From Bacteroidaceae bacterium (GTDB lineage Bacteria; Bacteroidota; Bacteroidia; Bacteroidales; Bacteroidaceae), in contig JAKSIY010000001.1 of the NCBI GenBank assembly GCA_024398535.1, positions 805 through 64,804 of the forward strand: DNA of 64,000 bases, written 5' to 3'. Shown here piece by piece: positions 1 through 64,000 of this stretch. The notes under the pieces were generated by a model. It searched no databases and had not been told where the DNA came from. It saw only the letters and a list, made by a program, of their open reading frames with translations. Numbering within the stretch: position 1 is the first letter of the stretch; each line of letters begins with the position of its first letter. Both the position numbers and the translations under genes were made by a program.

Positions 1-352
1 CGTCGCTCAGCGCAATTGACATGTTGAACTTTGCTGAGAACGATGCATTGTGTGTACCAGCCTCTTTTGCAACGAACTTGAATTCCGGTGTTTTGTCAAA
101 CGGGTCCAGCACTGTCTGTGAGCCGTTCTCTACAGATTTTCCGTCAATCTTCCAGGTATATTTGCCCTGGTATGCGCCATTTCCGTTCTTCTGGACTTCA
201 ACCCGCAGGATGATGGTGTCGCCGACATAGGCTTCAGAGTTCACCATATAGACCTTTCCGTATGTTGGAGGGAATCCGTATTCGTCCTTCTGACAACTTG
301 CGAACATGGCTGCGAAGACTGTGGCAACCAGTATGTAGAGTAATTTCTTCAT
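1..352 (-). CDS. Hypothetical lipoprotein; the N-terminus is present and the 3' end runs off the window
   Basis: Reverse-strand ATG at 352-350. It translates to MKKLLYILVATVFAAMFASCQKDEYG..., a signal peptide with a lipobox Cys. The frame stays open to the window edge. It is absent from the ORF track because no stop lies in the window. Confidence 0.6.
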   Translation of the reverse strand, partial: MKKLLYILVATVFAAMFASCQKDEYGFPPTYGKVYMVNSEAYVGDTIILRVEVQKNGNGAYQGKYTWKIDGKSVENGSQTVLDPFDKTPEFKFVAKEAGTHNASFSAKFNMSIALSD

Positions 353-363
353 AGTTTCTTGAT

Positions 364-1077
364 TTAAAGTAATGAAAGGGCAACCTTCATCATGTCTGTG
401 AAATTCTTTTCACGTTCTTCTGCGGTTGTAGCCTCATGGGTGAAAATGTGGTCAGACACGGTGCAGATGGTCAGTGCCTTCTTTCCAAGTGCAGCCGCAT
501 TGATGTAGAGTGCGGCAGACTCCATCTCTACAGCAAGCACTCCAAACCGTGCCCAGCGCTTCTGGGCCTCAGACTCGTCATAGAAGACGTCCGATGCATA
601 GACGTTGCCCACCTTGTAGTTGACGCCCAGTTCGTCGGCTGCCTTGACTGCTGCCTGCAACATGCCAAAATCTGCTATCGGGGCAAACTTGGCAGGCATG
701 TCATACTGATGGCCGAACTCGGAATCAGTGCAGGCGCCCATGGCAAATACCAGGTCACCGATGTGCAGGTCTGCATCGAACGCACCGGCAGAACCTACGC
801 GGATGATGCGCTCCACGTCATAGAACTTGAAGAGCTCGTATGAGTATATGCCGATTGACGGGATGCCCATGCCGTGGCCCTGGACTGAAACGCGCTTGCC
901 GTTGTACGTTCCGGTGTAACCCAGCATGCCGCGTACGTTGTTGTAAAGTACCGGGTTCTCAAGGAAGGTCTCTGCCATGAACTTTGCACGCAGCGGATCT
1001 CCTGCCATGATTACGGTATCAGCTATCTCTCCGTATTTTGCTCCAATGTGTGGAGTAGGGGTCTGTTCCTTGCTCAT
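364..1077 (-). CDS. deoD: Purine nucleoside phosphorylase, DeoD type
   Basis: 237 aa. Full-length resemblance to the hexameric PNP family (GDPLRAKF..., [36 protein letters not shown]). Confidence 0.9.
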
Positions 1078-1119
1078 AGTGACTTATGTTCTTCTGCAAA
1101 ACTACAAAAACTTTTATAC

Positions 1120-1183
1120 TCAGCGCAGGTCGGCCTGGTTGCTCTTCTCTTTCAGCGCAGGTCGGCCTGGTTGCTCTTCTCCA
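1120..1183. repeat. Tandem 32-bp duplication (30/32 identical) spanning the stop codon of the HAD hydrolase gene
   Basis: tcagcgcaggtcggcctggttgctcttctc occurs at 1120-1149 and again at 1152-1181. The second copy encodes the last ~10 codons plus the stop. Confidence 0.9.
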
Positions 1184-2003
1184 TTTTATAGAAATCTGAG
1201 TCCGTCTTGATCTTGGCCATGATTGAGCGGACAACCTTCCAGAGCTCACCCTTGTAGGTGTAGTCTCCTGGGCAGGCAAAGTTCACTCGGCCGCGCTTAA
1301 CCAGACTTGCGGCCTGGCTGCGGCTCTTCTCGTTGCCGCTCTTGTAGATGGCTATGGAGTGGCCACCCTCAGACTTGACAATTCGCATGCTTGGGATGTC
1401 AGTCTCTCCGTCACCCAGATAGATCATGTTGCGGAAAGGCACGTGACGCTCATCGTCAGGCATGGAGTCATTGATGCGCGCATTGTCCCAGATATCGTAT
1501 ATACCCTTGTTTATCATGAAGATGAACTGGGTTTTTGAGGTGAAGTCAACCGCAACGGCAGGCCATACGGCGGCATCGTTCTCATACATGAACGAGCATG
1601 CGTAGATTTTCTTGAAGTAACGCGCGATGCTTGTTCCCTCAATCAGCTCCTTGAGGCCGGATGAGATGATGTAGTGCTCAACGTTGACACCCAGGCGGTC
1701 GCCCTCTGCGTTGATAAGGTAGAACCATTCCTCAACGCCGGGAAAAAGCTTGATGCCCTTGCCGAATTCTACGAACTGCTCACGGCGGATGCTCACGCCG
1801 CTGGCCTTTGCCTTGTCAACCATCAGCTTCATGTAGCTCAGGATTGTGCTGGCATCGTGCCCCTCGGCAAGAGCGTGTGAGTCAACCCAGAAGGAATCCT
1901 TGTCCTGCAGTCCTATGGCATCCATGAAGTCATATTCCTGCATGTATGCCGGCGACAGGGTTCCGTCAAAGTCATACATCAGTGCAATTGTCGGTCTGTC
2001 CAT
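1152..2003 (-). CDS. HAD-superfamily hydrolase (HAD-IB-like)
   Basis: 283 aa. N-terminal DxDGT motif (MYDFDGTLSP) and C-terminal GDGETD motif typical of haloacid dehalogenase-like phosphatases. Confidence 0.8.
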   Translation of the reverse strand: MDRPTIALMYDFDGTLSPAYMQEYDFMDAIGLQDKDSFWVDSHALAEGHDASTILSYMKLMVDKAKASGVSIRREQFVEFGKGIKLFPGVEEWFYLINAEGDRLGVNVEHYIISSGLKELIEGTSIARYFKKIYACSFMYENDAAVWPAVAVDFTSKTQFIFMINKGIYDIWDNARINDSMPDDERHVPFRNMIYLGDGETDIPSMRIVKSEGGHSIAIYKSGNEKSRSQAASLVKRGRVNFACPGDYTYKGELWKVVRSIMAKIKTDSDFYKMEKSNQADLR

Positions 2004-2005
2004 TT

Positions 2006-2276
2006 TCTGTTTCCTGTTTCTGATTTTTGGTCTTGTTCCCAGTTACTGTCTCTGGTTTCTTGTTTCTGGCCTTGTTCCCAGTTCCTGTTTCCGGTTTACT
2101 GTTTCAGGTCTTGTCCCCAGTTTCTGTTTCCGGTTTCTGTTTCTGGTTTCCTGTTTCAGGTCTTGTTCCCAGTTCCTGTTTCTGGTTTACTGTTTCAGGT
2201 CTTGTTCCCAGTTCCTGTTTCCGGTTTCCTGTTTCTGGCCTTGTTCCCAGTTCCTGTCTCTGGTTTCAGATTTCTG
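2006..2276. repeat. Degenerate tandem array of 39-52 bp units built from a 7-bp GAAACNG periodicity (as read on the minus strand)
   Basis: ggtcttgttcccagttcctgtttccggtttactgtttca-type units recur at about 2029, 2062, 2101, 2153, 2202 and 2231. The array fills the whole ridA-HAD spacer. Confidence 0.85.
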
Positions 2277-2637
2277 CAATGAGTTCAATTTCAACCAATG
2301 CTCCTTTTGGCAGGGCAGATACCTCAACGCAGCTGCGGGCAGGCTTCTCTGTAAAGTACTGTGCATAAACGGCGTTGAATGCGGCAAAGTCACTCATGTT
2401 CTTGAGGAAACAAGTGGTCTTGATGACCTTTGTGAGGTCTGAACCAGCGGCCTCAAGTACGGCAGAAAGGTTCTTGATGCACTGTGTGGCCTGTGCCTCA
2501 ACCCCGCCCTCAACGAATTCGCCTGTTGCCGGGTCAATTGGAATCTGGCCCGATGTGAATACAAGATTGCCTACTGTCTTTGCCTGTGTATATGGTCCGA
2601 TTGCTGCCGGAGCCTTCTCTGTGTTGATTGTCTTCAT
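2266..2637 (-). CDS. ridA: RidA/YjgF family reactive-intermediate (enamine/imine) deaminase
   Basis: 123 aa. APAAIGPYTQA..., FTSGQIP..., VEIE C-terminal signature of the YjgF/RidA family. Confidence 0.9.
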   Translation of the reverse strand: MKTINTEKAPAAIGPYTQAKTVGNLVFTSGQIPIDPATGEFVEGGVEAQATQCIKNLSAVLEAAGSDLTKVIKTTCFLKNMSDFAAFNAVYAQYFTEKPARSCVEVSALPKGALVEIELIAEI

Positions 2638-2708
2638 GTCCTCTGTGTCTATTATCTCCGCAAATATAGCAAAAATACCATTCGCCCCTGCGTAATTCTC
2701 CGTTGCTC

Positions 2709-2946
2709 CTCAAATCTGCCCCTCTGTGAGGACGTTTTCTCTCCCAACCACCAATACGCGCTCAAAGACCGCCCCCTGTGAGGACAACTTCTCCGCGTAC
2801 GTCGGTATTCTCCTCAAATACCCGCCTATCTAAGGACAACTCCGCTTCTAAATGCCAATACGCGCTCAAAGACCGCCCCCGTGTGAGGACGACTCCGCCT
2901 CCAGGCCCTTTCCCGCGCGCAAAGTCTACCCTGTTTGAGGATGAGT
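2709..2946. repeat. Degenerate tandem repeat of ~52-bp half-units (~105-bp super-period)
   Basis: ctcaaaNNccgcccNNtgtgaggac-like cores at about 2709, 2762, 2813, 2866 and 2919. ccaatacgcgctcaaagaccgcccc recurs ~105 bp apart. Confidence 0.6.
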
Positions 2947-3683
2947 ACTACTCGCACCTGCGTAAGGTTACTGTGTGACATGTACATACTACTAAACTAC
3001 CGGTTCTGACTAGAGAACTGATTCTTGTGTTTATAACACAGTTTATCATTGTGTTTACAACTGAGTTGTAGATAGAGCACTCCATTCGCGGCTAGCACTT
3101 GCTCACTTCGTAACGCAAAGACGCCGCTAGTTGGAGTACTCTATCCTCCCATTTGCAATAATATTTTGGCTATAAACCCATTACCGCATGCAATCTGCAT
3201 TCAACCTACGCAAGTGCTAAGGTGTTTTTATTATGCAGGTGCTAAGGCATCCATTTTCACGCAGGTGCTGAGGATTAATATACCATTAGACCCGCTAAAA
3301 AATGTATTGCCGAAAAGTATATTGCAGGAAAATAATATGGTAATAGTCTAAGGTACAAACGGAATTGTACATAAGTAGCAAATGTTTTCATACCTACATA
3401 GGCAACTGTTTTCAGAGATTATTCATGTGCATGGGTATTCTTTACATTACCAGAGAGGAATATGATCATACCAGATGGTATGGAAGCAGCATGGAGCGGG
3501 CATCAGCAAAGAGCGGGAATTCCGGAGGCAGCGTAAAAGGAGCATCAAGGCGGCAGGACGTCCAGTAGTGCTATACGCATGTGCTTGATTTCTGCCGCCG
3601 CGACGTTACGCTGGTGACGGCCGCTCTGAGCGTAGAGAGCGACTGCTGCTTCTAACCAGCGAACATGGTAATAGTCTTAGCTC

Positions 3684-4135
3684 GCGGAAATGGTCACGCA
3701 GGTGCAAAGAGATACCATTCGCACCCGGGAAAGGAGAAATCCAAAGCACCAGGGGCAGGACAAGGCCATACGCACCGGGAAAGCAGCGGAAAGGGCATCG
3801 CAGGTGCAAATAGATACCATTCGCACCCGGGAAAGGAGAAATCCCAAGCACCAGGGGCAGGACAAGATCAATCGCCCCGGAAAGGCCGCGGAAAGGGCAT
3901 CGCAGGTGCAAATAGATACCATTCGCACCCGGGAAAGAAGAAATCCAACGCACCAGGGGCAGGACAAGGCCATACGCACCGGGAAAGCAGCGGAAAGGGC
4001 ATCGCAGGTGCAAAGAGATACTATCAGCACCCGGGAAAGGGAAAATCCAAAGAACCAGGGGCAAAACCTAGCCTAACACACCGGACAGCATCGCCAAAAC
4101 GGAACCTGTCCCTCGCCAGGCGATGACCTGTCCCC
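3684..4135 (+). repeat. Mosaic repeat element. Head gcggaaatggtcacgcaggtgc, then about four copies of a 102-bp tandem repeat, then a tail with two GGGACAGGT direct repeats around the palindrome tcgcc-t-ggcga
   Basis: cgcaggtgcaaa recurs at 3697, 3799, 3901 and 4003, an exact 102-bp period. All six frames are open across it. The tail ends at 4135, directly abutting the MATE stop codon. Confidence 0.9.
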
Positions 4136-5463
4136 TAACCGTTCAGTTCGCGGATGATGCGGATGGCGAAGGGGAGGGCCAGGAGGAAGGTGCAGAGGTC
4201 GGCGATGGCAAGGGTGGCCTGCAGACCGGAGAGGCCCCAGATGCGGGGGGCGATGAGAATGGCGGGGTAGAAGAACAGGCCCTGACGGCCCATGGCCAGG
4301 ATGGTGGCCATGCCGGTGCGGCGGATGTTCTGCAGCAGCATGTTGGTAGGGGTGGTAAGGCCCACGAGTGGAAATGCTATGCACTGCCAGCGTAGGACAG
4401 TGGTGCCGATGCGGATCAGCTCTGGGTCTTCACTGCGGAAGAATGAGATGATTTCCGGGGCAAAGATCAGGCCAAAGATAGACATGATGACGATGCCGGT
4501 GGTACAGGTCCTGACGGTGAACAGAAAGGAATCCTTGACACGCATGTAGAGCTGTGCGCCCCAGTTGAAGCCGCAGACGGGCTGAAATCCCTGACCGAAT
4601 CCAAGGATGGTTGACATGGCGCACTGCATGACTCTTGACACGACGGCAAAGGCTGCCACGGTCGATGCCTCAAGTCCGGGAACGGCATAATGGACGGCTG
4701 CGCGGTTAAGGCACACGGCCGAGATTGCTCCAAGCACCTGCCTTGACAGGGACGGCAGTCCGCCCTTGACAATTTCCGTGTAGTTCTGCAGGGTGGGGCG
4801 GAACTTGCGCAGTCTGATGTGGACGCTTCCGTCAACGCTTGTGAACCACAGCAGGGTGCACCATGAGCAGAACTGGCTGATGAAGGTAGCAAGCGATGCT
4901 CCGCTGACTCCAAGCCCCAGCCTGTACATGAAGAGCGGGTCAAGAAGGACGTTCAGGACTGCTCCGACAATGAGGCCCACCATTCCGTACGTGGCATTGC
5001 CCTGCAGGCGCAGCTGGTTGTTCAGTACCATCTGCGATATCATGAACGGAGTGGCTATGAGTATGAACCTCAGGTAGCTGCAGGCGTGTGGAAGAATCTC
5101 CTGGGTGGAGCCGAGCATCAGCGACAGAGGGGTGAGGAAGATGAGCCCAAGAGTTCCCACAATGGCTCCAATCAAGAATGCGCTGAGGAAGCCTGTGGCG
5201 GCCATCTCTTCAGCCTTGTCATCCTGACGGGCACCAAGAGCGCGTGAGATGAAGTTTCCGGACCCGGAACCAAAGAAGAACCCTATGGCCTGGATGAAGC
5301 ATTGGTACGCAAAAGCAACGCCGACACCAGCGGTGGCGGCGGTACTTAAGTGACCAACGTAGTATGCGTCAACAATGTTGTAGATGGCCGTGACCAGCAT
5401 GCTGGTGATGGTGGGCACGGACATCCTGAGTATAAGACGATTGACCGGTGTGGTGGTCATCAT
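4135..5463 (-). CDS. MATE family efflux transporter
   Basis: The ORF track gives 4135..5535. I prefer the internal start MMTTTPVNRLILRMSVPTITSML... at 5463, which removes the overlap with the upstream gene. 12-TM MATE-like sequence. Confidence 0.85.
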   Translation of the reverse strand: MMTTTPVNRLILRMSVPTITSMLVTAIYNIVDAYYVGHLSTAATAGVGVAFAYQCFIQAIGFFFGSGSGNFISRALGARQDDKAEEMAATGFLSAFLIGAIVGTLGLIFLTPLSLMLGSTQEILPHACSYLRFILIATPFMISQMVLNNQLRLQGNATYGMVGLIVGAVLNVLLDPLFMYRLGLGVSGASLATFISQFCSWCTLLWFTSVDGSVHIRLRKFRPTLQNYTEIVKGGLPSLSRQVLGAISAVCLNRAAVHYAVPGLEASTVAAFAVVSRVMQCAMSTILGFGQGFQPVCGFNWGAQLYMRVKDSFLFTVRTCTTGIVIMSIFGLIFAPEIISFFRSEDPELIRIGTTVLRWQCIAFPLVGLTTPTNMLLQNIRRTGMATILAMGRQGLFFYPAILIAPRIWGLSGLQATLAIADLCTFLLALPFAIRIIRELNG

Positions 5464-5503
5464 CTCATACCGTTGCTGACGTTTCTGGGTGTCAGAAGCT
5501 CTG

Positions 5504-7207
5504 TCAGCAGCTGTATGCCTTTGCAGCTTCAACACTTGACTTCTCTATGAATGCGCTGTTTCTAATGGTTTCTGCCTCGGCATAGTCAACATAGATGCTC
5601 AGGCTGTTGCGCAGCAGCTCAGGATTTCTTGAAGCGTCACGCAGCAGCAGGGCACTCATTACTGAATTTGCTGCCATCTCAACCAGACGGCGGGCATGGA
5701 AATCAAGGTACTCCTGATCCTTAGCCTCAGAGACAAGCTCTATTGACTTCTCAAGAAGCTCTGTCATGGCGTTGATACGTGGCACGAATGCGCTGAGCTC
5801 ATCTGCAACAGGCTGCTGCAGGATATCCTGAACCAACTGGGTATAGACGTGGGTTGTCACGTAGCGGATTGCAGCTACAACCTGCAGCTGGGTGGTTCCT
5901 TCATAGATTGAGGTGATGCGGGCATCGCGGTACAGACGCTCGCAGAGGTAGTCACGCATGAAGCCTGAACCTCCGTGAACCTGGATGCAGTCGTATGCGT
6001 TCTGGTTTGCGTACTCTGAACTCATGCCCTTTGACAGTGGAGTCAGGGCATCGGCGATGCGGCTGTAGCGCTTGCACTCCTGACGCTCTTCTGGAGTCAG
6101 GGTACGCTCGCGTGCAATGTCCTCAAGTGCTTTGTAGATATCAACGGAAACTGCTGTTTCATAAAGCAGTGAACGGTTTGCCTCAAGCTTTGCCTTGATG
6201 CGGCTGATCATCTCTGAAACGGCCGGCATCTGTATGATAGGCTTGCCAAACTGCTGGCGCTCCTGTGCGTATGACAGGGCCTCATGCCATGCGGCATCGG
6301 ATATTCCGACACTCTGTGTGGCGATGCCAAGACGGGCGGAGTTCATGAGTGACATGACGTACTTGATAAGTCCCAGCTTGCGGCTGCCGCACAGCTCTGC
6401 CTTGGCGTTGCTGAAGACAAGCTCGCAGGTAGGTGAGCCGTGGATACCCATCTTGTCCTCAATGCGGCGGACGTTCACGCCACCGTCACGCTTGTCATAG
6501 ATGAACATTGACAGACCACGGCCGTCATGTGTTCCCTCTTCTGAGCGGGCCAGTACCAGATGGATGTCTGAGTCTCCGTTGGTGATGAAGCGCTTTACGC
6601 CGTTCAGGCGCCAGCAGTTCTCCTGCTCGTCAAAAGTGGCCTTGAGCATTACGTTCTGAAGGTCTGATCCTGCATCCGGCTCGGTAAGGTCCATTGACAT
6701 GGTCTGGCCAGCGCAGATACGTGGGATGAACTTCTGGCGCTGCTCCTCTGTGCCGAACTCGTAGATCGTGCCTGCGCAGGACTGAAGACCCCATACGTTC
6801 TGGAAGCCTGCATCGGCGCGTGATACCATCTCTGAGATTGCGCAGAAGACTGTTACTGGCAGGTTCAAACCGCCCAGGCGGCGTGGCATCTCAACTGCAG
6901 ACAGACCGGCCTGGTTGCAGATCTGCAGGTTCTGGGCTGTGCCCGGAGCGTATGTAACGCGGCCGTCCTGACACTTTGGGCCGGTCTTGTCAACGCCCTC
7001 TGAATTAGGGGCAATTGTATTCTCGCAGATGTCGCCTACAATCTCAAGAACCTTGTCATAGTTGTCCATGGCATCGGCAAAATCGGTTGGAGCGTAGTCA
7101 AACTTGTCTGCATCGGCATAGTTGCGCTCCTTCAGTTCTGCAACGCGCTGCATGAGCGGATGCTGGAGACGCAGTTTTATTTCAGGTGATTCGTTATACC
7201 AGTTCAT
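5504..7207 (-). CDS. Acyl-CoA dehydrogenase family protein (long form)
   Basis: 567 aa. ACAD middle and C-terminal domain motifs (TEPDAGSD, FITNG, YEGT). 4-bp overlap with etfA upstream. Confidence 0.9.
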   Translation of the reverse strand: MNWYNESPEIKLRLQHPLMQRVAELKERNYADADKFDYAPTDFADAMDNYDKVLEIVGDICENTIAPNSEGVDKTGPKCQDGRVTYAPGTAQNLQICNQAGLSAVEMPRRLGGLNLPVTVFCAISEMVSRADAGFQNVWGLQSCAGTIYEFGTEEQRQKFIPRICAGQTMSMDLTEPDAGSDLQNVMLKATFDEQENCWRLNGVKRFITNGDSDIHLVLARSEEGTHDGRGLSMFIYDKRDGGVNVRRIEDKMGIHGSPTCELVFSNAKAELCGSRKLGLIKYVMSLMNSARLGIATQSVGISDAAWHEALSYAQERQQFGKPIIQMPAVSEMISRIKAKLEANRSLLYETAVSVDIYKALEDIARERTLTPEERQECKRYSRIADALTPLSKGMSSEYANQNAYDCIQVHGGSGFMRDYLCERLYRDARITSIYEGTTQLQVVAAIRYVTTHVYTQLVQDILQQPVADELSAFVPRINAMTELLEKSIELVSEAKDQEYLDFHARRLVEMAANSVMSALLLRDASRNPELLRNSLSIYVDYAEAETIRNSAFIEKSSVEAAKAYSC

Positions 7208-8226
7208 TTTGTCAGGTTCTTATAGTGTGAGATGAGTTTTGGGAGGACATCCTCAACGCGACCGTTGATTACATAGTCAGCGATGCTGTTGATAGGAGCG
7301 TCCGGGTCACTGTTGATGGACATGATCATGCTGCTCTCCTTCATTCCGGCAATGTGCTGGATCTGGCCTGAGATACCGCATGCAATGTAGAGCTTTGGCC
7401 TTACGGTCAGACCAGTCTGGCCAATCTGACGGTCGTGGTCAGCAAAGCCGGCGTCAATGGCAGCACGGCTTGCGCCTACCTCTGCATGAATCAGGTCTGC
7501 CAGTGTGAATAGCTGGTCAAATGCCTGACGGCTTCCCATTCCGTAACCACCTGCAATGACGATGCTTGCCGAGTCCAGATGATGGGCTGGCTTTTCAACA
7601 TGACGCTCAAGAACCTTGATTGCCATGTCTGCAGCGCTTACGTAGTCAGCAACGTTGTGGTTGATGACCTGACCCTTGTAGGCAGCATCGCGTATCTCAC
7701 GCTTCATTACGCCTTCACGTACGGTTGCCATCTGTGGACGATGGTCTGGATTCACGATGGTGGCAATGATGTTGCCGCCGAATGCCGGACGGATCTGGTA
7801 GAGCAGGTTCTCATAGATCTTGCCGCTCTTCTTGTCCTCATACTCACCAATCTCAAGCTGGGTGCAGTCTGCGGTAAGACCGCTGCCCATGGCCGATGAA
7901 ACGCGTGGGCCAAGGTCACGACCTATTACCGTAGCACCCATCAGGGCAATCTGCGGCTGCTCCTCTGCAAAGAGCTTGCACAGGATTGCAGAGTGTGGTG
8001 CGGTTGTGTATGGGAAGAGTCCCGGAGCATCAAAGATGTGTACCCTGTCAACTCCGTATGGGAAAATATCACTCTCGATGCCTGCCAGGCCGGTACCGAT
8101 TACCAGTGCCTCAAGCTGGCAACCCAGCTGGTCAGCCAGTGTGCGGCCCTTTGTCAGCAGGTCAAGGCTTACGCCTGCAATCTGGCGGCCCTCAACGATT
8201 TCGCAATATACAAATAGACTGTTCAT
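7204..8226 (-). CDS. etfA: Electron transfer flavoprotein subunit alpha
   Basis: 340 aa. C-terminal FAD-binding ETF-alpha signature (PKLYIACGISGQIQHIAGM). Confidence 0.9.
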   Translation of the reverse strand: MNSLFVYCEIVEGRQIAGVSLDLLTKGRTLADQLGCQLEALVIGTGLAGIESDIFPYGVDRVHIFDAPGLFPYTTAPHSAILCKLFAEEQPQIALMGATVIGRDLGPRVSSAMGSGLTADCTQLEIGEYEDKKSGKIYENLLYQIRPAFGGNIIATIVNPDHRPQMATVREGVMKREIRDAAYKGQVINHNVADYVSAADMAIKVLERHVEKPAHHLDSASIVIAGGYGMGSRQAFDQLFTLADLIHAEVGASRAAIDAGFADHDRQIGQTGLTVRPKLYIACGISGQIQHIAGMKESSMIMSINSDPDAPINSIADYVINGRVEDVLPKLISHYKNLTK

Positions 8227-8229
8227 GGC

Positions 8230-9036
8230 TTATCCTATTGTGTGGTTATTGATGAGCTCTGTCATGAGTGCCTGGATGTCCTGGTCACTGGCAGAGAATA
8301 CTTTGCTCTCTTTTGCCTGGAAGCTGATGTTCTCAATCTTCTTTACCTTGGTAGGAGAACCTGCCAGACCGCACTTTGATGGGTCTGCATTGACGTCAGC
8401 CACGCTCCATGCGGTAACGTCGGCATTCTTCTTTCCCATTACAAGCTTGGCATTCCTTGGACGGCAAGGTGCTGCTGAGCCGTTTACGGTCAGTACTACA
8501 GGAAGTGGTGCCTGCACAGTCTCGATGCCTCCGGTGATGGCGCGCTTGACTGTGATTGTGTCGTTGTCAAGTGAGAGAATCTCCTCAACGTATGTCACCT
8601 GTGGCAGTCCCAGCTTTTCTGCAACCTGAGGACCGACCTGGGCGGTGTCACCGTCAATTGCCTGACGTCCACCTATGATGATGTCGTATTCACCGATCTT
8701 ACGGATTGCGGTTGAAATAGCGTATGATGTAGCCAGTGTGTCTGCACCGGCAAACAGACGGTCTGTAAGAAGGTAACCTCCGTCTGCACCTCGGAACATT
8801 CCTTCACGTACTATCTCCTTTGCACGCTCCGGTCCCATGGTGAGCATGGTGATTGTACTTCCTGGACACATATCCTTTAGACGCAGTGCCTGCTCAAGGG
8901 CATTCAGGTCTTCTGGATTGAAGATTGCAGGCAATGCTGCTCTGTTGATTGTGCCGTCAGCGTTCATTGCATCCTTGCCCACGTGACGTGTGTCAGGAAC
9001 CTGCTTTGCCAGCACAACTATGTTAAGTTTCTTCAT
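8230..9036 (-). CDS. etfB: Electron transfer flavoprotein subunit beta
   Basis: 268 aa. MKKLNIVVLAKQVPD... ETF-beta N-terminus. Adjacent to etfA and the ACAD gene. Confidence 0.9.
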   Translation of the reverse strand: MKKLNIVVLAKQVPDTRHVGKDAMNADGTINRAALPAIFNPEDLNALEQALRLKDMCPGSTITMLTMGPERAKEIVREGMFRGADGGYLLTDRLFAGADTLATSYAISTAIRKIGEYDIIIGGRQAIDGDTAQVGPQVAEKLGLPQVTYVEEILSLDNDTITVKRAITGGIETVQAPLPVVLTVNGSAAPCRPRNAKLVMGKKNADVTAWSVADVNADPSKCGLAGSPTKVKKIENISFQAKESKVFSASDQDIQALMTELINNHTIG

Positions 9037-9191
9037 TATGTTGTTTTGTTTTCTGAATATGGAGCAAAGTTAGGGTTAAATAGTAAGAAAAGGTATGACA
9101 CTTCTGGGGCAAGACTCCGTTTGTTGCTCACATTTTGAATTTTTGTGCATCAATTTATTCTGCAAAGCTATCTTCAAAATAGGTTTTTTGT

Positions 9192-9199
9192 TACATTTG
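9192..9199 (+). promoter_or_regulatory. Candidate Bacteroidetes -7 promoter box (TAnnTTTG) for the ATPase/DUF4435 pair
   Basis: tacatttg lies 15 nt upstream of the ATG at 9214. No convincing -33 TTTG was found. Confidence 0.35.
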
Positions 9200-9213
9200 C
9201 AGAAGTCAGTCAG

Positions 9214-10041
9214 ATGAACATGAATAAAGGAGGTTACATAAAGAGGATTGAAATAAAATCCATGTGGGGACACAAGCACATAGTCTGGGATCTCAGACCT
9301 GATGTGAACATTCTGAGCGGTATGAACGGTGCCGGAAAGAGTACCATTCTGAACCTTTGCGTTGACCAGCTGGACCGAATAGAGGCTGGTCAGGAGGCCA
9401 ATTCACCGGACAACGGTGTCAACTTTGTCTTCTCTCCTGAGGGGGCAGAGTGTGTGTCGTATGACGTGATCCGCAGCATCGACCGTCCTCTCATGAACAG
9501 CAATCTGCTTGAGAAGATGTCTGACCGTAACGTGAAGTCGGAACTTGACTGGCAGTTGTATAAGCTGCAGCGCAGATATCTTGATTATCAGGTGAATATA
9601 GGTAACCGTACCATCAGCATGCTGACAAGCGGTGACCCCGCAAGGATGGCTCAGGCAGCCCAGGAGGCCATGCCAAAGGCGCGGTTCATGGATTATGTTG
9701 ATGAACTGTTCCATGACACCGGCAAGAAGATTGTCCGTGACAGCAATGAGATTGTCTTTGACCAGTTCGGTACAAGGCTTCTTCCGTATAGCCTCTCTTC
9801 CGGTGAGAAACAGCTGCTGGTTGTGCTTCTGACGGCACTGGTTCAGGACAACCAGCCCGGTGTCCTGCTCATGGACGAGCCTGAGATTTCTCTTCATGTA
9901 GAATGGCAGCAGCAGTTGCTGCGCCGTGTGCGTTCTATGAATCCGAACGTGCAGGTCATAATGACTACACATTCTCCTGCCGTCATAATGGATGGCTGGA
10001 TGGATGCGGTCGTTGATGTTGCAGATATTACCGTGGAATGA
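9214..10041 (+). CDS. Compact ABC-type (AAA_15/21-like) ATPase, AriA-like
   Basis: Walker A GMNGAGKST, ABC signature LSSGEKQLL, Walker B VLLMDEPEISLH, H-loop TTHSP. Start taken at MNMNKGGYIKRIEI (the ORF track starts at 9145). Confidence 0.8.
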   Translation: MNMNKGGYIKRIEIKSMWGHKHIVWDLRPDVNILSGMNGAGKSTILNLCVDQLDRIEAGQEANSPDNGVNFVFSPEGAECVSYDVIRSIDRPLMNSNLLEKMSDRNVKSELDWQLYKLQRRYLDYQVNIGNRTISMLTSGDPARMAQAAQEAMPKARFMDYVDELFHDTGKKIVRDSNEIVFDQFGTRLLPYSLSSGEKQLLVVLLTALVQDNQPGVLLMDEPEISLHVEWQQQLLRRVRSMNPNVQVIMTTHSPAVIMDGWMDAVVDVADITVE

Positions 10042-11081
10042 AGAGACTGGTTGACAACGTAACGTCTCAATATGTTGAGGCCATGAACCGCCTGCGTCCA
10101 AAAACGCAGAGACAACGCATTGTGGCCTATGTGGAAAGCTATGAGGATGTGGCTTTCTGGCGTCTGCTCCTGGATGAGTTCGAGTCAGACCGCTACTATT
10201 TCCAGATTATGCTGCCCAACGGAAAAAACTTGACACGCGGCAAGAAGTCTGCCCTGAATCATCTTCTGGAAGGCGATGGGCTGGGGCAGTACATGATAGC
10301 CTGTGTGGACAGCGATTACGACTATCTGATGCAGGGGTCAACGCAAACCTCTGCCATGATGCTCTCAAATCCATACGTCATTCAGACCTTTGCGTATGCA
10401 ATAGAGAATTACCAGTGCTATGCCGGAAGCCTGAACCAGGTCTGCGTGCAGGCTACCCTGAATGACCGTAGGCTTATTGACTTTGAGGCGTATCTGGAAC
10501 TCTATTCGCGTATTGCTTTCCCGTTGTTCGCATGGAATGTCCTGTTTTACAGGAAGAAACTGCATAATCAGTTCCCGATGCAGGAACTGGACCGATGCAT
10601 CCGCATAGAGCCTGTTGACTTCAGGATGCCGCAGCTTTCACTTGACAGGCTCCAGCTTAAGGTGACCCGCAAGATAGATTGGCTGGAGAGTAATTTCCCG
10701 GAGCTGAAGGCATCGGCCGAGGCCCTTATGCAGGAGCTTCCGGAACTGGGCGTGACAGAGGATGCCACCTATATGTATATACAGGGACACCATTTCATGG
10801 AGACTCTGATTTACCGTCTTCTTGATCCTGTCTGCACGGCTCTGAGACGTGAGCGCGAGATGGAAATCCAGCATCTGGCTCAGCATGAAGAGCAGCGCAA
10901 GAATGAACTCCGGGCATATGAGCACAGCCAGATTCCTATCCAGGAGGCTCTGGTAAAGAATACCCACTACAGGGACAGCGCTCCTTACCAGAGAATAAGG
11001 GAGCAGGTGCGCAGATTGGTGGAAAGTCTTGAAGGGGTGATTGTCAATGATGCTTCCAGAAACCAGGAGTCAGAAGGATAA
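10038..11081 (+). CDS. DUF4435/Toprim (OLD-family-like) protein, AriB-like
   Basis: 347 aa. Toprim-like acidic motifs VAYVESYEDVAFW and IACVDSDYDYL. ATGA start/stop overlap with the ATPase gene indicates translational coupling. Confidence 0.7.
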   Translation: MKRLVDNVTSQYVEAMNRLRPKTQRQRIVAYVESYEDVAFWRLLLDEFESDRYYFQIMLPNGKNLTRGKKSALNHLLEGDGLGQYMIACVDSDYDYLMQGSTQTSAMMLSNPYVIQTFAYAIENYQCYAGSLNQVCVQATLNDRRLIDFEAYLELYSRIAFPLFAWNVLFYRKKLHNQFPMQELDRCIRIEPVDFRMPQLSLDRLQLKVTRKIDWLESNFPELKASAEALMQELPELGVTEDATYMYIQGHHFMETLIYRLLDPVCTALRREREMEIQHLAQHEEQRKNELRAYEHSQIPIQEALVKNTHYRDSAPYQRIREQVRRLVESLEGVIVNDASRNQESEG

Positions 11082-12504
11082 GCACTGCAAAGATTTCAAG
11101 TCGTCCTATCAGCATCAGGGCAGCTGCCAGCCACTTTCCTACTACGGGGAGCACAGCCCATGAAATAGTCAGGCCCATTCCGCCTACGCCAAGTCCAACG
11201 TTGCAGACCGATGCCACTGCCGTGCCGTATGCCACATCCATGTCAAGTCCAAGTGCCATGAACAGAAGCCATGATACGAAGATGATTCCCACAAAGAACA
11301 TTGAGAATGACAGGATTGACTGCCTTGTTGATTGTGAGAGCACCTTTCCGTTCATGCGTACAGGAAGAATGGCGTTGGGGTGAAGTATTCGGTCAAATTC
11401 ATTGCGCATTATCTTTACCAGCACCAGTGAACGGACGCTTTTCATGGCACCGGTGGTGGAACCGGCACATGCGCCAAGGAACATGCAGAAGCCCAGAAGC
11501 ATCCAGAGGCTCTGTGGCCATAGGGTCAGGTCAGTAGTGACATATCCGGTGGTGGTGACCATTGAAATGACATGGAAGGCGGAGTGGCGCAGTGACTCCT
11601 CTATGCCGTAATCAGTTCTTGTAAACAGTCCTATGGCAATCGTTGCAATGAATATCAGGCAGGTGATGGCATACCATGCGAATTCCGTGTCATGGAGCAG
11701 GTTGCCGAACTTTCCCTTGAAAAGAGCCAGGTAAAGCAGGCTGAAGTTTATGCCTGACAGGAACATGAAAATCATGATGATGTACTCAGCCAGGGCAGAG
11801 TGTATTCCCTCAATACCGCCGTTGTGGGTGTAGCCTCCGCCGGTAGCAATGGTACACAGGGAATGGTTGATGCTGTCACACAGGCCCAGGCCGGAAACCT
11901 TCAGGGCAATTGTACAGGCAATGGTCAGTACGACATACACGGTGAGTATCCAGCGGCCACTGGTGCTTATCCTTGGGTGCAGTTTTGCGCGGGTAGGGCC
12001 AACCGCCTCGGCGGCGAACAACTGTACGTCACCCACTCCGAAGATAGGGAGTACAACTACCGTGAAGAATACGATTCCCAGTCCGCCTATCCATTCTGTG
12101 AAACTGCGCCAGAAGAGCAGTCCGTGTGGCAGGCTGTCCATGTCCGGGATTACCGATGCTCCTGTGGTGGTAAAACCTGACAGTGTCTCAAAGAAGGCAT
12201 CGGTAAAGTTTGTGAGAGTCCCGCTCAGCATGAACGGAAGTGCTCCGAACAGAGAGAACATTATCCAGCTGAGTGACACCACTACATAGCCGTCACGCCT
12301 TGAGACCATGTTCTCTTTGCCTTTCTTCTTTCCCAAAGTCACCAGGATCATGCCGGCACATGCCGTTGCAAGCGCCGATGCAAGAAATGCAAAGAAGTCT
12401 GTCTCTTTCAGAACAAGAGGTATGGCAGAACAGCCCAGAAGTATCAGTGCTTCAATCAGCAGCAGTGCTCCTATAATTCTTTCTATGGACCTGAAGTGAA
12501 TCAA
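11044..12504 (-). CDS. trkH: TrkH family potassium uptake protein
   Basis: 486 aa multi-TM protein with TrkH/KtrB selectivity-filter-like GFTTTGAS and TTTGY motifs. 4-bp overlap with trkA. Confidence 0.9.
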   Translation of the reverse strand: MIHFRSIERIIGALLLIEALILLGCSAIPLVLKETDFFAFLASALATACAGMILVTLGKKKGKENMVSRRDGYVVVSLSWIMFSLFGALPFMLSGTLTNFTDAFFETLSGFTTTGASVIPDMDSLPHGLLFWRSFTEWIGGLGIVFFTVVVLPIFGVGDVQLFAAEAVGPTRAKLHPRISTSGRWILTVYVVLTIACTIALKVSGLGLCDSINHSLCTIATGGGYTHNGGIEGIHSALAEYIIMIFMFLSGINFSLLYLALFKGKFGNLLHDTEFAWYAITCLIFIATIAIGLFTRTDYGIEESLRHSAFHVISMVTTTGYVTTDLTLWPQSLWMLLGFCMFLGACAGSTTGAMKSVRSLVLVKIMRNEFDRILHPNAILPVRMNGKVLSQSTRQSILSFSMFFVGIIFVSWLLFMALGLDMDVAYGTAVASVCNVGLGVGGMGLTISWAVLPVVGKWLAAALMLIGRLEIFAVLILLTPGFWKHH

Positions 12505-13838
12505 TTGAAGTATTTTTCAAGTTTCTTAATCATACCCTCAAGACAGAATACAACCACGTGGTCGTTCGGTTCAATCTGGGTGTCACCGTTTACCAGTATG
12601 GCCTGGTTGTTCCTGATGAGTCCGCCTATGGTGGCTCCGTGTGGTAGTGAAAGCTCCTTCACGATGCCGCGTGTTACCCTGGCGCCCTCCTTGACATTGA
12701 ATTCCGCAACGTCGGCGCTGGCAAACGTAAGGCATTTCACGTTGCTGACATCTGCATCGAGCATCATCTGGTAGATGTGGCTTGCGGCAATCTTCTTCTT
12801 GTTGATGACAAAGCCAATGTCAAGTTTCTCTGCCATGGTTATGTAGTCAATGTTCTCAACCTCGGCTATGGTCTTTGACACTCCAAAGCGTTTTGCGGCA
12901 AGGCATGCCAGGATGTTGGTCTCTGAACTGTCAGTCAATGCCACGAATGCTTCAGTGTGGTCTATGCCTTCACTTATGAGCAGGTTAGGGTCACGGCCGT
13001 CACCGTTTATAATCATGACGCCCGATGGGACGCGCTCCGTAAGCCAGTGGCATCGGTCAAGGTCCTGCTCTATGATTTTCAGGTTCACGTTGTCAGGCAG
13101 CAGCTGGGCTGCACGTACTGCAATGCGGCTTCCTCCCATGATTATGACGTCACGCACTTCAGGAAGGTCCTGTTTGCCGGCAATTTTCCTGATGGTGGAA
13201 ATGTCCTTCTTCATGGTCATAAAATAGACCAGGTCACCGGGATAGATCATGTCTGAACCACCTGGAATGATGGTCTCGTTGTCACGCATTATGGCAACTA
13301 TGTGGTATGAGAGATTAGTGCCCAGAGTATAGATAGGGGTGTTGATTATCTCTGCGTTTTCTCTGACCTTGACGCCCATCATGACCAGGGCGCCGTCAGC
13401 GAATTCCCACCATTGCCTTATCCAGCTGATCTTTGTTCCTGCAACAATCTCCTTGGCAGCCAGAAGCTCCGGGTAGATGAGCGAGTTGACACCCAGGCTG
13501 GTAAAGAACTCCTTGTTCTCTGGCAACGTGTATTCGTAGTTGTCAACGCGTGCCAAGGTCTTCCGGGCTCCCAGCTTGTGGGCCAGCTGGCATGAGATCA
13601 GGTTCCTGCTCTCGTCTGGAGTGACCGCTACGAACAGGTCTGCCTTTGCGGCACCGGCATCCTTCAGGTCCTTTATTGAGGTAGGCGATGCTACGGCCGT
13701 GAGCAGGTCAAAGTTTGAGTCCAGACTGCTCAGGCGATCCTCTTTCTCATCAATCAGGATGATGTCCTGGTCTTCTCCTGACAGGAGTTTTGCAAGGTGG
13801 GTTCCAACCTCACCGGCACCGGCAATGACTATTCTCAT
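12501..13838 (-). CDS. trkA: Trk system potassium uptake protein TrkA (two RCK/NAD-binding domains)
   Basis: 445 aa. [16 protein letters not shown] Rossmann motif and a second IIMGGSRIA motif. Confidence 0.9.
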
Positions 13839-15775
13839 AAAGCTGTCATTTTTTCTATGTTCTCAAGAATGGCCTCCTTGTCAAGATGACACAGGTCAAG
13901 AAGCTGAGGTATTGAGCCGTGCTCGACGAATGTGTCCGGCAGGCCCATGCGTTCTATCTGCGGAGTATATCCGTTGTCGGACATGAACTCGGTGACGGCA
14001 CTGCCAAAACCTCCTGCAAGTGCGCCGTTCTCAAGTGTTATGATCTTACTGAAGTTCTTTGCTGCTTCATGAAGGATTTCTGTGTCCAGAGGCTTCAGGA
14101 ACCTCATGTCATAGAGCGCTATGCTGGTTTCTGGATGCTTTGCCTCAAATTCGGAGATGGCCTCTTCTGCCAGATTTCCGATAGGTCCCAGTACCAGAAT
14201 TGCCAGGTCCTTTCCTTCCTTTATGGTGCGTCCCTTGCCTACGACAACAGGCTCCATCGGGGTCTTCCACTCCGGCTGCACGCCGCGTCCGCGTGGGTAG
14301 CGTATCACGAACGGTCCCTGGTCCGGAAGCTGGGCTGTGTACATGAGGTTACGCAACTCTGACTCGTTGTAGGGCGATGCTATGGTCAGGTTTGGTATTG
14401 GCCTTAGGAATGACAGGTCAAATGCACCGTGGTGCGTAGGTCCGTCTTCACCCACTATGCCCGCACGGTCCAGACAGAATACCACGTTCAGTTTCTGGAT
14501 TGCCACGTCGTGTATGATGTTGTCATACGCTCTCTGGGCAAATGATGAATATATGTTGCAGAACGGTGTCATTCCCTCTTTTGCAAGTCCGCCTGAGAAG
14601 GTAACGGCATGTCCTTCTGCAATGCCTACGTCAAAGCATCGGTCAGGGAACTCCTTCATGGCAATGTTCATGGAGCATCCGGTAGGCATGGCTGGAGTGA
14701 TTCCTATAATAGAAGGATTCTGTGCCATGAGCTCGGTGAGCGTGTGGCCGAATACGTCCTGGAAGAGCGGTGGCTGGCCTGTAGTGTCCTTTACCAGACG
14801 CTCTCCTGTAATCTTGTCAAACAGACCGGGAGCATGCCAGACTTCAGCCTCCTTTTCAGCCGGTCCGTAGCCTTTTCCCTTTACGGTCTTTATGTGCAGC
14901 AGCTTTGGGCCGTGCATGTCCTTGATGTTGCTCAGGACGCGGGTCAGCTCCTGGACGTCATGTCCGTCAATCGGGCCAAAGTAGCGTATGTCCATGCCTT
15001 CAAAGATGTTCTGCTGCTTGCTCAGCCGCATCTTAAGGCGGTTGTTGTTGCGTATTATCTTGCGCCTGCGTGCTTCTGTCATGAATCCTGTCTTGTACAT
15101 TATGCGTGACAGGTAATATCTGAAGGTGTTGTATGGCCGTGATGTCTGCAGGCGGGTCAGGTAGCTGCGCATTCCACCCACGCTCTGCGATATGCTCATG
15201 GCGTTGTCATTCAGAATAATCAGCAGGTCATTGTCTGTTGCCGATGCATTGTTGAGCCCCTCAAAAGCCAGTCCGCCGCTCATTGCGCCGTCGCCGATGA
15301 CTGCCACGACCCTGCGCTCTGGGTGCCCGTTCTTCTTGTTGGCTACCGCCATGCCCAGTGCTGCAGAGATTGAGTTCGATGCGTGTCCGGCAGTGAATGT
15401 GTCGTAGGGACTCTCTTCCGGTGATGGGAAAGGCTTGAGACCCTTGAATTTTCTGTTTGTACCGAATGCCTCCCTGCGTCCCGTAAGTATCTTGTGGGCG
15501 TATGCCTGATGCCCCACGTCCCAAACTATGCGGTCTTCCGGGGTGTTGAATGTATAGTGCAGTGCTACTGTTAGTTCAATGGCTCCAAGGCTTGATGCAA
15601 AGTGTCCCGGGTTGCGTGACAGCTCTTCAATGATGAACTGACGCAGCTCATTGCAGACCTGTGGAAGCTGTGATACGCTGAGCTGTCTCAGGTCTGAAGG
15701 GAATTTGATATTGTTTAATTTTTCAGTCAAGTCTATGTTGTTTATAAACATGCAAAAATAATACTTTTTGCTCAT
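13835..15775 (-). CDS. dxs: 1-deoxy-D-xylulose-5-phosphate synthase
   Basis: 646 aa. [49 protein letters not shown]. The true start may be the downstream Met (MFINN...). Confidence 0.9.
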
Positions 15776-15833
15776 GTGCCTTGCTCCTTACGGGAAAAAG
15801 AACGTACTTTGCCTTAGAAAAAGGATAAATTGA

Positions 15834-18299
15834 ATGACCTACACAATTGAAGATATTTCCAAGGTGATAGGGGCAACCAGGTATGGCCTCTGTCCTGCAG
15901 ATATAAGCTGGCTTCTGACAGACAGCCGTTCTCTCTGTTTTCCGAAAGAGACAATTTTCTTTGCCCTGAAAGGACGTCAGGATGGGCATGGCTACATCCG
16001 TGAACTGTATGACCGCGGAGTGCGCAACTTTGTGGTCAGCTATCTTCCTGACAGGATGGAGGATTATCAGGATTCGAACTTCCTGGTGGTCAGGAATACC
16101 AGGGATGCTCTCCAGAAATTGGCAGAATCCCATAGGAAAAACTTTGACATTCCGGTGGTCGGCATCACCGGTAGCAACGGTAAGACCGTCATAAAGGAGT
16201 GGCTGTATCAGCTGCTTGAGCCGGACCGTGCCGTGCCACGCTCGCCAAGGAGCCACAATTCCCAGATAGGCGTCCCTCTGTCAGGCTGGCTGCTCAACAG
16301 GCAGCCACAGCTGGGGATCTTTGAAGCCGGTATCTCAGAGCCTAATGAGATGCTTCCTCTTTGGAAAATGATCCGTCCTACCATTGGAATCCTTACTAAC
16401 ATAGGTCAGGCGCATCAGGGCAACTTCTCTTCGCTGCAGGAGAAATGTATTGAGAAGCTGAAGCTTTTCCAGGACTGTGACGTAGTGATTTATGACGGAG
16501 ACAACGAACTGATACAGGACTGCGTGAACAAGACTGTAGTCTCTGCCCGAGAAATTGCGTGGTCAAAGAAAAATCCTGAAAAACCTCTGTTCATATCAAG
16601 CATCGTCAAGATGTCTGACCATACTGTCGTTAAGTACAGGTACATTGGCCTTGAGGGACAGTATTCCATACCGTTTATTGACGAGGCATCTGTAGAGAAT
16701 TCCCTGCATTGCCTGGCCGTGTGCATCTATCTGCTCATGGATCCGGCTGTGATTGCTGAGAGGATGGCTATGCTGGAGCCTCTTGCCATGAGGCTTGAGG
16801 TCAAGGAGGGAAAGAAGGGCTGCATGATCATCAATGACAGCTACAATTCGGACATATCCTCACTTGATATTGCACTTGATTTCATGGCGCGCCGTACTGA
16901 TGACCGCATCCGTACCCGCACGCTGATTCTGTCAGACATACTGCAGACCGGCTTTACCGCCAAAGCGCTGTACCGGAAGATCAATCAACTGATAGAGAGC
17001 CGTGGAATAAGTAAGTTCATAGGCATCGGCCGTGAGATTAGCTCCGTGCCCAAGGTCTTCAATATTGACAACAAGCAGTTCTTTGAGACGACTGAGGAGT
17101 TCCTGAAATCAGAGGCGTTCGATGCTCTTCACAACGAACTGATTCTGGTGAAGGGTGCCAGGAAGTTCAACTTTGACCAGATTACAGACCGGCTGGAACT
17201 CAAGGTCCATGAGACCATCCTTGAAGTGAACATGCATGCCGTCGTTGATAATCTGAACCGTTATCGCAGCATGCTCAGCCCGGGCACGCGTATTGTCTGC
17301 ATGGTGAAGGCATCGGCATACGGTTCCGGAGCAATAGAGGTTGCCAGGACTCTGCAGGACCAGAAGGTTGACTATTTGGCAGTGGCAGTGGCCGACGAAG
17401 GATGGGAGCTGCGTCGTGCCGGCATCAGCACGAACATCATGGTGATGAATCCTGAGAGGACCTCTTTCAAGACTCTGTTTGACCATAAGTTGGAACCTGA
17501 GATTTACAGTTTCCACCTGCTTGAGGAGATTATCCGCGCTGCGGAGCATGAAGGAATAACTAATTTCCCAGTGCATATAAAGATTGATACGGGTATGCAC
17601 AGACTGGGGTTTGCTCCTGAGGATGTGCCGGAACTCATACAGCGCCTGCAGAGGCAGACTGCGGTGATTGCCCGTTCCATATTCACTCATTTTGTGGGCA
17701 GTGACAGCAATCAGTTTGACGAATTCTCTGCCCTGCAGATAGAACGGTTTGACAAGGCTGCCGGCGAACTGCGCTCGGCTTTCCGCCACAAGATAATGCG
17801 TCATATCTGCAACTCTTCTGCCATAGAGAGATTCCCTGACAGGCACTATGAGATGGTGCGTCTGGGCCTGGGCCTGTATGGCATAAATCCACTTGACAAC
17901 CAGCCGCTTGAAACAGCGCTGACCCTGAAGACTACAATCCTTCAGATACGAAACCTTGAGCCGGGCGAGACTGTGGGCTACAGCCGCCGCGGTGTCATAG
18001 AAAGACCGTCTAGGATTGCCGCCATACCGATTGGCTATGCCGATGGTCTGGACCGTCATCTGGGTAACGGCAATGGCTATTGTCTGGTGAATGGAAAGAG
18101 GGCACCGTACGTGGGGAATATATGCATGGACGTGTGTATGATAGATGTCACGGACATTCCATGCCGCGAGGGCGATGCGGTTGAGATTTTTGGCCCGAAT
18201 CTGCCTGTGCATGAGCTGTCTGACAGGCTGGATACCATTCCGTACGAGATTATTTCAACTATATCCACCAGAGTCAAGAGGGTGTATTATTCAGAATAG
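15834..18299 (+). CDS. Bifunctional UDP-MurNAc-tripeptide--D-Ala-D-Ala ligase (MurF) / alanine racemase (Alr)
   Basis: 821 aa. N-terminal Mur ligase (GITGSNGKT). C-terminal PLP alanine racemase (VKASAYGSG, ...GYADG...). Confidence 0.9.
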   Translation: MTYTIEDISKVIGATRYGLCPADISWLLTDSRSLCFPKETIFFALKGRQDGHGYIRELYDRGVRNFVVSYLPDRMEDYQDSNFLVVRNTRDALQKLAESHRKNFDIPVVGITGSNGKTVIKEWLYQLLEPDRAVPRSPRSHNSQIGVPLSGWLLNRQPQLGIFEAGISEPNEMLPLWKMIRPTIGILTNIGQAHQGNFSSLQEKCIEKLKLFQDCDVVIYDGDNELIQDCVNKTVVSAREIAWSKKNPEKPLFISSIVKMSDHTVVKYRYIGLEGQYSIPFIDEASVENSLHCLAVCIYLLMDPAVIAERMAMLEPLAMRLEVKEGKKGCMIINDSYNSDISSLDIALDFMARRTDDRIRTRTLILSDILQTGFTAKALYRKINQLIESRGISKFIGIGREISSVPKVFNIDNKQFFETTEEFLKSEAFDALHNELILVKGARKFNFDQITDRLELKVHETILEVNMHAVVDNLNRYRSMLSPGTRIVCMVKASAYGSGAIEVARTLQDQKVDYLAVAVADEGWELRRAGISTNIMVMNPERTSFKTLFDHKLEPEIYSFHLLEEIIRAAEHEGITNFPVHIKIDTGMHRLGFAPEDVPELIQRLQRQTAVIARSIFTHFVGSDSNQFDEFSALQIERFDKAAGELRSAFRHKIMRHICNSSAIERFPDRHYEMVRLGLGLYGINPLDNQPLETALTLKTTILQIRNLEPGETVGYSRRGVIERPSRIAAIPIGYADGLDRHLGNGNGYCLVNGKRAPYVGNICMDVCMIDVTDIPCREGDAVEIFGPNLPVHELSDRLDTIPYEIISTISTRVKRVYYSE

Positions 18300-18375
18300 T
18301 TGCCTGCTTTTGCCATTGTGCGTAAAAATGACTATATTTGAACCATTATTACGACAATGACAAAAGAGTAACTAT

Positions 18376-19842
18376 ATGAGTACAGAAACAGGAAAGTCAC
18401 GCATGACCAATTTCAGATGGGTCATGTGTGCAATGCTTTTTTTTGCGACTACGGTCAACTACATGGACCGTCAGGTGTTATCATTGACCTGGAAGGATTT
18501 CATCGCTCTGGATTTCCACTGGTCAGACAATGACTATGGCAACATCACATCGACGTTCTCAATCTTCTATGCTTTCATATCGCTGTTTGCGGGAAAGTTC
18601 ATAGATTTCATGGGAACAAAGAAGGGCTATGTCTGGGCAATCATCCTCTGGAGTATCGGCGCCTGCCTGCATGCTTTCTGCGGCATGGTGACAATGAACT
18701 TCCTGGGAATTGCAGATGTTGAGGCTCTGCGCGCAGTGACTGCAGGCTCTGATCTGGCACTTGCAATCTCAACCATGTCTGTATGGCTTTTCCTCTCTTG
18801 CCGTATCATTCTGGCCACTGGTGAGGCCGGAAACTTCCCTGCTGCAATCAAGGTTACAGCTGAGTATTTCCCAAAAAAGGACCGCGCTTTTGCCACTTCA
18901 ATCTTCAACGCCGGTGCCAGTGTGGGTGCTTTGGCTGCCCCTCTGACAATTCCTCTTCTGGCAAAGGCATTCGGCTGGGAGATGGCATTCATAATCATCG
19001 GTGCCCTTGGTTTTATCTGGGCCGGTTTCTGGGCTGTCCTTTATAACAAGCCTTCTGAGAGCAAGTTCGTGAACAAGGCAGAGCTTGACTATATCCAGTC
19101 CGATGCCAATGCGCCTGCCCAGGAGGAGAAGAAGGATGATTCACGCCAGCAGGCAAATGACAACCTGAAGCTTAGGTTCATTGACTGTTTCAAGTATCGT
19201 CAAACATGGGCTTTCATTGTAGGCAAGTTCATGACGGACGGTGTATGGTGGTTCTTCCTGTTCTGGGCTCCTGCATACTTCTCGGAGCTGGGCTACCCTA
19301 CAACTACCGCTACAGGTCAGATGCTTATCTTTGTGCTCTACCTGATTGTTACCGTAGTATCAATCTACGGTGGCTACCTGCCAAAGCTCTTTGTTGAGAA
19401 GAAGGGCATGGAACCATATGCAGGCCGTATGCGCGCCATGCTGATGTTTGCCTTCCTGCCGATATTTGCAATGTTTGCCCAGCCGCTGGCACATATCTCG
19501 CCATGGATTCCATGCGTGATCATCGGTCTTGCAGGCGCCGGTCATCAGGCCTGGTCTGCCAACCTGTACTCAACCATCGGTGACATGTTCCCAAAGAGCG
19601 CCATTGCTACCATCACGGGCATCGGCACAATGTTCGGCGGTCTCTGTTCATTTGCAATCAACAAGTGCTCGGGAATGCTCTTCACCTATGCTGAGGGCAA
19701 GGGCGATGCATTCCAGTTCTTTGGTGTTGCCGGAAAGCCTGCCGGTTACATGATTGTGTTCTGCTACTGTGCAGTTGCATATCTAATTGCCTGGACAATC
19801 ATGAGAACCCTGGTTCCAAAGTACAAGCCAATCACCGAATAA
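18376..19842 (+). CDS. MFS transporter (ACS/hexuronate-transporter-like)
   Basis: 488 aa, 12 predicted TM segments, N-terminal NYMDRQVLS motif typical of ExuT-like MFS proteins. Confidence 0.8.
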   Translation: MSTETGKSRMTNFRWVMCAMLFFATTVNYMDRQVLSLTWKDFIALDFHWSDNDYGNITSTFSIFYAFISLFAGKFIDFMGTKKGYVWAIILWSIGACLHAFCGMVTMNFLGIADVEALRAVTAGSDLALAISTMSVWLFLSCRIILATGEAGNFPAAIKVTAEYFPKKDRAFATSIFNAGASVGALAAPLTIPLLAKAFGWEMAFIIIGALGFIWAGFWAVLYNKPSESKFVNKAELDYIQSDANAPAQEEKKDDSRQQANDNLKLRFIDCFKYRQTWAFIVGKFMTDGVWWFFLFWAPAYFSELGYPTTTATGQMLIFVLYLIVTVVSIYGGYLPKLFVEKKGMEPYAGRMRAMLMFAFLPIFAMFAQPLAHISPWIPCVIIGLAGAGHQAWSANLYSTIGDMFPKSAIATITGIGTMFGGLCSFAINKCSGMLFTYAEGKGDAFQFFGVAGKPAGYMIVFCYCAVAYLIAWTIMRTLVPKYKPITE

Positions 19843-19845
19843 CCC

Positions 19846-19883
19846 ATAACTCACAACTCATAACTCATAACTCACAACTAACC
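19846..19883. repeat. Heptamer microsatellite (YAACTCA x ~5) in the MFS-AKR intergenic spacer
   Basis: ataactcacaactcataactcataactcacaactaacc, read directly. Confidence 0.7.
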
Positions 19884-19893
19884 AAATCATACT

Positions 19894-20898
19894 ATGGATG
19901 CTAGAAACCTCTACAAAGCTGCCGCCGGCCGCTATGACGGTGACATGGAGTACCGCCGATGCGGACGCAGTGGAGTGAAACTGCCGCTTCTCTCTCTGGG
20001 ACTGTGGCACAATTTTGGCAGCGTGGACAATCTTGAGAACTGTATTGAAATTGCTCACTGCGCCTTTGACAACGGCATCACCTGTTTTGATCTTGCAAAC
20101 AACTACGGTCCCATGTACGGCTCTGCCGAAGAGACCTTTGGCCAGATTATGGACAAATCCTTCCGCCCCTACAGGGATGAGCTCTTTATCACAACCAAGG
20201 CAGGCTACGACATGTGGCCAGGCCCATACGGCGAGTGGGGCTCACGCAAGTATCTGATGAGCAGTCTGGACCAGAGCCTCAAGCGCATGAAACTGGACTA
20301 TGTTGATCTGTTCTATTCACACAGATATGATCCTGACACACCGCTTGAAGAGACGCTTCAGGCTCTTGTTGACATTGTCCGTCAGGGCAAGGCTCTGTAT
20401 GTGGGCATCTCAAACTATCCGGTTGATACCCTTGACTTTGTCTTTGAATATATGAAGCAGCGTGATGTCCCATGCCTGATTTATCAGGGCAAGTACAACA
20501 TGCTGAACCGTGAGCCTAAGGACAGTGGCATTCTGGATGCCTGCTACAGCAATGGCGTAGGCTTTACCGCCTTCTCACCGCTGGCACAGGGACTCCTGAC
20601 CAACCGCTACCTGAACGGCATTCCTGCTGACTCAAGAATGGCCAGGAACTTCTTCCTGAAAAAGGATGTCCTGACAGACGACTTCGTTGAAAGCATGCGT
20701 GCCCTTGACCAGATGGCAGAGCAGCGTGGCCAGGCTCTCTCTGAGATGTCTCTGGCATGGCTCATACGTCAGCCAGAAGTGACTTCTGTTATTGTTGGCG
20801 CAAGTTCTGCAAGGCAGTTGAAGACAAACCTGAATGCGGTCAGGAATACCTCTTTCTCAGAGAGTGAACTGGAACGTATTGATATGATTCTGAAATGA
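19894..20898 (+). CDS. Aldo/keto reductase (YghZ-like, L-glyceraldehyde-3-phosphate reductase family)
   Basis: 334 aa. [25 protein letters not shown] and other AKR signatures. Confidence 0.85.
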
Positions 20899-22055
20899 TG
20901 GAATTTGAAGTAGAAAAGAAAAGGCTGTTCGATGCTCATGAGGAGCTTTTGACAAGAAAGAATTCTCCATCAGGCACGAACGGTGTCTGGACAAGATACC
21001 AGAATCCGGTGCTGACTGGTGACCATGCCCCTCTGCATTGGCGCTATGACCTGAATCCTGCAACAAACCCAATGCTGCAGGAGCGCATAGGCATTCATGC
21101 TGCGTTCAATGCCGGTGCCATGAAGTGGAACGGCAAGTATATAATGGTGGCCAGGGTTGAGGCTGCTGACCGCAAGTCATTCTTTGCAGTGGCAGAGAGT
21201 CCAAACGGAATTGACAACTTCCGTTTCTGGGAGCGTCCTATAACAATGCCCCAGACAGAAGATCCTGATACAAACGTTTACGACATGCGTCTGACCCAGC
21301 ATGAGGATGGCTGGATTTACGGCGTGTTCTGCTCTGAGCGTAAGGACAGGAGCCTGCCCGGAGACCTTTCGGCAGCGACTGCCGCTGCGGGCATCGCCCG
21401 TACCAAAGACCTTGTCAACTGGGAGCGTCTGCCGGACCTGAAGTCACGCAGCCAGCAGAGAAACGTAGTACTGCATCCAGAGTTCGTAAACGGAAAGTAT
21501 GCCTTCTACACCCGCCCTCAGGATGGCTTCATTGATGCCGGAAGCGGTGGCGGTATTGGTTGGGCCCTGGTTGATGACATAACCCATGCAGAGATTAAGG
21601 ATGAAGTCATCATTGACAGCCGCTACTACCATACTATAAAGGAGGTAAAGAACGGTGAGGGTCCGCATCCTATCAAGACTCCTCAGGGATGGCTGCATCT
21701 GGCACATGGTGTGCGTGGATGTGCTGACGGTCTCAGATATGTCCTCTACATGTACATGACTGCCCTTGATGATCCTACCCGTGTCATTGCTGCACCTGCC
21801 GGATTCTTCCTGGCCCCTGATATGACAGAGATTGTGGGAGACGTGTCAAACGTGCTCTTCTCTAACGGATGGATTGAGGATGAGGGCAAGGTCTTCATCT
21901 ACTATGCGTCGAGCGACACCCGCATGCACGTGGCAACATCTACGGTTGAGAAGCTTGTGGACTACTGCATGAATACCCAGCCTGATGGATTTACATCAAG
22001 CGACACAGTAAAAAGGATAAATGATTTAATAAATAAAAACAATGGATTCTACTAA
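20895..22055 (+). CDS. GH130 glycoside phosphorylase (4-O-beta-D-mannosyl-D-glucose phosphorylase-like)
   Basis: 386 aa. [21 protein letters not shown] and the N-terminal region resemble Bacteroides MGP (the BF0772 family) as I recall it. Confidence 0.85.
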
Positions 22056-23397
22056 AGTTACAATCAAGGAGAAGATTGCCTATGCTCTTGGTGATGCCGC
22101 TGCCGGTGGTATCACATGGAAGATCATGTCAATTGCTTTCCCTCTCTTCTTTACAAACGTATTTGGTCTTACATTTGCCGATGCAGCAGCACTCATGCTC
22201 ATTGCCAGAATGTTTGACGTGGTGACAGACCCACTCATGGGTAGTCTTGCAGACCGTACCCAGTCACGCTGGGGAACATACCGTCCATGGCTCATCATGT
22301 GCGCAATCCCTTATGGACTTATCTTTGCACTGCTGCTCTTCACTCCGGACTTTGGTCCTACAGGAAAGAGAATCTGGGCATACACCCTTTACCTGATGAT
22401 GATGGCTATCTATACGGCCGTAAACGTTCCTTACGGCTCACTGCTGGGTGTCATGACCGATGACGACAACCAGAAGAACCAGTTCTCTTCATACCGCATG
22501 GTAGGTGCTTACGCAATGGGATTCATCACACTGCTCTCATTCCCTTACCTGCAGAAGATGGTAGGCGGAACCGAGGCTCATCAGTACGCAGTACTTGGCG
22601 CTGCATTCGGTATCATTGCTGCTGCCATGACACTGGCATGTGGTCTCATGACCAAGGAGAGACTCAAGCCTGTACGTGCCGAGAAGTTCTCATTCCGTCA
22701 GTTCGTTGACCTGTTCCGCAACCGTCCATGGATATTCATGACACTCATGGCACTCTGCACGAACTTCTTCAACGGATTCCGCTACGCAGTTGCCGGTTAC
22801 ATGATTACCTACTGTCTGGGTGGTGACGTTACGGTAGGCGCACTTATCATCAACTACACTGTATTCATGGCCTTCGGCGAGGTTACCTGCATGATTTTTG
22901 GCGGCATCTCTCCTGCCTTCACAAAGTGGATCGGCTCAAAGAGAATGGCATTCGTATGGTCTGCAGTTATCTGCTGCGTCACATCAATTGCATTCTTCTT
23001 CATTCCAATGGATGCAAGGTTCATCTGGGTAATGGTGGTTGTTTCCGTGCTGACATCAGTCGGTTGCGGTCTCTATTCTCCACTGCTCTGGTCCATGTAT
23101 GCTGATGTTGCAGACTACGCAACAGAGAGGTTCGGTACATCTTCTACCGGTCTTATCTTCTCTTCTGGTACCATGGCACAGAAGCTTGGCGGTGCCGTAT
23201 CAGGTGCCCTGATTGCTTTCCTGCTTGGCATTGCCGGTCTTGTTTCAGAGACCGATGCCGCTACCGGTCAGACAATCGTGACCATCACCAACGAGTCTGG
23301 TGTACAGCACATGGTATGGTCACTCTTCTCTCTTGTTCCTGCGGCAATTGCCGTTGCAATGGGTATCCTTGCTTACAAATTCCCAATCAAGAAATAA
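22042..23397 (+). CDS. Glycoside-pentoside-hexuronide (GPH) family sugar:cation symporter
   Basis: 451 aa, 12 TM segments. N-terminal [10 protein letters not shown] and DRTQSRWG(T)YRPW motifs typical of GPH/MelB-like carriers. Confidence 0.8.
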
Positions 23398-23400
23398 ACC

Positions 23401-24381
23401 ATGAAAAGAAATATCCTGGCCGTAATGGCCATTGCAATGGGACTCATACTGACCGGCTGCGGTCAGAAGGCTCCGAAAGTTGAGAGACTCCACGTTGACG
23501 GCTGCCACCTGGTAAATGAATCAGGTCAGGTAATTGCATATCACGGCATCAGCTTTGGCTGGCACAACCTGTGGCCACGCTTCTACAATGAGAGCGCAGT
23601 AAAGCATCTGACAGAAGACTGGGGCTGCAAGATTTACCGTGCAGCAATCGGTGCCGATGACCATGCCCTGGGTGACAATCCTGGCAAGGATCACGGCTAC
23701 ATGGCTGACCCGGAACTTGCGCTGAAGAGCCTGTACGCAGTAGTTGACGGTGCCATTGCAAGCGGTGCCTACATAATCGTTGACTGGCATTCACACGTTC
23801 AGCACCCAGAAGAGGCTGCCGAGTTCTTCAGGACTGTCGCAACCAAGTACAAAGGTGTTCCAAACGTAATCTACGAGCTGTACAATGAGCCTACACGTGA
23901 CTCATGGGAGAGCCTGAAGACTTATGCAGAGGGCCTTATCAAGGTTATCGCAGAGTGTGACCCTTCACATCCGGTAATCCTTATGGGCTGCCCGTCATGG
24001 GATCAGGCAATTGAGAAGCCTGCTGCTGACCCAATCAAGGGCTATGACAACCTGATGTACACCGTACACTTCTACGCCGGCACACACAAGCAGTGGCTGC
24101 GTGACAAGTGCGATGCTGCAATGGCTGCCGGCATTCCTGTCCTGATTTCAGAGTGTGCCAGCTGCGATGCCAGCGGTGACGGCCGCATGGACCTGGAGTC
24201 ATGGCAGGAGTGGTCTGACTGGGCCGATGCCAAGGGCGTGACCATGCTGACCTGGTCAGTAGGCGACAAGAACGAGACCTGCTCATTCTTTACCCCAGAG
24301 GGAAGCTCAGAGGGTCCATGGGATGACAGCGTAATCAAGCCTTGGGGTAAGATTGTACGTGAATGGATCAAGAACAACTAA
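23401..24381 (+). CDS. GH5 family endo-beta-glycanase (cellulase/mannanase type), lipoprotein
   Basis: 326 aa. Lipobox LTGC. GH5 catalytic motifs VIYELYNEP (acid/base) and LISECAS (nucleophile). Confidence 0.8.
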
Positions 24382-24395
24382 TCACTGATAGATAT

Positions 24396-26894
24396 ATGTC
24401 AAAAGAATACGGTCATTACGATGACAAAGCCAGGGAGTATGTGATTACTGACCCTGCAACCCCGTTCCCATGGATCAACTACCTGGGCAACGAGGATTTC
24501 TTCTCGCTCATAAGCAACACAGCCGGCGGCTACAGCTTTTACAAGGATGCTAAGTTCCGCCGCATTACCCGCTACCGCTACAACGGTGTACCGATGGACA
24601 ACGGTGGCCGATACTTCTACATCAATGACGGCGGCACGGTATGGAATCCGGGCTGGAAGCCATGCAAGACTCCGCTTGAGAGCTACGAGTGCCGTCACGG
24701 AATGAACTACACCCGCATTACCGGTTCCAAGAACGGAATTGAGGCAAGCACTCTCTTCTTTGTTCCGCTGAACACATGGGCCGAGGTTCAGAAGGTGACC
24801 CTCAAGAACACTACTGACCAGGAAAAGAGCATCAAGCTTTTCTCATTTGCCGAGTGGTGTCTGTGGAACGCATCGACCGACATGGAGAATTTCCAGCGCA
24901 ACTGGTCAACCGGCGAAGTTGAGATTGACGGCAGCGTAATCTACCACAAGACCGAGTACAAGGAGCGCCGCAACCACTACGCATACTATTCAGTCAATGT
25001 ACCTATCCAGGGATATGACACCGACCGCGAGTCATTCATTGGACTCTACAACGAGTTCGCTGACCCACAGTGCGTCATGGCGGGCAAGCCTTCAATGAGC
25101 CTTGCCCATGGATGGTCACCTATTGCCAGCCACTATATTGAGGTAACACTTAAGCCAGGTGAGTCAAAGGACTATGTGTTCCTTCTGGGATATGTTGAGA
25201 ATGAGCAGGATGAGAAGTTCTCTGAGGAGGATATTGCCCGCAAGAAGAGCGGCGAGCTTATCTCAAGCCAGGCATCGGACCACACTCTTGTAAACAAGAA
25301 GAAGGCGCTTGAGACTATTAATAGATTCAGTACAGTTCAGGCTGTCGATGCCGCATTTGCCCAGCTGACCGCCATGTGGGATGAACTGCTTGACAAGTAC
25401 GTTGTCAAGTCAGCCGACCCACGTCTGGACCGCATGGTAAATATCTGGAACCAGTACCAGTGCATGATCACATTCAATTTCAGCCGCAGTGCCAGTTTCT
25501 TTGAGAGCGGTATTGGCCGTGGCATGGGATTCCGTGACAGCAACCAGGATCTTGTTGGATTCGTGCATCAGGTTCCTTCACGCGCACGCCAGAGAATCAT
25601 TGACATTGCATCGACCCAGTTCCCTGACGGCGGCTGCTACCATCAGTACCAGCCTCTGACAAAGCGCGGCAACAACGACATTGGCGGCGGTTTCAACGAT
25701 GACCCGATGTGGCTGATTTTCGGTACCGTGGCATACATCTGCGAATCAGGTGACTTCTCAATCCTTGACGAGATGGTTCCATGGGACAATGTGCCAGGCT
25801 CGGAGGTTACCCTGATGGAGCACCTCAGAATCAGCTTTGACCACGTGGTCAAGAACCTGGGTCCGCACATGCTGCCACTGATTGGACGCGCTGACTGGAA
25901 CGATTGCCTGAACCTGAACTGTTTCAGCTGGGATCCTAACGAGAGTTTCCAGACTACTGAGAACAAGACTGAGGGCAGCAAGGCTGAGTCACTGATGATT
26001 GCCGGTCTGTTCGTGTTCTGCGGCAAGCAGTACGTTGAGCTGTGCAACGCCCTGGGCGGTGACGCACTGAAGGAGGCAGAGCGTGCCCAGAAGTGCATCG
26101 ATGCAATGGTCGAGGCTATAAAGAAGCATGGCTGGGACGGTGAATGGTACCTGCGTGCATACGATTTCTACGGCAACAAGATTGGTTCTAATGAGAACGA
26201 GGAGGGCAAGATATTCATTGAGTCACAGGGATTCTGCACCATGGCCGGAATAGGTCTTGAAGAGGGCATGGTTGACAAGGCTCTTGACAGCTGCAAGAAG
26301 TACCTTGACAGCGAGCACGGAATGGTTCTGAACAACCCTGCCTACACTGTATATCACGTTGAGATGGGTGAGATCAGCTCTTATCCTGCAGGCTACAAGG
26401 AGAATGCCGGTATATTCTGCCATAACAACCCTTGGGTAATCATTGGTGAGACCGTTGCCGGACGCGGAAACGATGCCTGGGAACACTACACCAAGATCTG
26501 CCCGGCATGGATAAAGGATCAGGACCTGCACAAGGTTGAGCCATACGTATATTGCCAGATGGTTGCCGGCAAGGATGCCGCAAAACCGGGCGAGGGCAAG
26601 AACTCATGGCTGACCGGTACTGCTGCATGGAACTGGTACACAATCACCCAGTTCATTCTGGGTATCAAGCCAAGCTTCAAGGGAATTGAGATGGACCCAT
26701 GCATAAGTAGCGACAACAAGGGTTACACCGTGACCCGCAAGTTCCGCGGCGCCACATATGTAATTGAGATCAAGAACCCTAACGGAGCCCAGAAGGGTAT
26801 AAAGTCACTGACCATCAACGGTGAAAAGGTTCAGGGTAACCTGGTTCCAATGCAGCCTGCAGGCACTGTCTGCAAGGTGGTGGCTGAAATGTAA
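24396..26894 (+). CDS. GH94 cellobiose (cellodextrin) phosphorylase
   Basis: Start taken at [20 protein letters not shown]. Long collinear resemblance to cellobiose phosphorylases ([50 protein letters not shown]). Confidence 0.9.
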
Positions 26895-26904
26895 TCCTTC
26901 TTAT

Positions 26905-28104
26905 ATGGATCAAAGACTGATTGAACTTAAGAGTCAGCTCAGAAATGAGCTGACTCTTAATATTCTGCCGTTCTGGATGGACCGGATGACAGATATGCAG
27001 CGCGGAGGTTTCCATGGCCGGATAGACGGATACAATAATCTGCATGCAGACGCTCCAAAGGGCGCCGTGCTGAATGCCCGTATCCTGTGGACCTTTGCAT
27101 CGGCTTACAGGGTGATAGGTGACCCGCAGTATCTTGACACGGCAATGCGTGCAAAGCGTTATCTGATTGAACATTTCTACGATGCAGAGAATGGAGGTAT
27201 CTACTGGATGCTCAACGCAGACGGAACACCTCTTGATACAAAGAAGCAGATCTATGCCCTGGGCTTTGCAATCTACGGATTCAGTGAGCTTGGCCGTGCA
27301 ACCGGTGACCGTGAGTCAATTGAGTACGCAATAAAGCTGTATGAAGACATTGAGGCTCATGCCTATGATTCTGCTGCTGGCGGCTATTGGGAGGCCTTTA
27401 CAAGAGAGTGGGGAGAGATTGCCGATGCCCGCCTGAGTGAGAAGGAGACCAATGACCGTAAGACAATGAACACCCATTTGCACATATTGGAACCTTATAC
27501 CAATCTGTACCGCGTTTGGCAGGATCCAGGCCTGAAAAAGAAGATCCAGGAGCTACTTGATGTGTTCATGGACAGGATATACCGTTCTGATATAGGACAT
27601 CTGGGGCTCTTCTTTGGCGATGCATGGGAGTTGCACGGAGATATCCGCTCTTACGGACATGATATTGAGGCCAGCTGGCTTATGACAGAGGCCGCACAGG
27701 TGATAGGGGATACAGAGCGCATGCAGAGACTTCTGGATATTGTCCGCCGTATTGCCGATGTCTGTTCTTCAGAGGCACTCCAGCCTGATGGCAGCATGAT
27801 ATATGAGTACGATCCGTCAACCGGTCATATTGAGCAGAACCGTGACTGGTGGCCACAGGCAGAGACTGTGATAGGCTACTTCAACTCATGGCAGCTGCTG
27901 GGCAGGGAAGAGGATCTGGCCAGATGTATTGGTGCATGGCATTTCATACAGGAACACATTATTGACCATGTGGGAGGTGAATGGTATTGGGGAATGCTGG
28001 CAGACGGACAGACCAATTTCAAGGACGACAAGGCAGGCCCCTGGAAGTGTCCGTACCACAACAGCCGCATGTGTCTGGAACTTATTGAACGTATTTCAGG
28101 GTGA
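26905..28104 (+). CDS. AGE-family epimerase (cellobiose 2-epimerase-like)
   Basis: Start taken at MDQRLIELKSQL. N-acylglucosamine 2-epimerase-fold sequence. The context with GH130 and a symporter matches the epimerase/phosphorylase mannan pathway. Confidence 0.8.
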   Translation: MDQRLIELKSQLRNELTLNILPFWMDRMTDMQRGGFHGRIDGYNNLHADAPKGAVLNARILWTFASAYRVIGDPQYLDTAMRAKRYLIEHFYDAENGGIYWMLNADGTPLDTKKQIYALGFAIYGFSELGRATGDRESIEYAIKLYEDIEAHAYDSAAGGYWEAFTREWGEIADARLSEKETNDRKTMNTHLHILEPYTNLYRVWQDPGLKKKIQELLDVFMDRIYRSDIGHLGLFFGDAWELHGDIRSYGHDIEASWLMTEAAQVIGDTERMQRLLDIVRRIADVCSSEALQPDGSMIYEYDPSTGHIEQNRDWWPQAETVIGYFNSWQLLGREEDLARCIGAWHFIQEHIIDHVGGEWYWGMLADGQTNFKDDKAGPWKCPYHNSRMCLELIERISG

Positions 28105-28450
28105 CCGTGGCAGCACGGCATTCCGAACCTACCGGAGGATTCTCCTTGGTAAGGGATATCTGGACAGATTGCAGGGAAGTGAATCTTTCCTGCAATTTTT
28201 CTGCAATACGGCCGGCAACGTGCTCAAGCAGGTCAGAAGGAGTCTTCATCTCTGTCCTGGCAATCTGTGCAATCTCTGCGTAGCTGATGGTGTCATCTAC
28301 GCAGTCTGAACTTACGGCTGCAGAAATGTCGGCTGTCACCTCAATGTCAAGGGTGTACCACGAGCCGACGATGCGCTCCTGTGGGCATACGCCATGGTAT
28401 GCGTATAAGCGCAGTCCCTTCAGTTCTATGTGCTGTGATTCTGGATGCAT
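28082..28450 (-). CDS. folB: Dihydroneopterin aldolase
   Basis: IELKGLRLYAYHGVCPQERIVG... and DDTISYAEI motifs. Start chosen at MHPESQH to avoid overlapping the upstream stop. Confidence 0.8.
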   Translation of the reverse strand: MHPESQHIELKGLRLYAYHGVCPQERIVGSWYTLDIEVTADISAAVSSDCVDDTISYAEIAQIARTEMKTPSDLLEHVAGRIAEKLQERFTSLQSVQISLTKENPPVGSECRAATVTLKYVQ

Positions 28451-28451
28451 G

Positions 28452-28943
28452 TCAGATTTCTTCATCTGCATCGTTCTTGAGCTGTGACCCGTCAGGCAGA
28501 TATTTCTTCAGGGCACGTGCAACGCCGTTTTTCCAGTTGTTGATGTTCTCAGAGTCAAGGTCAAGTGATGAGACAAGCTTGATGCAGAGCTCAATAGGCA
28601 TCTGATATCTGAGCACGCCTGAGATCAGCTTGGCATAGTTCCAGTACTCCTTGTCAAACTTCTCACTCAGTCCTTCAATCAGAACCTTGTAGCCGCGCTT
28701 GTTAGTGAACTGGAAATCATAGCGCTTTACGCCGTTCTCATCTATGTTCTTGATGATGACACCGTGATCTACGGTCTTTGGGATGGCAATTCCCTCTTCG
28801 TCGTCCTGAAGTCCTGTGAAAATCTCGTAAGGCTGCCCGTTCAGAAGACCCACAAAAGCAACCCATTTCTCTTTCTTGTTCTGGAAACGTACTACGTCTG
28901 CTTCAAGAACCTTGGGGCGGGTCTCTACAACGTTGTCATTCAT
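28452..28943 (-). CDS. Hypothetical protein. Weak resemblance to the C-terminal (TSCPD-like) segment of class II ribonucleotide reductases
   Basis: 163 aa, 4-bp overlap with the dnaA stop. GQPYEIFTG and [16 protein letters not shown] recall NrdJ C-terminal motifs, but no Cys motif is present. The function is not established. Confidence 0.55.
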
Positions 28944-30340
28944 AGACGGAGTGAACTCTCTATGTTCTGCATGTCCTCACGGAAGTTCTTGTCAACCTCT
29001 ATCTGGTCCTTTACAACGGTGCATGCGTGCAGAACTGTAGCATGGTCACGCTTTCCAATGTACATGCCAATCTTTGATGTTGAGTAGTCAAGGTATTTCT
29101 TGGCCAGATACATGCTTATCTGACGTACCTGAACGACTTCACTCTTGCGTGACTTTGTCTGGATGGCATCGGCTTCAATGTCGTAGTACTCACAGACCTT
29201 GTTGATGATGCCTTCAATTGTGAGTGGCTTCTCTTCCTTGACGCTGGCTTTCTCTATGACTGAGCGTGCAAGGTCAAGATCCACATCCTTGTTGTAGATG
29301 GTGGAATGTGCAACAAGTGACACGATAGTTCCCTCAAGGTCACGTACGCTGTCCTTGACGTTCTGTGCAATGTAGTCAATTACATCTTCTGGGAACTCTA
29401 TTCCGTCCCTGCGTGTCTTGTCCCTGAGAATCTCCTTCCTGAGTTCGTAGTTAGGCTTCTCAAGTTCTGCAACCAGACCCCATTTGAAACGGGTAATCAG
29501 TCTCTCCTCAAGATCCTTAAGGTCCTTTGGAGGACGGTCGCAGGTCATGATGAGCTGCTTCTGGTTAAGATGCAGATGATTGAATATGTGGAAGAAAGTG
29601 TTCTGTGTCTTTGAATAGCCTGCAAGCTCCTGCATGTCATCTATAATCAGGACGTCAATTGTCTGATAGAAGTTTATGAAGTCATTCACCGTGTTGTTGC
29701 GTACAGAATCAACATATTGTACGTGGAACAGGTGCGACGATACATACAGAACCCTCTTTTCCGGGAAGAGACTCTTGACCTTCATACCTATGGCATTCAC
29801 CAGATGGGTCTTTCCCACACCCGATGCTCCATAGATGAAAAGCGGGTTGAAGGTGGAACGTGCAGGATTCTGGGCTACGGTCTCAGCTGCAGTCCTGGAC
29901 AGTTTGTTGCTGACGCCCTCAATGAAGTTGTCAAATGAGTACTTTGGATTCAGCATCGGGTCCAGATCCTGTGGCTGTGGAGCCTTCAGGAGGGCAGGGG
30001 CTGCGTTGGTCTGCCTGGTAGTCTCCTTGTATCCGGTATCGGCTGTATCCTGTGAGGTGACTGTTGTCTCAAGCTTGTGCTGCTTGTCAGTCATGACACG
30101 GTATTTGAGCTTTGTACCAGGGCCGATTACCTTTGTAAGGGCAGAGCGCATGACACCAAGATAGTTCTCCTCAATGTATTCATAGACGAATGCCGAGGCG
30201 ACAGCTATTGTGAGCTCTCCGTTCTCAAGAGAAACAGGTCTGATGCCTGCAAACAATTCCTTGTATGCAGACGGAGCAACATTGTCCTGAATGAATTCAA
30301 GACAATCTTTCCAAACTGTTTCTGTTGATTTCTCTATCAT
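28940..30340 (-). CDS. dnaA: Chromosomal replication initiator protein DnaA
   Basis: 466 aa. AAA+ Walker [11 protein letters not shown], box VII, and the C-terminal DNA-binding domain (DHATVLHA). Confidence 0.95.
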
Positions 30341-30747
30341 ATTAAAGGTGTCTCTTTAGGAAGATTCGCTCCCTGTTGAAAACTTCTTTGTTTTTCCTCA
30401 CTGCAAAATTCGCAATCTTATCTAAAACATGCAACCCTCAGTTAAAATGTGAAAAAATCATTTCTTTCAACGTTTTGGAAATCAGCACGTTGGAATACGC
30501 TCCAAATAATCTTCAAATTTTTGATTTGGAAAATTATAAGGTGGTAGGTATCAGCAATGTAACGCTGGAACGTTTAAGTGGACAGGGACGGATTGTACTA
30601 TGTTTGACCCCCAACGAGACACTGTCAGAACTACTAATTCCGGCTTTGTCCAACAGGGCTTGTTATTTGGACTAAATCTAAATTGTCTTGTTTTGGACGC
30701 CAAAAAAAAGTACAGAAAAGTTTGCTTTTTTGCTTGGAAGAATTAGA

Positions 30748-31887
30748 CTACTCTCCTGCCAGTTTCTTGGCTTCACTGATGCTTATTCTCTCACCGTTCA
30801 GCAGTGCAATTATGAATGCATCCTTGTATTTTCTGCGCACTTCTGTCTGGGTCTTGAGGATTTCATTGTAGCTGCCGGTGTTTCCGCACGTGTACTTGTA
30901 GAGTTTTCCGTCCTTGTGGCATTCAACGGACTGGTATCCCTTGAAACGGCTGTCTGTGAGCGGAAGCTGGTCTGGCGTTGTCATGAACTGAATCTTGAAT
31001 ACCGGTTTGTCTGACTTTGTCTGAACCACCGGAGTGTCAGGCTTGGCCTGAACTGGTGCGGCGGTCTGTACGGTGGCGACAGGACTCTTCCCCTTGACGT
31101 CTGAAATATAGTTGACGAAGGCCTTGTATATGCTCTGGCTCAACTCTTCAACGCCCTGTGCTGATGTCAGGTACTTGACCTCATTAGGGTTTGAGATGAA
31201 GCCAAGCTCAATCAGGATGCTTGGCATGGCACTTTTCCAAAGAACCAGATATCCTGCCTGATGCACTCCGCGGTCATGCCGCTTAGGCTCTCCAATCATG
31301 CCGTTCTGGACCATAGTGGCAACCTTCAGGCTCTCCTTGGTATATTCGCTCTGCATGAATTCAAAGATGATCTGGCTTTCAGGACTGTTTGGGTCGTAGC
31401 CCTCATAGTGGGTTTCGTAGTCGCTCTCATAGAGGATAGCCTTGTTCTCTTCTACTGCCACGTTCAGGTTTGCGCTGGTCCTGTTCTCTTCAACGCCCAG
31501 CAGGTAGGTCTCTGCTCCGTAGGCAGATGACGACTTTGCTGCATTTGTGTGTATTGAAACGAACAGGTCTGCTCCAGCCTTGTTTGCTATGTCAGCGCGT
31601 TTGTAGAGCTCAACGAATACGTCAGTCTTCCTTGTGTAGATTACCTTGACATCAGGACAGTTCTGCTCAAGCAGCTGACCCACGCGCAGGGTCACGTTAA
31701 GGTTTATGGTCTTCTCCTGATTCTTGCCGTTTACGGCTCCCGGGTCTTTTCCGCCGTGTCCGGCATCCAGGACTATTATGAATTTTTCCTGTGCTGAAAC
31801 CCTGCATGGCAGCAGCATGATCAGTCCGATGAATACCAGTGAAAGGTATCTGGCAATGTTGCAAATCCTGTTCATCTTCCTACTCAT
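30748..31887 (-). CDS. N-acetylmuramoyl-L-alanine amidase (Amidase_3) with a C-terminal SPOR-like domain
   Basis: 379 aa. Signal peptide, DAGHGGKDPGA and SIHTNA zinc-amidase motifs. The C-terminal ~75 aa are SPOR-like. Confidence 0.85.
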   Translation of the reverse strand: MSRKMNRICNIARYLSLVFIGLIMLLPCRVSAQEKFIIVLDAGHGGKDPGAVNGKNQEKTINLNVTLRVGQLLEQNCPDVKVIYTRKTDVFVELYKRADIANKAGADLFVSIHTNAAKSSSAYGAETYLLGVEENRTSANLNVAVEENKAILYESDYETHYEGYDPNSPESQIIFEFMQSEYTKESLKVATMVQNGMIGEPKRHDRGVHQAGYLVLWKSAMPSILIELGFISNPNEVKYLTSAQGVEELSQSIYKAFVNYISDVKGKSPVATVQTAAPVQAKPDTPVVQTKSDKPVFKIQFMTTPDQLPLTDSRFKGYQSVECHKDGKLYKYTCGNTGSYNEILKTQTEVRRKYKDAFIIALLNGERISISEAKKLAGE

Positions 31888-33364
31888 TAACGGTGTTCTG
31901 GTAATTGACTGGACTTGCAGCTTCCATCATTGCACCTGCAAATTCACGTGGGCTGATGCTGACCGGCTCCTTCATGAATTCTGGGATGTTGTATGAATAC
32001 ATGAAACCCTGTGAGAAATCCGGATCACGCTGAGGCAGTGCGAACGGCTTTGAGAAAGTACCATCCTCCTGCAGGTGTGCCAGGTATGGGCGGGTGTATG
32101 CGCCGTCATCGCGGCGGGTACTGAAGATTATCCATTTTCCGTTGCTGGACCAGGAGTGGTAGCTGTCCACGTCCGGGCTGTTTATCTCTGTCAGCGGTCT
32201 TACCGAGTCAGTCTGCAGGTCAAGCATCCACAGGTCTGCATCCCTGTGCCAGATGTGGAAGATACCGTGTCCGCCCTGCGTGAACATCAGGTATCTGCCG
32301 TCCGGCGATACTCTTGGTAGGGTGATGCTCTGGCCCATCGATGCCGCATCGATCATCATCTCTGATGCGCCCCATGTCCGGGTGTCAGGGTTGAATGGTT
32401 TCCTGTAAAGGTCATACCTTATCTCCTGATAGTTGTCCATGAGGATTCCCATGCGGCTGTCGTCGGCCGGGGCTTCAAAATGTGCTGAAACGTAATAGAG
32501 AGTCCTGCCGTCAGGTGACCATGCCGGGAAGCACTCAAACTGGTCTGGCTGGTTCTCTATGATGCTCACGGCATTCTCACGGATGTTATATAGAATAAGG
32601 TCGCTCTGCATGTCCTGAACCTCAATGCGGTTCGGGTCTGTCAGCTGGATTGACTGCTTGGTCTGGTTTACCGAGTATGCAATGAAGTCATGAGTAGGAT
32701 GCCATGCCGGATAGACACCGGCAGAAAGGGTGGAATCAGTCTTCAGGTTTATCTTGCTTACCTCTCCGTCCCTGACAAGAATAGTTCCGCCCAGGTACTG
32801 ACGGGCATGGAACTGCATGTTGTCCGTGGTGTAGTTGCGGTAGTGATGGCAGTTTATGCACTGTCCGTTCTGGTCATCCTGTACCAGTGTGTTGGTGTAG
32901 ATGGTCTTCTTCCAGAATGACTCCAGGCTTCTCTGTTCAATGGAGAGTTCTTCATACTGCTCGAATGATGGCGGGATGAGCCTGTATGAGATGTATGGGT
33001 CAATAGGGTCAGAGACCTCAAGTGTAAATGTCCTGTATGCATTCCATCGGCCGTTCTCCTTTGCATAGACTGAGACTTCAATCCTGTCTGCATCGGCCAG
33101 AAGGGAGTGCCACTTCTTTTCCGGAATGTCAGTCTTCCTGCCGGAAACGGTGATGCTTGCAGAGGCTGTTGAGAACTCTGTCACGAAATCCTTGCCGGGC
33201 TCGTCAATCCTGAAGTTCAGTGGAGCAATGTTGGACGGAATTGTCAGGTTGGTGTAGTCTGGCCAGATTGCCGGCTGTCTGTCCTGCTGCAGGGCATCGC
33301 CGGGCACCTTTGCCGAACACGATGCAAGCAGAAGAAGCAATATGATATAAGGTGTTCTTTTCAT
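31880..33364 (-). CDS. Lipoprotein with a CXXCH motif and TolB/PD40-like beta-propeller repeats
   Basis: Start at MKRTPYIILLLLLASCS (lipobox). CINCH at about 32846-32860. WD40-like PD40 repeats (SPDG..L.F/Y). The ORF-track N-terminal extension overlaps the upstream gene and is rejected. Confidence 0.7.
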   Translation of the reverse strand: MKRTPYIILLLLLASCSAKVPGDALQQDRQPAIWPDYTNLTIPSNIAPLNFRIDEPGKDFVTEFSTASASITVSGRKTDIPEKKWHSLLADADRIEVSVYAKENGRWNAYRTFTLEVSDPIDPYISYRLIPPSFEQYEELSIEQRSLESFWKKTIYTNTLVQDDQNGQCINCHHYRNYTTDNMQFHARQYLGGTILVRDGEVSKINLKTDSTLSAGVYPAWHPTHDFIAYSVNQTKQSIQLTDPNRIEVQDMQSDLILYNIRENAVSIIENQPDQFECFPAWSPDGRTLYYVSAHFEAPADDSRMGILMDNYQEIRYDLYRKPFNPDTRTWGASEMMIDAASMGQSITLPRVSPDGRYLMFTQGGHGIFHIWHRDADLWMLDLQTDSVRPLTEINSPDVDSYHSWSSNGKWIIFSTRRDDGAYTRPYLAHLQEDGTFSKPFALPQRDPDFSQGFMYSYNIPEFMKEPVSISPREFAGAMMEAASPVNYQNTVNE

Positions 33365-33365
33365 T

Positions 33366-35306
33366 TCAATATGTCTCCAGATTTCTGATGAAATAGTAGT
33401 AGTAATAGAATGTCTTGCCAAAGCTCTTTCCGTACTGATAGCGCATCTCTGCTTCAGAACGTACCGGATGCTGCTGCACATACTGCATGAACTGTGCGTA
33501 GCGGTCCTTGACACCCTTGTCAATCTTCAGCATGTTGACCTCTTCCATGCCTTCAAGGTTTCCGTACAGATAGGCAGCCTCTTGGGCATAGAGCGGAATG
33601 TCCTGGTTGTGGTGGGACTTCATCCAGTTCAGCAGGGCGTCAAAGAAATTAGGGATGTTCTGTGACTGCATGGCCCACATGAGTGCAACCTGGTCGTAGA
33701 GAGGGGTTCCACCGGCAGGACGCTCTGTGGTGAAGCTGTTCATTATGTAGGCCTCAATTGAGATGACGTCATTTGAAAGATGGCTGTCTTCAGGCTCCAG
33801 CTGCTTTATGAATGCGTAAAAGTCTGATGCCTGAAGCTTTGCCGGATTTTCAATAAGCTCTTTCTGCTGCTGCGCCCATTTCCTGTTGAACATGCTCTTT
33901 TCAAGCTTTGAAAGCATCTTTTCTGCTGCTTTCAGGTTGCCGGCGGCTATCTGGGACATTGCTCCGTATTTGAGGGTCTCTGGTGTCCAGCCGTACTCAA
34001 CGGCGTCTTCCATGCACCAGCGGTAGCTGTAGTTGTAAAGTCCGTAGTTCAGATAAATCTCTTTTCCGCCCTGGAGAGAAAGCGGTATGAGCTCAGGCAT
34101 CCTCTGCTTCTGGCCTCCGTCCTTGTGGCTGTACATCTGATCCAGCTGTGTTCCCAGCCTGCAGAGTGCCAGGTTCCGGTACATGACCATGAGGCGTGAC
34201 GGGCTGTAGAACCTGTTTTCATACTCCTTGACGATTGAGTTCACCCGTGAGTTGTCATTCACTCCGGCCAGTTCTGCCGAGCGCTTGGCAAAAACCTTCT
34301 CGTCAGATTTCCTGAACCGTTCTGCCGTGCTGTCCTGAATGCGTACTACCTCTTTCCAGTCTTCCCTGCCTATGGCATTGTGCATCTTCATTTCTGCCAT
34401 GAAGTTTGCGTCCTTGAACCAGAATCCTGCAAGTATGGCAACCGGAAGAATGACCGATGCGGCCTGTATTCCCCACCATGTCATTTCTGATGGCTCCTTA
34501 TTCCAGCCCGATGCATGATAGCCTGCGGCTGCCAGTGAGACAAGCATGAGAATTGCAACCGGCCCCCAGCAGCAGAAATACTCCTTTGTCAGGTTGACGG
34601 CCGGGATTCCAGCCAGGAACCAGTCCTGTGGCCTGATGGTAATGTAAAGACTGCTGCATATCCGTGGCAGCAGTACTGCGGCTCCAAGTACGGAACTGCA
34701 GACGGGCAGCCTGAGCTTTCCTTCCTTCCTTATGGTCATGATGCCCATGCACAGCGTGGCAACCATGGCGTAGCTGCCGAATGCCATGTATCCCAGACTG
34801 CTCCACAGCAGTGCAATGCCTGCCCCCGCTATGAGTCCGCTCCTGCGGTATGCCCATACAGCCAGCATCGATGCCAGGTATCCTGTCATGCCCATGAAGA
34901 ACCAGCCCTGACTTTTGATTGTGAAGATGCCGTAGCCCAGACCCATGTCCGATGCCAGCAGGAGCGCCGGTGGCACTAACGCCAGCAGAGACAGATGCCC
35001 GGGCAGGTCAAACGCCTTGCGTACTGTCATGAAGATGGCGGCCAGAAGAATGACTGCCAGCAGGGCTCCCATCCAGGGGAAAATGAGGAATTGGTTCAGG
35101 AACCTGCCTATGTAACTTCCCAGACCTGCAGGGTGCGCCAGACAGTCCATGAAATAATCTTTTCCGGTTATGAAAAGGGAACGCTCCTCAATCCTTGAAA
35201 GCAGGTCATGCGAGATGCCCCCAAGCGCTATGAGTACCAGTACTGCTGCCACGGCAGCTGCGCCTGGCTGTACCAGTCTCTTTATCTTGCTCATGTATGA
35301 ATGCAT
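33366..35306 (-). CDS. Polytopic membrane protein with a C-terminal soluble helical-repeat region (DUF6057-like)
   Basis: Start at MHSYMSKIKRL, or at 35294. About 10 TM helices followed by a ~300-aa helical domain. The stop lies 1 nt from the start of the downstream lipoprotein gene. Confidence 0.65.
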   Translation of the reverse strand: MHSYMSKIKRLVQPGAAAVAAVLVLIALGGISHDLLSRIEERSLFITGKDYFMDCLAHPAGLGSYIGRFLNQFLIFPWMGALLAVILLAAIFMTVRKAFDLPGHLSLLALVPPALLLASDMGLGYGIFTIKSQGWFFMGMTGYLASMLAVWAYRRSGLIAGAGIALLWSSLGYMAFGSYAMVATLCMGIMTIRKEGKLRLPVCSSVLGAAVLLPRICSSLYITIRPQDWFLAGIPAVNLTKEYFCCWGPVAILMLVSLAAAGYHASGWNKEPSEMTWWGIQAASVILPVAILAGFWFKDANFMAEMKMHNAIGREDWKEVVRIQDSTAERFRKSDEKVFAKRSAELAGVNDNSRVNSIVKEYENRFYSPSRLMVMYRNLALCRLGTQLDQMYSHKDGGQKQRMPELIPLSLQGGKEIYLNYGLYNYSYRWCMEDAVEYGWTPETLKYGAMSQIAAGNLKAAEKMLSKLEKSMFNRKWAQQQKELIENPAKLQASDFYAFIKQLEPEDSHLSNDVISIEAYIMNSFTTERPAGGTPLYDQVALMWAMQSQNIPNFFDALLNWMKSHHNQDIPLYAQEAAYLYGNLEGMEEVNMLKIDKGVKDRYAQFMQYVQQHPVRSEAEMRYQYGKSFGKTFYYYYYFIRNLETY

Positions 35307-35366
35307 ATTGTAGGAATTTGAGTGTAAAGTTAGCTTTTTTTTGTTACTTTCGCAGGTAGAAAGTAA

Positions 35367-39019
<3,653 letters not shown>

Positions 39020-39065
39020 AAATTTTCCTATTTTTGCAAGTTAAAACTGCAAAACACAGAATAAG

Positions 39066-41792
39066 GTGCTGAAAGATCTCCTCAAAAGAGCCGTTGGGCT
39101 GGCATTTGCCCTGCTGCTGATCCCCTCCGTACAGGGTCGGGCTCAGGAGGCTCTGGATTCCATCCCCGATATCGCTCCGATACCGGTGGACAGCATTGTC
39201 TCAGCACCTGATTCCGTGAAACCAAAGAAGAAGGATGCCCTTGATGCCCCGGTTGAATATGAGTCAACTGATTCCATGGTATGGAGCAGGGGTGGAAACG
39301 CATCGCTCTTTGGTAACGGAAAGATTGTCTATCAGAATATCAAGCTTGATGCCGAAATCATTAAGATGCAGGTTGACAGCAGCTTGGTATATGCAGACGG
39401 CGTAAGGGATTCTGCAGGAAACTGGAAAGGAACTCCAATCTTCATGGACGGCGGTACTCCCTATGAGTCGCGTCACATGAGCTACAACTTCAAGACAGAG
39501 AAGGGATACATCAATGAGATTGTGACCCAGCAGGGCGAGGGCTTCATGACCAGTTCGCAGGCCAAGAAGGGCCCTGAGGGAGAATACTACATTTCTGATG
39601 GTGTATATACTACCTGTGATGACCATGACGATCCGCACTTTGGCATCCGCATTACCCGCGCAAAGGTACGTCCGGGTAAGGATGTCGTATTCGGTCCTGC
39701 CATTCTTGAGGTCATGAGCGTACCTCTGCCAATCGTTCTTCCGTTCGGCTTCTTCCCGTTCACGGAGAGCAGCTACTCTTCTGGTATAATAGTTCCTTCA
39801 TACGGAGACGAACTGGACCGAGGCTTCTATCTGAAGGACGGAGGATACTACTTTGCCCTGTCTGACAAGATGGACCTGAAGGTTCTGGGCGAGGTTTTTA
39901 CCAAGGGTTCCTGGGGACTGTCGGCCGAGAGCAATTACCGCAGGAGATACAAATATTCGGGCAACGTCTTTGCAAGTACTCTTACTACAAAGCTTGGAGA
40001 GAAGGATATGCCTGACTACAGCGTGACCAAGAACTTCAAGATCAGATGGACCCACAGGCAGGACGCCAAGGCCAATCCTTACCAGAACTTCTCGGCCAGC
40101 GTCAATTTTGCGACTTCAAGCTATGAGCGTTCAAATCTGTCCAGCCTGTACAATCCTGCGCTGACGTCGCAGAGTACCAGGACTTCAAGTATAAGCTATT
40201 CACGCAGCTTTCCAAAGATAGGCCTGAACATGTCCAGCTCTTTCAACCTTTCCCAGAACATGAGGGATACCACCATCTCAATGACGGCTCCTTCACTCAG
40301 CCTGTCCGTGAACAGGTTCTATCCGTTCAAGCGCAAGAAGGGGGTCGGCGATGAGCGTTGGTATGAGAAGATTTCAATGACCTACACCGGAACCCTCAGC
40401 AACAGCATTACCGCAAAGGAGAGTGAGATCCTTCAGAAGAATCTGGCGCGTGACTGGAACAACGGCATGAAACACTCAATTCCAGTGAGTGCCACTTTCC
40501 AGATTCTGAAGAACATCAATGTTACCCCGTCATTCAATTATACGGAACGTTGGTACACCTACAGGGTAAATCAGGACTGGGACTATACCAGACAGGCTGT
40601 TGCCCGTGATACCGTGTTCGGATTCAACAGGGTTTACAACTACAACATGGCAGTTTCCGCCAACACCAAGCTGTATGGCTTCTACCAGCCGACCAAGCTA
40701 TGGACAGATATCTTCGGTGACAAGCTCATGATGGTGCGCCATGTGTTCACACCGTCGCTGAGCTATAGCATGACTCCTGATTTCAGCGATGCCAAGTATG
40801 GCTTCTATGACTCATATACCTACACCGACACGGAAGGTGAAGTTCATACTGTAACGTATTCTCCATTCCAGGGCTCTTTGTATGGCGTTCCGGGGTCCGG
40901 CAAGAGCGGAAGCATCTCACTTGATGTCTCAAACAATGTTGAGATGAAGCTCCGGTCTGACAAGGATACAACGGGAATCAAGAAGATAAGCCTCATAGAC
41001 GAACTTGGCGGTTCAATTTCATATAATATGGCGGCTGCTACACGTCCATGGAGTAACCTGTCAACTCGTACCCGCATCAAGCTTACCAAGAACTACACCT
41101 TCAGCCTCAATGCCACGTGGGCTACATACGCTTATGAGTTCAACGATGCAGGAAAGGTAGTGGTAGGTGACAGGACAGAGTGGTCGTATGGCCGTTTTGG
41201 CCGTTTCCAGGGCATGAGCCAGAATTTCTCATATACCTTCTCAAACAATACGCTGAGGGAATGGAAGACCAAGATAGAGAAGCTCAGGAACCGTTCCGGT
41301 GATGATGAGGATGAAGATGCAGAGTCTGCGGTCAATGCTCCTGGCGCTCCGGGTAAGACCGGCGGTAACGGCAAGTCTGAAGGTGGAGTGGAACTTGATG
41401 AGGATGGTTACACCAAATATACCCTGCCATGGTCGCTGTCCCTTTCATACGGTATCACCATGCGTGAGAACACCATGGGAAATTTCAATGCTGACCGCAT
41501 GCGCTACCCTTACAAGTTTACCCAGAACATGAATATTTCAGGTAACTTCAAGCTTACAAACAAGTGGAATTTCAACTACTCATCGGGCTGGGATTTTGTG
41601 GGCAAGGACTTTACGACTACCACAATGAGCGTGTCAAGAGACCTTCATTGCTTTACATTGTCATGCAGTATGGTGCTTAAACCATATACTTCATATAACT
41701 TTACAATCCAGGCTAATTCAAGCATGCTGTCAGATTTGCTCCGTGTCAAGAAGCGCAGCAGCAGTTCGCATGCGGTTAACTGGTATGACTGA
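39066..41792 (+). CDS. Large outer-membrane protein, putative LPS-assembly protein (LptD-like)
   Basis: 908 aa, GTG start per the ORF track, signal peptide, beta-strand-rich Ser/Tyr/Asn composition. Size and context are typical of Bacteroidetes LptD-like proteins. Confidence 0.65.
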   Translation: MLKDLLKRAVGLAFALLLIPSVQGRAQEALDSIPDIAPIPVDSIVSAPDSVKPKKKDALDAPVEYESTDSMVWSRGGNASLFGNGKIVYQNIKLDAEIIKMQVDSSLVYADGVRDSAGNWKGTPIFMDGGTPYESRHMSYNFKTEKGYINEIVTQQGEGFMTSSQAKKGPEGEYYISDGVYTTCDDHDDPHFGIRITRAKVRPGKDVVFGPAILEVMSVPLPIVLPFGFFPFTESSYSSGIIVPSYGDELDRGFYLKDGGYYFALSDKMDLKVLGEVFTKGSWGLSAESNYRRRYKYSGNVFASTLTTKLGEKDMPDYSVTKNFKIRWTHRQDAKANPYQNFSASVNFATSSYERSNLSSLYNPALTSQSTRTSSISYSRSFPKIGLNMSSSFNLSQNMRDTTISMTAPSLSLSVNRFYPFKRKKGVGDERWYEKISMTYTGTLSNSITAKESEILQKNLARDWNNGMKHSIPVSATFQILKNINVTPSFNYTERWYTYRVNQDWDYTRQAVARDTVFGFNRVYNYNMAVSANTKLYGFYQPTKLWTDIFGDKLMMVRHVFTPSLSYSMTPDFSDAKYGFYDSYTYTDTEGEVHTVTYSPFQGSLYGVPGSGKSGSISLDVSNNVEMKLRSDKDTTGIKKISLIDELGGSISYNMAAATRPWSNLSTRTRIKLTKNYTFSLNATWATYAYEFNDAGKVVVGDRTEWSYGRFGRFQGMSQNFSYTFSNNTLREWKTKIEKLRNRSGDDEDEDAESAVNAPGAPGKTGGNGKSEGGVELDEDGYTKYTLPWSLSLSYGITMRENTMGNFNADRMRYPYKFTQNMNISGNFKLTNKWNFNYSSGWDFVGKDFTTTTMSVSRDLHCFTLSCSMVLKPYTSYNFTIQANSSMLSDLLRVKKRSSSSHAVNWYD

Positions 41793-41825
41793 TAGAATTA
41801 TCAAACACTTTAAACATACACAGAT

Positions 41826-42863
41826 ATGAGTTATCTGATAATACCTAAGGACTACACCTCAAAGTTGTCTCTGCAGCAGACAGAGCAGGCTATCAAGATG
41901 CTGAAGGATTTCTTTCAGCAGAATCTTTCAACCGGTCTCAAGCTGAGACGTGTCACAGCGCCTCTGTTCGTAATGAAGGGAACCGGTATAAATGATGACC
42001 TCAACGGAGTTGAACGTGCTGTAACGTTCCCAATCATGGATCTTGGCGATGCCAAGGCCGAGGTTGTTCATTCACTTGCAAAGTGGAAGCGTGTTACCCT
42101 GGCAGAGTATGACATCAAGCCGGGTTATGGTATCTATACAGATATGAATGCCATACGTTCTGATGAGAGCCTTGGCAATCTTCATTCCCTTTATGTTGAC
42201 CAGTGGGACTGGGAGCGTACAATCACTGCTTCTGACCGTACCATTGATTTCCTGAAGAGCATTGTGAACAGAATATACTCTGCAATACTCAGGACAGAGT
42301 ATCTCATATATGAAACATATCCGGTTCTTGAGCCGTTCCTGGCTAAGGAGGTTCACTTCATCCACTCTGAGCAGCTGCGTCAGATGTATCCGGACAAGAC
42401 CGCCAAGGAGCGTGAAGATCTTATCACCAAGGAGTATGGTGCGGTGTTCCTGATGGGCATCGGCGGTAAACTGGGTGATGGCAAGGAGCATGATCTGCGT
42501 GCGCCGGACTATGATGACTGGACCACCCCAAATCAGGATGGATTCCTGGGCCTGAACGGTGACCTTCTTGTCTGGAACCCAATCCTGCAGCGTTCTGAGG
42601 AGCTCTCTTCAATGGGTATCAGAGTTGATAAGGAGGCTCTGTTGAAACAGCTTGCTCTGTGTGGAAAGGAAGACAGGAAGGAGCTGTATTTCCACAAGAG
42701 ACTGCTTTCTGACCAGTTGCCTCTGAGCATCGGCGGCGGCATCGGCCAGTCACGTCTGTGCATGCTTCTGCTGCAGAAAGCTCATATCGGTGAAGTCCAG
42801 GCCAGCATCTGGCCAGAGGAGCAGCGTGCTCAGTGCAAGGCTGCAGGCATTCAGCTGATCTGA
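41826..42863 (+). CDS. asnA: Aspartate--ammonia ligase
   Basis: 345 aa. Collinear with E. coli AsnA ([42 protein letters not shown]). Confidence 0.9.
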
Positions 42864-42867
42864 AATC

Positions 42868-43530
42868 ATGGACGTCCGCATTGAACAGAGCTGGAAGGAG
42901 GTTCTTCAACCTGAGTTTGACAAGCCCTATTTCAGGAATCTGACAGATTTTGTAAGGCAGGAATACTCTACAGTGCAGGTATTCCCGCCGGCACGTCTTA
43001 TATTCAATGCGTTTGACTTGTGTCCTTTCAATAAAGTAAAGGTGGTGATCATTGGCCAGGACCCGTATCATGGTCCTGGTCAGGCTCACGGCCTGTGCTT
43101 CTCAGTCAATGACGGCATACAGTTTCCGCCGTCTCTCAAGAATATCTTCAAGGAGATTGAATCAGACCTGGGCAAGCCGGTTCCCCAGAGCGGAAATCTT
43201 ACGCGCTGGGCTCAGCAGGGGGTACTGCTCCTCAACGCTACGCTGACAGTCCGCGCCCACAATGCCGGCTCGCACCAGAAGCAAGGGTGGGAGACCTTCA
43301 CCGATGCTGTCATCAAGGAACTTGCAACCAGACGAACAGACCTGGTATTCATCCTCTGGGGCTCGTACGCCCAGAAGAAGGGCGCATTCATTGACCGCAG
43401 CCGCCATCTGGTCCTGCAGTCTGCCCATCCGTCGCCCCTCTCGGCCTACAACGGCTTCTTCGGCAACCACCACTTCAGCCTGACCAACCAGTGGCTCACA
43501 GACCACGGTCAGTCTCCCATTGACTGGTGA
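42868..43530 (+). CDS. ung: Uracil-DNA glycosylase
   Basis: 220 aa. [18 protein letters not shown] and HPSPLS motifs. Confidence 0.95.
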
Positions 43531-43558
43531 ACAAAAATGGAACATTTTGGAACATTTT

Positions 43559-43807
43559 GGGGACAGGTCATCGCCTGGCGAGGGACAGGTCCCGTTTTGG
43601 CGAGGTTGTCCGGGGCGTTTGGCCTTGTCCTGCCCCTGGTGCTTGGGATTTCTTCTTTTCCGGGTGCGAATAGTATCTCCTTGCCCCTGCGATGCCCTTT
43701 CCGCGGCTTGTCCGGGGCGTTTGGCGGGGTTTTGCCCCTGGTGCTTGGGATTTCTTCTTTTCCGGGTGCTAATAGTATCTTTTTGCACCTGCGTGACCAT
43801 TTCCCGC
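43559..43807 (-). repeat. Second, inverted copy of the mosaic repeat element (tail module plus two 102-bp units plus head)
   Basis: Its reverse complement aligns with 3684-4135. It has the same head (gcgggaaatggtcacgcaggtgc), the same 102-bp unit length and the same tail (cgccaggcgatgacctgtcccc). It starts 29 nt after the ung stop. Confidence 0.9.
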
Positions 43808-43836
43808 TCCTCGCTGCTACTATACCATCAGCTGTC

Positions 43837-44286
43837 ATGTCTGTTATTAGACTTTCTGGCGGCTTTGGCGGAGATGGTATTCTTTTCCTGAATAAAGTAT
43901 TGGATTTAAGGGAAGAAAGAACAATCGAGCCTCATAAAACATACAGAGAAACTTTCATAATACCTGTAACTGCACCTGTGTTTAGAAAAGGTGTTAACTA
44001 TTTCAAACTTTACTATCTTAGTAGGGAATTAGGTGGGAAAATGAAAGTATATAACAAATTAACAGGTAGCTTGGAGTCAGATGAGTTTCTAATTTATGTA
44101 AATTGACCTCTACCAGTTAGATGTAACCATCAACTGATAACTAATGAGTTTAGAAAATACATCCCTTACGGGTACAGAAATAATCCACAATATCTGGATG
44201 TGAATATTAATGACGTAATGCGTAAGGTATATCAAAAGTATCCACTACCAAAATATCGAACAAATGAAACAATTCTTAATCTTTAG
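43837..44286 (+). pseudogene. AT-rich hypothetical gene remnant interrupted by an in-frame TGA (44104-44106)
   Basis: A single frame reads MSVIRLSGG...DEFLIYVN*PLPVRCNHQ...ETILNL*. By eye it is clearly more AT-rich than its neighbours, with Asn/Tyr/Lys-rich composition. No recognisable family. Confidence 0.35.
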
Positions 44287-44303
44287 ATTTCGTGCGTCAG
44301 AAT

Positions 44304-44371
44304 GGGGGACAGGTCATCGCCTGGCGAGGGACAGGTCCCGAATTGTTCGAACGCCAAAGAGGGGACTGGTC
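44304..44371 (+). repeat. Solo tail module of the mosaic element plus a nearby GGGGACTGGTC variant
   Basis: gggggacaggtcatcgcctggcgagggacaggtcccg at 44304-44340. ttcgaacg and ggggactggtc follow at 44361-44371. Confidence 0.8.
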
Positions 44372-44409
44372 AAAAAAAATGCTAACTTAGCGACGGCAAA
44401 TTATTTAAT

Positions 44410-44679
44410 ATGAGAATATCTAAAGGATTCAAGATGCGTGACCTGTGCGGAGTGAACATTGTCACGCCAAGCGGTCTGGAGCAGGCCAACTTCAACAAGA
44501 TGATGACCCTGAATGAGACTGCCGCCTTCCTGTGGGAGTCAATCAAGGAGAGTGACTTCAACGAAGATACTCTGGCAGACCTGCTCTGTTCGGAGTACGA
44601 GGTCAGCCGTGAGACTGCCATGGCCGATGCCGTGAAGCTTATCAATGACTGGAGAGAAGCCGGTGTACTGGAGGACTGA
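44410..44679 (+). CDS. PqqD-family protein (RiPP recognition element-like peptide chaperone)
   Basis: 89 aa. The pattern ...LNETAAFLWE.....F....L...L..EYEVS.E.A..D...LI..W...G.L is typical of PqqD/RRE domains. Confidence 0.7.
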   Translation: MRISKGFKMRDLCGVNIVTPSGLEQANFNKMMTLNETAAFLWESIKESDFNEDTLADLLCSEYEVSRETAMADAVKLINDWREAGVLED

Positions 44680-44723
44680 CAAAAGAAAGAACAGTCACAG
44701 GAATTCATCAGGGAGGGCAAATA

Positions 44724-45251
44724 ATGAACACGGAAACTCACGACCAGACAGTCAGACCCTGCTCTCTTGAGGAAATCATTGAGAGAGAGGGGCAGATTGC
44801 GTACCCGAACGTGGGTGACAGCATGTGGCCGCTGATACGCCAGGGCAAGGACCTAGTCATTATCACCCGCAAGCCCCAGGGGCGTCTGAAACGCTATGAC
44901 GTACCTCTGTACCGTCGTGATTCGGACCGCCAGGCAAACAACGGAAAGTATGTGCTGCACAGGATTCTGCACGTGCGTAAAAATGACTACCTGATAACCG
45001 GTGACAACCGATGGAACATTGAGCGTGGAATAACCGACCGTCATATTGTAGGCGTGCTGACTGCCGTAGTCCGATGCGGTGCCGACCCAAGGGTAAGCAA
45101 CCCACGCACTGTCCGCGTAACCGACCCGTTATACCGAATATATACCCACCTGTGGTGCGACCTATTCCCACTGCGCGCCATAATCTTCTGGCTGCGTGAC
45201 CTGCCAGGCCGGGTGAAACGCTTTGGGGACAGGTCTTCGAACGTTCGATGA
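44724..45251 (+). CDS. S24/S26 family peptidase, apparently Ser/His (SipW/Sec11-like) type
   Basis: 175 aa. GDSMWPL (nucleophile Ser), VLHRIL (His where bacterial SPase I has KR) and ITGDNRWN (box E-like). The last 9 codons lie inside a GGGGACAGGTC palindrome. Confidence 0.7.
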   Translation: MNTETHDQTVRPCSLEEIIEREGQIAYPNVGDSMWPLIRQGKDLVIITRKPQGRLKRYDVPLYRRDSDRQANNGKYVLHRILHVRKNDYLITGDNRWNIERGITDRHIVGVLTAVVRCGADPRVSNPRTVRVTDPLYRIYTHLWCDLFPLRAIIFWLRDLPGRVKRFGDRSSNVR

Positions 45252-45260
45252 CCTGTCCCC
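45225..45260. repeat. 36-bp near-perfect palindrome made of inverted GGGGACAGGTC motifs around tcgaacgttcga
   Basis: ggggacaggtcttcgaacgttcgatgacctgtcccc. It contains the peptidase stop codon (45249-45251). Confidence 0.9.
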
Positions 45261-45286
45261 AAAAAAGCAAAAAAATCTCCGTTTTC

Positions 45287-45317
45287 TTTGGCAGTATTGC
45301 AAGATGCATTACATTTG
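45287..45317 (+). promoter_or_regulatory. Candidate Bacteroidetes promoter (-33 TTTG / -7 TAnnTTTG) for the toxin-antitoxin pair
   Basis: tttg at 45287-45290 and tacatttg at 45310-45317, with a 19-nt spacer. It lies 30 nt upstream of the ATG at 45347. Confidence 0.45.
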
Positions 45318-45346
45318 CACTACAAACAAAATAAAAATAATACATT

Positions 45347-45640
45347 ATGTCACAGGCTGCAATATCATTCAGAGGAGACGAATCACTCAAGCGCAGTTTC
45401 GATTCAATATGCGACCAACTTGGTCTCAGCAACAGTACTGCCTATACCCTTTTCATGAAGGCTGTGGTGAGGGAACGCCGAATTCCATTTGAAGTGAAGA
45501 TAGACTCAGACGAGGAAATCCGAAACAAGGCAATCCAGGCAGTTGCACGCATGCGAGCCACTACTGCCGAAAGCGGCGTGACGGACATGCCTCTCGATGA
45601 AATCAATGCGATAATCGAAGACGTACGAGATGGCCGCTAA
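45347..45640 (+). CDS. RelB/DinJ family type II antitoxin
   Basis: 97 aa. N-terminal ribbon-helix-helix pattern ISFRGDESLKRSFDSICDQLGLSNSTAYTLFMKAVVRERRIPFEV. Confidence 0.8.
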   Translation: MSQAAISFRGDESLKRSFDSICDQLGLSNSTAYTLFMKAVVRERRIPFEVKIDSDEEIRNKAIQAVARMRATTAESGVTDMPLDEINAIIEDVRDGR

Positions 45641-46073
45641 GTTTTACGCCGTACTGGATACCAACGTTCTGGTTTCCAGTATGTATACCGGTAATCCGTC
45701 GTCAACCCCAAGACAGATTCTTGACATGATGTTGGAAGGAACTATTACTCCCCTGGTCAACAAAGAGATTATCGACGAATATGTTGAAGTACTTTCAAGA
45801 GACAAGTTCTCATTCAAACCTGAAGACATTTCGGCTTTGATTGATGCATTCAAGGCCATTGGCATAGACCCTGGTCGTACCCCGGTGGATAATGTTAACT
45901 ATCCTGACCCCGATGATATTGTATTCTACGAGGTTGCTCTTTCCAGAAAAGGTTCATTCGTTGTGACGGGCAATACCAAGCACTTCCCCAAGGAACCGTT
46001 TGTAGTCACACCTGCAGAAATGCTTGAAATCATAAGAAACTCTCAAGACGCGATTGCTGATACGCCAAAGTAA
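45630..46073 (+). CDS. PIN-domain toxin (TIGR00305-like putative TA toxin component)
   Basis: 147 aa. AVLDTNVLVS, EIIDEYVEVLSRDKF, DPDDIVFYEVA and VVTGNTKHF motifs. 11-bp overlap with the antitoxin gene. Confidence 0.8.
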   Translation: MAAKFYAVLDTNVLVSSMYTGNPSSTPRQILDMMLEGTITPLVNKEIIDEYVEVLSRDKFSFKPEDISALIDAFKAIGIDPGRTPVDNVNYPDPDDIVFYEVALSRKGSFVVTGNTKHFPKEPFVVTPAEMLEIIRNSQDAIADTPK

Positions 46074-46099
46074 GTAACCACAACAGACGACCTCTGCGT

Positions 46100-47080
46100 A
46101 TGAACAAACTTTATAATGTTGCAGGACATGTGTTCCAGGTAGTCATGCCAAGCGGGCATGGACTGTGGAACTGCATGCAGAACTACTCTGAGTTTCAGGT
46201 CCTGCAGGGAACGCCGCTGTTTACACTTACCGTTACTGACCAGCCATATTCAGAGCCTGAAGACAAGCCCATATTTCAGGAGAACCCTGAGCGCCCAGAC
46301 ATGCCGCGCGTGACCGTTTACCGGGGGCCGCAGTGGTGGGCATTCTCAATGCGCGCCACAAGTGGCAGCCCGCAAGCGTTCCTGCTGAGAACAACCCCTG
46401 ATTTCAGCCAGGCCACGCTGAGCCTGAGACCGGGCAATGAGTTTCACGTCTTTGCCCTGAACAACAGCCTGATGCTGCTCTACACCATGAACACCACCGC
46501 GCTTGATACACTGGCCATGCATGCATCGGTCGTCATGAAGGACGACAAGGGCTACATGTTCCTGGGCACCAGCGGCACAGGCAAGAGCACACACAGCCGC
46601 ATGTGGCTGGAGAACATTCCCGGAACCGAGCTTCTGAATGACGACAACCCTGTGCTGCGCATATTGCCCGATGCCGACGGCAAGCCCATGGCAATGGTCT
46701 ATGGCTCGCCATGGAGCGGCAAGACCCCGTGCTACAAGAACAAGCAGGTGCCTGTTGGAGCAATCATCCAGATTAGAAGATGCAGTCACAACGAACTTGT
46801 CAGGCAGAACATTGTTGAGGCATACGCCGCACTGCTCATGTCATGCAGCGGGCTGAAGTTCCGCGAAGAGTCAGTTGACCAGCTCAATGCCACCCAGAGC
46901 AAGCTGCTGGCATCCGTGCCGTTCTATTTCATGGACTGCCTGCCCGATGCCGATGCCGCTAGGGTATGCTACACCGATTTGCCGATTTTGGGGCCCCCGA
47001 TGGGATTGACTATGTCCATCCCTTCCCGTTTCACGGAAAGGTCTGAACATCAAAAGCATAAAAGTCTGTCTGAAAGCTAG
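46100..47080 (+). CDS. HprK-related P-loop kinase-like protein
   Basis: 326 aa. MHASVVMKDDKGYMFLGTSGTGKST, then NDDNP, resembles the HPr kinase C-terminal (PEPCK-like) fold. The last ~30 codons run through a tRNA-end duplicate and a long palindrome, so the C-terminus is doubtful. Confidence 0.6.
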   Translation: MNKLYNVAGHVFQVVMPSGHGLWNCMQNYSEFQVLQGTPLFTLTVTDQPYSEPEDKPIFQENPERPDMPRVTVYRGPQWWAFSMRATSGSPQAFLLRTTPDFSQATLSLRPGNEFHVFALNNSLMLLYTMNTTALDTLAMHASVVMKDDKGYMFLGTSGTGKSTHSRMWLENIPGTELLNDDNPVLRILPDADGKPMAMVYGSPWSGKTPCYKNKQVPVGAIIQIRRCSHNELVRQNIVEAYAALLMSCSGLKFREESVDQLNATQSKLLASVPFYFMDCLPDADAARVCYTDLPILGPPMGLTMSIPSRFTERSEHQKHKSLSES

Positions 47081-47110
47081 CTTTCAAGCAGACTTTTATG
47101 CTTTTGATGT
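47047..47110. repeat. 64-bp near-perfect palindrome (31-nt arms) abutting the 3' end of tRNA-Arg; possible bidirectional terminator
   Basis: acatcaaaagcataaaagtctgtctgaaagc ta gctttcaagcagacttttatgcttttgatgt. Two mismatches between the arms. No flanking U-tract. Confidence 0.85.
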
Positions 47111-47183
47111 GACCCCGATGGGATTCAAACCCATGACCTTCAGAACCGGAATCTGACGCTCTATTCAGCTAAGCTACGGGGCC
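47110..47183 (-). tRNA. tRNA-Arg (anticodon CCG)
   Basis: Reverse complement GGCCCCGTAGCTTAGCTGAATAGAGCGTCAGATTCCGGTTCTGAAGGTCATGGGTTTGAATCCCATCGGGGTCA folds as a cloverleaf. Anticodon loop TTCCGGT. CCA is not encoded. Confidence 0.9.
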
Positions 47184-47283
47184 TTTGATGGCAAAGTTAC
47201 GAACTTTTTTGGAAAAGGTTCTGGTTTTTTGGTGCTAGCGGGTAGAATTGTGTATCTTTGCTTGCTCTAAAAAAGAAAAGGTA

Positions 47284-47847
47284 ATGAAAAAGGTAAAATT
47301 CTTTGCAGTCTTTATGACTGTGGTAATGATGCTGTCTTCATGCAGCATTCTGGGTATGGGAGGTGCTGCTGCACCTGCAACTCCTGGCGTTTCTGCCAAT
47401 GTTGACGGACAGGCCTCTGGCGCTGCCCTGAAGAATCTCTATACCGCTTACAAGGCTGACGGTAAGGTGGATATGTCAAATATCATGAACATCATCAACA
47501 TTGTCACTCTGGCAAAGAATATTCAGGGTCTCAAGGGGGTTGAGGATACGAGTGATTTCTATCGTGACTTTGGAATTGGTCTTGTTGCCGGTTCGAATAA
47601 CCTTGTAACTAACAAGACTGCATCGCCAGTTACAAATACACTGGGTGCCCTGGCTTCTACAACAGACCTGTCTGCCCTGACTTCTCTTGCAACTGCAGCT
47701 GCCGGACAGGCTGTGAACAATGCCACAGCAGCCACCAACAATGCTGCTGCGTCTGCAAACTCTGCCCTGTCTTCCGTTTCGGAGACGACTGCAGGAGTGG
47801 CAAATACACTGTCGTCACTCTCTACAATCTTTGGCATGTTCAAGTAA
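47284..47847 (+). CDS. Hypothetical lipoprotein with an Ala/Thr/Ser/Asn-rich C-terminal half
   Basis: Start at MKKVKFFAVFMTVVMMLSSCS (lipobox). Followed by a canonical terminator. Confidence 0.65.
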   Translation: MKKVKFFAVFMTVVMMLSSCSILGMGGAAAPATPGVSANVDGQASGAALKNLYTAYKADGKVDMSNIMNIINIVTLAKNIQGLKGVEDTSDFYRDFGIGLVAGSNNLVTNKTASPVTNTLGALASTTDLSALTSLATAAAGQAVNNATAATNNAAASANSALSSVSETTAGVANTLSSLSTIFGMFK

Positions 47848-47868
47848 TAGGAATACCAAAAGCGTAAT

Positions 47869-47904
47869 GCAGCCCGGTGCCAATAGGCGCTGGGCTGTTT
47901 TTTT
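47869..47904 (+). terminator. Rho-independent terminator
   Basis: gcagcccggtgcc-aata-ggcgctgggctg hairpin followed by an 8-nt T run (tttttttt). Confidence 0.75.
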
Positions 47905-48013
47905 GTTGTGGCTGTCTCTGAGTTCGTGTGCAAAAAAGGCCATATTTACACACAAGTTTGCTGTTTTTAGACAAAATGCCTTGGTAGTTATGCAATTATG
48001 CCTGTGCGAAAAA

Positions 48014-48021
48014 TATCTTTG
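48014..48021 (+). promoter_or_regulatory. Candidate -7 promoter box (TAnnTTTG)
   Basis: tatctttg lies 23 nt upstream of the ATG at 48045. Confidence 0.35.
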
Positions 48022-48044
48022 CCCAACTCTAATTTTTTAAGAAC

Positions 48045-48719
48045 ATGGATGAATTGATTGAAACCGTGACAACACATTCAGAGCCGGTTGTCATGCAGGT
48101 GACGATGCCTGAAAACCTTGGCTCTCTGCTGGCAGTGATGATTATTTCAGTTGTGGTGCTGTTGATGGCCCAGATAGCCCAAGTGGCGATTGCGTTCATA
48201 CAGATGAGACGTTCCTGGCTGGAATCCGATGCGATTGACAATGCTGTCAACAGTCAGAGAGATTCCTTGATCAACGAAGTGCATTCCGGTGAGAAGAAAA
48301 GAGCAGACTACCTTGAGACAATGGCCAGTGCCAATGAAGAGGATGAGGTTCATGAATCGGTGCCTGTCTATCAGGATATATCTGACGAGGTTTTCAGGAA
48401 CCAGGTTGAAAAGGTCATTCAGGACAACATGTCCAATCCGCTTCTTTCTGTAGCTACCATAAGTGGGATACTCTGCATGGATAGGACAGGGTTGTACCGC
48501 AAGGTCCAGGAGGTGTATCAGCTGTCTCCTTCAGACCTGATCAAGATTAGAAGGGTTGAACGTATAAAGGCAATTCTTGAAATGGATCCGGAGATGCCGG
48601 CATCCAAACTTGCTGCATCAACCGGGTTTAAGTCAAAAGTGGTTATGGACCGTTTCTTCATGCTGCAGATGGGAATTAACATCAATGGCTTCAGGGAGGG
48701 CGTGAAAAGAGGTAGCTGA
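48045..48719 (+). CDS. Single-pass membrane protein with a C-terminal AraC-type helix-turn-helix domain
   Basis: 224 aa. One TM helix (LLAVMIISVVVLLMAQIAQVAIAFI). The C-terminal ~100 aa resemble the AraC/XylS HTH of Bacteroidetes hybrid regulators. Confidence 0.6.
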   Translation: MDELIETVTTHSEPVVMQVTMPENLGSLLAVMIISVVVLLMAQIAQVAIAFIQMRRSWLESDAIDNAVNSQRDSLINEVHSGEKKRADYLETMASANEEDEVHESVPVYQDISDEVFRNQVEKVIQDNMSNPLLSVATISGILCMDRTGLYRKVQEVYQLSPSDLIKIRRVERIKAILEMDPEMPASKLAASTGFKSKVVMDRFFMLQMGININGFREGVKRGS

Positions 48720-48785
48720 CAACCAATAATTCCGGGGATTTTTGTAATTTTGCGGCTAATTATTAATCCCTGGAATATAATAGCT

Positions 48786-50294
48786 ATGGAATTGAATGAT
48801 CAGGAACAGTTCAGAAGAGACAGTCTGAATGAACTTCGCGCTATGGGTATTGATCCATATCCAGCCGCAATGTATCCAACTGATGCCTTTTCTGATGAGA
48901 TAAAGGAGAACTTTCAGGATGGCGTAGAGCCACTTCGCAAGGTTTGCATCGCAGGCCGAATGATGAGCCGCCGTATCATGGGCAAGGCATCGTTCGTGGA
49001 ACTGCAGGATTCAAAAGGTCGTATTCAGGTTTACATAACCCGCGATGATATCTGTCCGGATGAGGACAAGGAGATGTATAACAAGGTGTTCAAGAAACTG
49101 CTTGATATTGGCGATTTTATTGGTATTGAGGGTTTTGTGTTCCGCACACAGATGGGCGAGATTACCGTTCATGCCCAGAAACTGACGGTGCTTGCCAAGT
49201 CTCTGCGTCCGCTTCCTATCGTGAAGTACAAGGACGGCGTCGCTTACGATAAGTTTGACGATCCGGACCTTCGTTACCGCCAGCGTTACGTTGACCTGGT
49301 TGTTAACGACGGAATCAAGGAGACCTTCCTGAAGCGTACAACAGTAATCAAGACCCTGAGAAAAGTTTTGGACGATGCCGGCTATACAGAGGTTGAGACT
49401 CCGATTCTTCAGTCTATTCCTGGCGGCGCAAGTGCTCGTCCGTTCATAACTCACCATAATACTCTTGATATTGACCTTTACTGCCGAATCGCTACAGAGC
49501 TCTATCTGCAGCGACTGATCGTAGGCGGCTTTGGAGGTGTTTATGAGATTGGAAAGAATTTCCGTAATGAGGGTATGGACCGTACTCATAATCCAGAGTT
49601 TACATGTATGGAGCTCTATGTTGCATACAAGGACTACAACTGGATGATGGACTTCACGGAACAGCTGCTTGAGAAGATTGCAATTGCAACCAATGGTACC
49701 ACCAAGGTCAAGGTCGGTGATAACGAAATAGATTTCAAGGCACCATACCGCCGTCTGCCTATCCTTGAGGCTATCAAGGAGAAGACAGGTTATGATCTGG
49801 AGGGCATGTCTGAGGATGAGATGCGTGAGGTTGCAAAGAAGTGCGGCGTTGAGGTTGATCCTTCAATGGGCAAGGGTAAGCTGATTGACGAAATCTTTGG
49901 CGAGACCTGCGAGGGCACATTCATCCAGCCGACATTCATCATTGACTATCCGGTTGAGATGTCTCCTCTGACAAAGATGCATCGTTCAAAGGCTGGTCTT
50001 ACCGAGCGCTTTGAGCTGATGGTAAACGGCAAGGAGCTGGCAAATGCCTACTCTGAGCTCAATGATCCGATTGACCAGTATGAGCGTTTCCAGGATCAGT
50101 TGCGTCTGAGCCAGAAGGGTGATGATGAGGCAATGTTCATTGATCAGGACTTTGTACGTGCCCTTGAGTATGGTATGCCACCTACCAGCGGCATCGGTAT
50201 CGGTATTGACCGTCTGGTAATGCTCATGACCGGACAGCTGACCATTCAGGAGGTGCTGTTCTTCCCTCAGATGAAACCTGAAAGCAAGGATTGA
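48786..50294 (+). CDS. lysS: Lysine--tRNA ligase (class II)
   Basis: Start at MELNDQEQFRRD. Class II motifs (FRNEG, ELYLQRLIVGG, GIGIGIDRLVM). Confidence 0.9.
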   Translation: MELNDQEQFRRDSLNELRAMGIDPYPAAMYPTDAFSDEIKENFQDGVEPLRKVCIAGRMMSRRIMGKASFVELQDSKGRIQVYITRDDICPDEDKEMYNKVFKKLLDIGDFIGIEGFVFRTQMGEITVHAQKLTVLAKSLRPLPIVKYKDGVAYDKFDDPDLRYRQRYVDLVVNDGIKETFLKRTTVIKTLRKVLDDAGYTEVETPILQSIPGGASARPFITHHNTLDIDLYCRIATELYLQRLIVGGFGGVYEIGKNFRNEGMDRTHNPEFTCMELYVAYKDYNWMMDFTEQLLEKIAIATNGTTKVKVGDNEIDFKAPYRRLPILEAIKEKTGYDLEGMSEDEMREVAKKCGVEVDPSMGKGKLIDEIFGETCEGTFIQPTFIIDYPVEMSPLTKMHRSKAGLTERFELMVNGKELANAYSELNDPIDQYERFQDQLRLSQKGDDEAMFIDQDFVRALEYGMPPTSGIGIGIDRLVMLMTGQLTIQEVLFFPQMKPESKD

Positions 50295-50295
50295 A

Positions 50296-51297
50296 ATGGC
50301 ATTCCCACAAGGAAAACTGGCAATAATGGGTGGCGGTAGCTGGGCTACTGCCATTGCAAAGATACTGCTGCAGACAGAAGACTCGATAAACTGGTATATC
50401 CGCCGCGATGACCGTATTGAGGATTTCAAGAGACTGGGACACAATCCAGCCTATCTGTCCAGCGTAAGATTTGACGTGAACCGCATCAATTTCTGCTCTG
50501 ACATCAACCAGGTTGTAAATGAGTCAGAAGTATTGGTTTTCGTAACTCCTTCACCGTATTTCAAGTCTCATCTAAAGAAACTGAAGGTAAAGCTGAAGGA
50601 TAAGTTCATAGTTTCTGCAATCAAGGGTATCGTGCCTGAAGAGAATATCATTCTTTCAGAGTACTTCCATAGGTTCTACGGTGTTCCAGAAGAGAATATT
50701 GCCGTTGTGGCAGGTCCAAGCCATGCTGAGGAGATTGCCATGGAACGTCTCTCTTATCTGACCATTGGCTGCCCGAACCTGGATAATGCGCAGATGATTG
50801 CCCGCAAGTTTGCAAATTCATTTGTGAAGACGTCAATCAGTACTGATGTCTCTGGAATTGAGTACAGTTCCGTCCTGAAGAATGTATATGCAATTGCTGC
50901 CGGTATCTGCAATGGCCTGCAGTATGGTGACAATTTCCAGTCCGTCCTGATGTCGAACGCCATTCAGGAGATGAACAGTTTCCTGTCGGTAGTAAAGCCG
51001 ATGCCGGAGCGTGACGTGAATGCATCGGTCTATCTGGGTGACTTGCTGGTAACTGGCTATTCAAACTTCAGCCGTAACCGCGTGTTCGGTACCATGGTGG
51101 GCCGTGGCTATTCCGTGAAGGCTGCCCAGATGGAAATGGAGATGATTGCAGAGGGCTACTACGGTACTAAGTGCATCAAGGAAATAAACAAGAAATACAG
51201 AGTGAATATGCCTATTCTGGATGCCGTATATAACATCCTGTATGAACGTATATCACCGGTAATTGAAATCAAGCTGTTGACAGACAGTTTCAAATAA
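50296..51297 (+). CDS. gpsA: NAD(P)H-dependent glycerol-3-phosphate dehydrogenase
   Basis: 333 aa. GGGSWATA Rossmann motif and the GpsA C-terminal domain. Confidence 0.9.
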   Translation: MAFPQGKLAIMGGGSWATAIAKILLQTEDSINWYIRRDDRIEDFKRLGHNPAYLSSVRFDVNRINFCSDINQVVNESEVLVFVTPSPYFKSHLKKLKVKLKDKFIVSAIKGIVPEENIILSEYFHRFYGVPEENIAVVAGPSHAEEIAMERLSYLTIGCPNLDNAQMIARKFANSFVKTSISTDVSGIEYSSVLKNVYAIAAGICNGLQYGDNFQSVLMSNAIQEMNSFLSVVKPMPERDVNASVYLGDLLVTGYSNFSRNRVFGTMVGRGYSVKAAQMEMEMIAEGYYGTKCIKEINKKYRVNMPILDAVYNILYERISPVIEIKLLTDSFK

Positions 51298-51318
51298 CAG
51301 AGAAATACACAAAAAGAT

Positions 51319-52665
51319 ATGATCAAGGTTGATTATTCACAGATTGCCGGTTTTGTACCGGCAGGAGCAGTAGAGGCTTTTGAGCCAAGGGTTAAGGACG
51401 CAATTGAGATGCTTGAGAAGGGCACCGGCAAGGGTAATGATTTCATTGGCTGGGTAAATCTGGCATCGTCAATCACTCCTGAGTTTCTTGCAGATATCAA
51501 GGCTGCAGCTCAGGTACTTCGTGAGAACTGTGACACTGTAGTCGTTGCCGGCATCGGTGGCAGCTACCTTGGCGCACGTGCAGTGATTGAGGCATTCTCA
51601 AACAGCTTTGCACAGCTTGTACAGGATGGCAAGAATCCTGTTATCCTTTATGCTGGAAACAACATTTCAGAAGATTATCTGTATGAGCTTTCTGAGTACC
51701 TTAAGGGCAGAAAGTTCGGTGTCATCAATATCTCAAAGTCCGGTACTACAACTGAGACTGCACTTGCATTCCGTATCCTGAAGAAGCAGTGTGAGGATCA
51801 GCGCGGCAAGGAGATGGCCCGCAAGGTGATTGTTGCTGTTACCGATGCAAAGAAGGGTGCTGCCAGAATCTGTGCTGACAAGGAGGGTTACAAGAGCTTC
51901 ATCATTCCAGATAATGTAGGTGGCCGTTTCTCTGTTCTTACTCCTGTAGGTCTGCTGCCAATTGCAGTTGCAGGTTATGACATTGAGCAGCTGGTAAAGG
52001 GCGCTGCTGACATGGAGAAGATGACAGACAGCTCTGTTCCGTTCGCCCAGAATCCATCGGCAATCTATGCTGCAGCACGTAATGCCCTGTATGAGCAGGC
52101 TGGCAAGAAGATTGAGATTCTTGTAAACTTCCAGCCAAAGCTTCATTTCTTTGCAGAGTGGTGGAAGCAGCTGTACGGTGAGTCTGAGGGTAAGGAACTG
52201 AAGGGTATCTTCCCTGCATCGGTTGACTTCTCTACAGACCTTCACTCAATGGGTCAGTGGATCCAGGAGGGTGAGCGTACAATCTATGAGACTGTTCTTT
52301 CTGTAGATAAGGTTCAGCACTCAGTTCTCTTCCCTTCTGATGAGGAGAACCTGGACGGTCTGAACTTCCTGGCCGGCAAGCACGTTGATGAGGTCAACAA
52401 GATGGCTGAGCTTGGTACACAGCTTGCACATGTTGACGGTGGCGTTCCAAACATCCGCATCAACATTCCTGAGCTGACAGAGTACTGGCTGGGTCAGCTG
52501 ATCTATCTCTTTGAGAAGGCTTGCGGTATCAGCGGCTATCTGCTGCAGGTTAATCCTTTCAACCAGCCTGGCGTTGAGGCTTACAAGAAGAACATGTTTG
52601 CTCTTCTGAACAAGCCTGGCTATGAGGCAGAGTCAAAGGCAATCCTTGCAAGACTGGGTAAGTAA
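51319..52665 (+). CDS. pgi: Glucose-6-phosphate isomerase
   Basis: 448 aa. GIGGSYLG and SKSGTTTE motifs. Confidence 0.9.
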
Positions 52666-53345
52666 TGACATTTACTCTTAAGAATAAGAACGCCATCCTG
52701 TTTGACATGGATGGCGTTTTGTATGATTCCATGCCGAACCATTCAAAGGCATGGAGTCAGGCCATGACTGACTTTGGAATCAGAATGACTCCAGAGGATG
52801 TCTATATGAATGAAGGTAGTACCGGTTCTTTCACTATAAAGAAGATAAGCCTTCGTGAACGTGGATATGAGGCTACGGAAGAGGAGGTAGAGCGCATTTA
52901 CAGGCACAAGGCTGAGATATTCCAGAGCCTGCCTGTTGCCAGGCTGATGCCCGGCGCCCTTGAGGTGTTCCGCAAGGCAAAGGCATCGGGCCTGCAGATT
53001 CAGATTGTAACCGGTTCCGGCCAGAAGACGCTGATTGACCGCGTGCTCCATGACTTTGACGGGTTCATTACCCGTGACCTTATGGTTACCTCTTTTGATG
53101 TCAAGCGCGGCAAACCTTATCCTGATCCTTATCTGAAGGGACTTGAGGTAGGACGTGTCGATGCAGAACATGCAGTGGTCGTTGAAAATGCTCCGTTAGG
53201 AGTCCGTGCAGCCGTGGCAGCCGGCATTGATACCATTGCCGTGAACACCGGTCCGCTTGATGATTCTGCGCTCATGGCAGAGGGGCCAAAGCTTCTGCTT
53301 CCGTCAGTCCAGGCTCTTGCTGATAGTTGGGAGTCTCTGTTCTGA
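52665..53345 (+). CDS. HAD-IA family hydrolase (beta-phosphoglucomutase-like phosphatase)
   Basis: 226 aa. FDMDGVL and VVENAPLGVRAAVAAG motifs. Confidence 0.8.
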   Translation: MTFTLKNKNAILFDMDGVLYDSMPNHSKAWSQAMTDFGIRMTPEDVYMNEGSTGSFTIKKISLRERGYEATEEEVERIYRHKAEIFQSLPVARLMPGALEVFRKAKASGLQIQIVTGSGQKTLIDRVLHDFDGFITRDLMVTSFDVKRGKPYPDPYLKGLEVGRVDAEHAVVVENAPLGVRAAVAAGIDTIAVNTGPLDDSALMAEGPKLLLPSVQALADSWESLF

Positions 53346-53358
53346 GGCACATATAAAA

Positions 53359-53390
53359 GAAAGCGTCCGGACTTAAAGTCTGGACGCTTT
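53359..53390. terminator. Hairpin between convergent genes (candidate bidirectional terminator)
   Basis: aaagcgtccggac-ttaaa-gtctggacgcttt, a 13-bp stem with one G-U pair. The aroC stop codon sits in the loop. Confidence 0.65.
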
Positions 53391-54455
53391 GTCTGTAAGA
53401 TAGTGGTCAAGCAGGACCAACGCCGTCATGGCTTCAACTACCGGGACCGCTCTTGGCACCACGCATGGGTCATGTCTGCCGGTTGCTTCATAGCTGATGG
53501 CTTCACCGCCTGTAGTCAGGGTCTGCTGTTCCAGGCCGATTGTAGGGGTAGGCTTGAATGCTACACGGAATCTGATAGGCATGCCGTTGCTTATGCCTCC
53601 CTGAATGCCTCCTGAGTGGTTCGTTCTTGTCATGACCTTTCCGTTCTCAGATATGAAAGTGTCGTTGTGGTAAGATCCGCGCTGCGATGCAACGGCAAAA
53701 CCGTCACCATATTCAAATCCCTTGACCGCATTGATGTTGAGCATTGCGGCTCCAAGTGAAGCGTGCAGCTTGTCAAACATAGGCTGACCCAGGCCTGCCG
53801 GACAACCGTTGACAATGCAGGTCACAATGCCTCCGACAGAATCTCTTTCCTGCTTCATCTGGCGTACCAGAGCCTCCATGAGAGCTGCCTTTTCTGCATC
53901 GGGGCATCTTACTGCGTTTGACTCTGAAACCGTCCTGCTGTATGCTGCCTCATTCTCAGTACTTATGCTGATGTCGCCAATTTGCGACGTGAATGCGTAG
54001 ATATCCAGCCCTGGGATTGCCTGCTTCAGGGCAAGCTTTGCCAATGCTCCGGCTACGCAGTGAGCCACGGTAGTGCGGGCCGATGCCCTTCCGCCACCTT
54101 TGTGGTCACGTATGCCGTATTTTGCCAGATATGTGTAATCTGCATGTGAAGGGCGGAACAGGTCCTTCAGATTGTTGTAGTCTGAAGAGTGCTGGTCACT
54201 GTTCCTGACAATGAAAGCAATAGGCGCACCGGTTGACTGACCTTCAAAGATGCCGGACAGGAATTCTACTTTGTCAGGTTCCTTGCGTCCTGTTGTTACT
54301 GCACTCTGACCGGGACGTCTTCTGTCCAGCTCAGATTGTATGAACTCCTGGTCAATGACAACCGATGGCGGAAATCCGTCAAGGATTCCACCAAGAGCCG
54401 GTCCATGTGATTCGCCGAACGTAGTCAGCTGTAAGATTTTGCCTATGCTGTTCAT
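53373..54455 (-). CDS. aroC: Chorismate synthase
   Basis: 360 aa. [20 protein letters not shown] and GRHDPCV motifs. Confidence 0.95.
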
Positions 54456-54471
54456 AGTATCAGTCTGTTAA

Positions 54472-55041
54472 TCAGTTGCAGCCGCCACAGCCACCGCAGC
54501 CACCTTCACCGCCGCAGTCTCCGCCTCCGCAGCCGCCACAGCCACCGCCGCAGCCCTTTGGATGTGTTATTGCATCGATCTCCTGCTCTGTTGCAGGACG
54601 TGACTCAATGATGTGGCCCTTGAAGATAAGGTCCTCGCCTGCAAGAGGGTGGTTCAGGTCAACTACAACCTTGTCCTCAAGAATCTGTGTTACCAGTGCG
54701 TTGAATGTGCTCTGGCCATCGCTCAGAGGAATTACGTAACCCTCCTTTACATGATCGGAATCAAACTTGCCGTCACGCATGAAAATCTCCTTCTGGAGCT
54801 CAAGGACGCTGTCGTTGTCATATTCTCCGTATGCCTGTGCGCATGGAATCTCAAAGTCAAACTTGTCTCCTGGCTTCAGGTTGATGACGTTCTCCTCAAA
54901 GAGGTCAAGTGTGTAGCCGATGCCTGAAATGAACTGGAAAGGCTTGTCCTCTGGAGCGTGCTCGTAGAGGCCTGGGTTGCCCTCCTGATCCTTGATATAA
55001 AGGTCGTATGAAAGGCTGATGAATTTCTTTTCTGATGCCAT
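54472..55041 (-). CDS. slyD: FKBP-type peptidyl-prolyl isomerase (SlyD-like) with a Cys/Gly-rich C-terminal tail
   Basis: Start at MASEKKF. FKBP and IF domains. Tail HPKGCGGGCGGCGGGDCGGEGGCGGCGGCN. Confidence 0.8.
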   Translation of the reverse strand: MASEKKFISLSYDLYIKDQEGNPGLYEHAPEDKPFQFISGIGYTLDLFEENVINLKPGDKFDFEIPCAQAYGEYDNDSVLELQKEIFMRDGKFDSDHVKEGYVIPLSDGQSTFNALVTQILEDKVVVDLNHPLAGEDLIFKGHIIESRPATEQEIDAITHPKGCGGGCGGCGGGDCGGEGGCGGCGGCN

Positions 55042-55121
55042 TGTATGATTGTTGTTTTTACGTTGCAAAAATAGTCTATAATTGTCTGCCGTACAAATGA
55101 CAGGGCTTCAAAATGCATCTG

Positions 55122-57857
55122 TCAGCGAATACCGGGCAGCGGCTCTGTCTGGCATGCATTAGGTACGCTGATGCCAAGAATGTCTGATATTGTCGGAGCT
55201 AGGAACGATATGTCTATAGGTTCGTGTGACACCTCATTCCTTACACCGGCTCCCCACAGATAGACCGGGAACGTGTTGGCGCTGGGCCTTACGTAGAGCG
55301 TGGTGCCGCACAGCTCGTCTGTCAGTGTCCATCCCGGATTGATCTCAAGCAGGATGTCTCCTGAACGTGTGCTGTTGAATCCGTTGCGTATCCTCTCTGA
55401 AGTCTTGTCTATGGTTCCGGTCATGAGGTCTCTCTGGGCAAGTACGTTCTTGACGCCTGTCACCTGTGTCAGGAAGTCTATGCAGTCCTCTGTTATCTGA
55501 TGCAGCGGAATGCGCTTGCTGTCCATGAGCTTCTGGTTCAGGAACAGGCTGTTGTTGTGGTATGTCTCTATCCACTGTCCCTGCTCGTACATGGCAGACA
55601 GGTACAGGTTCAGAAGTGCAGTGACTCTTTCCATGCTGACTGAGCCGGTCGGAATCCTTGATCCGGTCAGTTCCGGAACCTTAGCGCTCCTGCTGCCGGT
55701 AGTTGTCAGGAAAATCAGGACCGGGCCGTCCTTTGCGGCTTCTCTTGCTGCCTTGATTACCTGTGCGATGCCTTTGTCCAGCCTGACAATCAGGTCCTGG
55801 TATTCTGCCGTCTCAGGGTTGGGGTAGTCATTCCTGAATCCCGATGCCCGGTATGTTAGTGCCAGCAGGTCCGGGGCCTGGTCCTTGCCAAGCTGCATGC
55901 CCTTGATGGCAGCCAGGGCGGCACGTGTCACCATGTCATTGGCGGCAGGGCTGGTCTTGACTTCAAGAACCTCATTGCTGCGGAACTGATGGTGGAAGGC
56001 GCGGATGCTACTCCCAAGATATCTGTCCAGCTCAAGTGACGGCTTCCATGTGATCTGCTCCCTGTTCATGGTGTTCAGGCTGTCTGCCCAGTGTGGGAAT
56101 TTTTTTGAGTAGTACAGGCTTGAACTCCAGCGTGCATCCTCATCGTTCAGCCAGATTACGGCATCGGCCTCATGGCCTCCGGACAGCACGGCAGCATCGC
56201 GGTCAACCGCAATGGCACATATCTGTGACAGACCGTCCGAACTGATCTTCATCTCATCTGCCAGATTGGTAACCAGTAGCTTGGCTGGCGACGTATCCTC
56301 CATGGTGTTTATTCCCTTGAACTGGTGGTCCTCTGTGGCCGTGGTGATATTCCTGGTCTTGCGATCCATCCACTTGTCTGCCACGATTCCATGGTAGAAC
56401 GGAACGGTTCCGGTATAGACTGACGCTACTGCCGATGCCCTTTCAACTCCGTCAAACTGCTGCGATACCTGAGTCCTGACATACCCGTTGTCACGCAGCA
56501 TGACAATGCCCTGGTTTGAGAGCAGCGGAGATATGCGGTCCAGGCTTCTTGAATCCAGTCCGTCAATCATGATGCCAACGACCAGTTTAGGTTTCTGGGC
56601 ATCGGCAGTCAGTGGGATGGACAGCAGCATGGCTGGCAGGATTATTTTTGCAACAGACGCATTCTTGTTCCTGTAGTGTATTCTGTCCCTGTTTCTGACA
56701 GATAGGATTGCCGTGCTTAAGAATCTTATGGCCATGGCTGCAATGATGATCAGGGTGGCCCACTGGAACTGCTGCGGCATGGCCCATGAGAAGGCCAGGA
56801 ACAGTATCAGCAGCAGGGCATCGGCAATCAGACACCACTCAATGCGCTTGCGTTTTGCCTTGATGACTACCAGAGGCAGGCAGATGAGTGGGAGCGGATT
56901 GAATGGAATCACCAGCCAGTTGGAGCCTACTCCCGGATGTTCAGAGAAGAAGAACATGAAGCATATCAGCAGACCTGCTGCCCCCTGTAAGGTTAGCAGG
57001 ATGAAGTCTGTTATGTATAGCGAACGTCTTAGATACCAGTCAAATGCACTGATCAGAATTATTGCCAGCAGGAAGATGACCGATGCCTGGAGCGGATTGA
57101 GCAGCGGAGACTTGAATGCCACCGGATTTTGGGGTACTACAATTGCGCTCTGCTTCCGGACCAGCGGCTTGCTGCCTCCGTTTCCGTCAGATATGGACGC
57201 TTCAGAAAAGTGCTCCATCAGAATCTGGGGGCAGAATTCCAGAGTCCTGCCCTGGGTTTCCCCGTCAGCTTCAGAACCAATCAGCAGGTCTTCACCGAAA
57301 CTGCCCCAGGGCTGTACCATGTTGAACTGATGAAGCACGTCCCTGAGGGTATTTCCACTCGCTGCATCGCTGTAGGTAATTCCTCCTTCAATGGCCTTTT
57401 CAATGATGTCGCGGGCCATGGTAGAGCAGTTGTTGTAAAAGAAATTATAACGGTACGTGCGGTTCTCGGGCAGGTAGTTCTCAAGAAGCAGGCTGTGCAG
57501 TTTTCTGGCCTGTTCCTGAGTCAGTGCCAGCTCCTGTTCATATACGTAAGAGCCTCTTCTCGCGTATTCCCTGAGAAAGCCGTCTGCATACTGCGCCCCC
57601 AGCCAGTAGTCTGTCTGGCCCAGCAGGAATCTCCACACAAAGTGCGGCGATGAGAAATCAAACAGGCCGTAATTGAATATCAGGTCCTGACCGGTTGTAA
57701 GGTTCTGAACGCGTATTCCGCTGTGTCCGTAAACCTCATAGACCGATGCTCCCGGTGAACATGTCAGCAGGCTTATCCTGAGGCTGTCTTCCTGCGCGCC
57801 GGCAAATGATGCAGTCAACAGGGCAATGGACAACAGTATTTTTCTGATGCTTTTCAT
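55122..57857 (-). CDS. Fusion protein: DUF4105-like periplasmic domain, polytopic membrane region and an alkaline-phosphatase-superfamily domain
   Basis: Start at MKSIRKILLSIALLTASFAGAQ (57857). The ORF-track extension to 58499 overlaps coaX and is rejected. An internal signal-peptide-like segment KIILPAMLLSIPLTADAQ precedes the phosphatase-like domain. Confidence 0.7.
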   Translation of the reverse strand: MKSIRKILLSIALLTASFAGAQEDSLRISLLTCSPGASVYEVYGHSGIRVQNLTTGQDLIFNYGLFDFSSPHFVWRFLLGQTDYWLGAQYADGFLREYARRGSYVYEQELALTQEQARKLHSLLLENYLPENRTYRYNFFYNNCSTMARDIIEKAIEGGITYSDAASGNTLRDVLHQFNMVQPWGSFGEDLLIGSEADGETQGRTLEFCPQILMEHFSEASISDGNGGSKPLVRKQSAIVVPQNPVAFKSPLLNPLQASVIFLLAIILISAFDWYLRRSLYITDFILLTLQGAAGLLICFMFFFSEHPGVGSNWLVIPFNPLPLICLPLVVIKAKRKRIEWCLIADALLLILFLAFSWAMPQQFQWATLIIIAAMAIRFLSTAILSVRNRDRIHYRNKNASVAKIILPAMLLSIPLTADAQKPKLVVGIMIDGLDSRSLDRISPLLSNQGIVMLRDNGYVRTQVSQQFDGVERASAVASVYTGTVPFYHGIVADKWMDRKTRNITTATEDHQFKGINTMEDTSPAKLLVTNLADEMKISSDGLSQICAIAVDRDAAVLSGGHEADAVIWLNDEDARWSSSLYYSKKFPHWADSLNTMNREQITWKPSLELDRYLGSSIRAFHHQFRSNEVLEVKTSPAANDMVTRAALAAIKGMQLGKDQAPDLLALTYRASGFRNDYPNPETAEYQDLIVRLDKGIAQVIKAAREAAKDGPVLIFLTTTGSRSAKVPELTGSRIPTGSVSMERVTALLNLYLSAMYEQGQWIETYHNNSLFLNQKLMDSKRIPLHQITEDCIDFLTQVTGVKNVLAQRDLMTGTIDKTSERIRNGFNSTRSGDILLEINPGWTLTDELCGTTLYVRPSANTFPVYLWGAGVRNEVSHEPIDISFLAPTISDILGISVPNACQTEPLPGIR

Positions 57858-57968
57858 ATCTGGCGTTGTGCTTGTAACGTGCAAAAGTACAACTTTATCG
57901 GCTATGAAGGCAGTGCTGTTTGAAGAAAAAGCATTTCCTTTGTACTCTGATAGGGAAATGGCATTCAG

Positions 57969-58685
57969 ATGAGATTGGTCCTGGACATAGGCAACACCAG
58001 CGTGAAGGCGGCTCTGTTTGACAACGGAACTCCTGTTGAGGTGGTGCGCGATGCCGTAACGCATGACATCCTGCGCATGGCAGAACAGGCAGACAGCTGC
58101 GTGTATTGCTCTGTCAGACAGGATTCTGACCTCGTATCCCAACTTGTCGGAAATCTTCAGGTTCCAGTCATGAAGCTGACGCATGAAAGCTCGCTTCCAA
58201 TCAGAATCGGATACAGTACTCCCCATACCCTTGGAATGGACCGGCTTGCTGCTGCAGTGGGAGCCTGGTTCATGCATCCGTCCCGGAATCTGCTGGTGAT
58301 AGATGCCGGAACTGCCATGACGGTCGATTTCGTGTCCAGTGACGGAGTTTTTGTGGGTGGCAACATCTCGGCCGGAGCCTCCCTGAGGATACGTGCCCTT
58401 CATGAGCACACCGGACGGTTGCCGCAGGTTCCGCTGCAGGGCAGTACGCCCCTTTTCGGAACCGATACGGAGACCGCAATCAGAAGCGGTGTAATACAAG
58501 GTATGGTCAATGAAATAGATGGCTATATTGACCGGTTACGTGAAAGATATCCCTCTCTTTTGATTTTTTTAACCGGTGGAGATTCCCAACTCTTTGAAAA
58601 CAGAATAAAAAGTAGCAACTTTGCAGAACCAAATCTGGTACTTCTGGGTTTGGACAGAATATTTGACTATGACAAGACTGAATAG
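57969..58685 (+). CDS. coaX: Type III pantothenate kinase
   Basis: 238 aa. LVLDIGNTSVK and the ASKHA-fold motifs GTA / GGN of CoaX. Confidence 0.9.
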   Translation: MRLVLDIGNTSVKAALFDNGTPVEVVRDAVTHDILRMAEQADSCVYCSVRQDSDLVSQLVGNLQVPVMKLTHESSLPIRIGYSTPHTLGMDRLAAAVGAWFMHPSRNLLVIDAGTAMTVDFVSSDGVFVGGNISAGASLRIRALHEHTGRLPQVPLQGSTPLFGTDTETAIRSGVIQGMVNEIDGYIDRLRERYPSLLIFLTGGDSQLFENRIKSSNFAEPNLVLLGLDRIFDYDKTE

Positions 58686-59940
58686 AATACTTGCAGTGGC
58701 ATTGTTTTCGGCATCTGTCCTGGGTAGCTCCGTGTGTGCCCAGAATGGTGTCAATTCGCCATATTCAAGGTATGGTCTTGGTTCTCTGGGAGAGCTTTCT
58801 GCGGGCGTCAACCGTGCCATGGGAAGCACGGGCATCGGCCTTCGTGAAAGAAATACCATCAACACCCTGAATCCGGCAGCCTATTCTTCTGTTGACACGC
58901 TGACATTCCTCATGGACTTTGGCTTCTCTGCACAGAACGGAAACTTCCAGGAAAACGGCGTCAGACTGAATGCCCGGAATACCAGCCTTGACTACTTTGC
59001 GCTGCAGTTCAGGGTTGCCAGGACAGTAGGATGTACCTTCAGCCTGCTGCCATATTCAACTGTCGGTTATGCCTTCTCAAATTCAAAGGTCATCCGCAAT
59101 GATGAGGACGGTGAGGTGGTGACCACAAATACCTTCTTCGGTGACGGAGGTCTCAGGCAGTTTACGCTGGGCTTTGGCTGGAGGGCTCTCAAGCAGCTTT
59201 CAGCCGGTGTGAACCTGAGCTATCTGTACGGTGACATCAGCCATCAGATTGACAATACCTACAGCGAGTCTTCAATGTATTCCAGACAGAAGATTTATAC
59301 TGCTTCCATGAGGGCAATCAAGACTGACTTCGGAGTGCAGTCAACCTTCAACATCAAGGGTGACCAGATGACGATTGGTGCCGTGTTCCAGCCGGCAATG
59401 AACCTCAATGCAGACTATCAGGAAATAAGCAACACCCTGAACGGTTCCACCCTGCTGGTTGCTGATACTGCTGTAATAGACAATGCTTTCCGTCTTCCTC
59501 TTGGAGTGGGTGCGGGAATCTCCTATACACATGACCGTCTGACCCTTGCCCTGGATGCAAGATACCAGCAGTGGAGTGACGGTCTGGCCTTCAATAGGGC
59601 CGGGTCTGACTGCATGAGAATCTCCGGCGGAATGATTTTTCAGCCCGACAGGACTAACAAAAATATTTTCAAACGTTCTATATATAGAGCAGGCCTTAGT
59701 TGGCAGCAGCCGTACTTCAATGTCGGCAATGCTACGGCCGGTCCTACTGAATATGGTGTATCAGCAGGTTTGTCCCTGCCAATCATAAACAGATGGAATG
59801 GCCTGTCAAACGTAAATATCGCTGGACAGTATGTTCATGTTAGACCGGCAGTTTCCGGTCTGGTTACAGAGAATTACCTGAAACTGAGCGTGAGCATATC
59901 TTTCAACGAAATCTGGTTCCAGAAGATCCAGGTTCAGTAA
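58669..59940 (+). CDS. Outer-membrane beta-barrel protein (porin/FadL-like), function unknown
   Basis: Start at MTRLNRILAVALFSASVLGSSVCAQ. NSPYSRYGLG N-terminal motif and alternating beta-strand pattern. Confidence 0.6.
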   Translation: MTRLNRILAVALFSASVLGSSVCAQNGVNSPYSRYGLGSLGELSAGVNRAMGSTGIGLRERNTINTLNPAAYSSVDTLTFLMDFGFSAQNGNFQENGVRLNARNTSLDYFALQFRVARTVGCTFSLLPYSTVGYAFSNSKVIRNDEDGEVVTTNTFFGDGGLRQFTLGFGWRALKQLSAGVNLSYLYGDISHQIDNTYSESSMYSRQKIYTASMRAIKTDFGVQSTFNIKGDQMTIGAVFQPAMNLNADYQEISNTLNGSTLLVADTAVIDNAFRLPLGVGAGISYTHDRLTLALDARYQQWSDGLAFNRAGSDCMRISGGMIFQPDRTNKNIFKRSIYRAGLSWQQPYFNVGNATAGPTEYGVSAGLSLPIINRWNGLSNVNIAGQYVHVRPAVSGLVTENYLKLSVSISFNEIWFQKIQVQ

Positions 59941-59977
59941 ATTGAGGAGAATAAATATAACAAGGAATAACCAATAA

Positions 59978-61348
59978 ATGAATATGAAAATGAGAAGCAA
60001 TCTTTTACTTCTGTCGCTTCTGGTTTCTGCCGGAGCATTTGCTCAGAAAGGTATTGAGGACGGATCACGTTATGGTCATGGTCAGGACTCAATCAAGTGC
60101 ATCGAGAACATAAGCATTTATACTGAGCACGTTAAGACCAATGACTTTGCAGAGGCCTATCCTTTCTGGAAAGAGGTGTTCAACGATGCCCCTCTGGCCC
60201 AGGCTGCAACTTATACCAATGGTGCAAAGATCCTGCGTGACCTTATCACCAAGGAGACCGATGCAGACAAGAAGGCTGCCTACACCGATGAGCTGCTGCA
60301 GGTTTATGAGCAGCGTCTCAAGTATCTTGATGAACTGAACAGGGTTTACAACACAAACGTGACCGTTGCTGAGGTCAAGGGTCTTCAGGCTCATGACTAC
60401 ATCACCTACAACTCAAAGGTAAACATTGACAAGGCATATTCTTACCTGCGTGAGGCTGTGACCCTTGGTGCTGAGAATACAACATACTATGTACTCGGTG
60501 ACCTGATGAAGATTTCAAATGCAAAGTACAAGAAGGACAAGGATGCGCATCGTGAGGGAATCCTTCAGGACTACCTTGACTGCTCTACATACATCAATGC
60601 TGTAATTGCAAAGCAGACCAATGACCAGCTTCTTGCTGCTGCCCGCAATACCAAGGACAACATTGATGCATACTTCGTAAACAGTGGTGCTGCTGACTGC
60701 GAGAGTCTCCAGGCAATCTACGCTCCAAAGGTAGAGGAGAACAAGGGTGACCTTGAGTACCTTACAAAGGTCGTAAAGGTTATGGATATGCTCAAGTGTA
60801 CTAATTCAGATGCATATTTCGCAGCAGCTGAGTATGCTTACAAGATCTCTCCATCAAGTGAGACTGCCAAGAGCCTTGGTCTCATGTACGCCAACAAGCG
60901 TCAGGAGTATGAGAAGGCTATGGAGTACCTTGATCAGGCAATTGAGCTTGAGTCTGACGACGCCAAGAAGGCCAGTCTCTACTATGCTGCCGGTGCTATC
61001 ATGTTCGCTTCAATGAAGCAGGCTGCAAAGGCCAAGCCATACATCCAGAAGGCTATCTCTCTGAATCCTAACGACGGTAACTCATACATCCTTCTTGCAC
61101 AGATGTATGCAAGCAACATCCGCTGGTGTGACGATGCTCCTCTGAACCAGTGCACATACTTTGTAGTACTTGACAAGCTGCAGAGAGCAAAGAGCGTTGA
61201 CCCAAGCGTAGCAGACAAGGCAAATGAGCTCATCAGAACATATTCTGCACATACTCCAAAGGCAGAGGATCTCTTTATGTACCGCTACAAGAAGGGTGAC
61301 ACAATTGAGATCAAGGGTTGGATCAATGAAACAACCACTATCCGTTGA
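59978..61348 (+). CDS. Tetratricopeptide-repeat protein (secreted)
   Basis: 456 aa, signal peptide, several TPR-like helices (AMEYLDQAIELESDDAKKA..., AKPYIQKAISLNPNDGNSY). Confidence 0.7.
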   Translation: MNMKMRSNLLLLSLLVSAGAFAQKGIEDGSRYGHGQDSIKCIENISIYTEHVKTNDFAEAYPFWKEVFNDAPLAQAATYTNGAKILRDLITKETDADKKAAYTDELLQVYEQRLKYLDELNRVYNTNVTVAEVKGLQAHDYITYNSKVNIDKAYSYLREAVTLGAENTTYYVLGDLMKISNAKYKKDKDAHREGILQDYLDCSTYINAVIAKQTNDQLLAAARNTKDNIDAYFVNSGAADCESLQAIYAPKVEENKGDLEYLTKVVKVMDMLKCTNSDAYFAAAEYAYKISPSSETAKSLGLMYANKRQEYEKAMEYLDQAIELESDDAKKASLYYAAGAIMFASMKQAAKAKPYIQKAISLNPNDGNSYILLAQMYASNIRWCDDAPLNQCTYFVVLDKLQRAKSVDPSVADKANELIRTYSAHTPKAEDLFMYRYKKGDTIEIKGWINETTTIR

Positions 61349-61925
61349 TAAAAAAGTGCTGAACAGGCATGATCTTAATATGGGCATGGCAGCCGCTCTT
61401 CTGGCGGTGGCCATGCCTGTTCTCTTTTCTGCCTGCTCGGGCAGGAACAAGCAGCTGGGCGAGGCTGTCACCAACCGTGACTCAACTGCAATCATGACAA
61501 CCAGAGGTATCTCTTCACTCATCTCAGAAAACGGCCAGGTCAAGTATCAGATTATTGCCGAGGAGTGGAAGATGTTTGATCAGGCAAAACCTCCATATCA
61601 GGCATTTGAAAAGGGCGCCTACCTTGAGGTGTATGATTCGGCAATGGCAGTGACGTCGTCTGTTGTTGCTGATACTGCGTATTTCTATGAGAACTCCAAG
61701 ATATGGGAACTTAGGGGAAACGTCCATGCCGACAATGTTGACAAGGAACAGTTTGATACCCCTCTTCTGTTCTGGGACCAACGCAAGGAACTGGTCTATT
61801 CCGACAGCCTGATTGTAATCAGACAGGAAAAACAGGTCATAAAAGGCCGTGGCTTTGAGTCGAATCAGGATTTCACACGCTACACAATCCGCAAGACAGA
61901 AGGTATCTTCCCTGTTGAAGAGTAG
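61326..61925 (+). CDS. lptC: LptC-like LPS export periplasmic protein
   Basis: Start at MKQPLSV, or a downstream Met. N-terminal anchor with Cys. Size and context (upstream of ppiD, downstream of the TPR gene) are typical of Bacteroidetes LptC. Confidence 0.55.
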   Translation: MKQPLSVDKKVLNRHDLNMGMAAALLAVAMPVLFSACSGRNKQLGEAVTNRDSTAIMTTRGISSLISENGQVKYQIIAEEWKMFDQAKPPYQAFEKGAYLEVYDSAMAVTSSVVADTAYFYENSKIWELRGNVHADNVDKEQFDTPLLFWDQRKELVYSDSLIVIRQEKQVIKGRGFESNQDFTRYTIRKTEGIFPVEE

Positions 61926-62052
61926 AACATGCGTGCGCCCGTTATATAAAATAAAGGGCCTGTTTGTTTTTTAGGTAACTTATTTTTAGTATTTTTGTGC
62001 GCTCTTGCTCTAAAGGGCGCATTTTTGATTTTAAAAATAACAAAACATAAAA

Positions 62053-64000
62053 ATGGCAACATTACAGAAAATCAGAAACAGAGGTCCTCTGTTGATTATC
62101 GTGATCGGTTTGGCTCTGCTGGCTTTCATCGCCGGTGATGCCTGGAAGATTCTCCGTCCTAACCAGGGTATGGTCATGGTCGGTGAGATTAATGGCAAGT
62201 CAGTCAGCGCTATGGACTTTCAGGATGAGGTTGAGAAGTATGCTGAGGTTGTAAAGTTCTCAATGGGTGTCAACAACCTTTCTGACGAGCAGTACACAGC
62301 TGTCAAGGATGAGGTTTGGAACACAATGGTTCGCAAGAGCCTTTTTGAGAAGGAGTGCTCGGCAATCGGTCTCAGAGTTACAGATGCAGAAGTTCAGGCT
62401 GTCATTGAATCTGGCCAGAGCGCAGTTCTTTCACAGACTCCATTCACCAATGCAAACGGTGAGTTTGACGTTGACTACCTGACGAGCTTCCTTGTAAGCT
62501 ACAACTCAATGGAGCGCGATGCAATGCCTGCTGAGTACATGGAGTACTATGACAACATGTACAACTTCTGGCTTTACATTGAGGACAACATCAAGACTTC
62601 ACTTCTCTACTCAAAGTATCTTTCACTGGTTCAGGGTTCAGTTGTAACAAACCCTGTTTCCCTGAAGAACTCTTATGAGAACAGAATCAGAAGATCAGAC
62701 ATCCTTCTTGCTGCAATCCCTTACACAGCACTTGCAGATACACTCGTAAGCGTATCTTCTGCAGATGTAAAGAAGATGTACAATGAGAAGAAGGAGCTCT
62801 TCAACCAGCTTGCAGAGAGCCGTGACATCAACTACATTGATGTTGAGATTCTGCCAAGCCAGGCAGACCGTGATGAGGTTCTCTCTGAGGTTTCTGCTTC
62901 TGCTGAGCAGCTGGCTGAGACTACTGAGGATCTGGCAGCATTCATCCGTCTTGCTGAGTCTTCAGTTCTCTTCAGTGAGGTTCCAACTACCAGAGAGGCT
63001 CTTCCACTTGATGTGGCAGTAAGACTTGACTCTGTTGCAGTAGGTGAGGTATTCGGTCCTTACTACAATGCATCAGATGACTCATACAATGCATTCAAGA
63101 TTCTTTCAACAGTCAGCGCTTATGACTCAATCTGCTTCCATCGCATGCAGGTAGTTGCAGAGGACGAGGCTGCTACAGCTCAGCTTGCAGACAGCATCTT
63201 CAAGGCAATCAAGGCAGGTGCAGACTTTGAGGAGATTGCCCAGAAGTATTCACAGAGCGGAGCTGAGGAGTGGATTTCTTCAGTAATGTATGAGGGTGGT
63301 GCTTATAGCGGCAACGATGCTCTCTACCTGAATACTCTGATGGGTATGAAGAAGGGTGATGTAGTAAACCTTGCGCTTGACGGTGCAACCCTGATCATGA
63401 AAGTTACTGATGTAAAGAAGCCTGTAACCAAGTACAATACAGCAATCATCAAGAGAGAGGTTCTTTTCAGCAATGAGACAAGCAATGTTGCTTATGACAA
63501 ACTCAGCCAGTTTGTTGCAGGCAATACCACAATTCAGGATCTGAAGAACAATGCAGAGGAGAACGGTTACCGTGTATATACCATCAATGACTTCCAGAGC
63601 AACAGCTACAATGTAGCAGATGTAGCCAAGTCACACGAGGCTCTGCGCTGGCTGTTTGAGGCAAAGGAGGGTGAGGTTTCAAGAATCTATGAGGTAGGTG
63701 AGAACAATGATCATCTGCTTGTAGTTGCTCTCAACAAGATTCACAAGAAGGGCTACCGTCCAGTTGAGGATATGCAGGCACAGCTCATGCCACAGCTTAT
63801 CAACGACAAGAAGGCTGAGATTCTGACCAAGAGAATGGCTTCTGCTTCTTCTATCCAGGAGCTTCGCTCAGTTGAGGGTGTACAGGTTGACACAGTTAAG
63901 TTCGTTAACTTTACAACTCCAGCATTTGTATCCATGACTTACTCTAACGAGCCTCTTATCGGTGCTGCAGTATATCATCTTGACCGTGAGCATCTGAGTG
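62053..64000 (+). CDS. ppiD: Peptidyl-prolyl isomerase PpiD/SurA-like periplasmic chaperone (3' end outside the window)
   Basis: My own translation from the ATG at 62053 gives MATLQKIRNRGPLLIIVIGLALLAFIAGDAWKIL..., the canonical PpiD N-terminus. The frame is open to the window end. It is absent from the ORF track because no stop is present. Confidence 0.8.
   Translation, partial: MATLQKIRNRGPLLIIVIGLALLAFIAGDAWKILRPNQGMVMVGEINGKSVSAMDFQDEVEKYAEVVKFSMGVNNLSDEQYTAVKDEVWNTMVRKSLFEKECSAIGLRVTDAEVQAVIESGQSAVLSQTPFTNANGEFDVDYLTSFLVSYNSMERDAMPAEYMEYYDNMYNFWLYIEDNIKTSLLYSKYLSLVQGSVVTNPVSLKNSYENRIRRSDILLAAIPYTALADTLVSVSSADVKKMYNEKKELFNQLAESRDINYIDVEILPSQADRDEVLSEVSASAEQLAETTEDLAAFIRLAESSVLFSEVPTTREALPLDVAVRLDSVAVGEVFGPYYNASDDSYNAFKILSTVSAYDSICFHRMQVVAEDEAATAQLADSIFKAIKAGADFEEIAQKYSQSGAEEWISSVMYEGGAYSGNDALYLNTLMGMKKGDVVNLALDGATLIMKVTDVKKPVTKYNTAIIKREVLFSNETSNVAYDKLSQFVAGNTTIQDLKNNAEENGYRVYTINDFQSNSYNVADVAKSHEALRWLFEAKEGEVSRIYEVGENNDHLLVVALNKIHKKGYRPVEDMQAQLMPQLINDKKAEILTKRMASASSIQELRSVEGVQVDTVKFVNFTTPAFVSMTYSNEPLIGAAVYHLDREHLS

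Follow-up and report, generated by a model that had tools for sequence, protein, structure and literature searches.

The described system closest to the locus analyzed here is PARIS, a pair of AriA and AriB genes; operationally, a PARIS call is made for an AAA_15 match of at least 32 bits or an AAA_21 match of at least 27 bits, adjacent to a DUF4435 match of at least 27 bits (Rousset 2022, PMC9122126). In PARIS of the P4-like satellite of E. coli B185 (PDB 8UX9, 8V45-8V49) the gene of an AAA_15/21 ATPase is followed by the gene of a DUF4435/Toprim protein. AriB binds at the head-head interface of AriA, and its activity, cleavage of tRNA, is confined to the released dimer (PMC10802264, PMC11464382). 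The IS1 and IS2 insertions of AriA, its coiled-coil and its aromatic face serve A6B3 propeller/hexamer assembly and binding of the Ocr trigger in E. coli PARIS. A published estimate puts PARIS calls in gut MAGs at about 20%, mainly in Bacteroidales; B. fragilis NCTC 9343 has a listed PARIS call (PMC13139388).

We considered a 64,000-nt stretch of Bacteroidaceae DNA (further called the window), in which two ORFs on the plus strand, gene A (9214..10041; 275 aa) and gene B (10038..11081; 347 aa), share an ATGA at 10038..10041, the stop of A and the start of B. According to Pfam, the pair is flanked on one side by genes of acyl-CoA dehydrogenase, EtfA and EtfB and on the other side by genes of TrkH, TrkA and DXP synthase, all of them on the minus strand; the convergent ORF of trkH (11044..12504, minus strand) overlaps the 3′-end of B by 38 bp (11044..11081). 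The coordinates, the ATGA overlap, the opposite-strand flanks and the exact length of the 3′ overlap agree with a preliminary description of the locus, as do the motifs it had named (GMNGAGKST, LSSGEKQLL, LLMDEPEISLH and TTHSP in A; VESYED and DSDYD in B). As homologues of A are 272-275 aa long, its start codon should be the ATG at 9214 or the ATG at 9220 rather than the start of the longer GTG ORF at 9145.

A motif search placed a copy of the Bacteroidetes-type -7 motif, TACATTTG (consensus TAnnTTTG), at 9192..9199 on the plus strand, 15 nt 5′ of the start codon of A and within the 177-bp AT-rich divergent intergenic region common to A and etfB, where GC drops to 0.43. Going by the Bacteroides consensus, this copy is probably a promoter. 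Two minus-strand copies (9065-9072 and 9163-9170) face etfB; over the whole window the motif had 39 matches versus 25 expected, a count reached by none of 100 shuffles. A sigma-70 promoter scan, a type unsuited to Bacteroidota, stayed at chance level. The intrinsic terminator scan showed no terminator in the B/trkH 3′ overlap, with no terminator-like site above chance. The sole Rfam match in the whole window was one tRNA, distant from the pair; there was no second copy of the pair within the window, and the annotated flanking genes included neither a reverse transcriptase nor an HNH gene.

Gene A codes for an ABC ATPase of the AAA_15/AAA_21 (AriA/PtuA-like) superfamily, of a short class; its Pfam matches were AAA_21 (4e-22, 80.1 bits) and AAA_15 (2.3e-16, 60.8 bits), and the PADLOC model PDLC04164 (‘AriA’) was matched at 6e-56 and 188 bits over model positions 3-251 of 253. 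The Walker A motif (P-loop) GMNGAGKST (aa 36-44; 9319..9345, plus strand), read from the sequence and fitting the family consensus GvNGaGKST, is kept in 87 of 89 genomic copies. Alignment to AriA 366-440 located the ABC signature LSSGEKQ (aa 194-200), Walker B MDEPE (aa 220-224) and D-loop SLH (aa 226-228) at 9793..9897 on the plus strand; the genomic copies kept LSSGE in 88/89 and DEPE in 89/89 cases. The H-loop TTHSP (aa 251-255; 9964..9978, plus strand) is invariant in the alignment (THSP in 89/89 copies), and K42 of the P-loop as well as D221/E222 of Walker B are invariant in the A family. The AF2 single-chain model of A, built like that of B on a shallow, low-diversity alignment, had pLDDT of 86.5 and pTM of 0.84; its best Foldseek matches were AriA chains (E-value 9e-11, TMq 0.52-0.59), followed closely by PtuA chains.

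Between the motifs, conservation of A is quite uneven. The most variable part (variable patch 1, aa 51-80; 9364..9453, plus strand), delineated by entropy and dN/dS, has entropy of 1.9-2.5 bits versus the mean of 0.96 and a regional dN/dS of 0.136; relatives of 300-350 aa carry their extra residues N-terminal of query position ∼80, thus these residues map to about the same patch. AF2 secondary structure indicates a single helical hairpin (aa 110-137 and 142-165; 9541..9708, plus strand), which in the model stands in place of the IS1, coiled-coil and IS2 region of AriA. Helix 1 of the hairpin is nearly invariant and rich in aromatic residues (W113, Y116, Y122, Y125), with entropy of 0.17-0.31 at aa 111-130 and dN/dS of 0.003, while helix 2 is variable (entropy 1.3-1.8 at aa 141-160; dN/dS 0.082). 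Helix 1, the most conserved segment of A, lies outside the catalytic motifs; such an invariant aromatic-rich helix could be another oligomer contact.

Gene B codes for a DUF4435 protein (Pfam 3.2e-45, 155.2 bits, profile positions 2-237 of 238), in which a Toprim nuclease domain at the N-terminus is followed by a C-terminal domain made up entirely of helices. The PADLOC matches of B were to AriB models, PDLC02983 (2e-56) and PDLC04165 (5e-34, 116 bits), and to no other family. Foldseek search with the AF2 single-chain model (pLDDT 88.6, pTM 0.86) gave one meaningful fold match in PDB, AriB itself (8ux9_A; E-value 3e-3, probability 1.00, TM 0.39/0.43), the runner-up being at E-value 0.88. In the Toprim core (aa 26-126; 10113..10415, plus strand) the acidic residues E33 and D37 (VESYED), D91 and D93 (VDSDYD) and E123 (IENY) are invariant in 45/45 sequences; the Toprim motifs are present in 88-89 of the 89 genomic copies, in which stop codons are absent. 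When the motifs are aligned with the AriB sequence and with the residues given in PMC11464382, these five correspond to AriB E26, D30, D88, E90 and E122, with E changed to D at the fourth position. The helical domain (aa 129-345 in AF2 secondary structure; 10422..11072, plus strand) is presumed, by analogy with AriB (PMC10802264), to serve dimerization and substrate recognition. Entropy marks two variable patches in B, aa 191-240 and aa 321-340, with dN/dS of 0.13 at aa 191-240 and 0.26 at aa 321-347.

With 60.8 bits for AAA_15, 80.1 bits for AAA_21, 155.2 bits for DUF4435 and genes overlapping by 4 nt, the pair lies well inside the operational PARIS definition, and profile-level search matched both curated PADLOC profiles, AriA and AriB. 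The preliminary description was thus right about the ABC ATPase and DUF4435/Toprim pair, and the profile matches proposed there as a check were far beyond chance. Its further statement that the locus has the AriA/AriB architecture holds in part. Gene order is the same as in PARIS of B185, the AriA ATPase residues needed for defense (K39, D392/E393) have counterparts in A, and so have the five AriB Toprim acidic residues in B. The likeness to the solved AriA (464 aa), however, is confined to A 9-50 and 194-270, which align to AriA 6-47 and 366-440; the C-terminal ATPase lobe is about 40% identical, and hhalign against a canonical AriA proxy gave probability of 98.7% over the C-terminal 73 columns only. 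Between the ATPase lobes A has 144 residues versus 319 in AriA. IS1 (122-180), the coiled-coil four-helix bundle and IS2 (242-289) are missing, a two-helix hairpin being present instead, and the aromatic face (F230, F234, F238, Y304) is missing as well; the suspected loss of the insertion/coiled-coil region is borne out by the AriA alignment, the AF2 model and hhalign alike. The salt bridges of the E. coli system are not conserved either: A has E230 and Q233 where AriA has D401 and E404, and in B, by motif alignment only, AriB R28 and R31 are replaced by Y35 and V38 (V or I). Finally, B is about 10% identical to AriB and linked to it by Foldseek only (TM about 0.4); neither phmmer (full-length B, or its Toprim fragment at E-values up to 10) nor hmmsearch with a 45-sequence profile gave a relevant link to the solved AriB (matches of the helical domain to GAS7 and YidC were dismissed as coiled-coil noise), hhalign of the B family with a canonical AriB proxy had probability of 0.2%, and the first motif alone was aligned.

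PADLOC does have a sub-family that suits the pair: A fits PDLC04164 (AriA, 253 positions) end to end and B fits PDLC04165 (AriB). As the canonical AriB proxy has no match to PDLC04165, these two models represent the database sub-family of the window pair; the models, as well as DefenseFinder PARIS calls in Bacteroidales, are computational labels only, although published work already includes pairs of this sort from gut Bacteroidales in its PARIS counts. In Pfam, DUF4435 is centered on the family of B, with canonical AriB at its fringe. Judged by these sequence profiles, A and B are a PARIS-family pair as databases define PARIS and form a distinct, Bacteroidaceae-centered ‘short-AriA’ sub-family. 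The short ATPase, which had been suspected to be a variant, is indeed distinct from canonical AriA, but it is only partly new: a fitting PADLOC model exists already, and short or mid-length relatives make up 326 representative clusters. In the literature searched, we found no short-AriA system that had been tested experimentally, and neither the missing AriA scaffold nor vertical inheritance of short-AriA pairs was described; no relevant paper treated PARIS as core or as vertically inherited, and none came up for DUF4435 in Bacteroides.

The pair was also compared with several other systems. PtuA of Septu and of type I-A retrons (Ec78, Ec83, Eco7) belongs to the same AAA_15/21 superfamily and likewise controls a partner nuclease; its chains match A at E-values of 1e-9 to 1e-10 (TMq 0.45-0.55), near the AriA values, PADLOC matches to PtuA and canonical AriA are nearly equal, and the best, sub-threshold, NCBIfam match of A is PtuA (69.7 bits, where the cut-off is 500). 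One could thus place the pair in another ATPase-nuclease defense family, be it Septu/retron PtuA-type, OLD/Gabija or AbiL. We consider such a placement highly improbable, since the family is decided by the partner: PtuA works with the HNH nuclease PtuB (in retrons also with a reverse transcriptase and msDNA), whereas B has no HNH match, matches only AriB/DUF4435 models in PADLOC and has its convincing PDB fold match in AriB, not in HNH (PtuB) or OLD/GajA Toprim proteins; furthermore, A scores 188 bits with PDLC04164 versus at most 81 bits with any PtuA model. The OLD/Gabija type, an ATPase fused or paired with an OLD-type Toprim (PF20469) carrying a catalytic Lys, was rejected as Pfam, PADLOC and the PDB fold search all failed to match B to Toprim_Old, GajA or OLD. 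RNase M5 and OLD nucleases do share the acidic two-metal Toprim layout, by way of the AriB comparison (PMC10802264, PMC12409363), but B has no direct sequence or fold match to them in the PDB search and carries a large helical C-terminal domain; in class 1 OLD the ATPase is fused to the Toprim, while B has a separate ATPase. Rad50/SMC heads are like A in having N- and C-terminal ATPase lobes parted by an antiparallel helical excursion, and weak SMC_N, Rad50 and SMC6 matches were seen; in A, however, this excursion spans just about 55 residues, without hook or hinge, and there are no DNA-repair partners. A RecF/RecR-like repair pair was rejected, and so was an ABC transporter subunit: ABC_tran reached only 5e-7, well below AAA_21, NCBIfam transporter matches were far under their cut-offs, and the conserved partner is a nuclease, with no permease.

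Relatives of B are encoded in at least 587 species genomes, with Phocaeicola massiliensis DSM 17679 and P. coprophilus as cultured carriers of the pair. In all 80 loci fetched A was directly upstream of B; the distance between the genes ranged from -20 to +281 nt (mostly ≤25 nt, most commonly +13), the -4 overlap being found in 7 loci, the window included, and distances in A and B correlated at 0.96. The pair adjoins trkH-trkA-dxs (trkA-dxs where trkH is missing) in 48/80 species genomes and, with TrkA as an unbiased anchor, sits at the trk junction in 8/8 closest relatives; in related genera it stands beside an EamA transporter gene, its genomic position differs between genera, and in 19 other TrkA lineages it is absent from the junction. 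The B-trkH junction with its 3′ overlap is common to dozens of species whose TrkA proteins are only 56-79% identical: 43 of the 47 trk-linked loci have a positive overlap, which in 36 loci is exactly 84 nt long. Divergence of the pair follows that of trkA-dxs across genera (Mantel r 0.979, reached by 0/999 permutations). With dS near saturation (about 0.9-1.3), the dN/dS values of 0.045 for A, 0.059 for B, 0.039 for trkA, 0.054 for dxs and 0.075 for trkH are approximate, though comparable across genes; they suggest that both predicted enzymatic activities are kept under purifying selection of housekeeping strength.

The preliminary description saw in the locus an accessory cassette inserted between two operons. 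A recent insertion of a compact mobile PARIS-like defense cassette could account for the strand of the pair, opposite to both flanks, for the tight junctions and for the defense-family domain pair, yet we regard it as the least credible of the readings considered. GC of the pair (0.50-0.52) is the same as that of the flanks, which ruled out a compositional island; there is no integrase, transposase or repeat border, and Pfam scans of the window and four other loci found no mobile-element or defense neighbors, all neighbors being metabolic, transport or regulatory genes. The long-shared junction, the eight TrkA-anchored relatives, the trk linkage, the co-divergence and the housekeeping dN/dS all speak against insertion; the trkH overlap is a conserved feature of the clade and no scar of a tight insertion, and the strand arrangement upstream is explained by inversion of the MatE-acd-etfAB block in comparison with loci of another type. 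By synteny and co-divergence, the insertion reading is refuted. The pair is an old chromosomal resident, vertically inherited in Bacteroidaceae. It behaves as a core gene pair at this locus in the clade of the window, though not in the whole family, as the 19 TrkA lineages lacking it show.

By analogy with PARIS, A and B most likely constitute an ATPase-restrained Toprim RNase. ATP-engaged head-to-head dimers of A would dock B over their nucleotide-binding sites and hold it monomeric and inactive; a signal that modifies the ATPase cycle, or binds at the surface formed by the hairpin and the variable patches of A, would release B, and the released B would dimerize via its helical domain and cleave RNA, most likely tRNA, at the two-metal Toprim site, leading to growth arrest. 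Having no IS1, IS2 or coiled-coil, the pair cannot build the published A6B3 propeller, or sense via it, in the same way. Phage defense by abortive infection seems the most likely role, only weakly ahead of a host-directed one. Taken as a whole, we find it on balance probable that the locus is an operon of a short ABC ATPase and a DUF4435/Toprim metal-dependent nuclease, of the short-AriA kind within the PARIS family, which is long resident in the chromosome and favored to act in phage defense.

The role is where the rival readings have to be weighed. Possibly, though with clearly less probability, the pair works for the cell, as a domesticated Toprim RNase regulated by ATP, with possible roles in RNA maturation or turnover or in stress-triggered translation control, and the PARIS label is an artefact of the domain-pair rule. 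The evolutionary signature is indeed atypical for immune genes: dN/dS is indistinguishable from that of trkA, dxs and trkH even in the presumed sensor (with 0.003 in hairpin helix 1), the pair co-diverges with housekeeping neighbors, none of the 89 genomic copies is pseudogenized or disrupted, and turnover, an island and viral copies are lacking, as are mobile or defense genes around the five loci scanned. Relatives of B were absent from IMG/VR (2.9 million viral contigs) and PHROGs, and the best match in a Foldseek search of BFVD was at E-value 0.34. Besides, among characterized Toprim RNases it is RNase M5, an enzyme of rRNA maturation, that comes closest to AriB (PMC10802264, PMC12409363), and canonical AriB is at the fringe of a Pfam family centered on B. 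On the other hand, the pair is not universal and its position varies between genera, while the published share of PARIS calls in gut MAGs suggests presence/absence variation; an ATPase restraining a nuclease is a hallmark of a large group of defense systems (PMC11464382), and the variable surface patches on both proteins are compatible with a changing ligand. Unlike canonical PARIS, carried on satellites or phages in variable hotspots, the pair resides in the chromosome, is inherited vertically and evolves under constraint of housekeeping level.

A selfish addiction module resembling toxin-antitoxin pairs, in which B would be the toxin and A the antitoxin, with loss of A alone being lethal and no benefit to the host, appears improbable. 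Canonical PARIS does act as a type II toxin-antitoxin, with AriB toxic and AriA neutralizing it (PMC10802264), and the tight operon and co-evolution of A and B would fit. Addiction, however, leaves the toxin gene open to inactivation, yet in B all five catalytic residues are invariant, none of the 89 copies being disrupted, and dN/dS of 0.059 in B requires direct selection for nuclease activity; moreover, toxin-antitoxin modules are normally patchy and horizontally shuffled, in contrast to a pair that co-diverges with dxs at r = 0.98. A wider proposal, which we make only tentatively and hold to be rather unlikely, is that the PARIS pairs called by defense-finding software in a large share of gut and rumen Bacteroidaceae are not conventional mobile anti-phage cassettes but represent either an ancient, vertically inherited ATP-gated Toprim RNase directed at the host, which may serve in RNA processing or as a conserved stress or translation checkpoint, or a ‘guard’, a core immune sensor whose near-invariant hairpin helix in A may watch an invariant host component.

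If the sub-family of the window underlies many of the gut PARIS calls, those calls would rest on a form that is without the defining parts of the published mechanism and evolves as a housekeeping operon does; they would then need re-labeling, and any ecology deduced from them would have to be treated with caution. As a natural minimal version of a predicted ATPase-restrained Toprim nuclease, the pair could separate the parts of AriA needed for sequestering the nuclease from those needed for sensing the trigger. If the host-directed or guard reading is true, DUF4435 would have its ancestral core in the A-B family, with E. coli PARIS as a derived, mobilized offshoot with added scaffold insertions. 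For Bacteroidaceae, the pair is a candidate for a defense-type module that was fixed and maintained across genera, either as core immunity or through domestication.

The pair consists of a short ABC ATPase gene, A (9214..10041, + strand; ORF of 275 aa), and a DUF4435/Toprim gene, B (10038..11081, + strand; 347 aa), with an ATGA stop/start overlap at 10038-10041. The 3′-end of B overlaps by 38 bp the 3′-end of trkH, a convergent gene ending at 11044 on the minus strand. All flanking genes identified by Pfam are on the minus strand: MatE, acyl-CoA dehydrogenase, EtfA and EtfB upstream; TrkH, TrkA and DXP synthase downstream. The motifs GMNGAGKST, LSSGEKQLL, LLMDEPEISLH and TTHSP in A, as well as VESYED and DSDYD in B, are present in the window. 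Thus the ORFs, both overlaps, the motifs and the flanking operons reported in the preliminary description were all found in the sequence. The A homologues are 272-275 aa long, which argues for translation of A from ATG 9214 or ATG 9220 and against GTG 9145. No further copy of A or B was found elsewhere in the window. Directly 3′ of dxs, an 821-aa ORF (15834-18299, + strand) with a Mur ligase middle domain and complete N- and C-terminal domains of alanine racemase is a MurF-Alr type fusion; the sole Rfam match in the window is a tRNA (47110-47183, minus strand).

A Bacteroidetes-type -7 promoter motif, TAnnTTTG, is situated at 9192-9199 (+ strand), just 5′ of the start codon of A; on the minus strand, two more copies are directed towards etfB. 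Judging from the Bacteroides consensus, the pair probably has its own promoter in the divergent intergenic region. The whole window has 39 copies of TAnnTTTG versus 25 expected (39 was reached in 0 of 100 shuffles), an enrichment that fits a Bacteroidota origin. No terminator was found between B and trkH, thus convergent transcription into trkH is possible.

Comparison with Pfam gave AAA_21 (4e-22) and AAA_15 (2.3e-16) for A and a full-length match to DUF4435 (3.2e-45, profile positions 2-237 of 238) for B. In PADLOC, A matched end to end (6e-56) a 253-position ‘AriA’ model, PDLC04164; B matched AriB models only (PDLC02983, 2e-56; PDLC04165, 5e-34). None of the NCBIfam models passed its cut-off. 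The published detection rule for PARIS, the AriA/AriB anti-phage system, asks for neighbouring genes, one with AAA_15 at ≥32 bits or AAA_21 at ≥27 bits and the other with DUF4435 at ≥27 bits (PMC9122126); the pair is clearly within these bounds and is, therefore, operationally PARIS. By its domain architecture, and as databases define the family, it belongs to PARIS, and its initial description as an ABC ATPase with DUF4435 of AriA/AriB type was right. The accompanying idea of a ‘minimal variant’ was correct in substance; the variant, though, is already represented in PADLOC. PARIS has been called in ∼20% of gut MAGs, chiefly Bacteroidales (PMC10924106), and in B. fragilis NCTC 9343 (PMC13139388).

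As a proxy for the canonical system we used a pair from a Pseudoalteromonas plasmid (NZ_CP045419; locus L161), whose AriB, at 3794-4726 of the locus, matches the AriB chain of the solved structure, 8ux9_A, with E-value 6e-70. At an E-value limit of 0.01 this AriB gave no match to Pfam DUF4435; it scored only 39 bits with the DUF4435-like model PDLC02983 and missed PDLC04165 entirely, in comparison with 155 bits (Pfam DUF4435) and 190 bits (PDLC02983) for B of the window. Such scores place the window's family at the centre of DUF4435 and the studied AriB at its edge; the Pfam-based rule is thus tuned more to the Bacteroidaceae-type family than to the experimentally characterized one.

The A protein differs from AriA in size (275 aa versus 464 aa in the solved structure), and their alignment is limited to two stretches of A: 9-50, with the Walker A region, and 194-270, with the signature, Walker B, D-loop and H-loop; the ATPase lobes are separated by 144 residues in A versus 319 in AriA. 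The AF2 model of A (pLDDT 86.5, pTM 0.84) has an ABC head with a single helical hairpin (helices 110-137 and 142-165), and the suggestion that this short ATPase lacks the insertion/coiled-coil region of AriA holds. In AriA the inter-lobe region includes IS1 (122-180), with a predicted role in recognizing the trigger, a bundle of coiled coils that IS2 (242-289) lengthens and an aromatic face formed by F230, F234, F238 and Y304; the A6B3 propeller and the Ocr-binding site are made from these three elements jointly (PMC11464382, PMC10802264). With one hairpin only, the published A6B3 scaffold and sensing mode are not reproducible in A as described. The structures nearest to A in a Foldseek search are AriA chains (E 9e-11, TMq 0.52-0.59), followed at a short distance by PtuA ATPases from Septu and retron systems. 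The residues of the AriA-AriB salt bridges are kept neither in A nor in B.

In the model of B (pLDDT 88.6), a Toprim core is combined with a sizeable helical domain. The only meaningful Foldseek match of B in PDB is AriB 8ux9_A (E 3e-3, probability 1.00, TM ∼0.4, 10% identity), with the runner-up at E 0.88. No link between the B and AriB sequences was detected by phmmer, by a 45-sequence profile or by hhalign against the L161 proxy; the catalytic motifs of AriB and B can be aligned by eye (VEGRHD/VESYED, CDRE/VDSD and LENYF/IENYQ, respectively). None of the 45 homologues departs from B at the acidic residues E33, D37, D91, D93 and E123.

When 1.84 billion representatives were searched exhaustively, 326 clusters (50% identity) of A relatives were found with E-value 1e-30 or better. 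The clusters fall into two size groups: ∼255-290 aa, as A itself, and ∼300-350 aa, with additional residues N-terminal of query position ∼80. Among the best 150 of the 326 there was no AriA-like (464-aa) alignment; a few proteins longer than 400 aa matched over just ∼200-280 residues. The short class is, therefore, a large and old family and not a one-off truncation. Many relatives of A (P0249-P0300) are 300-350 aa long, and their additions map to about residues 51-80, the most variable patch of A. This suggests that domains are gained and lost there with particular frequency; the region could possibly be a functional counterpart of the trigger-sensing insertion of AriA.

The preliminary description considered the pair as a cassette inserted between housekeeping operons, with the trkH overlap as a sign of tight insertion; neither claim survived comparison with related loci. 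The GC content of the pair (0.50-0.52) is that of its flanks. Among GTDB species, each sampled by a single genome, at least 587 encode a relative of B. Of the 80 best-matching genomes, those with a taxon name all belong to Bacteroidaceae or Bacteroidales, with Phocaeicola massiliensis, P. coprophilus, Bacteroides and Paraprevotella among them. A is directly 5′ of B in each of the 80 loci, and in 48 of them (one rearranged) the pair is immediately followed by trkA-dxs, in most with trkH too; TrkA in these 48 loci is 56-79% identical to that of the window. In the species-level collection, the nearest genomes are Bacteroidaceae MAGs from horse faeces and rumen, whose TrkA has no more than 77-79% identity; the species of the window is thus without a close representative in that collection. 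Metagenome contigs anchored on TrkA, an unbiased sample, had the order dxs-trkA-trkH-B-A in eight of the eight closest relatives (TrkA identity 74-76%). For the 54 loci with all four genes, pairwise distances of A, B, trkA and dxs correlate at 0.95-0.97, and the Mantel r for A+B versus trkA+dxs is 0.979, a value reached by none of 999 permutations. Relative to Dxs, A evolves at a rate of 1.13x and B at 1.54x. The dN/dS values (Nei-Gojobori, 167 locus pairs; approximate in absolute terms, as dS of 0.9-1.3 is close to saturation) are 0.045 for A and 0.059 for B, with 0.039, 0.054 and 0.075 for the neighbouring trkA, dxs and trkH. The 89 genomic copies contain no stop codons and keep the catalytic motifs, with one or two exceptions. 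The convergent overlap of B and trkH is present in 43 of 47 loci and is exactly 84 nt long in 36; it is an inherited feature and not an insertion scar. By GC content, synteny, co-divergence, dN/dS and the inherited overlap, the reading as an inserted accessory cassette fails for the window's lineage.

The 84-nt overlap (6982-7065 in locus L003 and 35 other loci) takes up ∼28 codons of each gene; that of the window takes up 38 nt (11044-11081). A conserved antisense coding overlap of such length is unusual, and it could couple expression of B and trkH. The A-B junction is operonic throughout, with a gap from -20 to +281 nt (most often +13) and ATGA in seven loci.

The position at the trk junction is not family-wide: the pair is missing there in 47 informative TrkA-anchored loci from 19 lineages (TrkA identity 67-70%), and in Phocaeicola and Bacteroides it occupies another genomic position. 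Still, overlapping synteny ties the genera together. A divergent EamA transporter gene is situated 5′ of A in Phocaeicola, Bacteroides and Paraprevotella; the order A-B-trkA-dxs is common to Paraprevotella and the window's clade; and etfBA is 5′ of the pair in Phocaeicola locus L071, in locus L026 and in the window. In seven loci from Paraprevotella and some other MAGs (L049, L061, L062, L068, L075, L078 and L080) no trkH was detected between B and trkA; in loci of this type trkH was lost or moved, with the pair kept beside trkA. The block MatE-acd-etfA-etfB of the window (4135-9036) is inverted in comparison with etfA-acd-MatE-M20-A-B (L003, 1-4872), a type found in many related loci, and the M20 peptidase gene is absent at the corresponding window position upstream of A. 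This inversion accounts for the opposite-strand arrangement on the etf side; the flank upstream of A rearranges readily, in contrast to the fixed trkH side. Pfam scans of the neighbours in five loci, that of the window included, found only genes of metabolism, transport or regulation, with no integrase, transposase or other defence gene among them. No relatives of B were found in 2.9 million viral contigs, PHROGs or BFVD. A 6.9 kb contig (CAVBFD010000062.1) from a bin named ‘Candidatus Methanomethylophilaceae archaeon’ harbours a pair typical of Bacteroidaceae (57% and 50% identical to A and B of the window); most likely it is a mis-binned bacterial contig.

Variation within A is uneven. Residues 51-80 (entropy 1.9-2.5, dN/dS 0.136) and hairpin helix 2 (141-165, dN/dS 0.082) are variable, whereas hairpin helix 1 (111-137), with conserved aromatics W113, Y116, Y122 and Y125, is the most conserved segment of the protein (entropy 0.17-0.31, dN/dS 0.003). 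B varies most in helical segment 191-240 and in its trkH-overlapping C-terminal tail. At regional resolution, no part of A or B has dN/dS near 1.

Judged by sequence, the ABC ATPase motifs of A and the predicted Toprim active site of B are intact. The two genes are obligatorily paired and co-evolving, and both predicted activities are under long-term selection. By analogy with AriA/AriB, a head-to-head dimer of A would keep B inactive; a signal that disturbs the ATPase cycle, or that binds the surface formed by the hairpin and the variable patches, would release B, which could then dimerize via its helical domain and cut RNA, probably tRNA. Abortive-infection immunity is the role we favour, by a small margin, on the grounds of architecture and database precedent. 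A host-function or guard-type role is kept alive by an evolutionary signature unusual for immune genes, namely vertical inheritance, a presumed sensor constrained at the level of housekeeping genes, and the absence of a genomic island and of viral copies. Characterized PARIS differs from the A-B module in having the IS1/IS2/coiled-coil scaffold, missing here, and in its docking chemistry. The pair marks a large uncharacterized sub-family whose mechanism must differ in some respects from that of the structurally solved PARIS, and whose evolution resembles that of a core gene pair.

Follow-up and report, generated by a model that had tools for sequence, protein, structure and literature searches.

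The window, that is, the whole 64-kb stretch of DNA analyzed here, carries a remodelled and incomplete cassette of the linear polyphosphorylated peptide (LPP) family, a known family of RiPPs; the cassette belongs to a Bacteroidales branch that is divergent and uncharacterised. Three genes encode a PqqD-type RRE (B), an S26-type peptidase (S) and an HprK-like kinase (K). On balance we judge these to be the B, S and K components of an LPP-type pathway, in a copy that is still working or was until recently. The LPP cluster lppA-K-B-S-D-N was described in Paenibacillus alginolyticus DSM5050 (Popov et al., Nat Commun 2026; PMC13381572), and its core consists of the precursor LppA, the kinase LppK, the RRE LppB, the SipW-like peptidase LppS, the exporter LppD and the NTP-transferase LppN. 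LppK polyphosphorylates Ser3 of the core peptide, and cleavage by LppS requires LppB (PMC13381572).

The original prediction, made from the DNA alone, had seen in the trio only the accessory parts of a peptide-maturation pathway. The cassette is not accessory-only, because it includes the kinase, the modifying enzyme by which the LPP family is defined. The suggestion that the system might be compact and undescribed no longer holds, as the LPP family was described in 2026 (PMC13381572); the new part is a divergent and very widespread Bacteroidales branch of this family.

Organization of the locus

The three ORFs were confirmed on the plus strand (Table 1). The gene for B lies 44 bp upstream of that for S, and a RelB/PIN pair, whose ORFs overlap by 11 bp, lies between S and K. 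This pair has the architecture of a type II toxin-antitoxin (TA) module, i.e., a small antitoxin overlapping a downstream PIN toxin. For comparison we used 82 related loci, mostly from Bacteroidales (83 with the window); the B-S-K gene order of the window is found in none of the other 82. An exact-sequence look-up of the window's PqqD protein returned no record.

Table 1. Features of the cassette and its immediate surroundings, numbered from the first nucleotide of the window.
Feature	Position	Strand	Size and basis
Non-conserved, repeat-rich stretch preceding the PqqD gene	43533..44380	.	102-bp tandem duplication and GGGGACAGGTC repeats
Discrete RRE, PqqD family, LppB/lasso-B1-like (B)	44410..44679	+	89 aa, full length; PF05402
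Predicted SipW/Sec11-type (S26B-like) Ser/His leader peptidase, LppS-like (S)	44724..45251	+	175 aa; hhalign and predicted fold
Near-perfect palindrome of 42 nt, GGGGACAGGTC repeat family	45222..45263	.	Inverted repeat I3, 95% complementary
RelB/DinJ-family antitoxin, inserted segment	45347..45640	+	PF04221 2.4e-14; TIGR02384 4.4e-17
PIN-domain toxin, inserted segment	45630..46073	+	PF13470 1.3e-20
Predicted HprK-like peptide kinase, Pfam ScmC family, LppK-like (K)	46100..47080	+	326 aa; predicted fold and invariant residues
Degenerate copy of the tRNA 3' part, att-like scar	46988..47012	-	Alignment to the tRNA-Arg 3' end
Palindrome of 64 nt between the kinase ORF and tRNA-Arg	47047..47110	.	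Inverted repeat I2, 94% complementary, no spacer
tRNA-Arg (CCG)	47109..47183	-	ARAGORN; Rfam tRNA 61.5 bits

The islet had been described as repeat-rich, beside a tRNA and split by a TA module, and the tRNA-Arg, a cluster of GGGGACAGGTC repeats and the RelB/PIN pair bear this out. The window holds nine copies of GGGGACAGGTC, against ~1 expected by chance, and seven of the nine lie within 43559-45260. The repeat-rich stretch upstream of the PqqD gene is outside the cassette. A 189-aa ORF (43537-44106) has no family match in Pfam or among curated models; this ORF and one of 49 aa (44264-44413) were considered as precursors and rejected, both being repeat-derived and missing in strain L085. The 64-nt palindrome is likely a bidirectional terminator. 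When the islet was searched for structured RNA with Rfam, the tRNA alone passed, and a palindrome matched miRNA hairpin models below threshold. An anti-phage defence system was likewise rejected, PADLOC finding no match for any of the six proteins. Housekeeping genes occupy the ~8 kb on each side (LacZ, HD, LptD, AsnA and UDG; LysS, GpsA, PGI and HAD), and the same flanks hold an AraC-family regulator just downstream of the cassette and a 199-aa protein with no significant Pfam match.

Leader-binding protein and peptidase

The 89-aa protein matches the Pfam PqqD family PF05402 with E=4.2e-16 (59.5 bits, cut-off 23.4), in agreement with its original assignment as a PqqD-type leader-binding domain. 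The solved structures nearest to it by sequence are the lasso B1 proteins TfuB1 (6jx3, E=0.009) and TbiB1. It is 35% identical to a Dehalobacter RRE encoded beside an SpI-type peptidase (E=2e-19), and 24% identical to LppB (E=1e-3).

The peptidase does carry the GDSM, HR and GDN boxes that had been reported (G31-D32-S33-M34, H79-R80 and G93-D94-N95), and S33, H79, R80, G93, D94 and E100 are invariant in 43 homologues. Curated models match it weakly, namely TIGR02228 (archaeal signal peptidase I) at E=5.7e-5, below the cut-off. Its AlphaFold model (pLDDT 90.2) matches only S24/S26 structures, i.e., SipA, SpsB, LexA and human SEC11A/C, at ~3 A rmsd. A profile-profile comparison with hhalign relates the family to LppS (probability 97.8%, E=1.2e-12) and aligns S33, H79 and E100 with S29, H68 and D93 of LppS, where the mutants S29A, H68A and D93A are inactive (PMC13381572). 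By profile and predicted fold, then, the window's S would be the LppS-type leader peptidase of an LPP cluster, with a predicted function in cleavage; we infer that it cuts a RiPP leader in the cytoplasm.

The kinase

The 326-aa protein contains the P-loop G-T-S-G-T-G-K-S and shows weak, sub-threshold matches to ScmC, HprK-related kinases A/B and PEPCK. Its best curated matches are ScmC (TIGR04249/PF27840) and HprK-related kinases A/B (TIGR04352, TIGR04355), far under their cut-offs (23 bits versus 125; 21 versus 200). In TIGRFAMs, both kinds of model describe P-loop proteins that are uncharacterised and accompany homologues of PqqD. Homologues of the window kinase carry Pfam PF27840 'ScmC'. 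The AlphaFold model (pLDDT 90.6) matches structures of PEPCK and of HPr kinase/phosphatase with probability 1.0, and thus has the HprK/PEPCK fold anticipated from the sequence. Across 64 homologues, H141, K162, D181 and D182 never vary; they correspond to the His-Lys-Asp-Asp motif of lasso-peptide kinases, which is reported to be essential (PMC9266682). The homologous core spans residues ~1-295 (46100-46987). By its fold, its motif and its PF27840 homologues, the protein would be the HprK-like kinase expected of an LPP cluster, a putative counterpart of LppK.

Membership in two neighbouring classes was considered and rejected. For SynChlorMet, the TIGR04249 score is 23.1 bits where 125 would be required, and for HPr-rel-A the matches are sub-threshold only; radical SAM partners are missing in both cases. 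Radical SAM genes were found neither in the neighbourhood of the window cassette nor in the related loci.

LPP components not found in the window

The exporter, NTP-transferase and precursor of LPP clusters were not found in the 64-kb window. Searches by tblastn with three cassette exporters gave no homologue, and NTP_transf_5 gave no tblastn match, in the 64 kb. An LPP precursor is defined by an N-terminal [Y/W]xxPx[L/V/I/F/A] leader followed by a variable core. In the window, a profile of 19-21 cassette-linked peptides with a YxxP leader yielded noise (best E=32), the published LPP motif and a tblastn search with LppA yielded no precursor, and the sole match to the expression [YW]xxPx[LVIFA] is antisense within ung. 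The earlier impression that there is no obvious short precursor ORF thus stands, as does the remark that no lasso cyclase, radical SAM enzyme or transporter is nearby: neither a lasso cyclase nor a transglutaminase-like B2 protease occurs within ~8 kb on either side of the cassette. Because the precursor, exporter and NTP-transferase are absent from the 64 kb, activity cannot be argued from the locus alone.

Related loci and candidate precursors

The commonest arrangement is a K-S-B-D operon (45/83 loci, window counted). K, S and B occur together in ~70 of the 82 related loci, an exporter in 52 and NTP_transf_5 in ~20. Fusion proteins join K to S (P0117, P0070) and B to S (P0134). This co-occurrence, the HprK/PEPCK fold and the PqqD domain are the three points on which the original prediction had been staked beforehand, and each was found. 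The cassette branch matches at least 598 species-representative genomes.

In ~17 loci, candidate precursor genes of 40-56 aa are found at most 10 kb from the cassette and as a rule right beside it. Their products combine a common leader, K-x-Y-x-x-P-x-(A/L/I/M)-x-V-(I/V)-E, with a hypervariable core; the family comprises 188 sequence clusters and is covered by no curated model. Members recovered by an independent profile search adjoin K-S-B(-N)(-D) in 4/4 cases. In ~60 of the 82 related loci, no precursor can be recognised within 10 kb; its gene may often be unlinked, or the model used here may overlook most precursors. A second precursor type beside the K-S-B-D operons was rejected, since all small flanking ORFs were clustered and the resulting groups were merely antisense shadows of genes nearby. 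With the looser pattern [YW]xxP, 50 of 506 ORFs matched, and all except the known ones look random.

The gene set of the related loci equals the core published for LPP clusters, namely SpI peptidase, RRE, HprK kinase, NTP transferase and MsbA-like pump. The Ruminococcus locus has the gene set B-N-K-S-D and lies beside polysaccharide-synthesis genes, directly after a lipoprotein gene; LPP clusters of Bacilli are embedded in capsule loci (PMC13381572); and some Bacteroidales loci add lipoprotein-like genes of 329-346 aa, a FadL-like outer-membrane protein and a TPR protein. Together with the lack of an adjacent short precursor at most loci, these contexts would suit a module outside RiPP biosynthesis, processing or secreting a protein, lipoprotein or polysaccharide-linked component, in which the S26 enzyme is a specialised signal peptidase and the P-loop protein a regulator or a sugar or lipid kinase. 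SipW acts as such a specialised signal peptidase for TasA. We nevertheless find this explanation improbable. A discrete PqqD RRE typically marks the recognition of a peptide leader, the four independent contexts place YxxP peptides next to the cassette, and the peptidase model has no N-terminal membrane anchor of the SipW kind; moreover, the homologous system experimentally shows peptide phosphorylation and RRE-dependent leader cleavage (PMC13381572).

Two observations would also fit tailoring or accessory genes of a paeninodin/pseudomycoidin-type lasso pathway, with cyclase, B2 and precursor elsewhere: among solved structures the PqqD protein is closest to lasso B1 proteins, and paeninodin-like lasso clusters come with a kinase of the HprK type, an NTP transferase and an ABC pump. 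NTP_transf_5 is the sole recurrent Pfam family among 57 flanking proteins of precursor-bearing loci; an Asn-synthase-like cyclase and a transglutaminase-like B2 are absent from the families listed for these 57 proteins and from the individually scanned neighbours of related loci, as they are from the ~8-kb flanks in the window. Where a lasso cluster would have B2 there is an S26-type peptidase, which is also the situation in LPP clusters. A lasso pathway was accordingly set aside as very improbable.

Insertion and strain variation

The ORFs of both S and K had been noted to run into repeats, and this is the case for the last 8 codons of S, which extend into the 42-nt palindrome, and for the last ~31 codons of K, a non-homologous, disordered read-through into the tRNA-like fragment and the 64-nt palindrome. 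In the sister strain L084, the peptidase has a different end after ...GRVKRF, the peptidase gene abuts the kinase gene, and RelB and PIN are absent. Homology with L084 breaks at 45225, the palindrome being the left edge of the insert, and ends at 46987, next to the att-like scar. The TA module is an insertion, in which a segment of ~870 bp (palindromic repeat and RelB/PIN) lies between S and K, and foreign sequence has taken the place of the original ends of both ORFs. The same locus in L085 has an internal deletion of ~157 bp in B, has lost K entirely and lacks the 43533-44380 stretch, so that ung lies ~50 bp from the PqqD start. The locus varies among strains, and the module is dispensable, since L085 does without K and without part of B. 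A second sample, L083, has the identical TA-K junction. Recombination scars are present at both ends of the islet.

These data leave a possible, though less favoured, explanation, in which the LPP-type assignment is the same but the copy is a non-functional relic whose B, S and K are heading for deletion while TA and repeats colonise a dispensable islet. The missing precursor, exporter and NTP-transferase, the insertion that breaks the operon, the replaced C-terminal ends of S and K, the deletions in L085 and the scars flanking the islet are all consistent with decay. Against it, all three ORFs have their full length and retain every conserved or catalytic residue, and codon differences are mainly synonymous (23 synonymous to 4 non-synonymous for K versus L084; 11 to 1 for S versus L085), which is unexpected for pseudogenes. 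The TA-K junction recurs in L083, and the lack of an adjacent precursor is the rule among Bacteroidales loci rather than a sign of decay. Because the ORFs are intact, the catalytic residues are kept and the changes are mainly synonymous, we think that B, S and K are working, or were until very recently.

Proposed function

By analogy with the LPP experiments, the kinase would add one or more phosphates to a core serine, the SipW-like Ser/His peptidase would remove the leader once the RRE had presented it with the junction between leader and core, and the linear phosphopeptide would be exported by an MsbA-like ABC pump. The B, S and K of the window may act on a precursor, and with an exporter, that are both encoded elsewhere in the genome. 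The original prediction had allowed for a precursor elsewhere and for a remodelled system, and the absence of a precursor from the window and the comparison with L084 and L085 fit both. It had also anticipated a leader-cleaved, phosphorylated linear peptide as the product; this matches the 2026 experiments on the homologous P. alginolyticus LPP system (PMC13381572) and, by that analogy, would apply here.

A kinase, RRE and SipW-like peptidase, usually with a pump and sometimes with an NTP transferase, form a very common operon of gut and rumen Bacteroidales and of Fibrobacter. The LPP-type family is thereby widened to the dominant Gram-negative gut phylum, and the candidate precursor family supplies testable substrates. 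The window is a natural dissection, in which three enzymes remain under purifying selection with neither a precursor nor an exporter linked to them, and it is relevant to the question of whether modules of this kind work in trans. We tentatively propose, as a bolder idea than we would defend as probable, that LPP-type pathways extend beyond Bacillota as a divergent branch that is among the commonest RRE cassettes of gut/rumen Bacteroidales and Fibrobacter, with its own leader motif, extra outer-membrane partners and usually unlinked precursors, and that B-S-K in the window is not a relic but a working, trans-acting phospho-processing module stabilised by the inserted TA.

Comparison with known systems

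Literature searches for ScmC/SynChlorMet, PF14907 and PF27840, and a Bacteroidales RiPP-mining paper (PMC10352776), yielded nothing about the cassette. The SynChlorMet cassette is defined by two radical-SAM/SPASM enzymes, which are absent here. With HPr kinase/phosphorylase (HprK/P), the window kinase has in common its P-loop/PEPCK-like fold and its catalytic residues H, K and DD. It differs in its N-terminal domain, does not match the HprK/P equivalog and occurs outside any HPr or carbon-catabolite context. With SipW and SEC11A/C (MEROPS S26B), the peptidase shares Ser/His chemistry and the GxSM, HR and GDN boxes, and its matches by sequence as well as by fold lead to SEC11A/C and bacterial SPases. 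Unlike SipW-type enzymes, it is small and soluble-looking in the AlphaFold model, with a C-terminal helical hairpin and no N-terminal membrane anchor, and unlike ER/archaeal-type signal peptidases its gene adjoins an RRE gene.

The lasso clusters of the paeninodin/pseudomycoidin type (PadeK/PsmK, B1, PsmN, ABC pump) have a B1-type RRE in common with the window, a precursor-phosphorylating HprK-family kinase with the His-Lys-Asp-Asp motif, as in the cassette family, and an uncharacterised NTP transferase and ABC exporter, as in the related loci. The cassette, in contrast, has no macrolactam synthetase and no transglutaminase-like B2, with an S26-type serine peptidase instead, and its product would therefore stay linear.

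The closest likeness is to the LPP clusters, with which the window shares the discrete PqqD RRE, the SipW-like Ser/His peptidase and the HprK-like kinase. The MsbA-like pump, NTP_transf_5 and the short precursor with a YxxP leader are shared with LPP clusters by related Bacteroidales loci but not by the window, which has B, S and K only. The sequences are highly divergent, with 24% identity between the RREs and a peptidase relationship detectable by profile comparison only. The LPP family was called restricted to Bacillota (PMC13381572), whereas the window comes from a Bacteroidales-type organism. The leader motif is YxxPx(A/L)xV(I/V)E in Bacteroidales and YxxPxVLxHQxIxFET in LPPs, and beyond the LPP set the Bacteroidales loci have conserved partners of their own, i.e., the 329-346 aa protein, the FadL-like outer-membrane protein and the TPR protein.

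A three-gene cassette in a repeat-rich islet

All three open reading frames of the original prediction, encoding a PqqD-type RRE, an S26-type peptidase and an HprK-like kinase, are present on the plus strand of the window. Their surroundings had been described as a repeat-rich islet beside a tRNA, split by a toxin-antitoxin (TA) module. This agrees with what we find: a RelB antitoxin and a PIN toxin separate the peptidase from the kinase, a tRNA-Arg adjoins, and the GGGGACAGGTC repeat is concentrated in the islet, with seven of its nine copies in the window versus about one expected. Because the reading frames are present and the surroundings match, the observation of trio and islet is confirmed. 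For about 8 kb on either side there are housekeeping genes, one uncharacterised protein and, just downstream, an AraC-family regulator. The GGGGACAGGTC repeat may be MITE- or REP-like; a palindrome and a tandem duplication are among the members of its family.

Features of the cassette, its islet and related loci
Feature	Position	Strand	Remarks
102-bp tandem duplication	43606-43804		GGGGACAGGTC family
850-bp stretch	43533-44380		absent from sister-strain contig L085
PqqD domain protein, 89 aa	44410-44679	+	PF05402 E=4.2e-16, exceeds curated cut-off
S24/S26-type peptidase, 175 aa	44724-45251	+	weak match to archaeal-type signal peptidase I; G-D-S33-M, H79-R, G-D94-N
42-nt palindrome	45222-45263		GGGGACAGGTC family
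Palindrome, RelB and PIN	45226-46095		
HprK-like kinase, 326 aa	46100-47080	+	weak sub-threshold matches to ScmC, HprK-related kinases A/B and PEPCK
Degenerate copy of tRNA 3' part, ~25 nt	46988-47012		100 bp before real tRNA-Arg
64-nt near-perfect palindrome	47047-47110		fills gap between degenerate tRNA copy and tRNA-Arg
tRNA-Arg(CCG)	after kinase	opposite to trio	
Operon in Ruminococcus locus L086	5794-11131		
329-346 aa protein	L014 13087-14103; L089 7215-8204; L091 7192-8232; L094 7188-8222		no Pfam match
~530 aa protein pairs	L071 6092-7678 and 8184-9641; L093 3215-4834 and 5379-6980		no significant family match

Among solved structures, the PqqD protein is nearest by sequence to TfuB1 and TbiB1, two B1 proteins of lasso-peptide pathways. 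In the peptidase, residues S33, H79, R80, G93, D94 and E100 are invariant in an alignment of 43 sequences. Its AlphaFold model (pLDDT 90.2) has structural matches solely in the S24/S26 clan, human SEC11A/C among them at ~3 Å rmsd. Homologues of the kinase are assigned to the recent Pfam family PF27840 'ScmC', and the kinase model (pLDDT 90.6) matches PEPCK and HPr kinase/phosphatase structures with a probability of 1.0. H141, K162 (Walker A), D181 and D182 do not vary across 64 homologues; in lasso-peptide kinases, a His-Lys-Asp-Asp motif is reported to be essential (PMC9266682).

Relation to linear polyphosphorylated peptides

Linear polyphosphorylated peptides (LPPs), a RiPP family characterised in Paenibacillus alginolyticus, were described in 2026 by Popov et al. 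in Nat Commun (PMC13381572), starting from a SipW-like signal peptidase in Bacillota RiPP clusters. [quoted passage not shown] In heterologous expression, the kinase LppK adds up to four phosphates to Ser3 of the core peptide and the peptidase LppS removes the leader; no cleavage occurs without the RRE LppB, or when LppS carries S29A, H68A or D93A (PMC13381572).

The family profile of the window peptidase aligns to LppS with an hhalign probability of 97.8% (E=1.2e-12), and S33, H79 and E100 align with S29, H68 and D93 of LppS. The window RRE is 24% identical to LppB and 35% identical (E=2e-19) to a Dehalobacter RRE paired with an SpI-type peptidase, a pair that belongs to a minor cluster of the LPP paper's own dataset (PMC13381572). 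On the strength of the profile alignment and of the likeness to both RREs, we conclude that the trio very probably corresponds to the LppB, LppS and LppK part of an LPP-type pathway. We consider it improbable that the genes serve a secretion or polysaccharide role outside RiPP maturation. The product originally envisaged, a leader-cleaved, phosphorylated linear peptide, is the product type of the homologous LPP system (PMC13381572).

Co-occurrence of the three genes across genomes

The kinase-like family is very large, with 7993 of 8000 scored candidates significant, and at least 598 loci with a kinase-like gene came from a search in which each species was represented by a single genome. The best 80 of these, nearly all from gut or rumen Bacteroidales plus Fibrobacter, were taken with 10-kb flanks, and their architectures, together with those of two further loci and the window, were determined by tblastn. 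In this set of 82 related loci and the window, the order kinase, peptidase, PqqD, ABC exporter is found in 45 loci, kinase, peptidase, PqqD in 15, and peptidase, PqqD, kinase in seven, with a few other permutations; the order PqqD, peptidase, kinase is that of the window alone. An NTP_transf_5 nucleotidyltransferase is also encoded in about 20 of the 82 related loci.

Natural fusions join the kinase to an S24-like peptidase (P0117 and P0070, about 420-432 aa) and PqqD to the peptidase (P0134, 248 aa); a peptidase-ABC fusion in Paludibacter is given in the supplementary table of the LPP paper (PMC13381572). In the Ruminococcus locus L086, one operon contains PqqD, NTP_transf_5, ScmC, peptidase and ABC genes. 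The co-occurrence of the trio, which the original prediction had put forward for checking, is thus clearly borne out by linkage across loci, by fusions and by the Ruminococcus operon. A further natural fusion, P0012 (555 aa), is a tandem double kinase. The Ruminococcus cassette, a Firmicutes version, adjoins a polysaccharide-synthesis cluster, a neighbourhood that recalls the capsule-locus association reported for Bacilli LPP clusters, and is directly preceded by a gene for a 131-aa Thr/Ala-rich lipoprotein.

Candidate precursor peptides

The related loci contain a family of open reading frames of 38-56 aa with an invariant Y and P and the consensus K-x-Y-x-x-P-x-(A/L/I/M)-x-V-(I/V)-E, followed by about a dozen semi-conserved residues, frequently ending in A/G-S, and then by a hypervariable acidic or Gly-rich tail. 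The motif meets the [Y/W]xxPx[L/V/I/F/A] RRE-binding rule of the LPP paper (PMC13381572) but departs from the Bacillota LPP consensus. Genes for these YxxP peptides lie within 10 kb of the cassette in about 17 of 82 loci, mostly directly 5' of the kinase gene or immediately past the final gene of the cassette, and they turn up more often where NTP_transf_5 is present (12 of 20 loci) than where it is absent (5 of 62). Searched against the protein database, the YxxP profile gave 188 clusters of 37-56 aa, every one unnamed, and the peptides match no Pfam or NCBIfam model. All four members that were picked solely for their long contigs adjoin ScmC, S24-like peptidase and PqqD genes; NTP_transf_5 and ABC are optional further neighbours.

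In the window, searches with a profile of the cassette-linked peptides, the published LPP motif, LppA itself (the LPP precursor) and a relaxed regular expression returned only noise. About 60 of the 82 loci resemble the window in that their 10-kb flanks yielded no YxxP gene, so that an unlinked precursor seems common in the Bacteroidales branch.

Among the families listed (the first 25 of 71) for 57 proteins flanking precursor-bearing loci, NTP_transf_5 is the sole recurrent Pfam family, and none is a cyclase, a transglutaminase-like protease or a radical-SAM family. An accessory role in lasso-peptide maturation, which the B1-like RRE and the kinase motif might bring to mind, is therefore given little credence here. 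Directly after the YxxP peptide gene, Bacteroidales loci encode a 329-346 aa protein, lipoprotein-like in L014, after which an outer-membrane protein resembling FadL and a TPR protein often come next. In an alternative layout, two ~530 aa proteins are encoded, one before each peptide gene.

History of the window copy

Three short contigs with near-identical DNA, from sister strains in other samples, served for comparison. In L083 the PIN-kinase junction is the same as in the window. Because the peptidase gene overlaps the kinase start in L084 (97% identical), the stretch with palindrome, RelB and PIN is an insertion that took the place of about 25 bp at the peptidase-kinase boundary; the RelB/PIN pair came in as one unit with the palindromic repeat. 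Since the kinase start codon lies 26 bp past the PIN stop, the kinase may be transcribed together with the TA operon. Likewise, as about 50 bp separate ung from the start of PqqD in L085 (98% identical), the 850-bp stretch before PqqD is an insertion too. In L085 the PqqD gene has a ~157-bp internal deletion, the peptidase gene is intact and the kinase gene is cleanly deleted. Homology to L084 ends at 46987, exactly where the degenerate tRNA copy begins, and the right edge thus resembles a scar left by an element on entering or leaving the tRNA gene.

With such turnover, the same LPP-type module might persist here as a non-functional relic, a reading that we regard as possible but less likely. 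Judged against homologues, foreign sequence is limited to the final 8 residues of the peptidase and the final ~31 of the kinase reading frame. Codon differences from sister strains are mostly synonymous (23 versus 4 non-synonymous in the kinase, 11 versus 1 in the peptidase), which speaks for function up to the recent past.

When the window is compared with L085, DNA identity is 82% for the housekeeping gene ung (43036-43530) but 98% for the adjacent cassette (44593-45222), suggesting that the cassette recently moved or recombined between diverged hosts. The window peptidase is 60-67% identical to Ruminococcus 'S24/S26 family peptidase' proteins (P0201/P0203, L086) and about 22% identical to the usual Bacteroidales cassette peptidase; for the kinase, identity to the Ruminococcus protein is 36%, and for the PqqD protein similarity is undetectable. 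Judged by these unequal identities, the cassette is a mosaic, and its peptidase gene seems to have passed between phyla.

Predicted role and comparison with published LPPs

By analogy with the distant LPP homologue, the RRE would guide phosphorylation of the precursor, the leader would then be cleaved in an RRE-dependent manner, and export would come last. Counterparts of LppA, the exporter LppD and the NTP-transferase LppN were not found within the 64-kb window. We favor the view that the three proteins still perform the phosphorylation and leader cleavage steps, probably on a precursor encoded elsewhere.

LPPs were stated to be restricted to Bacillota, and the few non-Bacillota SpI-RRE pairs are in minor clusters of the supplementary table (PMC13381572). 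This kind of system has been known since 2026; new relative to that paper is a divergent, very widespread Bacteroidales/Fibrobacter branch, of which the window copy is an incomplete, rearranged representative. Unlike the published LPPs, whose core (PMC13381572) is without the 329-346 aa, FadL-like, TPR and ~530 aa partners, the Bacteroidales branch combines a leader motif of its own with further conserved neighbours.
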